DNA of 60,853 nucleotides, filler included. It is 8 parts of 8 records of this genome, joined end to end, with 100 filler letters (N's around TTAATTAATTAA, not from the genome) between each part and the next. Parts side by side here need not be neighbours in the genome. Positions count along the whole stretch, not along the records: positions 48,687 to 54,763 come from SRR31147125_501; 7 more parts are not named here. One strand, given 5' to 3'. Both the position numbers and the translations under genes were made by a program. Below, in pieces: positions 1 to 60,853 of the stretch. The notes under the pieces are model-generated. The model saw only the letters and a program-made list of their open reading frames with translations, was not told the origin of the DNA and searched no databases. Each line of letters starts with the position of its first letter. Within the stretch, counting starts at the first letter, position 1.

Positions 1-36
1 AAAAAATAAAGTTAGATTTACTATACGTATTTATTT

Positions 37-71
37 CAGATTTAAGAATGATGATTTTCGATTTAAGATTT
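37..71 (+). repeat. Degenerate 7-bp tandem repeat (nnGATTT x5)
   Basis: cagattt-aagaatg-atgattt-tcgattt-aagattt read directly upstream of wzz. Confidence 0.55.
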
Positions 72-135
72 TCTCATTGTTAAATCTCTGAAAATGTTAC
101 TTGCAATACAAAACCATTAATCATAATTTGATTTA

Positions 136-1278
136 ATGAAAGAACAAACAGATATAGAAAAAAAACAAACATCAGAAGACGAAATTGACCTGATTGAGGT
201 TGCTCTTAAAATTTGGGAGGAGCGAAAATTTATTTTAAAGGTTGTTGGAGTCTTTTTTGTTTTGGGATTAATAATAGCCTTTGGAAGCAAAAAGGAATAC
301 AAGGCTGAGACTACCTTCATTTTGGAGGATAATAATGGTGGTAGCCGTGTTTCTGGTTTAATCTCTCAGTTTAGTGGTTTGGCAGGAATTAATCTAGGAG
401 GTGGGGAAACCGGCGATATTTTAAGTCCGGAGTTATTTCCAAATATAATTCATAGTACATCGTTTTTAGTAAACTTAGCACAACACCCTGTATATTTTGA
501 ACAACTTGATGAAACTTACACTTTAGGAGAATATTTTCAAAATATTGATAAACCTTCTTTTGTTTCGCATATAAAAGGATTTACAATTGGATTGCCAGGG
601 AAGATTATTGGATTGTTTAGTAAGAAACAGGAAGAAGAACCTGTTTTTGAAAATCTACATATTCAAAATTCTGATAATGAATCTAAACCACTTAGGTTAA
701 CGAGAAAGGAACAAGATATTATTAATAATATTAAGGATAGGATATCAATTGGATTTGATGAAAAAACAGGGATTCTTAATTTAGGCACAGAATTACCTGA
801 TCCTAATGCTACAGCAGAAATTACAAGTCTTGCCCTAACTGATTTAACAGAATACATAGTTGCTTATCAGACAGATAAAGCACTTGCAGATTTGGAATTT
901 ATTGAAGAACAATATTCACAGGCAGAAAATCGATTTAGTAATTCGCAAGATAAACTGGCCAATTTCAGGGATAGGAATATGAATGTTATAACAGCGAAAG
1001 CTCAAACGGAAGAACAACGATTGCAAGCTGAATATGATTTGGCTTTTAATGTTTATAATGGATTGGCGCAACAATATGAGCAGGCTAAGATTGAGGTGCA
1101 GGAAAAGACTCCGGTTTTTAAGGTTGTGAATGAGGTTAGGGTGCCGTTGGAGAAGAGTAAACCTAAGAAGGCACTGATAATGGTGGTGATGTTGTTTATT
1201 GGGGGAATTTTAGGAGTTGGATGGGTGATTTTTAGAATAGTTTTGACTTCAGTAAAAAATAATATTAATGAGCGTTAG
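136..1278 (+). CDS. wzz: Wzz/FepE/Etk N-terminal chain-length determinant
   Basis: EDEIDL N-terminal motif, two TM segments, coiled-coil periplasmic region, C-terminal P..KSKPK motif; first gene of a polysaccharide cluster. Confidence 0.9.
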   Translation: MKEQTDIEKKQTSEDEIDLIEVALKIWEERKFILKVVGVFFVLGLIIAFGSKKEYKAETTFILEDNNGGSRVSGLISQFSGLAGINLGGGETGDILSPELFPNIIHSTSFLVNLAQHPVYFEQLDETYTLGEYFQNIDKPSFVSHIKGFTIGLPGKIIGLFSKKQEEEPVFENLHIQNSDNESKPLRLTRKEQDIINNIKDRISIGFDEKTGILNLGTELPDPNATAEITSLALTDLTEYIVAYQTDKALADLEFIEEQYSQAENRFSNSQDKLANFRDRNMNVITAKAQTEEQRLQAEYDLAFNVYNGLAQQYEQAKIEVQEKTPVFKVVNEVRVPLEKSKPKKALIMVVMLFIGGILGVGWVIFRIVLTSVKNNINER

Positions 1279-1284
1279 TTTGAT

Positions 1285-2445
1285 ATGAAAAAAATCGGTT
1301 TTATACCGCTTCGAGCTGGTTCTAAAGGCATTCCCAATAAGAATAAAAGGAAGATATTAGGACGACCTTTATTTACATGGGTTTTATCTGAAGCTATTTT
1401 TAGCTGTCTCGATAAGGTATATATCTTTTCAGATGACAAGTGTATTTTGGATTATTGCAAGACAAATTATAGTTGGACAGATAAAATTGAAGTAGTAAAA
1501 CGTGGTGAACAAAATGCAAATGACACGGCATCAACAGAAGCTGCCATGTTAGAATTTTCCGAAATAATTAATCATGACTACGATATCTTTACTTTACTTC
1601 AAGCCACTTCTCCTTTGACTGATAGAGATTCTATAAATAAAACAATAGATTTAGTTGAGAGTGGAGGATTTGACTCTTCATTAAGTGTTGTTCAAACAAA
1701 ACGATTCTTTTGGGATATAGAAGGAAAGAGTATTAATTACGATTTTATGAATCGACCCCGGAGACAAGATTTTTTAGGAACCTTTGTTGAAAATGGTGCA
1801 GTTTATTCCTGCAAAAAAAATATTTTATTTGAGTACAAGAATAGATTAGGTGGAAAAATTGGGCTACAAATTATGCCAGAAGAGACTTATTTGGAAATCG
1901 ACGAGCCTCATGATTTTGAAATAGTTGAGACATTACTACGAAATAGACTAATGAAATTAAAGGGAAGTTCCAAGAAAATAGAAACACTTGTTTTAGATGT
2001 AGATGGAGTTTTTACCCGAGGAGATGTTAGTTATTCTTGCGAAGGTGAATTCTCAAAAACATTTAATATGCGTGATGGAATGGGATTAGAATTTCTTAGG
2101 GAATCAGGAGTTAAAGTAATTATAATGACTGCTGAAAACTCAAAAATTGTAGACAGCCGTATGAAAAAACTTGGTATAGAAAGTGTATACCTTGGCGTTA
2201 AAGATAAATATGCTCATTTAGAGAATATAATCGTGAAAGAAAATTTATCACGTAGTAAATGTGCTTATGTTGGGGATGATATTAATGATATGGCTAATAT
2301 TAGCTCGGTTGGATGGGGTATCTGCCCCAATGATTCGGTTGGAGAAATTAAAAGAAATGCAGATATAGTTTTAAATAAAAAAGGTGGTAAAATGGCAATT
2401 CGAGAAGCTGTTGAATTTATCTTAAAATACAATAATCGTTTTTAA
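1285..2445 (+). CDS. neuA: Acylneuraminate (CMP-nonulosonate) cytidylyltransferase fused to a C-terminal KdsC-like HAD phosphatase
   Basis: IPLRAGSKGIPNKN, LQATSPL, ENGAVY, EIDE motifs; C-terminal LVLDVDGVFT...YVGDDIND HAD motifs. Confidence 0.9.
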   Translation: MKKIGFIPLRAGSKGIPNKNKRKILGRPLFTWVLSEAIFSCLDKVYIFSDDKCILDYCKTNYSWTDKIEVVKRGEQNANDTASTEAAMLEFSEIINHDYDIFTLLQATSPLTDRDSINKTIDLVESGGFDSSLSVVQTKRFFWDIEGKSINYDFMNRPRRQDFLGTFVENGAVYSCKKNILFEYKNRLGGKIGLQIMPEETYLEIDEPHDFEIVETLLRNRLMKLKGSSKKIETLVLDVDGVFTRGDVSYSCEGEFSKTFNMRDGMGLEFLRESGVKVIIMTAENSKIVDSRMKKLGIESVYLGVKDKYAHLENIIVKENLSRSKCAYVGDDINDMANISSVGWGICPNDSVGEIKRNADIVLNKKGGKMAIREAVEFILKYNNRF

Positions 2446-2449
2446 AAGT

Positions 2450-3313
2450 ATGAAAAAAGCATTTATCATAACAGAGATTGGTTGTAACCATAAGGGTGAT
2501 ATGGAAATTGCAAAAGAGATGATCCAAATGGCCAAAGTGTTTTGTAAAGCAGATTCTGTGAAGTTTCAAAAAAGGAATAACAAGGAGTTATTAACCTCAG
2601 AACAATATAATGCACCGCACCCTAATCCCATGCACTCTTATGGAGACACGTATGGTGAACACCGCGAGTTTTTGGAATTTACCGTTGAACAACACGCTGA
2701 TCTCAAAGAATATTGTGATAATGTTGGGATTATTTATTCTACTTCTGTATGGGATTTATCATCTGCAAAAGAGATTGTTTCAATTAACCCATCCTTTATA
2801 AAGATTCCATCAGCATGTAACAACAATTATGAGATGCTTGACTGGTTATGTAAAAACTATAAGGGTGAAATCCAAATTTCAACAGGGATGACTACAATCA
2901 ATGAAATCGATGAGATGATAAACCTTTTTGAAACAAATGGTCGGAATAAAGATTTAATTCTCTACAATTGTACTTCGGGCTACCCTGTTCCCTTTGAGGA
3001 CATTTCACTGCTTGAAATTTTAAAGCTTAAAGAAAAATATGGTAACAAAGTGAAGGAAATTGGTTTTTCAGGACATCACTTGGGAATTGCTGTTGATATT
3101 GCGGCTTATACACTAGGAGCTGTGTATGTTGAAAGGCATTTTACATTAGATAGGACATGGAAAGGCACTGACCATGCTGCTTCACTGGAACCTGATGGAT
3201 TGAGAAGACTTGTTAGAGATCTTCGTGCTATTGAAAAAGCTTTAACATATAAGGAAAAAGAGATTTTGGATATAGAGATGGTGCAGAGGGAAAAATTGAA
3301 GTTTAGAAAATAG
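2450..3313 (+). CDS. neuB: N-acetylneuraminate synthase family (NeuB-like, short form without C-terminal SAF domain; probable KDN-9-P synthase)
   Basis: EIGCNHKGD, VKFQKR, GFSGHH, ERHFTLDR..GTDHAASL motifs; 287 aa. Confidence 0.9.
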   Translation: MKKAFIITEIGCNHKGDMEIAKEMIQMAKVFCKADSVKFQKRNNKELLTSEQYNAPHPNPMHSYGDTYGEHREFLEFTVEQHADLKEYCDNVGIIYSTSVWDLSSAKEIVSINPSFIKIPSACNNNYEMLDWLCKNYKGEIQISTGMTTINEIDEMINLFETNGRNKDLILYNCTSGYPVPFEDISLLEILKLKEKYGNKVKEIGFSGHHLGIAVDIAAYTLGAVYVERHFTLDRTWKGTDHAASLEPDGLRRLVRDLRAIEKALTYKEKEILDIEMVQREKLKFRK

Positions 3314-3316
3314 ACT

Positions 3317-4516
3317 ATGTTAAAGAAAATTATTAATATTTTTTATGAGGAAGGATTAATTAGTCTAATAATAAGAATTTATTACTTTTTCTTCGTTAGA
3401 TTGTATAGGTTAATGTATAGAATATCAAATTTTCACATTAGTTCTTCAAATAAATGGCTTCATTTTGGTGTTTGGGGTTTTAAAAACGCTGGTGACACCG
3501 TTCTTTATATTGAGGTTGAAAAAATAATTAATTGTTTGTCAAAAAATAATTTCTCATTTGTGAAAAAAGATATTCATAAAGAAATTATAACAGAAGATGA
3601 TATTGAAGTTTATAACAAAAAATACTGTGGAATTTTTATAGGTGGAGGAGGTTTATTCTTGAAGGACACTAATATAAATAATAATTCTGGATGGCAATTT
3701 AATATTTCTACAAAAAGTATATCAAAAATAGAAATACCTATTGTGATATTCGCCGTTGGATACAACCGTTTTAGAAATCAGGAAGACTTTGAAGATGTTT
3801 TTAAGGAAAACTTAAATGCTTTTGCTGAAAAGTCTGTATTCTTAGGACTTAGAAATTCTGGAAGTATTAGAGCAATTAAAGAATTATTACCGGAAGTCTA
3901 CCACCATAAAATATTCTACCAACCATGTCCTACAACAGTTATTAATAAAATTTATGGTTTAAAGCCGTTACAGCAAGAAAAAAAGAAAAGGATAATAGCT
4001 GTAAATATTGCTTTTGATAGGCATAAATTAAGGTTTGGAAATGACATGAATAGAATTATTAATGAAATAATTGAATATTCAAGAGTTTTTTCTAGAAGAG
4101 GTTTTAAGGTATTATTTATTGGGCATTGTAGTAACGATAAAGAAATATTAAATTACGCTAAATCGATTGATTTTTTGGATCTTACAAGAAGTTCTCCAAA
4201 AAAAATAAAACAATTTTATAGGGAAATATATTTAAGTGTTGGGATGAGAGGGCATGCTCAAATGATCCCGTTTGGATTAGGAACGCCAATTTTATCGCTT
4301 ATTTCGCATGATAAAATGAAATATTTCTTACAAGATATAAATCGTTTGGAATGGGGAATTGAAGTTACAGATAGCTTTATTCTGGATAAATTAATTAGAA
4401 GCACAAATGAAATCCTAGGATCATACAAGGAGACTCAAAATTTGATCCATTCCATTCAGCATGAATTATTCTCGTTAACTCAAAGAAATTTAGAAATTAT
4501 AAAAGAACAAATTTAG
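3317..4516 (+). CDS. Polysaccharide pyruvyl transferase family protein
   Basis: NAGD, IGGGGLF, GLRN..S, GMRGHAQM motifs. Confidence 0.8.
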   Translation: MLKKIINIFYEEGLISLIIRIYYFFFVRLYRLMYRISNFHISSSNKWLHFGVWGFKNAGDTVLYIEVEKIINCLSKNNFSFVKKDIHKEIITEDDIEVYNKKYCGIFIGGGGLFLKDTNINNNSGWQFNISTKSISKIEIPIVIFAVGYNRFRNQEDFEDVFKENLNAFAEKSVFLGLRNSGSIRAIKELLPEVYHHKIFYQPCPTTVINKIYGLKPLQQEKKKRIIAVNIAFDRHKLRFGNDMNRIINEIIEYSRVFSRRGFKVLFIGHCSNDKEILNYAKSIDFLDLTRSSPKKIKQFYREIYLSVGMRGHAQMIPFGLGTPILSLISHDKMKYFLQDINRLEWGIEVTDSFILDKLIRSTNEILGSYKETQNLIHSIQHELFSLTQRNLEIIKEQI

Positions 4517-4521
4517 CAACA

Positions 4522-5547
4522 ATGGAACTAATTTCTAATAGATTTCAACATGATAGCAATGCTATACTTTCGCTAAATGCTTTGCAATTGGTAGCGAAAG
4601 AGGAAATTGAGAAAAAAATAAAAAGTAAAGAATATGAATTTGAAGAAAATGATTGCCCGATTTGCTTAAAAGCGAACGACAGATTACTTGTAGAAAAAGA
4701 CAGGTATGGTTTACATTATAAAGTTGTAATTTGTAAAGAATGTGGGCTACTTAGGGTAAATCCTAGAATGAATCAGTCTAGCTATAATGATTTTTATAAA
4801 AATCATTTCAGGGATCTATATATCGGAACTGAAAGAACAACATCTAAATATTTTCAGAGCAGAGTCAAACAAGGTGAATTGATTTTTAATTTTTTACATA
4901 AAAATTACAAAATACCAAAAAAAGGAAATAAAGATTTAGTAATTGAGATAGGTTGTGGAGCGGGAGGTATTTTAAATTTTTTCAATAAAAAAGGATATAG
5001 GATAAAGGGTATAGACTTAGACGAAAATTACCTTAATTATGGAAAGAATAAACATGGTTTAGATCTTTCGTACGGAAATATTAAAGACCTAAAGCTTAAC
5101 CAACCACCTAGAATAATAATATATTCACATGTTTTTGAACATATACTTGATTTGAAATCGGAACTTGAAGAACTTTATAAAATATGTGATAAGAACACAA
5201 TTATTTATATTGAAGTCCCAGGAGTCAAGAATATTCATAGAGCTTATAGAATGGATTCATTAAAGTACTTTCAAAATGCTCATGTGTATCATTTTACTCT
5301 ATCTACCTTATGTAATTTGTTTTTGTCATCCGGATTTGATTTTGTGCAAGGAAGTGAATATATAAAGGCTGTATTTAAAAAATCGGTGAATCAAAAAAGA
5401 ATTAATCGAGGAAATGAATATTATAAAACAATCAGATATTTACGCAGGATAGAAAAATTACGGTATATTTATCCAGCCCTTCCAATAAATTTAATTAAAA
5501 AAGGATTTTATTTTTTGAGGTTTTTTCCTTCAAGGATTCGAAAGTGA
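4522..5547 (+). CDS. Class I SAM-dependent methyltransferase with N-terminal Zn-binding Cys pairs
   Basis: CPIC...CKECG, EIGCGAG, SHVFEH, YIEVP. Confidence 0.85.
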   Translation: MELISNRFQHDSNAILSLNALQLVAKEEIEKKIKSKEYEFEENDCPICLKANDRLLVEKDRYGLHYKVVICKECGLLRVNPRMNQSSYNDFYKNHFRDLYIGTERTTSKYFQSRVKQGELIFNFLHKNYKIPKKGNKDLVIEIGCGAGGILNFFNKKGYRIKGIDLDENYLNYGKNKHGLDLSYGNIKDLKLNQPPRIIIYSHVFEHILDLKSELEELYKICDKNTIIYIEVPGVKNIHRAYRMDSLKYFQNAHVYHFTLSTLCNLFLSSGFDFVQGSEYIKAVFKKSVNQKRINRGNEYYKTIRYLRRIEKLRYIYPALPINLIKKGFYFLRFFPSRIRK

Positions 5548-5548
5548 T

Positions 5549-6977
5549 ATGTTATCATTATTAAGAAAAGTTAAGGGAAAAAAGTCGATAATCACCTTAA
5601 CAAATTATTTGAGTGGAGAGGCATCTATCAAAGTCTTAGGTGTATTGTCAATACCCTTATTGACTAGGATGTTAAGCCCGTCGGATTTTGGATTAATTTC
5701 AGTTTTTAATTCTATAACCCAAATTTTACTGATTTTGCAATCGTTAAATCTTCAGTCAAGCCTTAGGCCAAGATACTTAAAAAGTGCTAAGAAGTTTAAT
5801 GAATATTTCAGTACAGTTTTTATTAGTTCAAATATTTTTTCTTTTATTTTTTGTGTTTTACTCATTATTTTTTCAAAAAAGATTTCAATTTTAATTGGAA
5901 TACCGCGTTTTCTATTCGTATTAGCTTTTATTGCGACAACAATAAGCATTAGTAAAGATTTTTCATTTAAATTCTTACTTGCAAAAAATAATAGCAAGAA
6001 GTACGCATTAAATAATTTTTTATTCAATTTTCTGAATACGATTTTAAGCTTGTTGATAATATATTTTCTTATTAATGATAAGTATCTTGGAAGAGCCTAT
6101 GCATATATTCTTTCTTCATTAGTATATTTTATAATTTCAATTTATATTTTGAGAAGTGTGATAGTGTTTAAATTTGAGTGGATTTATTTAAAGCAAGCAT
6201 TATTATTTAGCGTACCATTGATTTTTCATACAACTTCACATTATTTATTGTCACAATTCGATAGGATAATTATAGCCCAATTAGTAGATACACAGGCAAC
6301 TGGTATATATTCCTTGGTATACACAGTTGGAAATTTATTGATGGTTATAATTATTGCAGTAAATAATTCTTGGGTACCATTTTTTTAAAAGTCTTAATAA
6401 TAAAGAACAGAGTTTACTTAATGGGAAAATAAAGATATATTTAAATATTATATTATTTAGTTCACTTTTATTATCTGTTTTTGGGAATGAGATTATAATG
6501 TTATTTGCAACTAAGGAGTACTATGACGGAATTAAGCTTGTTCCAATTTTCGTTTTGGCTAATTTATTTATTTATTTATACATGCTTTTTGCAAATTATT
6601 CTTTTTATTCCGAGCGAACTTATATTGTAGCATTAGGTACCTTAATTTCCGGATTAATAAATTTGATACTTAATTATATTTTCATACCGATTTATGGCTA
6701 TAAAATAGCTGCAGTTACAACTCTTATCTCATACATAATCCTGTTTATTATTCATTATATCAATGCTCGATTTATTTTAAAAAATGAAGTGCTAAAATTA
6801 TTGCCAATTTTTAAGGATTTCTTTCTCTACATATTGTGCTATTTTGGAATATTTTTTATTGTAAGGATGTTTGATAATCCATTTTTGATTAGTGGAATTA
6901 AAATTTTATCAATACTGTTATTTTGTTTAATTCAGATAATACGATTTTATAAAATTTATAAGAAGAAAATTGTTTAG
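5549..6977 (+). CDS. wzx: Wzx flippase, split by a frameshift near 6388 (ORFs 5549-6388 and 6498-6977)
   Basis: IPLLTRMLSPSDFG, DRIII..GIYS; multi-TM; break falls in a T-run (ccatttttttaaaa). Confidence 0.85.
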
Positions 6978-8090
6978 ATGTTGTATATTCAAAAACCAAA
7001 ATTAAAGAAGCAAATATCATCATGGTATTTGATAACATATTTAGCCTTGACTTTATTATATTTATTTCTTCCAATAGAAATAAAATATCCAGTTTTTCTT
7101 AGCATTGCATTCATAGGAGTTTGTTCATTTTTTTTTTCAGTAAACGATTCTGGGAAAATAAAATTTGATGTAAACAGAATTATTCTTATTTGCGTAATAA
7201 TAGTACTATACATATTTGTCCAATTGGTAAATTTTAGGAGTCCACTAAGTGCTATCATTATACTCTCAAATTTATGTTTAGGTATTTTTATTACTAATCA
7301 GAATTTTAATATCCGGACACTTTACTTCTATTTTTTAATATTATCTAGTTTATTTCTACTTAGAGGCATTAGAGGGAATCTTTCCTCTGATATGTTTACT
7401 GCTGCTAGTAGAAATTGGGTTTCTGTCATATTTATCGTGAATGTTGCGATAATAAATATAATCGAGTGGAAACAAAAAAAAGATATTTCGGTATGGCCAT
7501 CTTTTTTGGCGTTTATAATATCAATTTATGCAGTGGGGCGTTCCGGTATTATTTGTTCTGGATTTCTTTTTCTAGGTCTTTTATTTTCGAAGATAAGCCA
7601 TTCAAAAAATGGCAAAAAATGGATATCATTTATAATTACTCTTTTATTCTTAATTACTATTCTTTTCTGGCAAGAAATAGTTGAAACATTCAACTATTAT
7701 ATTTCATTTAGTCGATTTGCTGCTGAAGGATTTGAATCTAATGCTAGAAAAGATATGTTATTAAATTACATAAAAAACATAGATTTATATTCATTTGTAT
7801 TGGGCTATAATTATAATAATGATCCATTTTTTATTTCTTGGAATTTAAATCCACATAATTCTTTTATTAGACTTCACTATAATACTGGCATTTTTTTTAT
7901 TTTGATTGTATCATCAATGATCTATGTAGCGATTAAGTTGTTTTTTACAAGCAAATATTTATTCGTAATCATTGTAGCCTTAATTTTAAGGGGGCTTACA
8001 GACACCATTTTCTTTATGGATCGTTTTGATTTTATTTTTGTTGGTTTATTTTTGATTCATAAACACTTTGAGTATGAGACAACAGATTAA
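6978..8090 (+). CDS. wzy: Wzy O-antigen polymerase / O-antigen ligase-like membrane protein
   Basis: About 10 TM segments, GRSG, R..M...Y, PHNSF motif; cluster context. Confidence 0.75.
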   Translation: MLYIQKPKLKKQISSWYLITYLALTLLYLFLPIEIKYPVFLSIAFIGVCSFFFSVNDSGKIKFDVNRIILICVIIVLYIFVQLVNFRSPLSAIIILSNLCLGIFITNQNFNIRTLYFYFLILSSLFLLRGIRGNLSSDMFTAASRNWVSVIFIVNVAIINIIEWKQKKDISVWPSFLAFIISIYAVGRSGIICSGFLFLGLLFSKISHSKNGKKWISFIITLLFLITILFWQEIVETFNYYISFSRFAAEGFESNARKDMLLNYIKNIDLYSFVLGYNYNNDPFFISWNLNPHNSFIRLHYNTGIFFILIVSSMIYVAIKLFFTSKYLFVIIVALILRGLTDTIFFMDRFDFIFVGLFLIHKHFEYETTD

Positions 8091-9207
8091 AATAGTCTCC
8101 AGTTTTCCATTGTTATTCAAGGGCGAGACTATTGATTTTGGAAGACTTCAATTTTTAGCATATGTCTATACAGCTTGGCATCTTGATAATTTATTAGTGC
8201 TAATAAATAAGAAAGAATATACAAGAGGTGCTATAATAGTTGTTCCACAAGCTAATATAAAAAATAAAAGTAGATTCCGATTAAATGAAGAACATTTCAA
8301 TGGAAAGATTTTCAGCAATTTTAGTATCTTCCGTATTGAAGATCCTTTCTGTAAACCGAATTATTATTTTTATCTGAAAAAACTGTTTATAAAATCAAAT
8401 TCAAACAATCATATAGACATAATAAACCCTGGAGGCGTAAATTTTAAAATGTTGTCTCAAATTCCATTAGAAAGGGAAAAAATATATTATTACATTATTG
8501 ATGAGGGCATGGGATCTTATATGACTCCCCGAATGTTTTCACGGGCTATTTATAGAAAGGATGCGCAAAATAACTACTTCAAAGAGGATATTAAAAAATT
8601 TGCAAGCAGTTTAATAAAAAAACTGTTATTAAGAATAGCCAATGTAAAAGTTACTAGACAATTATTATTTAAAGAAGTTGATGTAAAGTTAATACCTAAT
8701 TCTGGTGTTTGTGAAGGATTAAGGAATCTTTATCTCAAAGAGAGTATTAAAGATGATGAAAATAAGTATATTATCTTTTTTAAAGACTTTGGAGTAATTG
8801 ATGTGAATCCTTTAAAAGATTATTACAAAGATCTTTTTAAAGTATTTGAAACTAACAACTATAAGGTTATTGTAAAAAAGCATCCCAACGATATAGATCA
8901 ATCACTAGAAAATATATTGGTGCAATTTAAAAATACCCAGGTAATTCAAAATAATATTAGCGGAGAACGAATCGTAGGAGAAATTAAGCCAGAACTTATA
9001 ATCGGAGGTTTTTCTACTGCTGTTTTTACCTCCTGCTTCATATATAATATAAAAACAGTATCGTTTATGTTAAAATATAAAGAATATGGGGAGTTATCTA
9101 AAGGTCATCACAATATTATAAATAGTTTTTATAAAAGATTTAAAAATACGAGTAATAATCTTGTTTTTGTTTCTGATATTGAAAAAATAAACCAAATAAT
9201 TGAATGA
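8068..9207 (+). CDS. Putative sialyltransferase-like glycosyltransferase (candidate KDN/nonulosonate transferase)
   Basis: IIDEGMGSY (D/E-D/E-G), KKHPND (HP) and GFSTA (S-S/T) motifs typical of bacterial GT-B sialyltransferases; same locus as neuA/neuB. Confidence 0.65.
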   Translation: MSMRQQIKIVSSFPLLFKGETIDFGRLQFLAYVYTAWHLDNLLVLINKKEYTRGAIIVVPQANIKNKSRFRLNEEHFNGKIFSNFSIFRIEDPFCKPNYYFYLKKLFIKSNSNNHIDIINPGGVNFKMLSQIPLEREKIYYYIIDEGMGSYMTPRMFSRAIYRKDAQNNYFKEDIKKFASSLIKKLLLRIANVKVTRQLLFKEVDVKLIPNSGVCEGLRNLYLKESIKDDENKYIIFFKDFGVIDVNPLKDYYKDLFKVFETNNYKVIVKKHPNDIDQSLENILVQFKNTQVIQNNISGERIVGEIKPELIIGGFSTAVFTSCFIYNIKTVSFMLKYKEYGELSKGHHNIINSFYKRFKNTSNNLVFVSDIEKINQIIE

Positions 9208-10286
9208 AAATTTTATTTCTTCCAAAATATAATGAAGAGGGGGCAAGCTCTAGATATAGAATCTATCAGTATTTAGAGTTTTTTAGAGATAAAATAGAGT
9301 TTGAAGTAAAACCTTTGTTTTTTGAAGGCTACATAAGAAATTTTGAAAAAAAACGAACTTCCGTAAATAAATTATTGCTCCCTTTTGCATATGTAAGAAG
9401 ATTGTTTCACATTTTCAAGTTACATAAGTTTGACATAATTTATATTGAAAAAGAAACTACTCCATATTTCCCGCCAATATTAGAAAGATATATGCATTTC
9501 TTTAAAATAAAATACATTTTGGATTATGACGATGCTATTTTTCACAATTATGATAAATCGAAAAGTAAATTAGTAAAATTATTATTTAGCGATAAGATTC
9601 CCAATATAATCAAATTGGCATCGGGTATTATTACAGGAAGTCCCTATCTTACACGTTTTGCTCAAAAGTATAATAATAACGTAATAGAAATTCCTACATC
9701 CATTGATTATCGAAGATATAAAAATGCAGAAAAAATATTCCCGTCAAATGAGCGTTTTATTGTCGGCTGGATAGGAGGCAGAGCCACTAGTGTTCATCTA
9801 TCTGAGATATTAGATAGTTTGCTTAAAATAACACAGAAATACCCTGACATACATATTCATTTGATTGGATTTAACAAAGAGTCTGTTTCTAATATTTTAA
9901 AAGGCAGTAATCGCGTTAGGATAATTAAATGGGAGGATGAAAATGAGGTAAATGAACTCGCTTCTTTTAATGTTGGGATAATGCCTTTAAAAAAGACTTT
10001 ATTAGTTGAAGGGAAATGTGGTTTTAAATTAATACAATACATGGCATGTGGAAAGCCAACAATTTCTAGCCCCTATGAAACAAATATTAAGATTGATAGC
10101 AACAATGGAAATCTTTTTGCAGCAAGCAAAGATGACTGGTATAATAAAATAGAGGAAATTTATTTAAATTATCCACAATATATAATGGTTGGTGAAAAAA
10201 ATAGACTTACTGTAAAAAAGAAGTATTCAATTCAAGCAAATTTTGAACTCTATTTGTCGGTTTTTAGAATGGTTTTAGATAATTAA
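9204..10286 (+). CDS. GT4 glycosyltransferase
   Basis: ASSRYR, DYDDAIF, GWIG, GKCGFKLIQYMACGKP. Confidence 0.9.
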   Translation: MKILFLPKYNEEGASSRYRIYQYLEFFRDKIEFEVKPLFFEGYIRNFEKKRTSVNKLLLPFAYVRRLFHIFKLHKFDIIYIEKETTPYFPPILERYMHFFKIKYILDYDDAIFHNYDKSKSKLVKLLFSDKIPNIIKLASGIITGSPYLTRFAQKYNNNVIEIPTSIDYRRYKNAEKIFPSNERFIVGWIGGRATSVHLSEILDSLLKITQKYPDIHIHLIGFNKESVSNILKGSNRVRIIKWEDENEVNELASFNVGIMPLKKTLLVEGKCGFKLIQYMACGKPTISSPYETNIKIDSNNGNLFAASKDDWYNKIEEIYLNYPQYIMVGEKNRLTVKKKYSIQANFELYLSVFRMVLDN

Positions 10287-10291
10287 CATAA

Positions 10292-10870
10292 ATGGTAAAA
10301 CAAACAGTACTTTTTAGAATATTAAAAAGATTAAAAATAACATCAAACCAAGAGGCTTTTGGCACTGTTAATATTTTAGGTTTGATAAAGTATACCTTTT
10401 CAACTTTATTGAAATTATGTTTATTTAAGTATTGTTATTCTTCATTTATTCTAGAACCCATAAATTTAAGATTTTTGAGAGCAAAACTATGGAAATTAAT
10501 GGGAGTTAATATGGGGAAAAATGTCCTAATAGGTCATTCTGTCTCTTTAGATTATGGGAATACAAAATTAATTTACATAGAAGATAATGTCATTATTACA
10601 AACAAATGTATTTTGCTTTGTCATAAGCGAGATCTAAGTACATATACAGTTGGAGATAAAGCAATAGAGCTTCCGTATCATTATAAAAAAATTGTATTGA
10701 AAAGAGGATGTCAGGTAGGTATGGGAACGATAATAATGCCCGGTGCAACAATTGGGGAGGGGGCAATAGTTGGTGCAATGTCTGTAGTTACAAAAGATAT
10801 TCCTCCATGGTCAATAGCTATTGGAAATCCTGCAAAAGTAATTAAGAAAGTAAAAGAAAAGCAAAAATAG
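10292..10870 (+). CDS. Hexapeptide-repeat acyltransferase
   Basis: [35 protein letters not shown]. Confidence 0.9.
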
Positions 10871-10873
10871 ATA

Positions 10874-11838
10874 ATGAAAGTAGGTAGTATTATTATTTCG
10901 CTTGATTTTGAGTTAATGTGGGGTCTGAGTGGTTGGGACATTAAAGATTTGAATAAGTATAAAAAAAATGTGGCGGGAAGTATCCCGGCATTAAAAGAGA
11001 TTCTAGCAATTTTTAGAGAATATAATATGAATTGCACAATAGCTTATGTTGGTGCTATGCTTTGCGAAAATATAGAGTCTTTTTTTACCTATATTCCAAA
11101 GACTAAACCGACTTATAAGAATGCAGTATTTTCTTCTTACGAATCAATACTGCCTTATATAAATAATCCATTTAACGAATCCTTATTTTTTTGTAAGGAT
11201 TTAATTAATGGTTTTAAAAAAAATGATTTAATTGAACTTGCGTCACATACTTTTTCTCATTATTACTGTCTTGAGGAAGGACAAAATTATTTGCAATTTA
11301 GTGAGGATTGTCAAATAAATAGAAAAATTGCTTCAGAAAACGGTATTAATTATGACTCAATTATTCTACCAAGAAATCAAATAGAAGATAATTATCTAGA
11401 AATAACCAGAAAAGATGGTATAGGCTATTACAGAGGAACAAATAATAGTTTTCTCAGTAAGGCAAGGAAAACAAGGAGCAGATATTCAATTACAGGTTTT
11501 CTTAGGTTTGTTGATGCGTATATTAACCTGACAGGTAAACAAACATTTGAAGTTAAAGAATATAACCAAAAGGATTTACCATTAAATCTAAAAGGTAGTT
11601 GGTTTCTAAGACCCTATTCAAATATTTTATTTTTTCTGGAACCTTTAAAAATTAGGCGGATTAAGAAATCAATGACTTATGCTGCAAAAAAAAATGAAAA
11701 CTACCATCTTTGGTGGCATCCTCACAATTTTGGATTGAATATGGATAAGAATTTAAATAATTTAAAAAAATATGTGAACACTATAAACTACTTAATTCAA
11801 AATATGGATACACCAGTAAAAAAATGAACGATTTTTAA
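10874..11838 (+). CDS. Polysaccharide deacetylase family protein (probable C-terminal frameshift in the A-run near 11765; true stop probably 11838)
   Basis: ISLDFELMWG, ELASHTFSHYY, YHLWWHPHNFG; the alternative frame continues ICEHYKLLNSKYG to a TAA overlapping the next ATG. Confidence 0.8.
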
Positions 11839-12980
11839 TGAAGAAAAAATTAATAAGATTAACCACCGTTCCTGAGTGTTTGTTTTGGCATATAAATGGT
11901 CAACTTAATTTCATCAACAAATATTTTGACGTAGTAGTTATATCATCTGGGGGCAAGTATTTTGAAGATACTTTAAGAAGAGAAAGTGTAAGAGGAATAA
12001 TAATAGATTTTTCCAGAAAAATATCTTTTTATAAAGATATAAAGTGTTTAATATCACTTATTAAAATATTTATAAAAGAAAAACCTCTTATCGTGCATTC
12101 GCATACGCCAAAATCGACTCTGTTGTCTATGATTGCAGCGTATTTCACAAGAGTTCCACATAGAATATATACTGTAACTGGATTAAGGTTTGAAACTACT
12201 ACTGGATTTCTAAGGTATGTATTAATTACTATGGAAAAAATTTCATGTCTTTGTGCAACAAAAGTAATCCCAGAAGGAGAAGGAGTAAAGAAAACACTAA
12301 TCAAAGAGAGAATCACCAAAAAACGAATGTCAGTTTTATTAAATGGAAATATCAATGGAATAAATCCTGAGTATTATAATATTCATTCAATAGATATTGA
12401 TCTTATCGAGTTAAAACAAAGTTTGGGGATAGATGAAAATCATTTTATATTTTGTTTTGTAGGTAGAATTGTAAAGGATAAAGGAATTAATGAGTTAGTT
12501 TCTGCCTTTCTTTCTGTTAATCAACAGAAGACAGATACAAAACTTCTTTTGGTAGGAAATTTTGAAAATGATCTTGATCCTGTTTCAGAAAGCACGTTAA
12601 TTACCATTAAGAGCAATAAAAATATTATTCATGTAGGATTCCAGAAAGATGTGAGACCTTATTTGGCTATTTCAAATGTTCATGTGTTTCCAAGTTATAG
12701 GGAAGGTTTTCCGAATGTTGTTTTACAGGCAGGTTCTATGGGGCTTCCAAATGTAGTTACTGATATATCAGGTTCAAACGAAATAATTGAGGATGGCATT
12801 AATGGTCTTATTATACCTCCTAGAAATGAAGCAAAACTTCTAGAGGCAATGGAGAAAGTATATTCTGATAATGAGTTAATCTGTAAGTTCTCTGAAAATG
12901 CACGTAAATTAATAGTACAAAGGTATTCACAAGAAAAAATTTGGAATGCGTACTTGGATATGTATAATCATTTGAAATAA
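11838..12980 (+). CDS. GT4 glycosyltransferase (CapM-like)
   Basis: VHSHTPK, FVGRIVKDKGI, FPSYREGFPNVVLQA. Confidence 0.9.
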   Translation: MKKKLIRLTTVPECLFWHINGQLNFINKYFDVVVISSGGKYFEDTLRRESVRGIIIDFSRKISFYKDIKCLISLIKIFIKEKPLIVHSHTPKSTLLSMIAAYFTRVPHRIYTVTGLRFETTTGFLRYVLITMEKISCLCATKVIPEGEGVKKTLIKERITKKRMSVLLNGNINGINPEYYNIHSIDIDLIELKQSLGIDENHFIFCFVGRIVKDKGINELVSAFLSVNQQKTDTKLLLVGNFENDLDPVSESTLITIKSNKNIIHVGFQKDVRPYLAISNVHVFPSYREGFPNVVLQAGSMGLPNVVTDISGSNEIIEDGINGLIIPPRNEAKLLEAMEKVYSDNELICKFSENARKLIVQRYSQEKIWNAYLDMYNHLK

Positions 12981-13001
12981 ATGAAAACTAAATTACATAA
13001 A

Positions 13002-13304
13002 ATGAAACTTTTAATTACTGGAATTTCAGGTTTTGTCGGAACAAACTTCAAGAAAGAAAGCCTTGAATACCAAATTCAGGATATTGATCTATTAAAAATA
13101 AAACCTGAAGAAATTAATTTTTACCGTTGTGAAGCCCTTTTCCATCCCGCCGCTCTTGTCCACCAAATAAAAGGTGCACCAGAAAAAGAATACTACAATG
13201 TAAATTCAGACTTAGCTTTCAAAACTGCAAAACATGCAAAAGAAAATGGGGTAATACATTTTGTGTTCATGAGTACAATTAAAGCTTATTCAGTTTTTCA
13301 CTAA
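13002..13304 (+). pseudogene. 5' fragment (96 codons) of an NAD-dependent epimerase/dehydratase, paralogous to 14794-15654
   Basis: Colinear with 14794-15081 without indels (ITGISGFVG...FVFMSTIKAY), about 70% aa identity by manual count, then truncated. Confidence 0.85.
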
Positions 13305-13309
13305 ATTTG
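13302..13309 (+). promoter_or_regulatory. Bacteroidota sigma-ABfr -7 element (TAnnTTTG)
   Basis: TAAATTTG ending 27 nt before the ATG at 13337. Confidence 0.5.
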
Positions 13310-13336
13310 TATATGAATATGTAAATATAAATTGGT

Positions 13337-13498
13337 ATGTCAACATTACGCATAGATATTTTACCAAAAAATGCACAAAAGGAAATTCAGGATTTTTATG
13401 AGTTTTTAGTCTCAAAATATGTGCATAACAAGAAGAAAAATGAATCTTCATGGCAAAAAGATTTGTTGTCTGTGGGCACATGGAATGTGAATTTTTAA
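13337..13498 (+). CDS. 53-aa DUF2281-like (antitoxin-type) small protein, absent from the ORF track
   Basis: Manual translation MSTLRIDILPKNAQKEIQDFYEFLVSKYVHNKKKNESSWQKDLLSVGTWNVNF; LP...Q.E..DF.EFL..KY pattern. Confidence 0.6.
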   Translation: MSTLRIDILPKNAQKEIQDFYEFLVSKYVHNKKKNESSWQKDLLSVGTWNVNF

Positions 13499-13543
13499 TT
13501 TCTATCAACCCCATATTTTATTCACTATACTAAACAAATATCG

Positions 13544-13551
13544 TATATTTG
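13544..13551 (+). promoter_or_regulatory. Bacteroidota -7 promoter element (TAnnTTTG)
   Basis: TATATTTG upstream of the ATG at 13576. Confidence 0.5.
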
Positions 13552-13575
13552 GAAAATTTTCATGGTATACTGAAT

Positions 13576-14778
13576 ATGAATTTGATAAAGCGCGAAAAAT
13601 ATCTTAACAGGGTAAGACCATATTTCAACAAGCAACTTATAAAGGTTATTACCGGGCAGCGCAGGGTTGGCAAAAGCTATCTATTAAAGCAAATTGTAGA
13701 TGAGCTAGCTGACTTAAACCCCACAGGTAATTTCATTTACATTGATAAGGAAAAATTTGAGTTTGATGAGATAAAGTCCTACATCCATTTAATAGAATAC
13801 ATCAAAAAGCAAAGTCTTGACAAAACAAATTATGTTTTTATCGATGAGGTACAGGAGATTGAAGGTTATGAAAAAGCTTTGCGCAGCCTGCTTTCTGATG
13901 GCAATTACGATATTTACTGCACCGGTAGCAACTCATCGGTATTTTCAGGCGAGTTAGCGACCCTGCTTAGTGGAAAACAGGTTGAAATACGTGTCCACAG
14001 TTTATCCTTTAGTGAGTTCCTTTTATTTCATAAATTAGATAAAACCCGTGAAACACTCATGCGTTATCTTAAGCATGGTGGCATGCCCTATTTGGTTCAT
14101 GTTCCGCCTGAGGATGAAATGGTGTTTGATTATCTGAAAAATATTTATGCTACCATTTTGTACCGCGATATTGTGAGCCGAAACCAAATACGCGATACGG
14201 CTTTTCTTGAAAATCTTTTGCGATATCTTGCCGATAATACAGGGAGTATTGTGTCGGCAAATAAAATATCGGCTTATCTAAAATCGCAAAATAATAGTAA
14301 AACATCTTCTGTCATAATCAATTACATTGCTTACCTTGAAAAAGCGTATTTTATATCAGGGGCAAAACGACAGGATATAAAGGGAAAAAAAATATTTGAA
14401 AGTGGTGAGAAATTTTTTTTCGAAGACTTGGGCCTGCGAAATGCAGTAGGTGGATATAAGCCTTCTGATATTGCTAAAACTCTTGAAAACGTAGTGTACA
14501 ACCATTTATGTTTTTTTGGATATTCTGTTTGCGTCGGAAAAAATTATGATAAAGAAATTGATTTTATCGCACACCGAAATGGCGAATACATATATGTACA
14601 GGTGGCTTACCTCTTATCATCCGAAAATGTAACAAAAAGAGAATTTGGTAATTTATTGGATATACAAGACAATTACCCGAAATACGTAGTAACAATGGAT
14701 GATTTTCCCGCTATTACAACCTATAAAGGTATCAGGCATATTCATCTGCTTGATTTTTTAAGCCTTGATGACTTATAA
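13576..14778 (+). CDS. AAA_14 ATPase with C-terminal DUF4143 (PD-(D/E)xK-like) domain
   Basis: Walker A GQRRVGKS, Walker B FIDEVQ, TGSNS, GGMP, D.GL, EIDF...YVQV; start ATG probably 13576. Confidence 0.9.
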   Translation: MNLIKREKYLNRVRPYFNKQLIKVITGQRRVGKSYLLKQIVDELADLNPTGNFIYIDKEKFEFDEIKSYIHLIEYIKKQSLDKTNYVFIDEVQEIEGYEKALRSLLSDGNYDIYCTGSNSSVFSGELATLLSGKQVEIRVHSLSFSEFLLFHKLDKTRETLMRYLKHGGMPYLVHVPPEDEMVFDYLKNIYATILYRDIVSRNQIRDTAFLENLLRYLADNTGSIVSANKISAYLKSQNNSKTSSVIINYIAYLEKAYFISGAKRQDIKGKKIFESGEKFFFEDLGLRNAVGGYKPSDIAKTLENVVYNHLCFFGYSVCVGKNYDKEIDFIAHRNGEYIYVQVAYLLSSENVTKREFGNLLDIQDNYPKYVVTMDDFPAITTYKGIRHIHLLDFLSLDDL

Positions 14779-14793
14779 CAAAATCCATATAAT

Positions 14794-15654
14794 ATGCAGA
14801 TATCTATCACCGGATTTTCCGGCTTTGTCGGAACAAATTTTAAAAAAGAAAACCTGGGTTATATAATTCAGGATATCGATTTATTGCAAATTAAACCTCA
14901 GAATATTGATTTTCGAAATGCTGAAGTTTTCCTTCACCTCGCCGCCCTTGTCCATCAAATGAATGGGGCTCCGGAAAACGAATATTTCAAAGTAAACTCT
15001 GATTTAGCTTTTGAAACTGCAAAACATGCAAAAGAAAACGGTGTAAAACATTTCGTATTCATGAGCACCGTAAAAGTTTATGGAGAATTTACAGATGAGA
15101 GCTCATGGACAGAATATTCTACATGTAAACCTCTTGGCCCTTATGGGAAAAGTAAATTGGAGGGAGAACAACGTATCAAAGAGCTAGAGGATAAAGATTT
15201 TGTTGTCTCAATTATACGCACCCCCCTTGTTTATGGTGCTGGAGTGCGAGCCAATATGCATAATTTGATGGGACTGATAAGTAAAAATAAATATATCCCT
15301 CTTGGAAATATTAACAACAAAAGAAGTTTAACATATGTTGGTAATCTGGTTCAATTAATTGATGAGGTTATTAAGCAGAGAAAATCTGGCGTGTTTTTGG
15401 CATCTGATGGAGAACCTGTTTCAACCACACAGCTTGTTAAAGAAATTACCAATAATTTTGAATCAAGAAAGAGAATTATTAATATTCCAACGATTGCTCA
15501 AAAAACACTTAAAATCGTAAAACCGGATATATACCAGCGCTTATTTGGGGATTTAGAGGTCAACAATACATTGACTTGTGAATCACTTGCTTATAAACCA
15601 AAATACTCTTTCCAGGATGGCATTCAAGAAATGGTAAAGGCATTTCTTTCTTAG
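14794..15654 (+). CDS. NAD-dependent epimerase/dehydratase (UDP-sugar 4-epimerase/reductase)
   Basis: TGFSGFVG, MSTVKVYG, YGKSK catalytic motif, RTPLVYG. Confidence 0.9.
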   Translation: MQISITGFSGFVGTNFKKENLGYIIQDIDLLQIKPQNIDFRNAEVFLHLAALVHQMNGAPENEYFKVNSDLAFETAKHAKENGVKHFVFMSTVKVYGEFTDESSWTEYSTCKPLGPYGKSKLEGEQRIKELEDKDFVVSIIRTPLVYGAGVRANMHNLMGLISKNKYIPLGNINNKRSLTYVGNLVQLIDEVIKQRKSGVFLASDGEPVSTTQLVKEITNNFESRKRIINIPTIAQKTLKIVKPDIYQRLFGDLEVNNTLTCESLAYKPKYSFQDGIQEMVKAFLS

Positions 15655-15736
15655 GATTTTGCTACTATTTTTGTGGAAAACAAAAAGTAGGTCAAGATAA
15701 AAATTGAGTCTGTATATATTTACGGATAACCTTTTT

Positions 15737-15836
15737 NNNNNNNNNNNNNNNNNNNNNNNNNNNNNNNNNNNNNNNNNNNNTTAATTAATTAANNNNNNNN
15801 NNNNNNNNNNNNNNNNNNNNNNNNNNNNNNNNNNNN
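15737..15836. other. Artificial contig-join spacer
   Basis: N-run + TTAATTAATTAA + N-run, 100 bp; gene content changes phylum across it. Confidence 0.98.
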
Positions 15837-15882
15837 ATTGTTACATAATATATCTGTATGCTTAACATGAAAGGATATTAAT

Positions 15883-16479
15883 ATGGCTTTAATACCAATG
15901 GTCGTAGAGCAGACCAACAGGGGAGAACGATCTTATGACATATACTCCCGTCTATTAAATGACAGAATAGTATTTTTAAGCGGAACGGTAGAGGATGAAT
16001 TGGCTAACTTAATAGTAGCGCAGCTTTTATATTTAGAAGCTCAAGATCCGGATAAAGACATCTTCTTATACATAAATTCTCCAGGCGGCTCTGTTACTGC
16101 TGGAATGGCGATATATGACACTATACAGTATATCCGCTGTGATGTTTCAACAATATGCATAGGCATGGCTGCATCAATGGGAGCGTTCTTATTAGGTGCG
16201 GGCGCAAAAGGAAAGCGCAAAGCCTTAGAAAACGCTGAAATTATGATTCACCAGCCATCAGGCGGTACACAAGGTCAGGTCACAGACATTGCTATCCAAG
16301 TTGAACGACTGTTAAGAATCAAAAAGAAAATGAATAAAATTATGGCGAACTTTACAGGGCAGACCTTAAAGAAAATATCAAGTGACGTAGAGCGTGACTA
16401 CTTTATGTCAGCAGATGAAGCAAAAGAATATGGCATAATCGACGAAGTATTACAGGGAAAACAAGGAAAGAAAAAGTAG
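15883..16479 (+). CDS. clpP: ATP-dependent Clp protease proteolytic subunit
   Basis: [28 protein letters not shown]. Confidence 0.97.
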
Positions 16480-16506
16480 CGTGCATGCACGACATGAGGT
16501 GAATAA

Positions 16507-17808
16507 ATGACTAGAATTGATGACGATAATCAACAACCTAACTGCTCATTTTGCGGAAAAGCTCAAGATGAAGTTAGGCGCCTGATTGCAGGTCCCGGAG
16601 TATACATTTGCAACGAATGTATCGATTTGTGTCAGGAAATAATTGAAGAGGATTTCATCATGGAAACCTATGATGAACCTACAGAGATTCCAAAGCCACA
16701 GGAAATTAAGGCTATATTGGACGAGTATGTTATCGCACAGGATGCTGCAAAGAAAGCCATGTCAGTGGCTGTATATAACCACTATAAAAGAGTATTTTCT
16801 GATGCTGCTGCAGATGTGGAATTGCAAAAATCAAATATTGTAATGTTAGGACCTACGGGCAGCGGTAAAACACTGCTTGCTCAAACCTTAGCTAAAATAT
16901 TAAATGTTCCATTTGCAATTGCAGATGCCACATCCTTAACCGAGGCTGGATATGTGGGCGAAGATGTTGAAAACATATTGCTTAAGCTGATTCAGTCAGC
17001 AGACAATAATATTGAACGTGCCGAGCACGGAATAATATACATCGATGAAATCGATAAAATCGCCAAAAAAAGCGATAATCCATCAATAACCCGGGACGTA
17101 TCCGGTGAAGGTGTTCAGCAGGCGCTGCTGAAAATCATCGAAGGTACGGTTGCCAACGTGCCGCCTCAAGGCGGTCGTAAGCATCCCCAGCAAGACTTTT
17201 TGCAGATTGATACAACCAATATTCTGTTTATATGCGGCGGCGCTTTTATGGGAATTGATAAAATTATAGAAAAGCGCATAGGCAAAAAAACCATGGGATT
17301 TGGTGCTGATATTAAATCACTCGAAAGAAAAGATATCGGCGAAATACTAAAAAATATTCTGCCGGAAGATTTATTAAAATACGGCTTAATCCCAGAGATG
17401 GCAGGTCGTCTGCCTGTAATAGTTACTCTCCACTCTTTGGATGAGGATGCCCTAGTAAAAATACTCACAGAGCCTAAAAACGCTCTTACAAAGCAATATA
17501 AGGCATTATTCTCCATGGATGGGGTGGAACTAGAATTTGAGAAGAACGCATTGCAGGCAATAGCAAAGGAAGCCATCAAAAGAAAAACAGGTGCTCGCGG
17601 ATTAAGGGCATTGCTTGAATCCACTATGCTTGATGTAATGTATGACATTCCGTCAAGGGATGACATTAAAAAGTGCATAGTAAATAAAAAGTGCATTGAA
17701 AGTAACGAGCCGCCGAAATTGGTGACAATGCAGTCCATTTCTTCAACTCGCTCCAAAAACAGGAGATACAATTTGAAGAGAATCAGGACGACCAAGTATC
17801 ATAAATAA
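16507..17808 (+). CDS. clpX: ATP-dependent Clp protease ATP-binding subunit ClpX
   Basis: CSFCGK Zn-binding domain, [19 protein letters not shown]; extreme C-terminus may be frameshifted. Confidence 0.97.
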
Positions 17809-17812
17809 AGAC

Positions 17813-17844
17813 AAAGGATAACTGCAAAAGTAGTTATCCTTTTT
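17813..17844 (+). terminator. Intrinsic terminator after clpX
   Basis: aaaggataact-gcaaaagt-agttatccttt followed by T-rich tail. Confidence 0.75.
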
Positions 17845-17850
17845 ATTATT

Positions 17851-17880
17851 TTGCTATTAAATCATCTCATATGATATACT
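17851..17880 (+). promoter_or_regulatory. sigmaA promoter (TTGCTA-18-TATACT, extended TG), probable leaderless start at ygiQ
   Basis: -10 ends 7 nt before the ATG at 17888; no SD sequence. Confidence 0.55.
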
Positions 17881-17887
17881 TAAAACT

Positions 17888-19689
17888 ATGAAACACTTAC
17901 CAGCGACCAAAGAAGAATTTAGAAATACAAATTGGGATAGACCTGATTTTGTATTTGTAATAGGCGAAGCCTATGTAGACCATTTTAGTTTTGGTCATGC
18001 AATAATTTCAAGGGCACTTCAAAATGCAGGATACAAGGTCGCCATGCTTCCATTACCAGATTACAAAGACAAAAATTCTTTTACCATATACGGAGAGCCT
18101 CTACTGGGATTTTTAGTGTCCTCCGGTAATATGGATTCCATGGTTAATCATTATACTGCCGCCAAAAGGAAACGTTCGAAGGACAGCTATGCTCCAAATG
18201 ATACAGCCGGTTTACGTCCCGATAGAGCAACAATTGTGTACTCGAATATGATTCGCCAAAGTTATAAAACCACTCCGATTATTTTAGGCGGCATTGAAGC
18301 AAGCCTTAGACGTTTTGCTCACTATGACTATTGGAGCGATTCCGTACGCCGCTCCGTTCTGGAAGACAGCGGTGCGGATATTTTAGTCTACGGTATGGGC
18401 GAAAAAGCAATTCTTTCAATCGCAGGACTTCTAGACAAGGGAATACCAGTATCATCTATTAACGGAGTTAAAGGTACATGTACAATTTCACACACTTGCC
18501 CCCATGATGCACTTTTGCTGCCCAGCTATGAAAAAGTTTCCCATGATAAAAAAGCATTTGCAGAGTGCTTTATGACGCAACACAAAAATCAAGACCCGGT
18601 AACAGGAAAAACTTTAGTCCAAAAGCAGCACAGAAAATATATTATTCAATATCCTCCGCAGCCTCCTCTAACTCAAAAGGAGATGGATAATACATATGCA
18701 ATACCGCATACCAAAAAAGCTCATCCTATGTACGGAAGCAAAGGAATAAGTGCCCTTAATGAAGTAGAATTTTCTTTGGTTAGTTCAAGAGGCTGTTTTG
18801 GCTCATGTAATTTCTGCGCGTTAGCATTTCATCAGGGCAGGCGTGTTACATCTCGTTCTCATGATTCGTTAATAAAGGAAACTAAAGACTTAACAAAGAA
18901 CAAAAATTTTAAGGGATATATTCACGACGTAGGAGGTTCTACGGCTAATTTTCGTCACCCCTCATGTGAAAAGCAGAAAAAAAGCGGCGTATGCATTGAT
19001 AAAATGTGTTTGTATCCTAATCCTTGTGCTGCATTAAAAATAGACCATGAAGATTATATAACCCTTCTGCGAAAGCTAAGAAACATTGAAGGGGTTAAAA
19101 GGTGTTTGTGCGTTCCGGGCTCCGCTTTGACTACATTATCGCCGACTCGAAAGCTGGTGATTTTGTGCGTGAACTAAGCAAATATCACATAAGCGGAAGG
19201 TTAAAAGTAGCTCCTGAGCATGTGTCATCAAAAGTATTAAGTGCTATGGGTAAGCCTACGAAAGAAGTTTTTAACAAATTCCGCAATATGTATCTAAAGA
19301 CAAACGAAAAGTTAGGGTTAAAGCAGCATATAGAGCCATATTTTATTTCCTCCCACCCGGGCAGCACATTAGATGATGCCATCGAGCTTGCATGCTATAT
19401 GAAGGAGATGAAGATACAGCCAAAACAGGTACAGGATTTCTATCCTACACCATCTACAATATCGACATGCATGTACTACACAGGCTATGACCCAAGAACA
19501 ATGGAAAGAATCTATGTTCCAAAAGGTGAAGAAAAGAGAATGCAAAGAGCCCTTCTTCAGTTTACAGACCCTAAAAATCACGGGTTAGTGGTAAAAGCTT
19601 TAAAAAAGGCGAACAGAGAGGATTTAATTGGTCATAGCGGCAAATGCTTGATTGCACCATACAGAAAAAATTATTCAAAAAGATCTTAA
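17888..19689 (+). CDS. ygiQ: YgiQ family radical SAM protein (frameshift near 19100)
   Basis: AYVDH.SFG, GNMDSMVNHY, RGCFGSCNFC, then VRSGLRFD, LKVAPEH, QVQDFYPTP in a second frame. Confidence 0.9.
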
Positions 19690-19747
19690 TCATGAAAATC
19701 CATTTTAACTGCTAATGACAAGAAATGAAGCAAGAAGAGAAAGGTAA

Positions 19748-19994
19748 ATGAAGCGCAAGCGCACAATATTTTATAGTTTTTAATTTATTCTCTTGAAAAT
19801 AATAAGAAAATTATTCAGGGCTGTCAATTGATTATAATCTCTGTGTCAAATGCCTAGAATGTGTCATAAAATGTCCTATTCAGAGCATTGAATTTGAAAA
19901 TGAAAGATATGTATTTCACGACACATGTGAATCATGCTTGAAATGCCAAATCGTGTGCCCTGTAAAAGCCATTTCCACAAAAAATAAATGTTAA
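19748..19994 (+). CDS. Small 2x[4Fe-4S] ferredoxin-like protein (5' end frameshifted/uncertain; absent from the ORF track)
   Basis: Manual translation from 19821: LSIDYNLCVKCLECVIKCPIQSIEFENERYVFHDTCESCLKCQIVCPVKAISTKNKC*; two CxxCxxCxxxCP motifs. Confidence 0.75.
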
Positions 19995-20115
19995 ATATCA
20001 ATCCGTATATATGTTTTCTTTTTGTTTGTCTCTATGCAGACTTTTTTTAGATGCTGGCATAATTATTATAAAAAAGGCAAAAGATATCCATAAGTTTAAA
20101 ATTGGAGGATACTGT

Positions 20116-21021
20116 ATGTCTATAAACAGAAATCTAAGAACCGACCTTGCAATGGAAGCAAATGAATACTTAGCCAGCCAAAACAAATCTCCTACCGACG
20201 GCATAGTGACCAGAAAAGTTCAGTCCTGTGAAGGAGTGGAAACTGATATAGTGGAGGTAACCACAAACGAAGCCGCAGAAGCCTTAGGGAAAGAAATCGG
20301 TAAATATATTACATTTTCATCTGATGTAATTAATGATCGTGATCCTGATCTTTTTGAAGACATAAGTGAATGTATGGCAGATGCCATGACCGACATGTTA
20401 AGCGATGCGGATAAAAAAAAGGGCGTGCTTGTTATCGGTCTGGGCAACAGATATATGACGGCAGACTCACTAGGTCCTAGAGTAGTTGAAAAAACCATGG
20501 TAACAAGGCATATATTGAAAATAATGCCCGACAAAGTGGACGAAAGGCTACGCCCGGTTTCCGCAATCGCTCCCGGCGTAATGGGCGTAACGGGCATTGA
20601 GACATCTGAGGTAATAGAAAGCTTGGTAGGCAAGATAAATCCAGGTGCGATAATCGCTGTGGACGCTCTTGCATCAATGTCTACAGATAGAATATGCAGC
20701 ACCATACAAGTAGCGGATACAGGCATCAGCCCCGGCGCAGGAGTAGGCAACAAAACCAAATCTCTGAACAGAAAAAGTCTGGGCATACCTGTGATAGCTA
20801 TCGGCTCACCGACAGTAGTCTACGCGTCTACCATAGTAAAGGAAATGACCAAAGGCAATATTTTGGATAGCTCAAAACTTAGGACAATTGAAGACATGAT
20901 AGTTACTCCAAGGGAAATTGACGTTGCAATAGATGACATAGCCAAAATAATTTCCATGGCTCTTAACCTGCTTATACACAAAGGCATAAATGCAGAGCAG
21001 GTAAATACATTTTTAAACTAA
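20116..21021 (+). CDS. gpr: Germination protease (GPR endopeptidase)
   Basis: RTDLAME, VIGLGN..TADSLGP, PGVMGVTGIET, DTGISPGAGVGN, VTPREID; SD GGAGG before the ATG at 20116. Confidence 0.93.
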   Translation: MSINRNLRTDLAMEANEYLASQNKSPTDGIVTRKVQSCEGVETDIVEVTTNEAAEALGKEIGKYITFSSDVINDRDPDLFEDISECMADAMTDMLSDADKKKGVLVIGLGNRYMTADSLGPRVVEKTMVTRHILKIMPDKVDERLRPVSAIAPGVMGVTGIETSEVIESLVGKINPGAIIAVDALASMSTDRICSTIQVADTGISPGAGVGNKTKSLNRKSLGIPVIAIGSPTVVYASTIVKEMTKGNILDSSKLRTIEDMIVTPREIDVAIDDIAKIISMALNLLIHKGINAEQVNTFLN

Positions 21022-21046
21022 AAATATGCCTGATAAAATGCAGGGT

Positions 21047-21086
21047 TATTTATTTAGCATACATATAGTTGTATTTATTTAGCATA
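21047..21086 (+). repeat. 15-bp direct repeat TATTTATTTAGCATA x2 upstream of spoIIP
   Basis: Copies at 21047-21061 and 21072-21086. Confidence 0.7.
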
Positions 21087-21137
21087 TTAATATACTTAGA
21101 AGATAATCAAATAATCTTCTCAAGTATGGAGGATATA

Positions 21138-22046
21138 ATGTATAGCTATAGTGTGTCAAACAAAGGCAAAATTATAAATATCATTATAATGATATTTCTT
21201 TGCATGGTTATAATCGGTCTGATAGGTAAAATCTATTCAGACAGAGCAAAAGAAGAAGAGGAAGTAACAGAAGTTGAAGATAATCCTACAACGGAAGCGA
21301 GCATAGACAGTATAATAGACAGTTTTGAGGTGTCTGGCGGGGCGGGAGATGATATTCCTGTAATCACTGCTACCCTGTCAGAGCAAACTACCCAAAATCT
21401 AGATTTAACAAATACTCCCCAATTCGTAATATATCATACTCACGACTGCGAAGCGTACGCTATGACATCAACCAGCGTTTATGAAGAAATTGACGTAGCA
21501 AGAACTGACGATGATAATTATTCGGTAATCAGGGTAGGAATGGAGCTTACAAGTCAGCTTTACCAGCAGTTTAGCATATACGGAGTGCAGGATACAACAA
21601 GCCATGAATACCCTACTTTATCCACCGCTTACTCCCGCTCCTTAGTTACTGCCAGCGCTTATGCAGAAAGCTATGACGATTTAGTACTGCTTGATATACA
21701 CAGGGATGCCTACACAAAAACTTCATGGGATCCTTCCTATGTAACAATTGATGGGCAAAAGGTAGCCAGAATATTAATAGTCGTTGGAAAAGGCGAAGGA
21801 TATGAAGAACGGGGCGATTACACTCAAAATCTAGCTTATGCTAATGCCCTAACAGACGCTTTAAATGAAATTCACCCCGACTTAGCAAGACCAGTAAAAA
21901 TAAAAGAAGGCAGATATAATCAGCATCTTTCAAGCAAAGCTTTGCTTATCGAAGTAGGACATCATAAAAACACTCTAGATGAAGCGTTGGCTGCAACCGA
22001 ATACTTGGCTATTGCGCTTAACGAAACATTCTTTTCTAATCCTTGA
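21138..22046 (+). CDS. spoIIP: Stage II sporulation protein P
   Basis: N-terminal TM, IYHTH.CEAY, AYSRS, DIHRDA, RYNQHL, LLIEVG; directly follows gpr; SD GGAGG. Confidence 0.9.
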   Translation: MYSYSVSNKGKIINIIIMIFLCMVIIGLIGKIYSDRAKEEEEVTEVEDNPTTEASIDSIIDSFEVSGGAGDDIPVITATLSEQTTQNLDLTNTPQFVIYHTHDCEAYAMTSTSVYEEIDVARTDDDNYSVIRVGMELTSQLYQQFSIYGVQDTTSHEYPTLSTAYSRSLVTASAYAESYDDLVLLDIHRDAYTKTSWDPSYVTIDGQKVARILIVVGKGEGYEERGDYTQNLAYANALTDALNEIHPDLARPVKIKEGRYNQHLSSKALLIEVGHHKNTLDEALAATEYLAIALNETFFSNP

Positions 22047-22071
22047 TTATTAATTTAAAATTCATTATAAT
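22043..22071 (+). promoter_or_regulatory. sigmaA promoter (TTGATT-17-TATAAT), probable leaderless start at murI
   Basis: TATAAT at 22066-22071, 6 nt before the ATG at 22078; no SD. Confidence 0.6.
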
Positions 22072-22077
22072 TGTATT

Positions 22078-22525
22078 ATGAATTTAAAAACAAATAATCT
22101 CCCTATAGGAGTTTTCGATTCGGGTATCGGCGGATTATCGGTGCTGCAGTATGCTGAAAAATTGCTGCCAAATGAGAATTTTATATATCTTGGTGACTTT
22201 GCAAATGCACCCTATGGCAACAAAAAACAAACGGAAATAATTGATATATCAATTGCAAATGCAAAAAAGCTTTGCGATATGAGTATAAAAGCCCTGCTTA
22301 TCGCCTGCAATACAGCTACAAGTGCTGCTGCCCACATATTAAGAAGCACTTCAAACATACCTATTGTTGGTCTTGAGCCCGCCATAAAACCAGCCTCAGA
22401 ATTTGCAAAAGATAATAAATCTATAGTTGTGCTTGCGACCCCTCAGACTTTGAGATTGGACAAGTTCAATAACCTTCTAAAGGAATTCGACTGTGATATA
22501 TTACCTATAGCGTGTCCCGGTCTTT
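22078..22525 (+). CDS. murI: Glutamate racemase (3'-truncated by contig end)
   Basis: IGVFDSGIGGLSV, PYG, IACNTATS. Confidence 0.95.
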
Positions 22526-22625
22526 NNNNNNNNNNNNNNNNNNNNNNNNNNNNNNNNNNNNNNNNNNNNTTAATTAATTAANNNNNNNNNNNNNNNNNNN
22601 NNNNNNNNNNNNNNNNNNNNNNNNN
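22526..22625. other. Artificial contig-join spacer
   Basis: N-run + TTAATTAATTAA + N-run. Confidence 0.98.
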
Positions 22626-22759
22626 AAAACTCTCTCTTTCGTAAACCACACCGACAAGCATCTTCTTGTCAGCATCGTAAAATTGTAATCTTTCAATATA
22701 CATCTGTCTTAACTTCGCTAAAACTAATGTCGATAATTTCACAGTAATTGTATTTAACA

Positions 22760-22790
22760 TCTAATAATTACATTATATGTAATTATTAGA
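22760..22790. promoter_or_regulatory. 14-bp inverted repeat (TCTAATAATTACAT-3-ATGTAATTATTAGA) overlapping a minus-strand TAGACA-16-TATAAT promoter
   Basis: Read directly; operator-like position. Confidence 0.45.
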
Positions 22791-22807
22791 ACTTGTCTAA
22801 TTAAAGC

Positions 22808-22837
22808 AATAGCCCAACAAATACATGTCGGGCTATT
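22808..22837. terminator. Hairpin downstream of pstS (terminator-like)
   Basis: aatagccc...gggctatt stem. Confidence 0.6.
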
Positions 22838-22861
22838 TTTTATTATGTTTTAAAAATTTAA

Positions 22862-23779
22862 CTATGAAACAGGAATAGCACCTTTATCAGCGATGATAGC
22901 TTTTCCTTCTTCTGTTTCTGCAAACTCAAGGAAAGCAGCACAAGCTTCGTTCAAAGCATCAGCTTTGAAAACAAGCATGAAAGGTCTTGAGATTGGGTAT
23001 GTTCCAGCAACAACTTCTTCAGCTGTTGGGTTTCCACCTTCAATTAGTAGACCTTTAACTGAATCACTGTTTTCTTCTAAAGTAACAAATGAGATGTATC
23101 CGATTGCATTAGATTCTCCAGCAACTGCAGTAGCAACTGCTCCGTTACCTTCGCAAATTGTAGCGTCTGCAATTAGTGCTTCTTCAAAATCAACGATTTC
23201 TTCGAAAGCTCCTCTTGTACCAGAACCGTCTTCTCTAGAAATAACAACGATTTTACCAGCTTCACCACCAACGTCTGCCCAGTCTGTGATTTCGCCTTTG
23301 TAGATAGATTGAACTTGTTCTACAGTTAGCTCAGTAACTCCATTTGCTGGGTTAACAGCAACAGCAATACCATCGAAAGCAAGAACTTTTTCGTCCAATT
23401 TGAACTCTTCTTTTTCGCTATCTTTGATGTTTCTTGAAGCAGCACCGATCATGTAAGCATCAGAAGCAGCATTCTTAACACCAGTAGATGAACCAGTTGC
23501 ATCGTAAGAAGTTGTAACACCAGGGTTAACAGCAGCAAATTCAGCTAATAGAGCTTCAGCAACTTTTTGAACAGATGTTGATCCACCAGCAACGATTTCA
23601 CCAGTTAGGCTAACTTCTTCAACTACTTCTTCTTCAACTACTTCTTCTTCAGCTACCTCTTCAGCAGCTTCTTCTTTCACAGGTTGTTCTACAACAGGTT
23701 CTTCTTTAGCACATCCAACGAATGCGAAAAGAGAAACAAGCATTAAAGCAACAACGATAAGTGATAATGTCTTTTTCAT
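22862..23779 (-). CDS. pstS: Phosphate ABC transporter substrate-binding lipoprotein
   Basis: Lipobox FVGC, GGSTSV, GSSTG, ASR, REDGSGTRGAF, YPISRPF. Confidence 0.93.
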   Translation of the reverse strand: MKKTLSLIVVALMLVSLFAFVGCAKEEPVVEQPVKEEAAEEVAEEEVVEEEVVEEVSLTGEIVAGGSTSVQKVAEALLAEFAAVNPGVTTSYDATGSSTGVKNAASDAYMIGAASRNIKDSEKEEFKLDEKVLAFDGIAVAVNPANGVTELTVEQVQSIYKGEITDWADVGGEAGKIVVISREDGSGTRGAFEEIVDFEEALIADATICEGNGAVATAVAGESNAIGYISFVTLEENSDSVKGLLIEGGNPTAEEVVAGTYPISRPFMLVFKADALNEACAAFLEFAETEEGKAIIADKGAIPVS

Positions 23780-23820
23780 TAGTATCCTCCAAAATTAATT
23801 TAAATTTTTCAACACGGCTA

Positions 23821-23881
23821 ATTCTAGTTTCGGTTGATAATCTAAGTTTTGTAAATTTGTAATTTGTATGTAAAACGTAAT
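23821..23881 (-). promoter_or_regulatory. pstS promoter: -10 TAGAAT with upstream TTTACA/ATTACA repeats (Pho-box-like)
   Basis: Minus-strand TTTACA-N5-ATTACA-N2-TTTACA in place of a -35 element; resembles the Firmicute PhoP TT(A/T/C)ACA repeat. Confidence 0.55.
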
Positions 23882-23917
23882 ACAAATTATCATTGTTGTC
23901 TTCCAGCATTATACAAA

Positions 23918-23948
23918 AAACAACACCCAATTAGTATGGATGTTGTTT
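23918..23948 (-). terminator. Terminator-like hairpin downstream of the small ORF
   Basis: aaacaaca...tgttgttt stem with an A-run on the + strand (U-tail on minus). Confidence 0.5.
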
Positions 23949-23970
23949 ATATTAGTATGTTTTATTTTAT

Positions 23971-24207
23971 TTAACCCAGTGCACTATAGCATTGAACCCT
24001 ATTCAATTGCATTTTATTGCTTTTTAAGTTCAAGTTTCTTTTACCGTCAAAAGTCTTTATTTTTTCAATAAATGTTTTACTGATTATATAAATAAATTTC
24101 TTTTGTTCACTTTCTGTCTCCTCATGGTGACTACCATCTAAAACAAAAGACGCTAGAGACACCATGCATATCAAAATAATTATTATTATATATAATGTTC
24201 TGTTCAA
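23971..24207 (-). CDS. Small hypothetical membrane-anchored/secreted protein
   Basis: TTG start with AGGAG SD, hydrophobic N-terminus, downstream hairpin. Confidence 0.5.
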   Translation of the reverse strand: MNRTLYIIIIILICMVSLASFVLDGSHHEETESEQKKFIYIISKTFIEKIKTFDGKRNLNLKSNKMQLNRVQCYSALG

Positions 24208-24327
24208 ATCAATCTCCTTAAGTTTTTCTTTTTCTATTGTGTTCTAAATAATTATTATATAAATTTCTTATTAAAATTTTCTCCCTTATCATTTTGCTAT
24301 TTTCCTTAAATTATCCACCTCCTTTCA

Positions 24328-24351
24328 ACCTGACTTTTATAAAAGTCAGGT
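24328..24351. promoter_or_regulatory. Perfect 24-bp palindrome ACCTGACTTTTATAAAAGTCAGGT
   Basis: Read directly, in a divergent intergenic region. Confidence 0.6.
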
Positions 24352-24628
24352 GTGAATTTGATTGACTAAATAATATTACATAAATGTTACAATAATATTT
24401 CACATATGTTAACATAGGACAAAGTAAGAATATGGTATTTTTGTCATATGTATTTATTGCTTACCTCTATGGGTATAGCATTAAATACATAAAGATGATA
24501 TTATATAATTAAATAGCAAATCATATAAAACCCCATTTTAAAAATTTTTAAAGAGATAGTATAAAAATTATTTATAAAAGAAATACAATAGTATATATGG
24601 ATAATATAAACAAGGTGGATATATAGAC

Positions 24629-25782
24629 ATGAATAGAACTCAAAAGATATACAGAGATACCATAATAATTGGCACAGTACTAATTATAATTGCAATGATT
24701 GTTTTTAGCAGATTTTTACCTCGGTTACTTTCAGCACTTTCTCCTCTCATATTCTCTTTAGCGCTTTTTTATCTATTTAGACCACTCGTAAAGCTTTTTA
24801 ATAAAAAGCTCAATATAAACCTCAGCGTAATTTTAACGTTCCTTATTGCCTTAACTATTTTTTTCGGACTCATTGCATCTATTATTCCTGCTATAGTCCA
24901 AAGCATACAAGCTATTGTAACTTTACTTTACTCAACAACGCCCGAAGAATTTTTACAAGCAATGGAATCCATTCCCTTTGTAAGTGAATATTTCGATACA
25001 ACAAGTTTAGAAACATTTTTTCAAACGATTTATGAATGGGTAGATCAATCTCTTTCTTTTGTTCTATCCTATATAGCTACAATAATTTCATCAATAACAG
25101 GCTGGTTTGCATCACTTGTTATTTCAATTATGGGTATCCTTATGGCCTTTTATCTTCTAAGAGATTCTGTAGACAGCGCAACTGGGAAAGTTATCCTTTT
25201 TGTGAAATCAATATTTCCAAAAAAGTTTCTACATTCATTATTAAAATAGCTAAGTTAACTGACGATAGTATAAAGAAGTTTTTAATTGGAAAGTTATATA
25301 CCTCTTTAATTTTAGGAATACTAATTTTTGTTGCAGGTTTTATCATTAATATCACTACCAGCATTTCAATACCATATCTTCCTTTACTGGCATGTCTAAT
25401 AGCTTTTGGAAATCTTATACCATATATAGGTAGCTGGCTTGCATCTATACCATGTCTTTTGCTGTGTTTGCTGCATGGGTTACCAGAAACTATAGCATTT
25501 TTTATTATTGTTCTTTGTATGCAAGCAATAGATAATATGATCATAACGCCAAAAGTGCTTGGTGATAGCGTTGGCTTACAGCCATTTTGGATTTTAGTAG
25601 GTATTACAGTTGTTGGTGGACTTACCGGAAGTGTTATCGGAATGATATTATCCGTGCCTTTTGTTGCAGTCATAATAACTTTAGCCGAGGAAAGAATGAA
25701 TGAATACCTCGATTCAATTACAAAGCCAGAAACTCAAACAAACGAAGATTTATCTGAAACCCAAGTAGATTCTAAAAGCTGA
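24629..25782 (+). CDS. AI-2E (PerM) family transporter (frameshift near 25220)
   Basis: NLIPYIGS, QAIDN.IITPKVLGDSVGL.P.W..V.I..GG...G.IG..L.VP. Confidence 0.85.
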
Positions 25783-25838
25783 CATAGTAAAACTAAAATA
25801 TAAATTAAATAATTACTAATTTATTTACAAACCGATTA

Positions 25839-25867
25839 TTGACATTTATTCTCTTATCTGCTAGTAT
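25839..25867 (+). promoter_or_regulatory. sigmaA promoter TTGACA-17-TAGTAT with extended TG
   Basis: TTGACA at 25839-25844, TGcTAGTAT at 25859-25867; upstream of the riboswitch. Confidence 0.75.
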
Positions 25868-25914
25868 CAAAGCATCGACATAGCGATTATAGTATCGGAG
25901 TGATTTTTTCACTT

Positions 25915-26026
25915 TATACGCATAACGTTAATAGCATAGCTTCAAGAAATTGAGCGTCGCAAAGTCTATGGGTCTAACCGCATATTTTATATGTGTATGA
26001 CAGCCGGATTGCCAAAAATGTATATA
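25915..26026 (+). ncRNA. c-di-GMP-I (GEMM-I) class riboswitch aptamer with A at the G20-equivalent position
   Basis: AGCATA-GCTTCAA-GAAA-TTGAGC-GTCGCAAAG (P2 with GAAA tetraloop); GGGTCTAA...ATGACAGCCGGATTGCC (P3 with tetraloop receptor); P1 tatacgcat/atgtatata. Confidence 0.85.
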
Positions 26027-26094
26027 GAGCGAAGATATTTCTGCGATTTTTTTGTATGAATTTTTAAATTATATTAGCCCTTTATAATGAGTTG

Positions 26095-26152
26095 GCAAAA
26101 AGTCTTTACGTTTTCTCTAATAGTAACAAAAGACTTTTTGCTTTCTTTTTTT
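26095..26152 (+). terminator. Intrinsic terminator in the riboswitch expression platform
   Basis: 13-bp stem GCAAAAAGTCTTT/AAAGACTTTTTGC followed by tttcttttttt. Confidence 0.75.
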
Positions 26153-26208
26153 ATCAATATATCAAACAACGTATAATTCAATACTATTAAAAATAATTAT
26201 CATATTAT

Positions 26209-27575
26209 ATGGATAAATTATTTTATGCCGATTATATAATAGTAATTTGTTATTTAATTCTAATAATGGTCTATGGTCTTAGCGTTTCAGATAAAATTAA
26301 ATCCATAGACGATTTTGCAATATCCGATAAAAGGTACGGAAGCTTTATAATATTTGCAACTTTATTTGCTTCATTTATTGGCGGGGGTTTTTCTACAGGA
26401 AACGCATCCAAAACATATCAAACTGGAATAGGGTATTCAATAGCCCTTACTGGATTTTCGATAAAAGAGATTTTGATAGGAAAGTACATTGCTCCTCATA
26501 TGCAAAAGCACAAAGGCGTTATATCCACAGCAGGCATCATTAAAAAAGCTTTTGGTAATGAAGCTTCATTATTTACTGGAATTCTATCAGTTCTTTTATG
26601 TGGTGGAATGCTTGGCGCACAAGTTGGTGCTATGGGATATATCTTTAGTGAATTTGCAGGATTTAATCGCTATATCGGGATTTTTTTGGGTTGCTCTATT
26701 GTAGTTTTATATTCTACAACTGGAGGAATGAAAGCCGTTATTGCAACTGACGTTGCTCAATTTTTGATATTGATATTAGGAATCCCCCTTACTTTACTCT
26801 TTTCATTAGGGTCCGCTGGTGGCATAGCTAATGTTGTATCAAAAGCTCCCGCAGAATATTTTAAACTATTTAACGGTACAAGTTTTTGGGGTTTTATAGG
26901 TCTTTTTTTAACCTTTATGTTTGGAGAAGCACTTATACCGCCTTATACACAAAGGCTTTTAATTTCTAAAGACACTATCTCTTTAAAAAAGCTTCTATTC
27001 TTAGCGGAATAGTCTCTATACCTTTTTTTATAATAATTGGATTATGCGGCATCATAGCTTTTGTGAGTTTTCCAAACATCGATCCAAATTCAGCTTTTCC
27101 AAAACTTATAAGCAATCTACCTACTGTTATAAGAGGTTTTGTTATGGCTGGATTTATCTCTATAGTTATGTCATCTGCGGATTCAATATTAAATAGCGCT
27201 TCTGTTTCTATAGCTTTTGATGTTATTGGCTCTTTTAAAAAAAGGACTTCTAAAGATTTGCTTAAACTTGCGAGGTTTTCAAATGTAGTTACAGCACTAA
27301 TTGCAGTTATAACTGCAATTGCTATTCCTAATATAATAGATATCCTAATACTTTTTTACACAATATGGGCGCCTTGCATGCTAGTTCCGCTTGTTTTTGC
27401 AATTATTGGACATAAGCGCAATAAAACTTGCTTTTTCACCTGTGTAACAACAGGGCTTGTAAGCTGCATTATTTTAAAATATACGCTTAAACCACCATTA
27501 GAGTTCACATATCTTGCTATTTCAATAGTTCTTTCATTAATAACCTATCTTTTATATCCAAAAAAATTGCGCTAA
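26209..27575 (+). CDS. Sodium:solute symporter (SSS/SLC5) family protein (frameshift near 26985)
   Basis: ATLFASFIGGG, YSTTGGMKAVIATD..QF, QRLL, SIVMSSADS.LNS. Confidence 0.88.
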
Positions 27576-27577
27576 TC

Positions 27578-27739
27578 CTATACACAAAGATAGATACAAA
27601 AAAAGTGCAACACCGCACCAATTATAACAAATATATGCCATATAAAATGATGGAATTTAAAAAGTCTAAAAGTAAAAAACACCGTACCAATCGTATAGGC
27701 TATTCCTCCACCAAGCAAAAGCCAAAGCCCTGTAGTTCC
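27578..27739 (-). CDS. Hemolysin III / PAQR family membrane protein, C-terminal fragment (absent from the ORF track)
   Basis: Manual translation GTTGLWLLLGGGIAYTIGTVFFTFRLFKFHHFIWHIFVIIGAVLHFFCIYLCV*; GG..YT.G and H..WH.FV motifs. Confidence 0.85.
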   Translation of the reverse strand, partial: GTTGLWLLLGGGIAYTIGTVFFTFRLFKFHHFIWHIFVIIGAVLHFFCIYLCV

Positions 27740-27740
27740 A

Positions 27741-27840
27741 NNNNNNNNNNNNNNNNNNNNNNNNNNNNNNNNNNNNNNNNNNNNTTAATTAATTAANNNN
27801 NNNNNNNNNNNNNNNNNNNNNNNNNNNNNNNNNNNNNNNN
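27741..27840. other. Artificial contig-join spacer
   Basis: N-run + TTAATTAATTAA + N-run. Confidence 0.98.
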
Positions 27841-30202
27841 GTATGAGCCGCGAGAAAAAGTCCGGAGGCTCCATCCCGCAGAAGAAAATAGGCATCTGAT
27901 TTACTGCATTTTAATTCCGGCATGGGAACGGGATCTGCTTTGGGAGGCGCTGGTGTCCCATCCCGCATAAGTTTTCGGGTATTGGAACAACCCGGGTATT
28001 TTGTGCAGGCAAAGAATTTTCCGAATCGTCCTGTTTTGAGCTCCATGTCTGCGCCGCATTTATCGCATTCAATTGTGGGACCATCATAACCTTTAATCCG
28101 ATAGGAACCATCTTCCACCTCAAAACCTTTACAGTCAGGGCTGTTTCCGCAGATATGCAGTTTGCGCTTTTCATCTACGAGATAATTATCCATGGCTGTA
28201 CCGCATATGGGACAACGACGCTTTGCCAGCAATTCTTCAGCATCCCCTTCGTCCTCGTTTTCCAGGATGGTCACGCTTTCTTCACCGGGAATTAAATTGA
28301 TGGTCTTTTTACATTGCTCCTTGACAGGCAATTCATACCCGGAGCAGCTGAGAAACACACCGGTTCGGGCGGTTCTGGCCATCATGGGTCTGTTACAATC
28401 CGGACATTTAATGTGGTCCACAAGGATAGGATTATTTCCCCGCATGGACTGGTCAGCTTTATTGAGCTGCTCTCTGAATTCCTTATAAAAAGTGTCCAGC
28501 ACAGTACGCCAATTTTCATTTCCATCCGCTATTTGGTCCAGATGAACTTCCATGGAGGCGGTAAAGCCATAATCCATGAGATCGTCAAAATTTTCAACCA
28601 ATCTGTCTGTAACAACGTCGCCAATTTTTTGAGCGTAAAACCGTCGCTTAATGAGCTCTACATACCCCCGGTCCTGTATTGTAGATATAATGGAAGCATA
28701 CGTTGACGGTCTGCCAATGCCTTTTTTCTCCAGTTCCTTGACAAGGCTGGCTTCTGTGTAACGGGCCGGAGGTTTTGTAAAATGCTGACTGGGATCCAGT
28801 TTTAAAAGCGGCAAGATTTCACCAACCTGGACTTCCGGTAATATGGAATCCAGCTCATCATTTTTCTTTAAAAAAGGTAATACTCTTGTCCAGCCATCAA
28901 AGCGCATAACCCGTCCACGGGCGCGCAACTCGTAATCATCAGCTGTAATAACAATCGTAGTGCTGTCAAATTCAGCTGGAGTCATTTGGCAAGCAACAAA
29001 CTGTCGCCAGATCAGATCATATAGTCTGGCCTGATCTTTTTCCAGAGCAATCAAATGTTGTGGTGTGTTTTTCAGGTTCGTCGGTCGGATGGCTTCATGC
29101 GCTTCCTGTGCGCTTTGTTTACTGGCAAAGGTGCGAGGTTTTTCAGGTAAATATCGTGCACCAAATTCACTGTTAATGAACTGCCGACAGCTATCCACAG
29201 CATCTTTACTTAATTGGGTTGAATCGGTTCGCATATAGGTGATATGACCCGCTTCATACAGACGCTGAGCCATCATCATTGTTTTTTTAACACTAAAGCC
29301 AAGCCGAGTACTGGCTGCCTGTTGTAGTGTTGTCGTAATAAACGGGGGGTAGGGATTCAGTTTTGTTGGTTTGAGTTGCCGATCTTTAACTTTAAAGGTC
29401 GCTTTTTCAAGGTCGGCAAGTGCTTTGTCTGTTTTTTCTTTATTTTCCGGGAGAAAGTTCTTGCCTTTGTATTTCGTAACCTGTGCCCGAAAAGAGGGAT
29501 CTGCTTTGAGTAAGGCGAATATCTTCCAAAATTCTTCCGGCACGAATGCGCGTATTTCCCGTTCTCGTTCAACCACCAGGCGCACAGCAACAGATTGGAC
29601 GCGACCTGCTGATAAACCGCGGGCCACCTTTTTCCATAATAATGGGGAGAGCATAAAACCGACAACGCGATCAAGAAAACGCCTGGTCTGTTGAGCGTTA
29701 ACGCGCTCCATGTTTAATTCTCCAGGTGACGCAAACGCTTTTCGTATAGCTGATTGGGTGATTTCACTAAAAACAACTCTTTTATAGCGAGTTATGTCTC
29801 CACCGATAGATTCACGCAGATGCCAGGCAATGGCTTCTCCTTCACGATCAAGGTCCGTGGCAAGGAAAATTGAATCAGCCTGTGATGCAATGGTTTTTAA
29901 TTCTTTCAAAACCTTGGCTTTTCCAGGAAGGATTTCATAACGTGCTTTCCAACCATTTTCCGGATCAATGGCCATAGATCTGATCGTTCGCAGGTATTCC
30001 CGTTCCTTTCGGAGAGCTTCTTTTTCTTCTGCCGGGAGATCTCTGGGAATGGGTTTCACAGAATTGTCAGATTTGCCAGAACTTTTGTCGGAAGGTCACG
30101 TATATGTCCTACACTGGATTTAACAATATAATTGCTACCCAAATATTTGTTAATGGTCTTTGCTTTTGCCGGTGATTCGACAATTACGAGTGATTTTGCC
30201 AT
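27841..30202 (-). CDS. topA: DNA topoisomerase I (frameshift near 30060-30080; 3' end truncated)
   Basis: [60 protein letters not shown]-terminal Zn ribbons. Confidence 0.95.
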
Positions 30203-30513
30203 AAATATTACTTTCTTCAAGTTGTTTTCTGCAACAAATATGTTTTGTAAAGATAACAAATGTAAATCAGTAATTCAAGATTAAACATCTTGCTATACCC
30301 TTTGAATTTTTAGCATTTTATGATTGTATTCTGATGAAAAAATTACAACATTTATATTATTTCTGAAATATATTTTGCTTCTCAAACCTTTTATTTATTA
30401 GAGTATTGTTTATCCCAGATTTAGATTCTTTGTTGGTTTCTGTGTTGTTTAAATTTAAAGCCAGATAGTATAACGTAATTGGATTAGCAATCTTTGAAAG
30501 AAAGGAATGTCCT

Positions 30514-31859
30514 ATGAGCCAGGAATTCATTGATGTTGTAGCAAAAGAACTTGAAGAATCTGCTGTTATTGACCGAGAATTATATAATCGGTTCTCAGTT
30601 AAGCGTGGACTTCGAAATCAGGATGGATCCGGTGTTCTGGCAGGCTTGACAAAGATTTCCAGTGTTATTGGATTCAAAATCGTTGATGAGGAAATTAGAC
30701 CGGTTGATGGGGAATTATATTACCGGGGAATTCGAATTGATGAATTAGTCAATGGTGTTCAAAAAGAAGGACGCCATGGATTTTCAGAGGTTATTTATTT
30801 GTTGCTGTTTGGAAGACTGCCACATCAGAAAGAACTGGACAGTTTTAAAGAATACCTAAAACCATTAATTCAACTACAACAGGGGCTAAATGAAACGTCC
30901 ATTTTGCAATTTCCAAGCCCGAGTGTGATGAATAAACTCCAGCGAGTGATACTTGTTCATTACGGGCTTGATCCGAATCCTGATGATATCTCTGTTTCAA
31001 ATGTATTAAAACAATGTATAAGTTTAATTGCCAAAATCCCAACTATTATCGCTTATTCTTATCAGGCGATGAGGCATAAACTCTATAATGAATCATTATT
31101 TGTCCATCCACCCAATACCGAGCTCTGCTGCGCTGAGAATTTTCTCTATATGCTACGCCCGGATAAAAAGTACTCAAAGCTGGAAGCAGATCTACTTGAT
31201 TTAGCACTCATTCTGCATGCGGATCATGGTGGAGGTAATAACTCTACCTTTACGACGCATGTTGTTTCTTCAAGTAATACAGACACTTATTCTGCCATTG
31301 CTGCAGCTGTTGGCTCTCTGAAAGGACCTTTGCATGGAGCTGCAAACTCTTATGTCATGGATATGATGACTAATATCAAGGAAAATGTCAAGGATTGGAG
31401 TGATGAGGATGAAGTGGCCAACTATTTGGAAAAAATATTAAAGAAAGAAGCTCATGATCGTACTGGCTTGATTTATGGTGTTGGACATGCTGTTTATACG
31501 AAATCCGATCCACGGGCGATAATATTGAAAAAGAAAGCGAAAGAATTGGCGCAGGATAAGGGCAGGCTGGATGAGCATCAGCTCTATTTAAACGTTGAAA
31601 AGCTTGCCCCCGGACTTTTCAAAAAGTAAGAAATTCGGAAAAGGTGATTTCCGCAAATGTGGATTTTTATTCAGGTTTTGTTTACGACCTGTTGGGTTTT
31701 CCCAGGGAAATTTATACACCTCTTTTTGCTATGGCTAGGATCGTTGGCTGGTCCGCGCATCGTATCGAGGAAATAACCAATGGAAAGCGTATTATTCGGC
31801 CAGCATATAAAAATGTATCAAAATCCCTGAAATATGTACCCATTGATAAGCGGCAGTAA
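30514..31859 (+). CDS. gltA: Citrate synthase (frameshift near 31625)
   Basis: KRGLRN, LHADHGGGNNST, GPLHGAAN, GVGHAVY, ANVDFYSG, ARIVGWSAH. Confidence 0.9.
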
Positions 31860-31941
31860 CAAGAACAGAGAGCACCGGATTATTCATATAATAGATAGAT
31901 TTTTCTATCAGGTGCGGAAAAAGTGACATAAGAAAATAAAA

Positions 31942-31999
31942 AATGGCCTTACCGGGACCATCTTTTACATGATGGAATTTCAGTAAGGCCATTGTTTTT
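31942..31999. terminator. Long hairpin between convergent genes (probably a bidirectional terminator)
   Basis: aatggccttac...gtaaggccatt with flanking A- and T-runs. Confidence 0.55.
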
Positions 32000-32019
32000 T
32001 TCTAAAAGAAAATATCGAT

Positions 32020-33351
32020 TTATTTATCTTGTCCAGGAACAGGTACGGATGTTACTATGCCAACATTTCCTAATTTGTAGGATGCAGGACCAAGTTTCAG
32101 ATCTGATCCCATAACCTCTTCCCAGGTTACTTCTTTACCCGTATACGCAGAAATACGGCCCATTATAGCAGCCATTGTGGAAACAGCCGTATTTTCAGCT
32201 TCATTGATGGGCTTGTTTGTACGAATGGCTGTTACAAGGTCAATATGTTCCTGATCGTAAGGAGAAATCATGCCACTATATCTTACCTTTTTCTCTCCCT
32301 CTTTTTCTTGTACAGGATAAGTATATTTCCAGGCAACACTTCCATCCGGATTCAGGATTTCGTTTCTACAATTTGAAGATCCTTTTGTACCCTGAACAAA
32401 TTCGGAAACGTTATTAGCACACCCGCTGATTTGACGACACATACTATGAACGTGGATGCCATTTTCATACGTAAAGTCAATACTAAAATTATCAAATTGA
32501 TCTCCGGTAACACGTCTTTGTCTGGAGCCAAATCCGACGGCCTTCACCGGTTTCATACCGGTGTACCAGTTAATAACATCAATGTTATGAACGTGTTGCT
32601 CTACAATATGATCTCCGGAGAGCCAGCACCAGTTCACCCAATCACGGATATGATGTTCCATTTCTGTCCAACCTCCCTTACGGGTACGATACCAGAGTTG
32701 TCCTCCATTCCAGTAACAATTGGCAGAGACAATATCTCCAATAGCTCCACTCATAATTTGGCGGTATGTTTCAATATAATCTCTTTGATGGCGTCTTTGT
32801 GTACCTGTCACGACAGATAATCCAGCTGCTTCGGCTTTTTTAGCTGTTGCCATAATAGAGCGAGCTCCTACCGGATCCACAGCCACGGGTTTTTCCATGA
32901 ATACATGCTTGCGCGCACCTACGGCTGCCGCAAATTGGGCTGGTCGAAAATGGGGAGGTGTAGCAATAAGGACGATATCAACGCCTGAGTCGATCAGTTT
33001 TTCGTAAGCATCAAAACCGACAAAACATTTTTCATCTGCAATGTCTACATTTTTTTCTTTTTTAATTTTAGCCCGGCAGGATTCGAGACGATCTTTAAAA
33101 ACATCAGCCAGTGCTGTGATGGTTATATTTGGCCCTGCGTTTAAAAAGTTTAGAGCTGCGCCAGTACCTCTACCTCCACAACCAATAAGACCTGCTTTTA
33201 AAAGGGGACCATCAGGAGCCTGGTCCAACAGGGGAGGAAGGTTTAAATCCCCAACCTTTTTCTTGGAACCGCAGGCCATCATGATTGTGCTGGCAGCTGC
33301 GACCGTACCGATGAAGTGACGCCGACTAAAACCTTTTTCATTTTCATGCAT
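32020..33351 (-). CDS. Tat-exported Gfo/Idh/MocA family oxidoreductase (probable lipoprotein)
   Basis: FSRRHFIG twin-arginine signal, MMACG, GLIGCGGRG, MEKPVA, GDHIVEQHVHNID. Confidence 0.9.
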   Translation of the reverse strand: MHENEKGFSRRHFIGTVAAASTIMMACGSKKKVGDLNLPPLLDQAPDGPLLKAGLIGCGGRGTGAALNFLNAGPNITITALADVFKDRLESCRAKIKKEKNVDIADEKCFVGFDAYEKLIDSGVDIVLIATPPHFRPAQFAAAVGARKHVFMEKPVAVDPVGARSIMATAKKAEAAGLSVVTGTQRRHQRDYIETYRQIMSGAIGDIVSANCYWNGGQLWYRTRKGGWTEMEHHIRDWVNWCWLSGDHIVEQHVHNIDVINWYTGMKPVKAVGFGSRQRRVTGDQFDNFSIDFTYENGIHVHSMCRQISGCANNVSEFVQGTKGSSNCRNEILNPDGSVAWKYTYPVQEKEGEKKVRYSGMISPYDQEHIDLVTAIRTNKPINEAENTAVSTMAAIMGRISAYTGKEVTWEEVMGSDLKLGPASYKLGNVGIVTSVPVPGQDK

Positions 33352-33415
33352 GGTATCTCTCCTTTGCCCTTGTTAAACGAAAAACTTAATGGATTAACGC
33401 ACATTTTGAAAAAAA

Positions 33416-33515
33416 NNNNNNNNNNNNNNNNNNNNNNNNNNNNNNNNNNNNNNNNNNNNTTAATTAATTAANNNNNNNNNNNNNNNNNNNNNNNNNNNNN
33501 NNNNNNNNNNNNNNN
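33416..33515. other. Artificial contig-join spacer
   Basis: N-run + TTAATTAATTAA + N-run. Confidence 0.98.
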
Positions 33516-34037
33516 GACCGTGTAATTTTAGGAAATTCCTTCCCAGACTTTATTTGGGGTATGTCTAACGATTTCTCATTTAAAGGATTTACATTAAATA
33601 TTTTCTTTGAAGGAGCACAAGGGCTTAGCATGCTAAACAACAACCTTGTCGACTCTTATTTCCCGATTAATTTCAGGAGGAACAAATATGCAGAACCTTA
33701 TTTGAACAGATGGACGCCTGAGAATCCATCCAACAAATATCCTTCATTTGTAAATCCTAATGGGCAGGGCAACAAAGCAGTTAACTCATATACAGTTGAA
33801 GACGCTTCCTATGCACGCTTAAAAACAGTTAAATTGAGTTACAATTTTGCTCTTAACAACAAGAAGTTTTTCAAACATGCTTCTGTTTATGTAACTGGTC
33901 AAAACCTCGTCACAATAACAGATTATTCTGGCTTAAACCCGGCAAGTAACTCTAATGGCAATCCAAGCTTGAAAATTGATTACAACTCATATCCAGTTGC
34001 AAGAACATTTTTAGTTGGCGTTGAACTTGAATTTTAA
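33516..34037 (+). CDS. susC: SusC/RagA TonB-dependent transporter, C-terminal fragment
   Basis: RWTPEN, VEDASYARLK, YVTGQNL.T.T.YSG..P, YPVARTF..G...F C-terminus. Confidence 0.92.
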   Translation, partial: DRVILGNSFPDFIWGMSNDFSFKGFTLNIFFEGAQGLSMLNNNLVDSYFPINFRRNKYAEPYLNRWTPENPSNKYPSFVNPNGQGNKAVNSYTVEDASYARLKTVKLSYNFALNNKKFFKHASVYVTGQNLVTITDYSGLNPASNSNGNPSLKIDYNSYPVARTFLVGVELEF

Positions 34038-34055
34038 TTAAAATTTAAAAGAATC

Positions 34056-35519
34056 ATGAAAAAATACTTATATATTTTATTTAGCATAACATTTAGCCTA
34101 TTACTATTCTCAGGCTGTGAAGAAGACCTGTTACAAGAAGATGTTTATTCTGAACTAGATCCGAATGGATTATTTAATACACTATCCGGTGCTGAGGCCG
34201 TTTTGTTTGCAGCTTATGGCGAAGCTAATCTTACTGGTTGGGATGGAAAAAGCACGTTAAACCTCGAAGAATGGTGTACCGATCTTGAATGGGAAACAGG
34301 TGGAGGAGAAAACAGGACTGCTGTTTTAATGATCAATTTTACCTGGGACTCAGGTACTGACTGGATTCGTAATCTAATGTGGAACCGTCCGTACAGGGCC
34401 ATTAGAAATGCAAATTCAATATTGGATAATATTAATGAATCAACTTTGGAAGATAGTGATAAAACATTACTTAAAGCAGAAGCGAGATTTATACGTGCCA
34501 TGGTATATTATAATTTATACACATGGTTTGGCGAGGTGCCAATAAGAACCAGCTTAAGCGATGAATTAATTCTTGCCAAGGCTACTGATTCCGAGATGTT
34601 ATCTTTTATTGAGACAGAATTGACAGAAATAATTGCTGAATTACCAGGACCTGGTGATGTGAAAAATTATGGCAGGGCTCATAAAGGCGCCGCATATGCA
34701 TTATTGGCCAAATTTTATTTAAACTCAAAGCAATGGCAAAAATGTGTTGATGCTGCAAATAGTGTTATCAACATGAATTATTACGAATTGTACCCTGAAT
34801 ACAAAGATTTGTTTAAAGTAGAAAACGAAATGAACAATGAATTTATTTGGGTTCACCAGGGAGTGGCAGACGGCTTGGGCTGTGGAATAATTAACGGCGC
34901 CTTCCCCATTGACTTCAACATTGAGCCTATCACAGGTTTTCAATGGACATCTAACATGAGAAACTGGGCAGCCCAGTACCGTTTGTACGACTCCTTTTAC
35001 AATTCATTTGAAGAAGGTGACAAACGAAGGGAGCTTATTATTTCAGAGTTTATTAATAAGAGTGGCGATACAATCTCTCTGTTAGATGCTGATAACACCC
35101 GATCTTTCAAATATTGGCCAGACGCAAATGCACAGGGCAATGAGCATGGAAATGATATTCCAGAAGTTAGATATGCTGATGTACTTCTTGCAAAAGCCGA
35201 GGCTTTAAATGAATTAAACGGCCCAACCCAGGATGCATTGGATTTAATTAACGATGTAAGGGAGAGAGCTGGTCTTGAAGATTTACTATTAGCAGATTTC
35301 GGCTCAAAAGAAGAACTACGGGATCATATTCTCGCTGAAAGAAGTTGGGAATTTTATACAGAACGCAAAAGGAGGCAGGATTTAATCCGCCATGGAAAAT
35401 TTGTTAGCTCTGCGCAGGATCGTGGGGTTACAAATGCACAAGCACACCATGTCAGGTTCCCAATTCCCCAAACAGAATTGGATGCTAACCCGGAATTAGT
35501 GCAAAATGATGGTTATTAA
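34056..35519 (+). CDS. susD: RagB/SusD family outer-membrane lipoprotein
   Basis: Lipobox FSGC, AEARFIRA, RYADVLL.KAEA.NE, ER..EF..E..R..DL.R, PIPQ.E...NP.L.QN.GY. Confidence 0.93.
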   Translation: MKKYLYILFSITFSLLLFSGCEEDLLQEDVYSELDPNGLFNTLSGAEAVLFAAYGEANLTGWDGKSTLNLEEWCTDLEWETGGGENRTAVLMINFTWDSGTDWIRNLMWNRPYRAIRNANSILDNINESTLEDSDKTLLKAEARFIRAMVYYNLYTWFGEVPIRTSLSDELILAKATDSEMLSFIETELTEIIAELPGPGDVKNYGRAHKGAAYALLAKFYLNSKQWQKCVDAANSVINMNYYELYPEYKDLFKVENEMNNEFIWVHQGVADGLGCGIINGAFPIDFNIEPITGFQWTSNMRNWAAQYRLYDSFYNSFEEGDKRRELIISEFINKSGDTISLLDADNTRSFKYWPDANAQGNEHGNDIPEVRYADVLLAKAEALNELNGPTQDALDLINDVRERAGLEDLLLADFGSKEELRDHILAERSWEFYTERKRRQDLIRHGKFVSSAQDRGVTNAQAHHVRFPIPQTELDANPELVQNDGY

Positions 35520-35539
35520 AAACATATAATATAAAATAA

Positions 35540-35696
35540 GAAGAGGGTGTCTAAAAACAAAAAGATTAAAATCGTATTTCTTTATCTTCTGTGAAACTTT
35601 GTGTAATACCTCCGTGTAACTTCTGTGTCATAGCTTTAAAGATTATGACAAAAAGGAAACAAAAGGAGACACATAGATTTTTTAGACACCCTCTTC
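35540..35696. mobile_element. MITE/REP-like element with 18-bp terminal inverted repeats (GAAGAGGGTGTCTAAAAA)
   Basis: IRs at 35540-35557 and 35679-35696; interior degenerate ctgtg/cacaga repeats; related end at 40460. Confidence 0.6.
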
Positions 35697-35727
35697 ATTT
35701 AATAAGCAATAATTAACTGCAATTAGT

Positions 35728-37113
35728 ATGGTACTACCCAAACAAATTTTCACTTTCACTTTAGTCTCCTTCTTTTCAATACTGGTAAGGCCAGCGTATT
35801 CGGGTGAACCATCAGAAAAGAATCCTCAAAAAAACATACTCATTTTTATTGCAGACGATTTGGCCTGGAACGAAATTGGGTGTTACGGTGGTTCCAATGT
35901 AAAAACCCCAAACATTGATCAATTAGCCAAAGAAGGAGTTCAATTCAACCACATGTATTCATCAACGTCCATGTGCTGTCCGACAAGGGCAAGCATCTAT
36001 ACAGGACTTTACCCCATGCACCATGGGGTAGTAAGAAACCATGCCCGATCAAAAGAAAATATTAAAAGTGTGGCCCATTATTTAGGTGAAATGGGTTACC
36101 GCGTAGGACTCACGGGGAAACAGCATTTCAGCCCCAAAAGCGTTTACCCATTTGAAATAATTGAAGGATTTGAACCGAACTGCGTAAAATCAACCGCTGA
36201 TTATGACACGAAAGGAATAGAAGAATTTATAAAAAGAGATAGCAAACAACCTTTTTGCTTGTTTGTCTGCAGCACCCACCCGCATGTTCCGTGGACAGTT
36301 GGCGACCCTTCAAAATATAATCCAGACAACCTCAATTTGCCACCTGTTTTGCATGATAATAAAGAAACACGCCTGGCTTTATCAAAATATGTTGCTGAAG
36401 TAGATGTATTGGATCAACAATTTGGTGATGTAATAGCTGTTTTGAAAAATAGCAACAATTATGATAATACAATGATTGCATTTTGCGGTGAGCAGGGGCC
36501 ACAATTCCCGGGAGGGAAATGGACTTGTTGGGATTATGGCCAAAAAAGTGCATTCATCGTTAAGCTTCCCAAAATGGATAATCCAGGAAGAAAGACAGAA
36601 GCACTAGTGCAATACGAAGATCTATTACCAACAATGATTGATTACTTGGGAGAAACCATTCCTGAAGGATTAGACGGAAAAAGTTTTTTAGGAATACTCG
36701 AAGAAAAAACCGAAATGCATAGGGATTGGGTTTTTGGCGTACATAACAACATTCCTGAAGGAAATCCCTACCCTGTAAGAACTATTAGAAATAATAAATA
36801 CAAATTAATACTTAACTTATCTCCGGAATTGCTTTTTTATGAAAAACACCTGATGGGGCTTGACAAAGAAAAATATTGGTTATCATGGGTTCGTGATGCA
36901 AAAACACAAACAGATGCCAGTTCGCTTGTTATTAGGTATATTGTAAGACCTGAAATGGAATTCTACAATATTGAAGAAGATCCTTGGGAATTAAACAATC
37001 TTGCTGAAAATCCAGATTTATTAACTGAAATTCCAGAAGAAATGAAAACATTATTGCTTAATTGGCTGGATGAACAAGGTGACCCGGGAAAAATACTTGA
37101 TGTAAATCCCTAA
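35728..37113 (+). CDS. S1 (formylglycine-dependent) sulfatase, Cys-type
   Basis: ADDL, CCPTRAS, GKQH, PHVPW; signal peptide. Confidence 0.92.
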   Translation: MVLPKQIFTFTLVSFFSILVRPAYSGEPSEKNPQKNILIFIADDLAWNEIGCYGGSNVKTPNIDQLAKEGVQFNHMYSSTSMCCPTRASIYTGLYPMHHGVVRNHARSKENIKSVAHYLGEMGYRVGLTGKQHFSPKSVYPFEIIEGFEPNCVKSTADYDTKGIEEFIKRDSKQPFCLFVCSTHPHVPWTVGDPSKYNPDNLNLPPVLHDNKETRLALSKYVAEVDVLDQQFGDVIAVLKNSNNYDNTMIAFCGEQGPQFPGGKWTCWDYGQKSAFIVKLPKMDNPGRKTEALVQYEDLLPTMIDYLGETIPEGLDGKSFLGILEEKTEMHRDWVFGVHNNIPEGNPYPVRTIRNNKYKLILNLSPELLFYEKHLMGLDKEKYWLSWVRDAKTQTDASSLVIRYIVRPEMEFYNIEEDPWELNNLAENPDLLTEIPEEMKTLLLNWLDEQGDPGKILDVNP

Positions 37114-37127
37114 AAACAAAATATAAA

Positions 37128-38738
37128 ATGATAAGATGCCCTTTCTTCTTTTCTTTAACAATTCTATTATCGCTCATATTAAATAGTTGTACACGAAAAG
37201 AGAGTAGTCAGGAAAAACCAAACGTCCTCATCATCATGGCCGATGACATGGGATTTTCTGATATAGGCTGTTATGGAGGCGAAATTCAAACCCCAACAAT
37301 CGACCGTCTTGCTGAAAATGGTGTCAGGTTTAAGCAATTTTATAATTCTGCCCGTTGTTGCCCCACAAGAGCCTCTTTGATGACGGGGCTATATCCTCAT
37401 CAAACAGGAATTGGGCACATGACAAATACTCCAAAAAATCCTAGTCAGCATAATTATGGATTGCCCGCTTACCAGGGGTATTTAAATCAAAATTCTGTAA
37501 CAATTGCTGAGATGCTAAAACCAGCAGGTTATGAAACACTTATGTGCGGTAAATGGCATCTTGGCTATCATGGAAAAGAAAAATGGCCATTACAGCGCGG
37601 ATTTGACAAATTTTATGGCATTATTTCAGGGGCTGCAAATTATTTCAAACCCGAAGATCCACGTGGTTTAATGCTCAATAATGAAAAAATTGAACCGGAA
37701 GAGGATTATTATATTACCGATGGATTTACGGATTATGCCATAAATTTTTTGAAAGAGAATGAGCAGGAAAGCAATAAACCTTTTTTCATGTACCTGGCTT
37801 ATACCAGCCCTCATTGGCCGCTTAATGCCCCTCAGAAAGATATTGAAAAATATCAAGGAAAATACATGCAGGGTTGGGGTAAAATGCGCAACGATCGACT
37901 AAGTAAGATGAAGGAAATCGGATTATTAAATGAAAATGTTGAGTTATCTGAACAAGCAGGCCCTAACTGGGACAGTATTCCGGAAGATAAAAAAGCCGAA
38001 ATGGATTTAAGAATGGCCATCTATGCTGCACAGATTGACAGGATGGATCAAAATATTGGAAAACTTGTGAATTACCTCGAAGCATCAGGAGAATTGGACA
38101 ACACCATTATTTTCTTCCTGTCCGATAATGGAGGATGCGCCGAGGGAGGTATGTACGGTGGTGGTGACGCAGAAATATTGGGAACAAAAGAAGGTTACTT
38201 TCTTACTTATGGCGAAGGTTGGGCAAATGCATCAAACACACCTTTTAAAATGTACAAACATTGGGTTCATGAAGGTGGGATAAGTACGCCACTCGTAATT
38301 CATTGGCCAAAAGGAATTCCAGAACAAAACAATGGTACATGGATAAATCAATATTCTTTTCTGCCTGATATTGCTGCGACTATTCAATCTGTGACCGGTG
38401 CAGCATATCCTAAAAGTTTTAATGGATTTCCCGTGCATGAATTAGTTGGGGAAAATATTTTACCAGCAATTTTAGAAAATACAACCATCCACACCCAGCC
38501 TGTTTTCTGGGAGCATGAGGGAAATTGCGCTGTCCGGGATGGTGATTTAAAAATGGTTAAAAAATATCCGGGTGACTGGGAACTTTATAATTTGAACGAC
38601 GACAGGGCTGAAAGCAAAAATTTAATTAGTCAGATGCCCGAGAAAGCCAATGAATTAAAAAAGAAATATAACGATTGGGCAGAAGATAATAATGTTGTTG
38701 AATGGGATTCAATTCTTAGTATAATCAATAATAAATAA
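37128..38738 (+). CDS. Arylsulfatase (S1), Cys-type lipoprotein
   Basis: LNSC lipobox, ADDMG, CCPTRAS, GKWHLG, PHWP, SDNG. Confidence 0.93.
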   Translation: MIRCPFFFSLTILLSLILNSCTRKESSQEKPNVLIIMADDMGFSDIGCYGGEIQTPTIDRLAENGVRFKQFYNSARCCPTRASLMTGLYPHQTGIGHMTNTPKNPSQHNYGLPAYQGYLNQNSVTIAEMLKPAGYETLMCGKWHLGYHGKEKWPLQRGFDKFYGIISGAANYFKPEDPRGLMLNNEKIEPEEDYYITDGFTDYAINFLKENEQESNKPFFMYLAYTSPHWPLNAPQKDIEKYQGKYMQGWGKMRNDRLSKMKEIGLLNENVELSEQAGPNWDSIPEDKKAEMDLRMAIYAAQIDRMDQNIGKLVNYLEASGELDNTIIFFLSDNGGCAEGGMYGGGDAEILGTKEGYFLTYGEGWANASNTPFKMYKHWVHEGGISTPLVIHWPKGIPEQNNGTWINQYSFLPDIAATIQSVTGAAYPKSFNGFPVHELVGENILPAILENTTIHTQPVFWEHEGNCAVRDGDLKMVKKYPGDWELYNLNDDRAESKNLISQMPEKANELKKKYNDWAEDNNVVEWDSILSIINNK

Positions 38739-38742
38739 CAAT

Positions 38743-40374
38743 ATGTATAATAAGTTAATTCCGCTAAGTTTACTACTTGCAGTCTTATTTAGCGGTTGTT
38801 CGCAAACAGAAAAGAAAATCGCAGAAAAACCGAATATCCTCCTCATTATGGTTGATGATATGGGCTATTCTGATTTGGGTTGTTATGGAGGTGAAGTGCA
38901 AACACCCAATTTGAATGATCTTGCAGGACAAGGCATCCGGTTTACGCAGATGTACAATTGCGCCCGGTGTTGTCCAACCCGTGCATCATTATTAACAGGC
39001 CATTACCCTCAACAGGTAGGTATTAATGGTATGGGCGTAAACCTAAGCATGAATGCTGCCACCATTGGTGAAATTTTGAAAGAAAACGGATATCATACAG
39101 GAATGACCGGAAAATGGCATTTGTCCAGAACGAAGGCTTTTGATGATCCAAACGAACAATTAGAATGGTTAGCAAACAGGATAGACCGCGGCCCATTTTC
39201 TCCGGTAGAAAATTATCCGAGCAACAGGGGATTCGATGAACATTGGGGAGTTATCTGGGGAGTTGTCAACTTCTTTAATCCGTTTAGTTTGGTACATAAT
39301 GAAGAACCGATAAAAGATATCCCGGAAGATTTCTATATGACAAATTTTATTACCGAAAAATCAATTGACCTAATTGATGAATACAGCAAAGACGCGAAGC
39401 CGTTCTTTTTGTATGTTGCCCATACTGCGCCACACTGGCCATTACATGCACTTCCTGAAGATATTGCTAAATATGAAGACACATTCAAAATGGGGTGGGA
39501 TTCACTGCGTGCAAACCGCTACAAAAGAATGATTGAACTCGGTTTAATCGATGAAGAAACGTATAAATTACCCGAAAATTCATCAGGGAAAAGCTGGGAA
39601 GAATGTGAGGAAAAAGATTATGAAGCAGCTAATATGGCTGCACACGCTGCCATGATAGACAGAGTTGACCAGGGAATTGGTCAGATAATCGATAAACTAA
39701 AAGAGACAGGTCAATACGAAAACACCATTATTTTTGTACTTTCTGATAATGGAGCATCTTACGAAAGAGGATATCCTCCGGGATTTGACAGACCTGGATA
39801 CACGAAAGATTCAACAATAATTGAATACAATGCACCGGTTGCCGGAGCAGAAACTACCTGGAATTACCTTGGCAATGCATGGGCCAGTGCTGTTAACACG
39901 CCTTTCAGATATTGGAAAAAAGAATCGTATGAAGGGGGTAGCGCAACGCCATTTATTGTACACTGGCCTAAAGGTTTAAAAGGAAAAGAAAATACCATTA
40001 ACAGGGGAATGGCTCATGTCATTGATATTTTACCTACCTGCCTTGAGTTATCAGGGGCAGAATATCCAGAAACAATTAATGGAGAAGAAACTGCATCTCC
40101 AGTGGGCAAAAGCCTTATTCCTCTTTTATCTGGTGAAACTGATAAAATTCATGACACACTTTACTGGGAACACGAAAGAGGCAGGGCTATACGCATAGGT
40201 GATTGGAAAATGGCTGCCCTCCCCGATAAAGAATGGGAATTGTTTAATATTACCAAAGATCAAACAGAAGTGAATAACCTAGCTTCTCAGTATCCAAACA
40301 AAGTTGCTGAAATGAATGAAGCATGGGAAGCATGGGCAAGAACAATGAACATTAATCTTGAAAGATTTAAATAA
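38743..40374 (+). CDS. Arylsulfatase (S1), Cys-type lipoprotein
   Basis: FSGC lipobox, VDDMG, CCPTRAS, GKWHL, PHWP, SDNG. Confidence 0.93.
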   Translation: MYNKLIPLSLLLAVLFSGCSQTEKKIAEKPNILLIMVDDMGYSDLGCYGGEVQTPNLNDLAGQGIRFTQMYNCARCCPTRASLLTGHYPQQVGINGMGVNLSMNAATIGEILKENGYHTGMTGKWHLSRTKAFDDPNEQLEWLANRIDRGPFSPVENYPSNRGFDEHWGVIWGVVNFFNPFSLVHNEEPIKDIPEDFYMTNFITEKSIDLIDEYSKDAKPFFLYVAHTAPHWPLHALPEDIAKYEDTFKMGWDSLRANRYKRMIELGLIDEETYKLPENSSGKSWEECEEKDYEAANMAAHAAMIDRVDQGIGQIIDKLKETGQYENTIIFVLSDNGASYERGYPPGFDRPGYTKDSTIIEYNAPVAGAETTWNYLGNAWASAVNTPFRYWKKESYEGGSATPFIVHWPKGLKGKENTINRGMAHVIDILPTCLELSGAEYPETINGEETASPVGKSLIPLLSGETDKIHDTLYWEHERGRAIRIGDWKMAALPDKEWELFNITKDQTEVNNLASQYPNKVAEMNEAWEAWARTMNINLERFK

Positions 40375-40459
40375 TATTGAAAATAAAAAGTACTGACTGA
40401 TAAATATTAAATGGAGTATTTCATTACAAGTAAAAAAGAATTAGAAATTGACTAGATTT

Positions 40460-40494
40460 AGGGTGTCCGAAAAGTATATTAATTCCTCGCAAAG
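40460..40494 (+). repeat. Start of a second AGGGTGTC..AAA repeat element at the contig end
   Basis: agggtgtccgaaaa resembles the left IR at 35544. Confidence 0.45.
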
Positions 40495-40594
40495 NNNNNN
40501 NNNNNNNNNNNNNNNNNNNNNNNNNNNNNNNNNNNNNNTTAATTAATTAANNNNNNNNNNNNNNNNNNNNNNNNNNNNNNNNNNNNNNNNNNNN
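40495..40594. other. Artificial contig-join spacer
   Basis: N-run + TTAATTAATTAA + N-run. Confidence 0.98.
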
Positions 40595-42674
40595 AACAAT
40601 GCTCGGCGATACGGCCGTTGCTGTTCATCCGGATGATGATCGCTATAAAAAATTAATTGGAAAAACAGTTGTTTTACCACTGGTGAATAGAGAAATACCC
40701 ATTGTGGCTGATGAGCATGCTGATCCGGAAAAGGGGAGTGGAGCTGTCAAAATAACTCCGGCGCATGATTTTGATGATTTTGAGGTAGGATTACGTCACA
40801 ATTTAGAGCAAATTTCCGTCATTGGTAGTGATGGACGTATGAGTGAAAACGCTCAGGCGTATGAAGGCATGGATCGATTTGATGCCAGGGACAAGATCCT
40901 GGCGGATTTAACTGAACTTGGTTTAGTACGCGGGGAAGAAAAAAAGATTGTTCCTGTACCGAGATGCTATCGCTCCGGTGATATTATAGAACCCTTTTTG
41001 TCAGAGCAATGGTTTGTAAAAATGAAGCCATTAGCTGAACCGGCTCTTGAAGCGGTTCGTTCCGGTAAAATACGGTTTCATCCAAAACATTGGGAAGAAA
41101 CCTATTTTCATTGGATGGAAAATATTCGTGATTGGTGTATCAGTCGTCAGATATGGTGGGGACATCGCGTTCCTGTATGGTACTGTCCTGATGGACATGT
41201 GACGGTTTCAACAGAGGATCCGGAAGCATGCGCGACGTGTGGCAGTAAAGAGATTAAACAGGACGAAGATGTGCTGGATACATGGTTTTCATCCTGGCTA
41301 TGGCCGTTCAGCACATTAGGCTGGCCAAAAGATACAGCTGATTTAAAGGCCTTTTTTCCAGGAGATTCCCTGGTAACCGGTCCTGATATCATCTTTTTCT
41401 GGGTAGCCAGAATGATCATGGCTTCACTGGAGTTTATGGGCGATATCCCGTTCAAGGATGTTATTTTTAATGGTATGATCCGCGACAAAAACAATCGTAA
41501 AATGTCCAAGTCGCTGGGTAATTCACCGGATCCGCTCTGGCTTGTTGATGGCCAGGATGTACCCGGAATGGGTGAATTTGCCAAGAAGAATCCTTCTTAT
41601 CAAAAGGGTGTTCCGGCCTATGGTGCGGATGCCATTCGTTTAACCATGGTATATTTGACGCCTCATGGCGGCGATATACGCTTTGATCACACAATGGTTG
41701 AACTGGGACAAAAATTCAGCAACAAACTGTGGAATGCCGCGCGATTTGTATTAATGAATTTAGATGAAAACCAGCCGTTGCTGAGTTTGGATGAGATTAA
41801 GGATAACGAGTTCGAACTGGCCGATGAATGGATTCTGAGCCGCCTGAACCGTGCGATTAATGTAGTTGACAAGTCCTTAAATGAATTTAAAATGAATGAT
41901 GCCACACATGCTGTCTATAGTTTCATCTGGTCCGAGTATTGTGACTGGTATATAGAGTTGATCAAAAAAAGACTTTATGATGAGAGTAATCCTCGCGCAC
42001 AACAGGTAGCCCGCTCTCTTGCTGTTTATTTATTGGATAATATTGTTCGCTTGTTGCATCCGTTAATGCCGTTTATCACAGAAGAAATTTGGCAATCCCT
42101 GCCGGATTCTTTGAAAGGACATGATGAAACAGAGACGATCATGCTACAACCATATCCAATAGCAGATATGAACCGGGTTGACAAAAAGATGGAACGTCGT
42201 ATGGTTCTGGTTCAACAGGTTGTGGGCGCTTTACGCAACATTCGTGGCGAAATGAATGTTCCCCCGTCCAAGGAAGCTGAGATTATCGTACATTGTCCGG
42301 ATGAGAAAAAACTGTCCGTTATTCAAAATAATGAATCCTATCTGACAAGATTAGCCCGTCTGGCAAAAATAAGCTACGATAGTAAACGTCCTCCAGCCTC
42401 TGCAAGCGCTGTTGTTAGTGGAATTGAAATTTTTATGCCTTTGGCCGGGCTTATTGATATCGATATTGAAAAAAACAGATTAGAGAAAGAAATTTCTCGT
42501 ATTGAAAATCAAAAGATGGCCCTGGAAAAGAAACTTTCTAATGAAAAGTTTGTTTCCCGAGCGCCTCAGGATGTCGTGGAAAAAGAAAAAAAGAAAAAAG
42601 AGGATTTTGAAGAGAATCTTGTCAAGTTGAAAGAACATTTAGAGGTTCTTGTCAACAACTCTTCCAAAGAGTAG
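40595..42674 (+). CDS. valS: Valine--tRNA ligase (5'-truncated)
   Basis: GDTAVAVHP, VKITPAHD, DWCISRQIWWGH, DVLDTWFSS, KMSKS, C-terminal coiled coil. Confidence 0.97.
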
Positions 42675-42704
42675 ACATATCTTAAAGTGTTTAATTGTCA
42701 TGAA

Positions 42705-42743
42705 TCATCCCAAAGCTTAATATCCTTTGGGATGACTTTTTTT
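42705..42743 (+). terminator. Intrinsic terminator after valS
   Basis: tcatcccaaag/ctttgggatga stem + T7. Confidence 0.75.
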
Positions 42744-42934
42744 AGAGCGATACGCCTCGGTTAATTTGTTTGATTTATTGATGTTGCCCTGATCTCTTTG
42801 GTGGTTATTGTACTGTTTGATGTATAATGTAGAGTTGTATGTATTTATTATATTTACCAGAATATCAGGGTTGTTGTAAAAAGTAATAATGAAATTGTGT
42901 TATATGAACACAAACAAAATTAAGGGCTATTAAA

Positions 42935-44287
42935 ATGAGAAAATATTTTTTATTTTTTGTGTTTCTAATCAGCCTTTCCCGCATGAGTGCTGCTGATTCA
43001 AATGTAGCGGTTACCGTTTATAACAATGATTTGGCTCTTATTAAGGAATTCAGAACGGTTCCTTTTCAAAAGGGAATTCAGGAATATAAATACAAAGACG
43101 TGGCCGCCAGAATAGAGCCAACGTCTGTCCATTTCAAATCCCTGACCTCTCCTGAAAGCATCGCCCTGCTTGAACAAAACTTTGAATATGACCTTGTAGG
43201 CACGGCACGATTGCTTGAAAAGTATATCAATCAGGATGTCGTTGTGATGACAAAAGAGCAAAATGCGTTTTCAGGGATGTTGTTAAATGCCCGCAGCGGT
43301 GATATCATTCTTAAGGATAAAGACGGTAAGGTTAAAGTGATAAAGTCTGCTTCATTGGAGACCGTCGAATTTCCCTCATTGCCGGAAGGACTTGTGACGG
43401 AACCGACTTTGATCTGGCTTTTGAATGCGGACAGAGCTGGTGACCATGATACAGAAATAAGCTACCTGACAAAAGGTATCAATTGGCATGCGGAATATGT
43501 CGCCGTATCAAATAAGGATGATTCAATATTGGAACTTGGAGGATGGGTATCCATTGAAAATCGTTCCGGTGCGACATATAAAGATGCGAAATTAAAACTT
43601 GTGGCTGGTGATGTGAATATTGTTGAGCCCCGAAGAATACTTGCAAAAGGTATGCGTGAAGATATGGTGATGGCTGCTGCACCTCCTCAATTTGAAGAAA
43701 AAGAGTTTTTCGAATATCATCTGTATACCCTCCCGCGTCCGGCAACTATTAAAGATCGTCAAATGAAACAACTCAGTTTGTTCCCGAATGCGAGCGTTCA
43801 GGTTGACAAATTATATACCTATAATGGTCAGCAGGATGGTAAAAAGGTCCGGGTTAATCTGGAATTTATAAATAGCAAATCAACAGGATTGGGGCTTCCT
43901 TTACCCGCCGGCAAGATACGGGTTTACAAACAGGATGATGACGGATCTCAGGAATTTGTTGGTGAGGATGTAATCGATCATACTCCCAAAGATGAAAAAG
44001 CTAAAATTTATCTGGGTAATGCTTTTGATATTGTTGGTGAGAGGGTCGTCAAGGATGTGCAACAATTGGGTAAACGTAGTCGCCAGGAAACAGTTGAAAT
44101 TACATTACGCAATCATAAAAAGGAAGCTATACAGGTCATTGTCGTTGAAAACTTTTGGGGTGACTGGCAATTTGTCGGCGATACACCACCTGTAAAGAAA
44201 AAAGATGCTCAAAAAGTTGAGTTTAATATTTCAATTGATAAAGATTCTGAAAAGGTTTTTGAATACACTGTTCTTTATAAAAGATAA
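42935..44287 (+). CDS. DUF4139/DUF4140 domain secreted protein
   Basis: Signal peptide, AVTVYN..LAL, LEQNFEYDL, SYL..G..W.A.Y, GLPLPAG.IRVY, GED.IDHTP. Confidence 0.8.
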   Translation: MRKYFLFFVFLISLSRMSAADSNVAVTVYNNDLALIKEFRTVPFQKGIQEYKYKDVAARIEPTSVHFKSLTSPESIALLEQNFEYDLVGTARLLEKYINQDVVVMTKEQNAFSGMLLNARSGDIILKDKDGKVKVIKSASLETVEFPSLPEGLVTEPTLIWLLNADRAGDHDTEISYLTKGINWHAEYVAVSNKDDSILELGGWVSIENRSGATYKDAKLKLVAGDVNIVEPRRILAKGMREDMVMAAAPPQFEEKEFFEYHLYTLPRPATIKDRQMKQLSLFPNASVQVDKLYTYNGQQDGKKVRVNLEFINSKSTGLGLPLPAGKIRVYKQDDDGSQEFVGEDVIDHTPKDEKAKIYLGNAFDIVGERVVKDVQQLGKRSRQETVEITLRNHKKEAIQVIVVENFWGDWQFVGDTPPVKKKDAQKVEFNISIDKDSEKVFEYTVLYKR

Positions 44288-44316
44288 GAATCAAAAGGCT
44301 TTTAGAGCAGTGAATT

Positions 44317-46425
44317 ATGAACAGTAAAGAAGAGCAAAAAAGTTTTTTAGACCAGTCTGTTGAAATGTTACAATCCATAGGACCAAAACGAGCGACAGCA
44401 CTTGATAATGTCGGTGTTCACACTGTAAGTGACTTGTTTTACTATTTCCCTCGACGGTACCTGGATAGGTCAACAGTAACCAAGATAATCCAGCTTAAAA
44501 GCGGTCAGGAAACAACCGTTGTTGCCAAGATTCTGCGCATGGGAGTGAAAAAGGGACGTCGAAATCGTTTTATGTTGATCGTTTCAGATGGTTCTTCTTA
44601 TCTCACATGCGTCTGGTTTTCCAAACTCAGTTATTGGCAGCGAGCTTTTAAGGTTGGAGAATGGTTGGCCTTTAGCGGCAAGGTCAACTTTTTTAATGGA
44701 TTTCAGATGACTCATCCGGAGTTTGATCGACTGGGTGATAATGGTGAGGGTGAGTTTGTTCATACGGGTAAAATAATACCGCTTTATCCTTCAACCGAAG
44801 CCTTGTCAAAAGTCGGACTGGATAGCCGGGGATTTCGGCGGCTGGTGACTCATTTACTCAAAACTCACAAAAAGAAATTAAAAGAAACATTACCTCTGAT
44901 TATCATTCAGCGTCAAAAGTTGTTACAGCTGGCAGATGCTATCGAACATATACATTTTCCAAAAAATTTCCATTATCTTCGTTCAGCAAAACAACGCCTT
45001 AAATTTGACGAGCTTTTTTATCTTGAATTAATGGTCGCCTTTCGAAAACAACAGATGGAAGATGTGCATGGCGGCATTCGTTTTGACAAAGTCGGTGATA
45101 AAGTAAAGGAACTTGTCGATAGTTTACCGTTCGAGCTCACCGGAGCTCAAAAAAAAGTCATGCATGAGATACGTGCAGACATGAAAAGCGGTAAACCCAT
45201 GAATCGATTGTTACAGGGCGATGTCGGTTCTGGAAAAACCATGGTTGCACTCATCACCATGCTCATTGCCGTTGAAAATGGTTATCAAGCGGCTATGATG
45301 GCGCCTACTGAAATCCTGGCTGAACAACATTATATCAACATTCACAAGCTATTAAATGAAATTGGTATACATACAGTATTACTGGTAGGGGGACAGAACA
45401 AAGTTGAAAGAGAACGTGTTCTCGAAGACATTATTCATGGTCATGCTCATATTGTTATCGGCACACATGCACTCATTCAAAACAGCGTTGATTTTCAAAA
45501 TTTGGGTCTGGTAATCATAGATGAGCAACATCGTTTTGGTGTTATGCAAAGGGCTGAATTGAGAGCAAAAGGTGTGAATCCGGATGTTTTGGTTATGACG
45601 GCCACTCCTATACCACGTACCCTGTCTTTAACCGTTTATGGTGATTTGGACGTATCTGTGCTTGATGAATTACCTTCCGGGCGAAAGCCGATAAAAACTA
45701 TCTGGCGGCGTGAACAGACGCGAAGTAAGATCTACCAGTTTGTAAGAGAGCAGATCTCAAAAGGATCGCAAGCTTATGTTGTTTTTCCTCTGGTTGAAGA
45801 ATCTGAAAAAATGGATTTAAAGGCAGCATCGGACAGTTATGAAAAAATGCGGACCACCTTTTTTGCCAATTATAACATGGGTCTCTTACATGGCCGTATG
45901 AAAAGCGAGGAAAAAGAAGCGGTCATGAATGCCTTTAAACAAGGCGATTTGAAAATCCTCGTCAGCACCACCGTGATTGAGGTTGGTGTGGATGTGCCGA
46001 ACGCAACAATTATGATTATCGAACATGCTGAACGATTTGGTTTAACACAGTTACACCAGTTAAGGGGACGAGTTGGTAGAGGATCAAAACAATCCTATTG
46101 TATACTCGTTGGCTATGGTGAGTTTAGTGTCGAAGGAAAAAGGCGTTTGGACACCATGGTTGAGACAAACGATGGATTTAAAATTGCCGAAGTTGATCTG
46201 GATCTGAGAGGACCTGGCGAGTTCTTTGGCACCAGGCAGCATGGAATGCCTGAGCTCAAGATAGCGGATGTAACCAAAGATATAAAGATATTATACAAAG
46301 CTCGCGAAGAAGCCTTTAAACTCGCTCAGGAAGATCCACAACTTTTAAAATCCGATGATGTGGCAACCCGGCACTATTTTATAAAAAATTACAGAGATAA
46401 ATACGATCTTGCCTGGGTCGGATGA
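44317..46425 (+). CDS. recG: ATP-dependent DNA helicase RecG
   Basis: RLLQGDVGSGKT, MAPTEILA, DEQHRFG, MTATPIPRTL, QLHQLRGRVGR, RGPGE. Confidence 0.97.
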   Translation: MNSKEEQKSFLDQSVEMLQSIGPKRATALDNVGVHTVSDLFYYFPRRYLDRSTVTKIIQLKSGQETTVVAKILRMGVKKGRRNRFMLIVSDGSSYLTCVWFSKLSYWQRAFKVGEWLAFSGKVNFFNGFQMTHPEFDRLGDNGEGEFVHTGKIIPLYPSTEALSKVGLDSRGFRRLVTHLLKTHKKKLKETLPLIIIQRQKLLQLADAIEHIHFPKNFHYLRSAKQRLKFDELFYLELMVAFRKQQMEDVHGGIRFDKVGDKVKELVDSLPFELTGAQKKVMHEIRADMKSGKPMNRLLQGDVGSGKTMVALITMLIAVENGYQAAMMAPTEILAEQHYINIHKLLNEIGIHTVLLVGGQNKVERERVLEDIIHGHAHIVIGTHALIQNSVDFQNLGLVIIDEQHRFGVMQRAELRAKGVNPDVLVMTATPIPRTLSLTVYGDLDVSVLDELPSGRKPIKTIWRREQTRSKIYQFVREQISKGSQAYVVFPLVEESEKMDLKAASDSYEKMRTTFFANYNMGLLHGRMKSEEKEAVMNAFKQGDLKILVSTTVIEVGVDVPNATIMIIEHAERFGLTQLHQLRGRVGRGSKQSYCILVGYGEFSVEGKRRLDTMVETNDGFKIAEVDLDLRGPGEFFGTRQHGMPELKIADVTKDIKILYKAREEAFKLAQEDPQLLKSDDVATRHYFIKNYRDKYDLAWVG

Positions 46426-46489
46426 GTGAGAAAATGTGGATAAGAAATGAATTTATTTTTAGAGTTCCTTTGAGGATTGTTAAAGTCAG

Positions 46490-47563
46490 ATGATGCCCAA
46501 ACCCGATCACGATAAAAAGTGCCCATTTGTTTCAATTATTATTCCCCATTATGGGGATAGTCAGATCCTATACGACTGTCTGGATATTTTAAACAAAAAC
46601 ACATTTTATAAACCATTCCAGGTCGTTATTGTGGATAATGGATCCGATTTAGATGAGGATAAAGCAAGGCGTTTATGCTCTCAAATACGCATCATCAAAA
46701 CAAAAAAGAATCTTGGTTTTGCTGGTGGTTGTAATGCCGGAATAAAAGATTCTCACGGTGAGTATGTTGTATTACTAAACAATGATACAAAAGTTGGCGC
46801 TGGTTGGCTGCATCCACTGGTAGAGCACGCTGAGAAGGAGGCACGAGTGGCTGCCGTTCAGCCCAAATTAACATCGCTCTCGCTACCCGGGTTTTACGAT
46901 TACGCCGGGGGCTGTGGAGGACTCATTGATATTTTCGGTTATCCTTTTGCCATTGGACGACTCTTTGAAAGTCTGGAAAAGGATCATAACCAATATCAAG
47001 GCGTTTCACGCATATTCTGGGCATCCGGTACGGCCTGTTTGCTCAGGCGCTCTATTTTGGATGAGGTTGGTTTGCTGGATGAACGTTTTTTTGCCCATAT
47101 GGAAGAGATCGATCTGAACTGGAGGTTTCACCTGGCTGGTTATGATGTTCATGGAATTACGCAGAGTAGTGTACAACACTGGGGCGCAAAAACATTAAAA
47201 GCCACCTCCTGGCGCAAGATGTATTTGAATCATCGAAATAACCTGATGATGCTTTTGAAGAATTTATCGTTATTTACTTTGATTATCATATTCCCCATAC
47301 GTATTTTTTTAGAGGTGTTTACAGCCATTTATTTTACCTTAAAAGGGCAATGGCGTCGACCCGCAGCAGTATTGGCTGCCCTGGGGAGCCTGATTGTCAA
47401 TAGCCCTTATATATTAAAACAACGTAAAACAGCGCAACGAATTCGTCGCATTACTGACCGGAAATTATTTGCTAACGTTTACAAAGGTTCGATTGTGTGG
47501 GCGTATTTTATCAGGCGCAAAACCAAAGTGAGCCAGATGCCAGGAGTCATTCAATGGATGTGA
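46490..47563 (+). CDS. GT2 family glycosyltransferase
   Basis: VDNGS, NLGFAGGCN, LLNND, FWASG, FFAHMEEIDL. Confidence 0.9.
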   Translation: MMPKPDHDKKCPFVSIIIPHYGDSQILYDCLDILNKNTFYKPFQVVIVDNGSDLDEDKARRLCSQIRIIKTKKNLGFAGGCNAGIKDSHGEYVVLLNNDTKVGAGWLHPLVEHAEKEARVAAVQPKLTSLSLPGFYDYAGGCGGLIDIFGYPFAIGRLFESLEKDHNQYQGVSRIFWASGTACLLRRSILDEVGLLDERFFAHMEEIDLNWRFHLAGYDVHGITQSSVQHWGAKTLKATSWRKMYLNHRNNLMMLLKNLSLFTLIIIFPIRIFLEVFTAIYFTLKGQWRRPAAVLAALGSLIVNSPYILKQRKTAQRIRRITDRKLFANVYKGSIVWAYFIRRKTKVSQMPGVIQWM

Positions 47564-48487
47564 AATGGGAAGAACTGGAAAAATGTCCTGTTTGCGGATC
47601 TGATACATGGAATGAAATACTAAAAACCAAAGATCGGTTAAATATTGATTCGAACGAACTTTTATTTCAATTAACGCAATGTTCTGGTTGCGGTATTGTT
47701 GTGGAGAATCCTCGTGTTGATGTGCAAAACATAGATGCCTTTTATCCAAGTCAGGACTATGATCCTTATTTGAATTTGAAAAAAGAAAAGAGATAATACA
47801 AAAACTTTATTTTCTTTTACGGCCATTCACCATGACGTGGAAACGGCAGCAGATTAACCGCCAGGTCAAACAAGGCCGCTTACTTGATTATGGTTGTGGA
47901 ACAGGTGAATTTTTAAATAAAATGAACCAAAACGGATGGGAATGTGTAGGTATAGAAAGAGATCCCTATGCTGTTGATTATGCACAAAAAGAATCCGGGC
48001 TGGCTGTTTATCGAACCGAAGAAGAAGCCAAACCTGGCGACCAGCTTTATGACGTTATTACGTTTTGGCATAGTTTAGAGCATCTGTATGATCCCAAGGA
48101 TGTATTGATCCGAATGCAAAAGTGGCTGCATCCGGATGGGGTGATCTTTATCGCGGCACCTGATTGGCGCAGTTTTGATGCAAAAAGTATGGAGCCTTTT
48201 GGTCGGCTTATGATCTTCCTCGCCACGTATGGCATTTTGATCCAAATTCCATACAGAATTTAGCTTGTCAGGCAGGTCTGGACGTGATAGCTAAAAAACA
48301 AATGCCTCTCGATGCCTATTATCATTCACTACTTAGTGAAAAATGGATCCAGACACACCGTGATTTGCCCGGTTGGTGGCTTCCGGTAATGAGTGTTCGG
48401 GGTGTGCTGGTTGCGACTATTTCAAAGCTGTCCGGTATGTTTCAGCATGGTTCCGGCATGTTATATATGCTTCGTAACAGCAGGTAA
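47554..48487 (+). CDS. Class I SAM-dependent methyltransferase (several frameshifts: ORFs 47497-47796, 47832-48263, 48284-48487)
   Basis: CPVC..CSGCG N-terminus, LDYGCGTG, WHSLEH; AYDLPRH in an alternative frame; AGGAG before the ATG at 47554. Confidence 0.75.
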
Positions 48488-48586
48488 ATAGTTCTTGTGA
48501 TCATGTTATTCGAAAAAAATAGAAAGATAGCCAGATAAACCTTGGTTTGAATGTCGTTTTGATTAAATTATAAGAATTGACTTTAA

Positions 48587-48686
48587 NNNNNNNNNNNNNN
48601 NNNNNNNNNNNNNNNNNNNNNNNNNNNNNNTTAATTAATTAANNNNNNNNNNNNNNNNNNNNNNNNNNNNNNNNNNNNNNNNNNNN
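48587..48686. other. Artificial contig-join spacer
   Basis: N-run + TTAATTAATTAA + N-run. Confidence 0.98.
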
Positions 48687-49986
48687 CGGGGGAAAACTGG
48701 AAAAACAATTACATGGGTGCGGTTGCGCTCTCCACTGAGAACCAGCTTAAGTCAAAAGAAGATAAATGCCGTTTTGCCGGTCGTGGTGGAATGGGCAGCC
48801 TTATGGGATATAAGAATGTACTTGCCCTGGTGGCACAGAGCACAGATAAGGTTCGCAAGCCGAGTGCATTGGTTAAAGCTGCCAACCTTAATGTTATTAA
48901 GGGGGTGGTTCAGCGCGGATTCAGCCTTTAAACCGGGGTGGCGGTGGAGGAACCTGGGCTGCTTACGATGTGCTCCAAGCGTTTCATGCCGTGCCTTACA
49001 ATAATTTTCGACCTGCAGGGAATGACATTCCGGAAAAATTATTTCGTGAAAATGTCGAACCCGATTATCACATCAAAACAGAGGCCTGCTACCGATGTGG
49101 TATTACCTGCCACAATAATATCTCTGAGAAAAATCAAGATGGGAGTCAGGGGGAGTTTCTCGCCAAATTTGATTACGAACCCCTCAATCTCCTCGGCACC
49201 AACATCGGTATTCACGATGCCGGACAAGCGGCACGGCTGATCCAGCTGGGCGACAACTATGGCATGGATTCCATCTCTCTTGGAGTGACCATTTCTTATG
49301 TGATGGCGTACAACGAGCGGCATCCAGAGTCGCCGATACTCAATGGAGCGACCTTTGGCGACTACGAAAAAGCAAGGGAATTGATTATAACGGCCGGTCT
49401 CGGGGAATGTCCTGGAGTCGGTCAGGGGTCGATGCGCCTTTCGGATCAGTTGCGTGAGCCGGAATATGCTTATCACGTGAAAGGCTTAGAGCTGCCGGCC
49501 TATCAGCCGGAGAGCAACCCCGGCTACGCCTGGGCCATTGCCGGTGGCCATATGTCGATGGGAACCTACGGATTGCTAACCCGTGAAGGAAAGTCCGACC
49601 TCGATTCCTGGGTACAAGGGATTACCGAGGACAAATTGCATATCGTTGGTTTCGATATGATCGGCCTGTGTAAGTTTTTCGACATCGCCAAAGGGATCGG
49701 AACCCAGATGGTGGTCGACTGCCTCAAGAGTGAGTTTAACTTCGAGGTCACGACCGACGACATTCGTGATGCCGTGCGGCGTGCCTTTCTACGTGGATTA
49801 GCCCTTGAGTTACGACAGGGGTACACGAAGGAAGAATTTCGCATTCCGGCTGAAACCATCGATAACCCGAATCCGCATATCAAGCTGCCGAATATTACCA
49901 ACAGAGAATTCATCGAAGAACTTGAAAATCGGGTCTGGGCAATTTTCGAACCGGAACTTGAAGGGATACTTCCAGAAAACAGATAG
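48687..49986 (+). CDS. Aldehyde:ferredoxin oxidoreductase (W/Mo AOR family), 5'-truncated, frameshifted near 48900-48930
   Basis: FAGRGGMGS..G.KN, CYRCGITC, DYEP, DNYGMDSIS, VKGLELPAY, GLCKF. Confidence 0.85.
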
Positions 49987-50024
49987 TAAAGTCTGTTAGA
50001 TTTCAGATCTCATTATTTCACAAA

Positions 50025-50051
50025 GAGCCCGACGCTTTCAGCGTCGGGCTC
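50025..50051 (+). terminator. GC-rich hairpin after AOR
   Basis: 12-bp stem GAGCCCGACGCT/AGCGTCGGGCTC. Confidence 0.6.
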
Positions 50052-50291
50052 GCTTGCCTTTTCAGGGTGAAATGTGAAAATTATGCCTCCCTTCCTCTCG
50101 GCTTTTCCCTCCACTTTTTCATGCATGATATGCCTTGCTCGGGGATGGCGGGCAGAGTTAGAAGCTGTTTGGCTTTTTCTCTGGGGAAGAGCTTGTTTAG
50201 GAGTGACTTGCCTGTTCTTTTTGTTGCGTGACAGCCTGATAAGGCGTATGTAAGGAGAGATTTTTGGCCATTCCAAACGACAGGTTTCACT

Positions 50292-51067
50292 ATGAACAGA
50301 ATTCACCAGATCTTTTTTCTCCGACAGGAACCACACGGGCCATCGTTGATGCCGTCAGCAAAGGGTTATCTTTTGATGTTAAGGCGACCCATGATTTGAC
50401 GCATGTTGATTGTCCGGAAACGACGGTTATCCGTGATGGCGTGGCCGTGATTGGTTTTCCTGTCTATGCCGGTCGGGTCCCGGAGGACTGCCTCAAGCGT
50501 CTGGCTTCTTTCTCGGCGGAGGGGATTCCGACGGTGCTTATTGCCATGTATGGAAACCGTGCGTTTGAGGATGCCCTGGTGGAGCTGCGTGATGTGATGT
50601 CCGAAAAAGGGTTTCGTGTTGTCGCCGCCGGGGCGTTTGTCGGGGAGCATTCTTATTCAACACCGGAGTGTCCGGTTGCTGTGGGGCGGCCCGATGTTCA
50701 GGATCTTGAAATCGCCAGGGACCTGGGCGAAAAGGTTGCGGGCCGATTATCCCGCGGAGATTTGACCACAGCCGCTATCGCTGGGAACAGCCCATATCGG
50801 GAGCGGACTCAATTTGGCGGTATTGCGCCAACCACCGATCCCGAGGTCTGTACTCTGTGCGGTCAGTGTGTCTCGGCCTGCCCGGTCAAAGTTGTTTCGA
50901 TGGCTGATTCGATCCAGACCGATAATCAAGGGTGTATTATGTGTTGTGCCTGCACCCGGGCCTGTTATTTCGGCGCGCGTACTTTCAATCACCCTGTCCT
51001 CGAAGAGAAACGTTCACTGTTACTAAAAAACTGCTCTGAGCCGAAAGCCCCACAACTGTTCTTTTGA
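50292..51067 (+). CDS. EFR1 family flavodoxin-ferredoxin fusion (true start probably the ATG at 50292, MNRIHQIFFSPTGTT, with a T-run indel)
   Basis: FSPTGTT, FPVYAG, YGNRAFEDAL, CTLCGQCVSACP, CIMCCACTRAC. Confidence 0.85.
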
Positions 51068-51100
51068 CGGGCCGTGTCGGGCGCCGAATCCAGAGATCAC

Positions 51101-51790
51101 TCAAGTCCTGAAATAGCGGCGCTCCGGGCGGCCGATGGTTCCGTATTCGACGTCAATTTTCAGGTGTCCTGTGGAGATCAGGTATTCCAGGTATTTTCGC
51201 GCCGTTGTTCTGCTCGCGCCGATATATTGGCCCATCTCTTCCGCTGTAAATCCCTTTCCCGGGGCTTTGTCAAATTGGGCGATGACTTTCTCCAGGGTGA
51301 GGGCATCAATCCCTTTCGGTAGCGTGGGATCCTTTGACCTGTCTCCGGCCGTTGGTCCATGGTGAAAGAAGCGATCAACGTCCTCCTGGCTCATGTCACC
51401 CAGTTGTTGCAGTTCAAGCCAGTGCTGGCGGTATTTGGTTAAGGCTTCCTCAAATCGTTCAAAGAAAACCGGTTTGATCATGTAGTCGAAGACGCCACCG
51501 CGTAATGCATTGTGAAGCAGTTTGACCTCTTTGGCGGCGGTGATGAGAATGACGTCACAGCTTGAATGGCGTGTTCTCAGAAGATCGAGAAAGTCCATCC
51601 CGTTACCATCCGGGAAATAGACATCGAGAAGAATCAGGTCAGGTTGAAGGGCATCGACCATCTGTTCTGCGTCGGCCAGCAGATTGACGACACCAGTGAC
51701 ATGGAAACCGGACACTTTTTCCACGTAAAGCTGGTGGGCTTTGGCGACTTTCAGATTGTCTTCAATGATCACGACCTCAATTGTCTTCAT
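51101..51790 (-). CDS. citB: CitB/DcuR family response regulator
   Basis: IIEDN, LLDVYFPDGNG, LITAA, DYMIKP, LPKGID..TL, SRTTARKYLE, YG.IGRP; start at the ATG at 51790. Confidence 0.88.
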   Translation of the reverse strand: MKTIEVVIIEDNLKVAKAHQLYVEKVSGFHVTGVVNLLADAEQMVDALQPDLILLDVYFPDGNGMDFLDLLRTRHSSCDVILITAAKEVKLLHNALRGGVFDYMIKPVFFERFEEALTKYRQHWLELQQLGDMSQEDVDRFFHHGPTAGDRSKDPTLPKGIDALTLEKVIAQFDKAPGKGFTAEEMGQYIGASRTTARKYLEYLISTGHLKIDVEYGTIGRPERRYFRT

Positions 51791-53402
51791 GACCACCTCT
51801 CTTTTTGGGGATTTCAATGACGAAAAGGGCACCTCCAAGATCGGACGTTTGCACGCTGATGCCACCGTTGAGTGCACGGAGCGTACTGCGAACGAGATAG
51901 AGTCCATATCCTCTGTTTGTCCCTGTTTTTCCCGAAACGCCCTTTTCAAATAAAGTTTTTAACATATTCCTCGGGATGCCGGGGCCCGAATCGGAAATTT
52001 CAAAAATGAGATCATTGCCGAAATCACTTAAAAAGAGATCAACCCTGGGTGGGCCTTGACCTGATAGTGCGGCATCGAACGCATTATTGATTACGTTTCC
52101 AAGGATCGTGACCAGCTGATTGCGATTGAGATCATCGGGAAGGTCGAGCATACGACTCTCCTGGTCGATGTTGAATTCAACCTTGAGTTCTGATGCGTGC
52201 ATGTATTTTCCGATGAGGAACGACGACAGGGTCGGGTCGGGAACCGCCTCCGTCAGAAACCGCACCAATAGCCGGTGCCCGGTTGTCTCTTCGGCGATGA
52301 AATCCAGAACTTCCTCGTAGGCTTCCATCTGCAGCATACCGACGATGGCATGCAGCCGGTTGTTATACTCATGGGTCTGGGCACGCAGCATGTCGGAGTA
52401 GGTCTGGACCTGGGTCAGTTCTTTGGCGATCAGGTCTATTTCGTCTTTGCGCCTAAAGGTCGCGACAGCACCGCGGATCTGCCGTTCATGGAGGATGGGG
52501 ACCATGCTGAAAATGATTTCTGTCCCACGGATAGAGATCTCCTGGTTGAGGATGCTGTCTCCCCGGTCAAAGATGGTTGAGAAATCGATCTGGGTAAAAA
52601 TATCGGTGACCGGACGGCCCAGGATTGAATTGCTCATCTGGGTTGCTGCCGCTTGGTTCAAAAGAGTGATCGTCCCCATTTCATCAGTTGCGATGATCCC
52701 TTCACGGATTGAAGCGATAATCGCTTCCCGCTCCTGGAACAGGTTGGCGATTTCATCCGGCTCCAGACCTAGGGTTGCTTTTTTGACTCCTCTGGCGATC
52801 AGAATGGCTGCCCCCAGACCGAGAGTAATAAAGACCCAGATATAGAAAAGCTCCTTTTCCAGGTATCCCTGAGTGACCTGGCGCACGTTTTCAACCAGAT
52901 AGCCCACGGAAACCATGCCGATGATTTCGAAGTTACTGTCAAAAATGGGTGCATTGCCACTGATGATCGCGCCTTCTTCGTCGGTACTTTTCGACAGGTA
53001 GGGGCGTCCATGGCGCAGGGCCCGCGATTCCAGAGGATCAATGAAGAGGGTTCCAACATTCTGTTTGTCCGTGCTGGAGACCTGAATGCCGTTGCGGTCG
53101 GTGACAAGGATCGTGGTCGCTTCCACGTTGAGACGGATTTCTTCTGTCAGGGTTTGCAGGGTGCCGAATTCATCCATGGTCTGGACCATCAGCTTCAACT
53201 CGGGAATCAGAGCGATCTGTTTCGCGGCTTGAAGGGCTCGTTTTTCCGTCTGATGCTGAACGATGTCATAGATCATCCGTGAAAACAGAATTCCGATAGA
53301 GAGCAATTGAAAAGCAATCAGGATGATAACAACCAGCGCAACGGAATCGATCAGCTTTCGCGGTTTGACTTTCTCTCTGAGGCGAAGGAACGGGGATCTC
53401 AT
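51777..53402 (-). CDS. citA: CitA/DcuS family sensor histidine kinase with an atypical periplasmic sCache domain
   Basis: Two TMs, LGLEP.EIA, PAS, LRAQTHEYNNRL H-box, ILGN..NAFDA, D.GPG, GYGL. Confidence 0.88.
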   Translation of the reverse strand: MRSPFLRLREKVKPRKLIDSVALVVIILIAFQLLSIGILFSRMIYDIVQHQTEKRALQAAKQIALIPELKLMVQTMDEFGTLQTLTEEIRLNVEATTILVTDRNGIQVSSTDKQNVGTLFIDPLESRALRHGRPYLSKSTDEEGAIISGNAPIFDSNFEIIGMVSVGYLVENVRQVTQGYLEKELFYIWVFITLGLGAAILIARGVKKATLGLEPDEIANLFQEREAIIASIREGIIATDEMGTITLLNQAAATQMSNSILGRPVTDIFTQIDFSTIFDRGDSILNQEISIRGTEIIFSMVPILHERQIRGAVATFRRKDEIDLIAKELTQVQTYSDMLRAQTHEYNNRLHAIVGMLQMEAYEEVLDFIAEETTGHRLLVRFLTEAVPDPTLSSFLIGKYMHASELKVEFNIDQESRMLDLPDDLNRNQLVTILGNVINNAFDAALSGQGPPRVDLFLSDFGNDLIFEISDSGPGIPRNMLKTLFEKGVSGKTGTNRGYGLYLVRSTLRALNGGISVQTSDLGGALFVIEIPKKRGGHEDN

Positions 53403-54763
53403 TCTGATCTCCGTTTTGAATAGAGGCGCTGAAAGACTGGAACCATGACCATCGCGAAGCTCAGTATCCAGAGCGTTATAGCGGTTGGGCTGGCAAACAG
53501 GATAGATAAATCCCCCGCACTGATGGAAAGAGCCCGGCGCAGGTTGTTTTCCAGTAATTCACCCAGGACGAAACCGAGGAGAAGGGGAATCAGCGGATAA
53601 TTGAACTTTTGCAGGAAATAGCTGAACAAACCGATCAGCACGACCAGGAGGAGTGAAAAGCTACTGGCATTCACTGCAAAACAGGCGATAAATGTTAAGA
53701 CCAGCAACAATGGTGCAAGAATTTGTCTGGGGATTTTGTACGTTTGCACGATCAGTCGCGGCAGGCTCAGATTAAGAACCAATAGCAGCAGATTGGCAAT
53801 GGCGACTGTGGCAATAATGACCCAGATCAGTTCTGCCTGTTGATTCAGAAGTTGAGGGCCGGGGGTGACATTATAGAGCAGAAGGGCCCCCAGAAGGATC
53901 GCGCTGGTCCCGCTTCCGGGGATTCCCAAGCTCAACAGCGGAAGCATCGTTCCGCCACAAGCGGCATTGTTGGCTGTTTCCCGGGTGAGAAGCCATTCAA
54001 GGCGTCCCAGACCCCGTCCCGTTTTCCGACGTGCGAGGGTTTCTTCCAGGCGTTCGCTCAGATCGCTCGCGACCATAGTTCCGCACGCTGGAAGAATGCC
54101 GACGAGAAACCCTCCGAGGGCGCTGCGCAGCAGGAGGAAACGATGAGTCAACAGATCATTCCAACGGTTGCGGCCGTTGTTAACTTTGATGTTTTCAGGT
54201 TTCCAGGTGGGGGACTCCAACAGAACAAAAATATGACTGACGACAAAGAGGCCAATGATCACCGTCGTGAATTCAATGCCATCGTAAAGTTGTGGTTGGT
54301 CAAAGGTAAAACGAAGGATTCCGGTGGTTGAATCAATACCGACACAAGCCATCATCAAGCCGAGACAAGTGCTGACAATTGTTCTGGCCGGATAACGATG
54401 AGTTCGAATGGCAAGGGCTGAAAAAGCAAAGATGATCAATACGAAATATTCAGCGGGACCGAACCCGGACTGAAGACGTTGAAACAGGGGGACCATCAGG
54501 ATTAATCCGGCAACGGCGAGCATGCCGCCCCCAAAGGCACCAATACAGCTCAGAGATAGTGCGGATCTGTCGATTTCATTCTCTTCAACGTCAAGGGTTG
54601 CTGATATCCTTTCACCATAAATGCACCCGTGATAGAGGGAGAGGAGAAAAACCAAGACCGATTCGATCGGTAACTTCAGCGCATAGGCAATTGGGGTCAT
54701 CAGAGCAACACAGTGAATAGCTCTGATTCCTGGAAGAGCACCGGCAACGGTTCCAAGAAAGAC
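53399..54763 (-). CDS. tctA: Tripartite tricarboxylate transporter permease TctA-like, divergent (5'-truncated by contig end)
   Basis: G.LPG, FGPAEYF, VG.D..TG..RFTF, E.ANNA, PLL.LGIPG, PGP, GFVLG..LE.N.RRAL. Confidence 0.85.
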   Translation of the reverse strand, partial: VFLGTVAGALPGIRAIHCVALMTPIAYALKLPIESVLVFLLSLYHGCIYGERISATLDVEENEIDRSALSLSCIGAFGGGMLAVAGLILMVPLFQRLQSGFGPAEYFVLIIFAFSALAIRTHRYPARTIVSTCLGLMMACVGIDSTTGILRFTFDQPQLYDGIEFTTVIIGLFVVSHIFVLLESPTWKPENIKVNNGRNRWNDLLTHRFLLLRSALGGFLVGILPACGTMVASDLSERLEETLARRKTGRGLGRLEWLLTRETANNAACGGTMLPLLSLGIPGSGTSAILLGALLLYNVTPGPQLLNQQAELIWVIIATVAIANLLLLVLNLSLPRLIVQTYKIPRQILAPLLLVLTFIACFAVNASSFSLLLVVLIGLFSYFLQKFNYPLIPLLLGFVLGELLENNLRRALSISAGDLSILFASPTAITLWILSFAMVMVPVFQRLYSKRRSE

Positions 54764-54863
54764 NNNNNNNNNNNNNNNNNNNNNNNNNNNNNNNNNNNNN
54801 NNNNNNNTTAATTAATTAANNNNNNNNNNNNNNNNNNNNNNNNNNNNNNNNNNNNNNNNNNNN
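54764..54863. other. Artificial contig-join spacer
   Basis: N-run + TTAATTAATTAA + N-run. Confidence 0.98.
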
Positions 54864-54967
54864 TTGACTTATATAAACTTCTAGAGAAATCAAAAAAACT
54901 TAAATAAAATCTAATTTCGAATAATAATATATAATTAAAATATTTCCGTAAATAAAACAAAACGAAT

Positions 54968-55663
54968 ATGATACGTACTGTAAACTTAAACAAGGTATTT
55001 CGCACAGAAGAAATTGAAACAACGGCACTTAACCATGTAAACTTCGAAGTTAAAAAAGGTGAATTTGTTGCCATTATGGGGCCTTCAGGATGTGGTAAAT
55101 CAACACTTTTAAACATTATTGGATTGCTTGATAACCCTAGCAATGGTGAATATTTCTTTGATGGTATTGAGGTCTCAAATTACAAAGAGAACAAACGAAC
55201 TGATCTTAGAAAAGGTAACATTGGTTTTGTGTTCCAAAGCTTTAACCTTATTGATGAGCTTAATGTGTACGAAAATGTAGAGCTACCACTTATCTACCTT
55301 AAAATGAGTACCAGTGAGCGCCGCAAAAAAGTAGAAGCAATTCTTGAAAGAATGAAAATTGGCCATCGTAAAAAGCACTTCCCACAACAACTTTCTGGTG
55401 GACAACAGCAAAGAGTTGCTATCAGTAGGGCAATTGTTGCGGGGCCAAAATTAATACTTGCCGATGAGCCCACAGGTAACCTCGATTCTAAACATGGTTT
55501 AGAAGTTATGAACCTGTTAAAAGAACTTAACGATGAAGGTACTACCATTGTAATGGTTACGCATAGTAAACGCGACTCTGAATTCGCTGCCAGGGTAGTA
55601 AACTTATTCGATGGACACATTATTACAGAAAACATAAATGCTGTTGTTGAAACAACTATCTGA
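54968..55663 (+). CDS. ABC transporter ATP-binding protein (LolD/MacB-type)
   Basis: GPSGCGKST, LSGGQQQR, LADEPTGNLD, VTH. Confidence 0.95.
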   Translation: MIRTVNLNKVFRTEEIETTALNHVNFEVKKGEFVAIMGPSGCGKSTLLNIIGLLDNPSNGEYFFDGIEVSNYKENKRTDLRKGNIGFVFQSFNLIDELNVYENVELPLIYLKMSTSERRKKVEAILERMKIGHRKKHFPQQLSGGQQQRVAISRAIVAGPKLILADEPTGNLDSKHGLEVMNLLKELNDEGTTIVMVTHSKRDSEFAARVVNLFDGHIITENINAVVETTI

Positions 55664-55738
55664 TAATGTGTAATTAGCAATAGATAATTAAAAAACCTGA
55701 ATTCTCACTATTACCCATTAACATTAATAATTAAAATT

Positions 55739-58168
55739 ATGATAGCTCATTACCTTAAAATGACCTGGAGAGAATTCAGAAAAGACTCTCTTTACACATG
55801 GATAAAAATTGGTGGGTTTGCAATGGGTATTGCAGCATGTTTGTTAATAGTACTTTATACCAAACATGAATTGAGCTACGATAAACATTACACAAAAACA
55901 TCACAAATTTATCGTGTAGTCGGTGTAGCTCAACAACCTAATGAATTAGTAAAATTAACACATTTTCAGGCTCCCATGGCTAAGGCATTAATGGACGAAT
56001 TCCCGGAAATTGAAAAGTCGGGGCGATTCAATGCAGTTGAACTTTTTGGCGCAGGTGATAACCAGATACGAAGTGCTGATGCCTTAGAAAATTCATATGA
56101 ACAAGGATTTGTTTTTGCCGATCAAGAGATTCTTGATATTCTCGAAGTACCTTTTGTTTATGGAGATGCAAAAAAAGCGCTCTTAAATGCTAATTCAATC
56201 GTTATTACCAAAAGCAAGGCCGATAAATTTTTCCCCAACGAAAATCCTGTTGGAAAGTCCATGATTGTTAATAATAATGTCGAAGACCCATTCACTGTTA
56301 CTGGTGTAATCGAAGATTTTCCAACTAATTCGCATGTCAATTTTGATTATTTTATTGCCCTCCACCCGAATATATTTTACCCTGGTGAACAGACACGCTG
56401 GACTTCCTGGAATTATATTACTTATGTCCTGGTTAATCCGGAAACAAATATCCAGGAGCTGGAAAAAAAATTAAGGTTGATTGCCATAAAATATATGGCT
56501 CCTGCTTTTGAAGAAGAGGGGGATGTATTTGCCGAAGTAATTAAGGAAAAACTAAATTTTGAATTACAGCCCATCGATAACATTTATCTTAAATCAAGTG
56601 ACATTTATCCAGATGGCTTTGCTAGAGGTGATATCCGTTTTGTTTGGTTATTTGTTGCAATTGCCCTGTTTATACTTATTATCGCTTGCGTAAATTTTAT
56701 CAACCTGTCTACAGCTCGATCATCAAACCGTGCTAAAGAAGTTGGATTAAGGAAAACAATTGGTGCCAGGAAAAAATATGTTATCAATCAATTCTTTTTT
56801 GAATCGATATCGTATTCCATAATTTCGGTTGCAGCAGGAGTATTAATTTCATTCCTCATACTACCACTTTTTAACGAGCTATCTGGCAAACAATTAACAA
56901 TTCCTATTTCTAATATGTATTTCATCCCTACCCTAATTGCTACAGCAATTGTTATTGGTATTGCTGCTGGTGCATACCCTTCTTTTTACCTTTCTTCTTT
57001 TAAACCGATAAAAGTTTTAAAAGGAAATTTCAGCAGCAGTAAAGGCAAGTCAGGTTTAAGAAACGGACTGGTTGTTTTTCAATTTACGGCTTCTATTATT
57101 TTAATTATCAGCACCATTGTTGTTCACAATCAGTTAAATTTTATTCTAAACAAAAAATTAGGATTTCAGAAAGACCAACTTGTTATCTTACACGGCACAA
57201 CTACTTTAGATAATAACATCAATTCATTTAAAAATGAGCTAAAGAAAATACCAGCCGTACAAAATGTTAGCATTAGTAATTACCTGCCTATAAAAGGTAC
57301 AATGCGTAATGGTAATTCTTTTTTTAAAGAAGGAAGAAACAAAATTGACGAATCAATTGGAGGACAGAGGTGGCGTGTTGATTACGATTATATTGAAACG
57401 CTGGGAATGAAGATAGTTGATGGCCGAAATTTCTCGGAAGAAATTACAACAGATTCAAGAGCAGTTATTATTAATCAAATGATGGTTAATGAGCTTGGTT
57501 TAGAAAATCCTGTCGGGAAAAAGATCACAAATGGATATGATACCTGGGAGGTAATTGGAGTTGTAGAAGATTTTCATTTTGAAAGCATAAAATACGATAT
57601 TTCACCTCTTGCTATGAATCTTGGGAATAGCACAGAAACCATGGCTATAAAAATCCAAAGTCAGGATGTTGGTAATACGTTAGAAGTTATTCAACAAAAA
57701 TGGAACGATTTCTCGCCTAACCAATCGTTTCGATATTCTTTTCTTGACTCGGATTTTGCTTTGATGTACAAAGATGTTGAAAGACTTGGTCAAATTTTCT
57801 TTGTATTCGCCATGCTTGCCATTTTAATTGCTTGCTTAGGTTTATTTGGACTTGCCGAGTACATCACCAAGGGAAGGATTAAAGAGATAGGGGTTAGAAA
57901 AGTAAATGGCGCAAGAAATTTAAATATCCTCGGAATCTTAAATAAAGATTTTATTGCATGGGTATTTGTGTCATTCATAATTGCATCGCCCATTGCATGG
58001 ATAGCAATGAATAAGTACCTGCAAAATTTTGCCTACAAAATTGAGATTGGTTGGTGGATTTTTATTACAGCAGGCTTATCAACATTAATTATTGCAATTG
58101 CAACCGTGAGCTGGCAAAGTTGGAGGGCAGCAAGCAGGAATCCGGTGAAGGCGCTGCGTTATGAATAA
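55739..58168 (+). CDS. MacB/FtsX family ABC permease (Bacteroidota duplicated-domain type)
   Basis: ELSYD, ACVNFINL, KEVGLRK, LVVFQF, KEIGVRKVNGA, NPVKALRYE. Confidence 0.93.
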   Translation: MIAHYLKMTWREFRKDSLYTWIKIGGFAMGIAACLLIVLYTKHELSYDKHYTKTSQIYRVVGVAQQPNELVKLTHFQAPMAKALMDEFPEIEKSGRFNAVELFGAGDNQIRSADALENSYEQGFVFADQEILDILEVPFVYGDAKKALLNANSIVITKSKADKFFPNENPVGKSMIVNNNVEDPFTVTGVIEDFPTNSHVNFDYFIALHPNIFYPGEQTRWTSWNYITYVLVNPETNIQELEKKLRLIAIKYMAPAFEEEGDVFAEVIKEKLNFELQPIDNIYLKSSDIYPDGFARGDIRFVWLFVAIALFILIIACVNFINLSTARSSNRAKEVGLRKTIGARKKYVINQFFFESISYSIISVAAGVLISFLILPLFNELSGKQLTIPISNMYFIPTLIATAIVIGIAAGAYPSFYLSSFKPIKVLKGNFSSSKGKSGLRNGLVVFQFTASIILIISTIVVHNQLNFILNKKLGFQKDQLVILHGTTTLDNNINSFKNELKKIPAVQNVSISNYLPIKGTMRNGNSFFKEGRNKIDESIGGQRWRVDYDYIETLGMKIVDGRNFSEEITTDSRAVIINQMMVNELGLENPVGKKITNGYDTWEVIGVVEDFHFESIKYDISPLAMNLGNSTETMAIKIQSQDVGNTLEVIQQKWNDFSPNQSFRYSFLDSDFALMYKDVERLGQIFFVFAMLAILIACLGLFGLAEYITKGRIKEIGVRKVNGARNLNILGILNKDFIAWVFVSFIIASPIAWIAMNKYLQNFAYKIEIGWWIFITAGLSTLIIAIATVSWQSWRAASRNPVKALRYE

Positions 58169-58205
58169 ATAGTAAGTAATGAACAATGAGTAATATTGAT
58201 AAAAG

Positions 58206-58332
58206 AACCCCAAACCCCTAAAGGGGATTTAAGGAGGTAAATATTAATTAAAGAACTATTGAAAAACAAATTATAACAACTTGCAAAAAAATAGTTGGAG
58301 CATCAAAGTCCCCTTTGGGGGATTTTGGGGTT
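58206..58332. repeat. REP-like inverted-repeat element (CCCCTAAAGGGG / CCCCTTTGGGGG cores)
   Basis: aaccccaaacccctaaaggggattt ... aagtcccctttgggggattttggggtt. Confidence 0.7.
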
Positions 58333-58343
58333 ACATCTCACGA

Positions 58344-58389
58344 CAATCGTACATGGCAGCGAACAGAAAAGGCGCTGATGTATGAATAA
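58344..58389 (+). pseudogene. Remnant 3' end of another ABC permease gene
   Basis: caatcgtacatggcagcgaacagaaaaggcgctgatgtatgaataa aligns with the end of the upstream permease (caaagttggagggcagcaagcagg...aaggcgctgcgttatgaataa). Confidence 0.6.
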
Positions 58390-58505
58390 AATCTTAAACT
58401 ATGATTATTTTGATTTACTGAATACTTTGATTCTTAATAATAAATCAAAGCTCCAGACAAATAGAATGAAAAATAAGTAAATGAATTTCATCAAAAAATA
58501 AAACT

Positions 58506-60853
58506 ATGAATCTCCAAATCAATAAAATCTTCCGGTACCTACGAAAAAACGCAACATTTACTACTATAAATATTTTGGGACTTGCATTTGGTTTTACATG
58601 CGCTTTGCTCATTATATTACACGTTAAAAAAGAATACTCGTACAACACCAGTATTCCTGAAAACGAAAGGGTGTTTTTTTTACTTGAAAAGAGTCCTCGT
58701 TCCACATTGGGTAATACATCAATTAGTTATGCATTAACCCCACTATTGGGGAAACATTATCCTGAAATTGAATACTACGCCCGCACAGAAAACTATGCCT
58801 GGTTTTCCAATTGTATTGTTTCGTATCAATCACAAAACAGCAATGAAATACGCAGTTTTAACGAATCATCATTTTACATTGCTGATAACGATGTATTTAA
58901 TATTTTTCAATATCCGTTTGTTGAAGGTAAAAGCGAGAATTGTTTAAATGAACCTGGTTCTATAGTCTTATCAAAAAATACTGCTGAGAGATACTTTGGC
59001 AACGAACCAGCGCTAGGAAAAACACTTGTTTTGAACGACGAACATTCTTTTACCGTATCTGGTGTAGTGGAATTTCCTGATTATACTACTTTTCAATTCT
59101 CCATGCTGGCCCCAATGACAACATTGCGTTCAGAATCGAAACTTGCAAGTTGGAATAGCAATGGCCAACCTTATTTTAAACTGCACGAGAATGTAAATTA
59201 TAAAGAATTCAATAATAAGATAGAACATTTTTATAGCGAACTAAAACCTGAAAATATTCGCAATCCGGAAGAATTAACCCTTACTATGCAGCCCATAAAA
59301 GACCGAAGGTTGTACTACAACAAAAGGCCGTTAAACCTGCTAATATTTATGGGCTTTGTGATACTTACTGTAAGTATTTTAAACTATGTAAGTATTTCAA
59401 CCTCACTTGTTCAAAAACGAAACCAGGAGATTGCGCTAAAAAAGATATCCGGCGCCGGCAAACGATTAATTGGTTATGAATTTATTTTGGAAACAGCTTT
59501 CGTTTGTCTTTTTGCCATATTAATAAGTATGTTAACTTCTTTTATTGGCACTTCGCTTTTCCATAAACTTACAGGCTCAGAAATTCTTCCATTTCTCAAA
59601 AGCAGTTTTAGTTTATTCGTTAAGTACAGTGTTCTGCTTTGGTTGTCAATATCATTAATAGCCGGTTTTTATCCGGCAATGATTTTATCCGGAATGACTC
59701 CCTTATCAGCATTTCGAAAGGAAGGAAAAAAGGGACATCAATCCTTGGAAAAAATGTAATGGTAACGTTTCAATTTGTTGTCTCCATTGTGCTTGTAATT
59801 TTTACGTTGATGGTTAACCGGCAATACAATTTCATGAAAGAGATGCCTTTGGGGTTTGATAGTGAACTGGTAATGGAAATACCATTTAACGATAAATTAA
59901 AAAATAACTATATAAACCTAAAAGATGAATTGAAAAAGATTCCTACTGTTCATGATGTTTGTGCGGCATCAGCTATGCCTGCTGGCATCCCCAATCATTC
60001 TGGTGTAACCTGGACTGATGATAACGATGTGAAACATGAGGAAACATTTGCGTTTGCAATTGTTACAGATGGATATACACAAACCTTCGGCATGCATATG
60101 CTGCGGGGCGAGGAATTTACCATGGAAAGACAAGAAAATCTTAACGGTATAATAGTTAACGAACAAGCAGCGCTTAGATTAGGATACGAAAATCCTATTG
60201 GTAAACAAATAGAATTTTGGGGAAAACAAAACACAATAATAGGTGTAGTAAAAGATTTTCAAAATAATTATTTATTTAATGCTGTTAAGCCTATGGTAAT
60301 GTCTGCTCACCCTAACAACCAAGGGTTTACGAAACACCTATATGTAAGTTTACTACATGGGGACTTAAACCAAACAACAGAAAGAATTGAAAAAATTGTA
60401 ACAAACATTTCTCCCGGATTTCCTTTTGAATATCGATTCACAAATGCTGAAGTTGATAGCTACATTAATGAAATAAAACAACTAAACAGCACTTTTAATT
60501 TTGCCGGGATAGTAGCAATAATACTTGCCGTTATTGGTCTGGTAGCCTTAACATACCATTCAACCCTTAGTAGGATAAAAGAGGTTGGTATTAGAAAAGT
60601 AAATGGAGCAAAAAATATTGAAGTAATGAGCTTGCTAAATAGCACTTATTTTAAATGTATAATTATTGCGTACATAATTGCTTGTCCTATTGCCTGGATT
60701 ATTATCAACAATTTACTTCAGGGTATTGCAAATCGAGTAAGCATTACGTGGTGGGTCTTTGCATTAGGAGGTTTGATTGCCTTGGTAGTAGCTACATTAA
60801 CTGTAAGTTGGCAATCATATAGGGCTGCAAACCGAAATCCGGTGGAGGCATTG
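58506..60853 (+). CDS. Second MacB/FtsX family ABC permease (frameshift near 59740; runs off the window at NPVEAL)
   Basis: TINILGL..G, EIALKK, then VTFQF, KEVGIRKVNGA, SWQSYRAANRNPVEAL in the shifted frame. Confidence 0.88.

What the first reader, a model, noticed from the sequence alone, without database searches (positions are those of the whole stretch)
51101..54763. Candidate new sensing system: degenerate TctA translationally coupled to a ligand-blind CitA/CitB two-component pair
Seen: tctA-like, kinase and regulator form a tight operon (4-bp ATGA overlap at 53399-53402; 14-bp overlap at 51777-51790). Both membrane components have lost family-defining residues (see the next two findings), yet both ORFs are intact and the kinase H-box/ATP-binding boxes and the receiver Asp are conserved. 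Established: DcuS-family kinases use transporters (DctA, DcuB) or binding proteins (Bacillus DctB) as co-sensors, and the Bordetella TTT binding protein BctC signals to the BctDE system. Inference: a TTT permease paralogue has become a dedicated, probably non-transporting co-sensor/scaffold that relays a TctC-bound ligand signal to a kinase that no longer binds ligand. I know of no description of this arrangement.
Basis: partly seen in the sequence, partly recalled or inferred. Interest (0 to 1): 0.75.

Follow-up and report, generated by a model that had tools for sequence, protein, structure and literature searches.

The report
Transporter-derived sensor with a blind kinase
A membrane transporter gene that has lost one of the two loops of its substrate site sits in one operon with a signalling kinase that has lost its own ligand pocket, and related bacteria keep the pairing next to a normal transporter, so the ex-transporter probably does the sensing.

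Summary
On the minus strand, a TctA-like gene (53399-54763), a CitA/DcuS-type kinase (51777-53402) and a DpiA/DcuR-type regulator (51101-51790) overlap by 4 and 14 bp. The window is eight contigs joined by N-linkers. The TctA gene is cut by a contig end (26 codons missing), so tctB/tctC cannot be seen here.

The degeneracy is not decay. 36 of the 120 best TctA homologues lack the N-half NxPG hairpin tip (a 14-17-residue deletion). They form one clade at 46-85% identity, under purifying selection. The kinase has lost 7 of 8 citrate-contact positions of Klebsiella CitA, as have 16 of 16 sampled orthologues.

In 9 of 10 related genomes (Geopsychrobacteraceae) the full operon is tctC'-tctB'-tctA'-kinase-regulator; in the tenth the contig ends. 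A full-length, canonical tctCBA operon lies divergently next to it in 9 of 9 assessable loci.

Best reading (about 0.5): a transport-impaired TTT paralogue complex acts as the ligand receptor for a kinase that cannot bind carboxylates, and controls the neighbouring real transporter. This is UhpC/UhpB-like logic, new for the TTT family. Binding, loss of transport and the ligand are untested; the complex prediction was not folded.

The parts
53399..54763 (-). tctA' : TctA-like permease paralogue, 5'-cut by the contig end (454 codons present, 26 N-terminal residues missing); lacks the N-half re-entrant hairpin tip
   Evidence: Pfam PF01970, 312 bits, profile 89-423 only. Frame open to 54763. 85% identical to the 480-aa P0004.
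54584..54589 (-). Site (codons Val59/Glu60 of the partial protein) where canonical TctA has 17 more residues (…NxPGDxxAVxTTLDGYP…), the tip and second arm of hairpin Hp_in
   Evidence: Alignment A1 columns 91-107. The AlphaFold models show canonical H60-85 | H91-105 | H109-142, against H59-85 | H92-126 in TctA'.
51777..53402 (-). CitA/DcuS-family sensor histidine kinase (541 aa): TM1, periplasmic PAS (sCache_3_2), TM2, cytoplasmic PAS, DHp (His344), HATPase
52953..53084 (-). Codons Gln107, Ser110, Ser148, Asn150 of the kinase, at the positions of Klebsiella CitA Arg66, His69, Arg107, Lys109
   Evidence: HMMER alignments to PDB 1p0z, 2v9a, 6lnp and 8bgb. Residue roles come from PMC3353115 section 6.
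51101..51790 (-). DpiA/DcuR/CitB-type response regulator (229 aa; receiver with Asp56, DpiA-like HTH)
   Evidence: Pfam Response_reg and HTH_64; NCBIfam DcuR 169 bits and DpiA 165 bits, both below the equivalog cut-offs.
53399..53402 (-). ATGA stop/start overlap of tctA' and the kinase gene
   Evidence: The same 4-nt overlap occurs in L097, L098, L099 and L189.
51777..51790 (-). 14-nt overlap of kinase stop and regulator start
   Evidence: The same 14-nt overlap occurs in L097 and L101, and a 4-nt overlap in six other loci.
54764..54863 (.). Artificial contig joint (N44-TTAATTAATTAA-N44): the end of the contig that carries the finding

Best explanation
The three genes are the 3' part of a conserved five-gene operon, tctC'-tctB'-tctA'-kinase-regulator.

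TctC' is an intact periplasmic binding protein. TctB'A' is a membrane complex derived from a tripartite tricarboxylate transporter. It has lost one of the two re-entrant hairpins (Hp_in) that are modelled to form the substrate/Na+ site, so it probably cannot complete a transport cycle.

The kinase is a CitA/DcuS-family enzyme whose periplasmic PAS domain has lost the basic residues that bind carboxylates, so it cannot sense an organic acid on its own.

Proposed mechanism: ligand-loaded TctC' docks on TctB'A'. The state of that complex is passed to the kinase, most likely within the membrane or periplasm. The kinase phosphorylates the DpiA/DcuR-type regulator. The regulator switches on the divergently transcribed, fully canonical tctCBA transporter operon, and probably its own operon.

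Shown: gene order, translational coupling, both sets of residue losses, their conservation, purifying selection, and adjacency of a canonical TTT operon.

Inferred: loss of transport, physical coupling to the kinase, the regulatory target, and the ligand (an organic di- or tricarboxylate, guessed from the family and the RraA-like aldolase neighbours).
For: 1. Hairpin loss is a conserved clade trait.
- 23 of 23 aligned clade members lack 14-17 residues covering NxPG, and have PG[IL]RAIH in place of PG[IL]GPING. 10 of 10 canonical TctAs keep both.
- 36 of the 120 best hits lack N.PG and 84 have it.
- The clade is monophyletic (SH-aLRT 100, quick tree). It amounts to one high-scoring 50%-identity representative among 1.84 billion, plus the lower-scoring, long-branched P0125 (768 bits against 482 for the next hit).

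2. The AlphaFold models (pLDDT 83 each) show that helix 91-105 of the canonical neighbour is absent in TctA', while the second-half hairpin is kept. In the AlphaFold3 model of BctA, Hp_in (L85-R105) and Hp_out form the citrate/Na+ site (bioRxiv 10.64898/2026.07.27.740893, passages).

3. Kinase pocket. 7 of 8 Klebsiella CitA citrate contacts are changed: T58L, R66Q, H69S, S101E, L102E, R107S, K109N. All four basic positions are non-basic in 16 of 16 sampled clade kinases. Two kinases flanking a canonical tctCBA keep R-H-R-F and R-H-R-K.

4. Gene context.
- tctC'-tctB'-tctA'-HK-RR is complete in 9 of 10 genome loci; the tenth contig ends.
- All measured intergenic distances are -14 to +11 nt.
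- 25 of the 36 clade TctA' share the exact longest-contig length with a clade kinase.

5. A divergent, full-length TTT operon is adjacent in 9 of 9 assessable loci.

6. Purifying selection, pair L099/L189 (dS 0.3-0.5): dN/dS is TctC' 0.03, TctB' 0.15, TctA' 0.12, HK 0.06, RR 0.03. Canonical TctA is 0.03.

7. TM2 of the kinase is its most conserved segment: 19 of 25 positions invariant, against 46 of 75 in DHp and 45 of 139 in the periplasmic PAS. The TM2 motif is shared with a sister kinase group that also sits beside TTT genes.

8. A graded series exists.
- L104: canonical TTT with pocket-intact kinases.
- L054: a second TTT with the hairpin present but an altered motif, with a kinase having I-H-R-S.
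- The clade.
Against: - No physical evidence links TctA'/TctB'/TctC' to the kinase.
- The role of Hp_in rests on an in-silico model in a preprint and on modest structural likeness to elevator transporters (VIA Z 7-8.5, a range the tool calls unspecific for helical proteins). No TTT permease structure is solved.
- TctA' keeps Hp_out, the second glycine motif (altered to P-A-C-G in the window's subclade) and low dN/dS. A transporter with an altered mechanism is therefore not excluded.
- The four substituted pocket positions are themselves conserved (Q, S/N, S/N, N/H). The periplasmic PAS is as constrained as the cytoplasmic one (32% against 31% invariant). It may bind something, so 'blind' is unproven.
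- All clade members descend from one event, so the co-occurrence is one evolutionary observation, not many.
- In the window itself tctB', tctC' and the canonical operon are not seen, because the contig is cut.
Confidence: 0.5

Rival explanations
1. TctC'B'A' is still a working transporter with a changed coupling or substrate, for example without one Na+ site. It is simply co-transcribed with the two-component system that regulates it. The kinase senses through another route, such as the cytoplasmic PAS domain or a new periplasmic ligand.
For: - TctA' is under purifying selection (dN/dS 0.12).
- It keeps Hp_out 'LGIPGSGT', the scaffold helices and a confident fold (pTM 0.86).
- The pocket substitutes in the kinase are conserved.
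- Transporter genes next to their two-component regulators are common, for example C. glutamicum CitAB and tctCBA (PMC3353115).
Against: - A fully canonical TTT operon lies next door in 9 of 9 assessable loci. Its binding protein is 42-48% identical to TctC' by tblastn with the L001 protein, so a second transporter for a similar ligand would be redundant.
- A whole hairpin arm of the modelled binding site is deleted.
- dN/dS of TctA' is about four times that of the canonical TctA in the same genome pair.
- Loss of the hairpin and loss of the kinase pocket go together.
Confidence: 0.2
2. Only the binding protein matters. Ligand-loaded TctC' binds the periplasmic PAS domain of the kinase directly, like BctC with BctE. 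TctB'A' is a dispensable remnant, or merely a docking competitor.
For: - BctC signals to the BctE kinase (passages; PMC8050422 tables).
- TctC' is intact, with a signal peptide and the conserved binding-protein motifs, and has the lowest dN/dS in the operon (0.03).
- The periplasmic PAS is still constrained and its new pocket residues are conserved.
Against: - TctB' and TctA' are retained in every locus and are translationally coupled to the kinase.
- They are under purifying selection (0.15 and 0.12). TctB' is unusually well conserved: 58 of 146 columns are invariant in 8 sequences.
- The kinase's TM2, not its periplasmic domain, is the most conserved part.
Confidence: 0.2
3. The degenerate motifs are strain-specific decay or an assembly artefact: a pseudogene, or a chimeric contig.
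For: The gene is truncated in the window. The contig has a different G+C content from its neighbours in the concatenated record.
Against: - The truncation is a contig end, not a mutation.
- The same features occur in 36 proteins at 46-85% identity, and the same operon in 9 independent genomes.
- dN/dS is far below 1.
Confidence: 0.02

Closest known systems
UhpC-UhpB-UhpA of Escherichia coli
   Same: A paralogue of a transporter is encoded with a histidine kinase and a response regulator. It serves as the membrane receptor that tells the kinase an external substrate is present, and the system induces the real transporter gene next door.
   Different: UhpC is an MFS protein without a binding protein, and UhpB has no periplasmic PAS domain. 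Here the receptor would be a three-part TTT complex (binding protein plus two membrane subunits) of the elevator type, and the kinase is a CitA/DcuS-family enzyme with a disabled pocket. None of this is shown experimentally.
DctA/DcuB as co-sensors of DcuS in E. coli (abstracts of PMC4280142 and PMC5703999 seen in the listing)
   Same: Same kinase family. A carboxylate transporter forms a sensor unit with the kinase.
   Different: DctA and DcuB are active transporters of other families, and they are not co-transcribed with dcuS in a coupled operon. DcuS itself binds C4-dicarboxylates through R107/H110/R147 (recalled), whereas this kinase has none of the equivalent residues.
BctC-BctE/BctD with BctCBA of Bordetella pertussis (passages)
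   Same: A TctC-family binding protein feeds a signal to a sensor kinase that controls a tctCBA-type operon.
   Different: BctC serves both transport and signalling with one active BctBA. BctE has a 2CSK_N sensor domain (PMC8050422 table), not a PAS/Cache. There is no dedicated, degenerate TctA/TctB pair.
CitA-CitB control of tctCBA in Corynebacterium glutamicum (PMC3353115 section 6, passages)
   Same: A CitA/CitB-family system activates a tctCBA operon.
   Different: That CitA is taken to sense citrate itself, and the only TTT system is the functional transporter.
Transporter-kinase fusions CbrA/CrbS (abstracts in the listings)
   Same: A transporter fold is used as the input module of a histidine kinase.
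   Different: Those are single polypeptides with an SLC5 domain, and CbrA still transports. Here the parts are separate proteins of the TTT family.

Membership tests
TctA, large permease of tripartite tricarboxylate transporters (PF01970, TC 2.A.80) | Pfam profile match above the gathering score over the whole profile | tested here: inconclusive
   312 bits against a cut-off of 28.9, but only profile positions 89-423 are matched. The relative L001 TctA' matches 93-423, whereas the canonical neighbours match 2-423.
TctA, large permease of tripartite tricarboxylate transporters (PF01970, TC 2.A.80) | Duplicated motif G-Hy3-G-Hy3-G-Hy2-P-G-Hy-G in TM1 and TM7 (Winnen 2003, as quoted in PMC5812351 section 12) | tested here: not met
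   Copy 1 reads G-TVA-G-AL-P-G-I-R, with the last Gly replaced by Arg, and is followed by AIH instead of PIN. This holds across the clade, with R/K/H variants. Copy 2 reads G-ILPACG in the window's subclade (P-G changed to P-A) and LPGxG in the rest of the clade.
TctA, large permease of tripartite tricarboxylate transporters (PF01970, TC 2.A.80) | N-half re-entrant hairpin with the NxPG tip (Hp_in of the BctA model) | tested here: not met
   There is a 17-residue deletion in the window protein. 36 of the 120 best hits lack N.PG and 84 have it. Helix 91-105 is absent from the model.
TctA, large permease of tripartite tricarboxylate transporters (PF01970, TC 2.A.80) | C-half hairpin 'LGIPGSGT' and the overall 12-TM fold | tested here: met
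   LGIPGSGTSAILLGALLLYNVTPGP is present. The model has pTM 0.86.
TctA, large permease of tripartite tricarboxylate transporters (PF01970, TC 2.A.80) | Encoded with tctB and tctC | tested here: inconclusive
   This cannot be seen in the window because the contig ends at 54763. It is met in 9 of 9 relatives whose upstream DNA is held.
TctA, large permease of tripartite tricarboxylate transporters (PF01970, TC 2.A.80) | Transports a carboxylate | not testable with these tools
   This needs uptake assays.
CitA/DcuS (DcuS/MalK) family sensor histidine kinases | Architecture TM1 - periplasmic PAS (sCache_3) - TM2 - cytoplasmic PAS - SpoOB-type DHp - HATPase | tested here: met
   Pfam sCache_3_2, PAS, SPOB_a and HATPase_c. 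PDB matches to CitA/DcuS periplasmic and cytoplasmic PAS domains.
CitA/DcuS (DcuS/MalK) family sensor histidine kinases | NCBIfam subfamily or equivalog score cut-offs | tested here: not met
   NF008298 scores 376 bits against a cut-off of 520, MalK 274 against 800, and DpiB 264 against 656.
CitA/DcuS (DcuS/MalK) family sensor histidine kinases | Basic carboxylate-binding residues in the periplasmic PAS (Klebsiella CitA R66, H69, R107, K109) | tested here: not met
   The window has Q107, S110, S148 and N150. In all, 1 of 8 contact positions is kept. 16 of 16 sampled clade orthologues are likewise non-basic.
CitA/DcuS (DcuS/MalK) family sensor histidine kinases | Phospho-accepting His and ATP-binding boxes | tested here: met
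   H344 in 'THEYNNRLH', the N-box at 436, DSGPG at 471 and GYGL at 498. All lie in invariant columns of A7.
CitB/DcuR/DpiA response regulators | Receiver domain plus DpiA-like HTH | tested here: met
   PF00072 at 68.7 bits and PF20714 at 42.9 bits. The DcuR and DpiA equivalog scores of 169 and 165 are below the cut-offs of 262 and 264, so it is a family member and not an equivalog.
Transporter-paralogue co-sensor systems (UhpC/UhpB type), a functional class | A transporter paralogue co-encoded with kinase and regulator, with the real transporter gene adjacent | tested here: met
   (in relatives; the window shows only the 3' three genes).
Transporter-paralogue co-sensor systems (UhpC/UhpB type), a functional class | The paralogue is needed for signalling and contacts the kinase | not testable with these tools
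   This needs genetics and interaction assays. The one complex-prediction job was not folded.

The most novel reading that the evidence does not exclude
A whole tripartite transporter (binding protein, small subunit and large subunit) has been copied and turned into a dedicated receptor. The large subunit lost one substrate hairpin and can no longer carry cargo. Binding-protein docking still changes its state, and that change is read in the membrane by a CitA-family kinase that gave up its own ligand pocket. This would be the first elevator-type or TTT-family 'transport-dead' sensor. Loci L104, L054 and the clade would then show the steps by which a sensor is made from a transporter.
Probability: 0.4. 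Interest if true: 0.75.

Novelty: new variant of a known kind. Interest (0 to 1): 0.62.

Why it matters
How sensor kinases obtain their signal is unknown for most of them. Transporters as co-sensors are known for MFS (UhpC), DAACS/Dcu (DctA, DcuB), ABC (Bce, Pst) and SLC5 fusions. I found no report for the TTT family. The searches were made; I also read one section and passages of the TTT review PMC5812351, and passages of the binding-protein signalling review PMC8050422.

If the reading is right, three things follow.
- It gives a natural 'separation-of-function' pair in one genome: a sensing and a transporting TTT system whose binding proteins are 42-48% identical.
- It shows that a CitA-type PAS domain can be kept after losing its ligand site.
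- It offers a handle on the unresolved transport mechanism of TTT permeases, namely what the N-half hairpin does.

It also warns annotators that some 'tripartite tricarboxylate transporter permease' genes are probably not transporters.

Tried and rejected
- **Own genome.** None is held, so the contig could not be extended.
- **Genome-contig scan with the clade alignment.** 79 of the 80 loci kept were 34-45% identical; those examined were canonical or non-clade TctAs, and the rest were not checked. Only L001 was a clade member, and it served as the entry point.
- **Metagenome-contig scan with the window protein.** No close relative was found, so the contexts of the 85% and 73% relatives remain unseen.
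- **P0125, a second, distant hairpin-less TctA.** It was not found in 400 sampled genomes of the phylum, apart from G001's own clade gene. The cluster look-up gave no names. Its context is unknown, so there is no independent test of co-occurrence.
- **Complex prediction (TctA' + TctB' + kinase residues 1-215).** The job was accepted and returned 'not folded' under a rule of the tool.
- **Foldseek against the PDB with the canonical TctA model.** No hit at E <= 0.001.
- **VIA wide.** It gave elevator-type transporters at Z 7-8.5 (INDY, TRAP QM, ArsB, Pho90). The top row is an unrelated YS1 transporter (Z 10.7), and the tool says such Z values can be unspecific.
- **Conserved element upstream of tctC'.** The Rfam scan found nothing. 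The sigma-70 promoter and terminator scan found nothing.
- **Sequencing runs.** No RNA holder is listed.
- **Earlier findings of this scan.** Nothing by place, sequence or words.
- **dN/dS for three of four genome pairs.** dS was saturated (above 1, or undefined), so only L099/L189 is used.
- **Careful tree.** It did not finish, so the quick IQ-TREE result is reported.
- **Rejected ideas.** A pseudogene or strain-specific decay is contradicted by conservation. Recent duplication of the adjacent canonical tctA is contradicted by the tree, which places TctA' apart from the neighbour's group.

Full report
**1. What the window is**

The window is not one piece of genome. Seven joints of the form N44-TTAATTAATTAA-N44 divide it into eight contigs. 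The finding lies on a 6077-bp contig, 48687-54763. Its G+C is 0.513, against 0.30-0.42 for the other seven.

Both end genes of this contig are cut by its ends:
- an aldehyde:ferredoxin oxidoreductase C-terminal part at 48901-49986 (+);
- the TctA-like gene at 53399-54763 (-), whose frame stays open to the last base.

The genes to the right of 54863 (an ABC exporter pair) belong to another contig and say nothing about this locus. No whole genome is held for the window.

**2. The observation**

Three minus-strand genes are translationally coupled.
- The TctA-like stop and the kinase start form ATGA at 53399-53402, with GGAG 6 nt upstream.
- The kinase stop and the regulator's ATG at 51790 overlap by 14 nt, with AGAGGTGG upstream.
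- The longer TTG-started regulator ORF is not the gene, because the receiver domain begins at its residue 57.

Family assignments:
- TctA: PF01970, 312 bits, but only profile positions 89-423.
- Kinase: sCache_3_2, PAS, SPOB_a and HATPase_c. The best NCBIfam model is DcuS/MalK at 376 bits, below its cut-off of 520.
- Regulator: receiver plus DpiA-like HTH. The DcuR and DpiA models score 169 and 165 bits, below their cut-offs.

The kinase keeps His344, the N-box and the G-boxes, all in invariant columns among orthologues. The regulator has Asp56, Thr84 and Lys106; these were read and their roles are recalled.

Compared with its 85%-identical, 480-residue relative P0004, the window's TctA-like protein lacks only the first 26 residues. 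That loss is due to the contig end.

**3. The TctA-like protein is a conserved, hairpin-less subfamily**

Homologue search and alignment:
- One search scored 8000 candidates, of which 3291 had E <= 0.001, and listed 120.
- In a 33-sequence alignment, all 23 sequences at 46-85% identity to the window protein (478-493 residues long) lack 14-17 residues. The 10 canonical TctAs (Psychrobacter, Moraxella, Neisseria, cyanobacterial and others) have ...ILLNxPGDxxAVxTTLDGYP... at that place.
- The same 23 have PG[IL]RAIH (with K/H variants) where the canonical proteins have PG[IL]GPING.
- A simple test over all 120 listed hits gives a clean split. 36 (P0004-P0038 and P0040) have no N.PG in residues 60-110, and 84 do.
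- The second-half counterpart, LGIPGSGT...NITPGP, is retained.

What the lost segment does:
- The TTT review describes a duplicated motif G-Hy3-G-Hy3-G-Hy2-P-G-Hy-G in TM1 and TM7 (PMC5812351, section 12 read).
- A 2026 preprint models Bordetella BctCBA with AlphaFold3 as an elevator-type transporter (bioRxiv 10.64898/2026.07.27.740893, passages). In it, two mirrored hairpins, Hp_in (L85-R105) and Hp_out (T327-I348), form the citrate and Na+ sites together with the two glycine motifs.
- By position, the deleted segment is the tip and second arm of Hp_in. Canonical numbering differs by one residue from BctA, judged from the glycine motif G26-G40 in P0118. The changed Gly-to-Arg is the last residue of the first glycine motif.

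My own AlphaFold2 models agree:
- The canonical neighbour of a relative (L001) has helices 60-85, 91-105 and 109-142 (pLDDT 82.7).
- The hairpin-less P0004 goes from helix 59-85 straight to helix 92-126 (pLDDT 82.9, pTM 0.86).
- The second-half hairpin is present in both.

There is no solved TTT permease. Foldseek gave no hit at E <= 0.001. An exhaustive structural comparison placed the canonical model nearest to elevator-type families: Pho90 and Drosophila INDY at Z 8.5, TRAP IseQM at 7.7, ArsB at 7.5, SiaQM at 7.3 and VcINDY at 7.1. These lie behind one unrelated top row, and at Z values the tool itself calls unspecific for helical proteins. The functional meaning of the deletion is therefore a reasoned inference, not a demonstration.

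**4. How wide the subfamily is, and whether it is under selection**

- A profile of the clade, run against 1.84 billion representatives at 50% identity, gives one outstanding hit (P0018, 768 bits). It then drops to 482 bits for a canonical TctA.
- Two other short forms appear. P0125 (476 aa) has PGIRAIH and a hairpin deletion. P0141 (485 aa, Pseudomonadota MAGs) has a different degenerate pattern.
- In a quick maximum-likelihood tree, the clade plus P0125 is monophyletic (SH-aLRT 100, stem 0.51). It is nested among canonical TctAs and is separate from the canonical TctAs encoded next to it. P0141 falls elsewhere on a long branch. The careful search did not finish.
- In whole genomes the clade was found in 10 of 72 genomes of the family of G001. 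The record title of L001 says Geopsychrobacteraceae. In a 201-genome sample of the order, 9 genomes matched at E <= 1e-100: eight clade genes from that family plus the canonical G013.
- The one genome pair with unsaturated synonymous divergence is L099/L189 (dS 0.3-0.5). There dN/dS is 0.03 (TctC'), 0.15 (TctB'), 0.12 (TctA'), 0.06 (kinase) and 0.03 (regulator). The adjacent canonical TctC, TctB and TctA give 0.04, 0.12 and 0.03.

TctA' is clearly maintained by selection, but it is about four times more relaxed than a working TctA.

**5. The kinase pocket**

HMMER alignments of the periplasmic domain to Klebsiella CitA (1p0z, 2v9a, 6lnp) and Geobacillus CitA (8bgb) are unambiguous.
- GQRLYH (Klebsiella) and GIRYAH (Geobacillus) align to GIQVSS in the window kinase.
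- SLRGKSP and AIRGKAP align to IISGNAP.

The citrate contacts of Klebsiella CitA are T58, R66, H69, S101, L102, R107, K109 and S124. Alanine exchange of R66, H69, R107 or K109 raises Kd 38- to more than 300-fold (PMC3353115, section 6, passages). With those numbers the window kinase has L, Q, S, E, E, S, N, S, so 1 of 8 is kept.

The four basic positions compare as follows.

| Group | Sampled | R66, H69, R107, K109 equivalents |
|---|---|---|
| Clade kinases | 16 of 16 (56-100% identity in the sensor part) | Q (L in one), S/N, S/N, N/H |
| Sister group (Desulforhopalus and others, 41-46%) | 8 | I/V, H, R/L/T, S/T |
| More distant relatives | 5 of 9 sampled | R/H, H, R, K in those five |
| Two kinases flanking a canonical tctCBA in L104 | 2 | R-H-R-F and R-H-R-K |

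'Pocket without carboxylate-binding residues' is therefore confirmed and clade-wide. 'Ligand-blind' goes further than the data, for two reasons. The replacement residues are conserved. The periplasmic PAS is as constrained as the cytoplasmic PAS (45 of 139 against 30 of 98 invariant positions).

The most conserved stretch of the protein is TM2 plus the following linker, at 19 of 25 and 13 of 17 invariant positions. This exceeds DHp (46 of 75) and the ATPase domain (66 of 141). The TM2 motif LEK..F.I..FITLGL.AAI.IA is shared with the sister group but not with more distant kinases.

**6. Genomic context in relatives**

For 10 genomes with a clade gene I fetched about 8 kb on each side where the contig allowed it. 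I mapped the genes by tblastn and Pfam.

The operon:
- In 9 of 10 the order is tctC' (about 325 aa mature-type binding protein), tctB' (146 aa), tctA' (473-493 aa), kinase (533-543 aa) and regulator (228-229 aa).
- In the tenth (L100) the contig ends about 0.5 kb after tctA'.
- All measured distances between consecutive genes are -14 to +11 nt. The junctions include the same ATGA at tctA'/kinase in four loci, and 4- or 14-nt overlaps at kinase/regulator in eight.
- As indirect support from unassembled data, 25 of the 36 hairpin-less TctA proteins share their exact longest-contig length with one of the 39 clade kinases found independently.

The binding protein and small subunit:
- TctC' is collinear with the neighbouring canonical TctC and 42-48% identical to it by tblastn with the L001 protein. 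It has a signal peptide, the paired cysteines and the GGIGAVA / SSGS / GSxGSQDWMK motifs. It looks like a working binding protein.
- TctB' is strikingly conserved: 58 of 146 columns are invariant in 8 sequences.

The neighbouring transporter:
- A divergently transcribed, full-length TTT operon lies directly upstream of tctC' in 9 of 9 loci where that DNA is held. In L101 the contig ends.
- In six loci (L001, L099, L100, L103, L188, L189) it is one closely related canonical tctCBA with NVPG present.
- In three (L097, L098, L102) it is a more distant tctCBA, also with NIPG in the two translated (L097, L102).
- An RraA-like aldolase gene accompanies these operons in L001, L097 and L054.

**7. A possible evolutionary series**

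- L104 has a canonical tctCBA flanked by two CitA/DcuS-type systems with intact pockets.
- L054 (a Desulforhopalus MAG) has a second TTT set whose TctA (499 aa) keeps the hairpin (DIPGD) but already has PGISAANG. A convergent kinase-regulator pair follows, with pocket I-H-R-S and the shared TM2 motif. A canonical tctCBA lies divergent from that pair.
- The clade has the hairpin deleted, all four basic pocket residues gone, and everything fused into one coupled operon.

This order is suggestive only. It rests on three kinds of locus. The tree does not make L054's second TctA the sister of the clade.

**8. Mechanism and rivals**

*Best reading (about 0.5).* TctC'B'A' is a receptor made from a transporter. 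It reports binding-protein occupancy to a kinase that can no longer bind carboxylates, and the regulator turns on the real transporter next door.

*Rival 1 (0.2).* TctC'B'A' still transports and is merely co-transcribed with its regulators.

*Rival 2 (0.2).* TctC' acts directly on the periplasmic PAS, as BctC does on BctE, and TctB'A' are dispensable.

*Decay or artefact* is excluded.

The points against the best reading:
- no interaction data;
- a hairpin function known only from modelling;
- conserved replacement residues in the pocket;
- a single evolutionary origin, so the co-occurrence is one event;
- the window itself shows only the last three genes.

**9. Comparison with what is known, and novelty**

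The logic is that of UhpC/UhpB/UhpA (recalled) and of 'co-sensing' transporters such as DctA with DcuS (abstracts). The use of a TctC-type binding protein for signalling is known from BctC-BctE. CitAB control of tctCBA is known from C. glutamicum.

I did not find a TTT permease paralogue specialised for sensing, or a CitA-family kinase without its pocket coupled to one. I looked in:
- five full-text searches;
- the TTT review (section 12 and passages);
- the review of binding proteins in signalling (passages only).

Subscription-only papers are outside that library, and supplements were not consulted.

I rate it a new variant of a known kind. It is of real interest to people working on two-component signalling and on TTT/TRAP-type transporters, but it rests on comparative evidence only.

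Noticed in passing
window 1-60853 (joints at 15737-15836, 22526-22625, 27741-27840, 33416-33515, 40495-40594, 48587-48686, 54764-54863): The window is eight short contigs (5.1-15.7 kb) glued with N44-TTAATTAATTAA-N44 linkers. G+C ranges from 0.30 to 0.51, so the pieces may come from different organisms (a bin or a concatenated draft). Neighbourhood across a joint means nothing.
   Followed up: partly
window 48901-49986 (+) and 50264-51067 (+): On the same contig, convergent with the regulator, lie two genes. One is the C-terminal two-thirds of an aldehyde:ferredoxin oxidoreductase (AFOR_C only, cut by the contig start). The other is a 267-aa protein with an EFR1-type 4Fe-4S ferredoxin C-terminus. 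Neither is conserved next to the operon in relatives.
   Followed up: partly
L001:6360-6510, L097:6330-6530 and the equivalent stretch in L098, L099, L102, L103, L188, L189 (alignment A9): A roughly 100-nt non-coding element lies just upstream of tctC'. It has 46 invariant positions in 8 loci (TGTAAA..GTT.TG.AA.TA...TTTCTGT...TTTTTG....TTTTGAAA), although synonymous sites of the genes are saturated. There is no Rfam match and no sigma-70 or terminator consensus. It is possibly the regulator's operator or a leader. It is not present in the window because the contig is cut.
   Followed up: partly
L054:435-9407: A Desulforhopalus MAG has two TTT operons around a convergent kinase-regulator pair. 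The second TctA keeps the hairpin but has an altered first motif, and the kinase keeps His and Arg but not the first Arg or the Lys of the pocket. This is a possible intermediate stage.
   Followed up: partly
L104:2295-10892: One genome of the same order has a canonical tctCBA flanked by two CitA/DcuS-type two-component systems with intact pockets: one DcuS-like (R-H-R-F) and one CitA-like (R-H-R-K).
   Followed up: partly
L001:2564-3073, L097:2061-2582, L054:4-489: An RraA-like aldolase gene accompanies the TTT operons in three loci. In L097 an AbrB-family membrane protein and a TauE/SafE sulfite-exporter-like gene are also present. This hints that the transported and sensed acid is a hydroxy-oxo di- or tricarboxylate, or a sulfonated acid.
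   Followed up: no
proteins P0125 and P0141: Two further degenerate TctA forms lie outside the main clade. P0125 has the same RAIH motif and hairpin deletion (37% identity, metagenome only). P0141 (Pseudomonadota MAGs) lost NxPG and part of the second glycine motif independently. Their gene neighbourhoods could not be reached.
   Followed up: partly
window 54968-55663 (+) and 55739-58168 (+): On the next contig lies an ABC exporter pair. The ATPase is closest to the darobactin exporter DarD model (283 bits, below the cut-off of 375). The 809-aa duplicated MacB/FtsX-type permease matches ADOP at 290 bits, below the cut-off of 622. It is unrelated to the finding.
   Followed up: no
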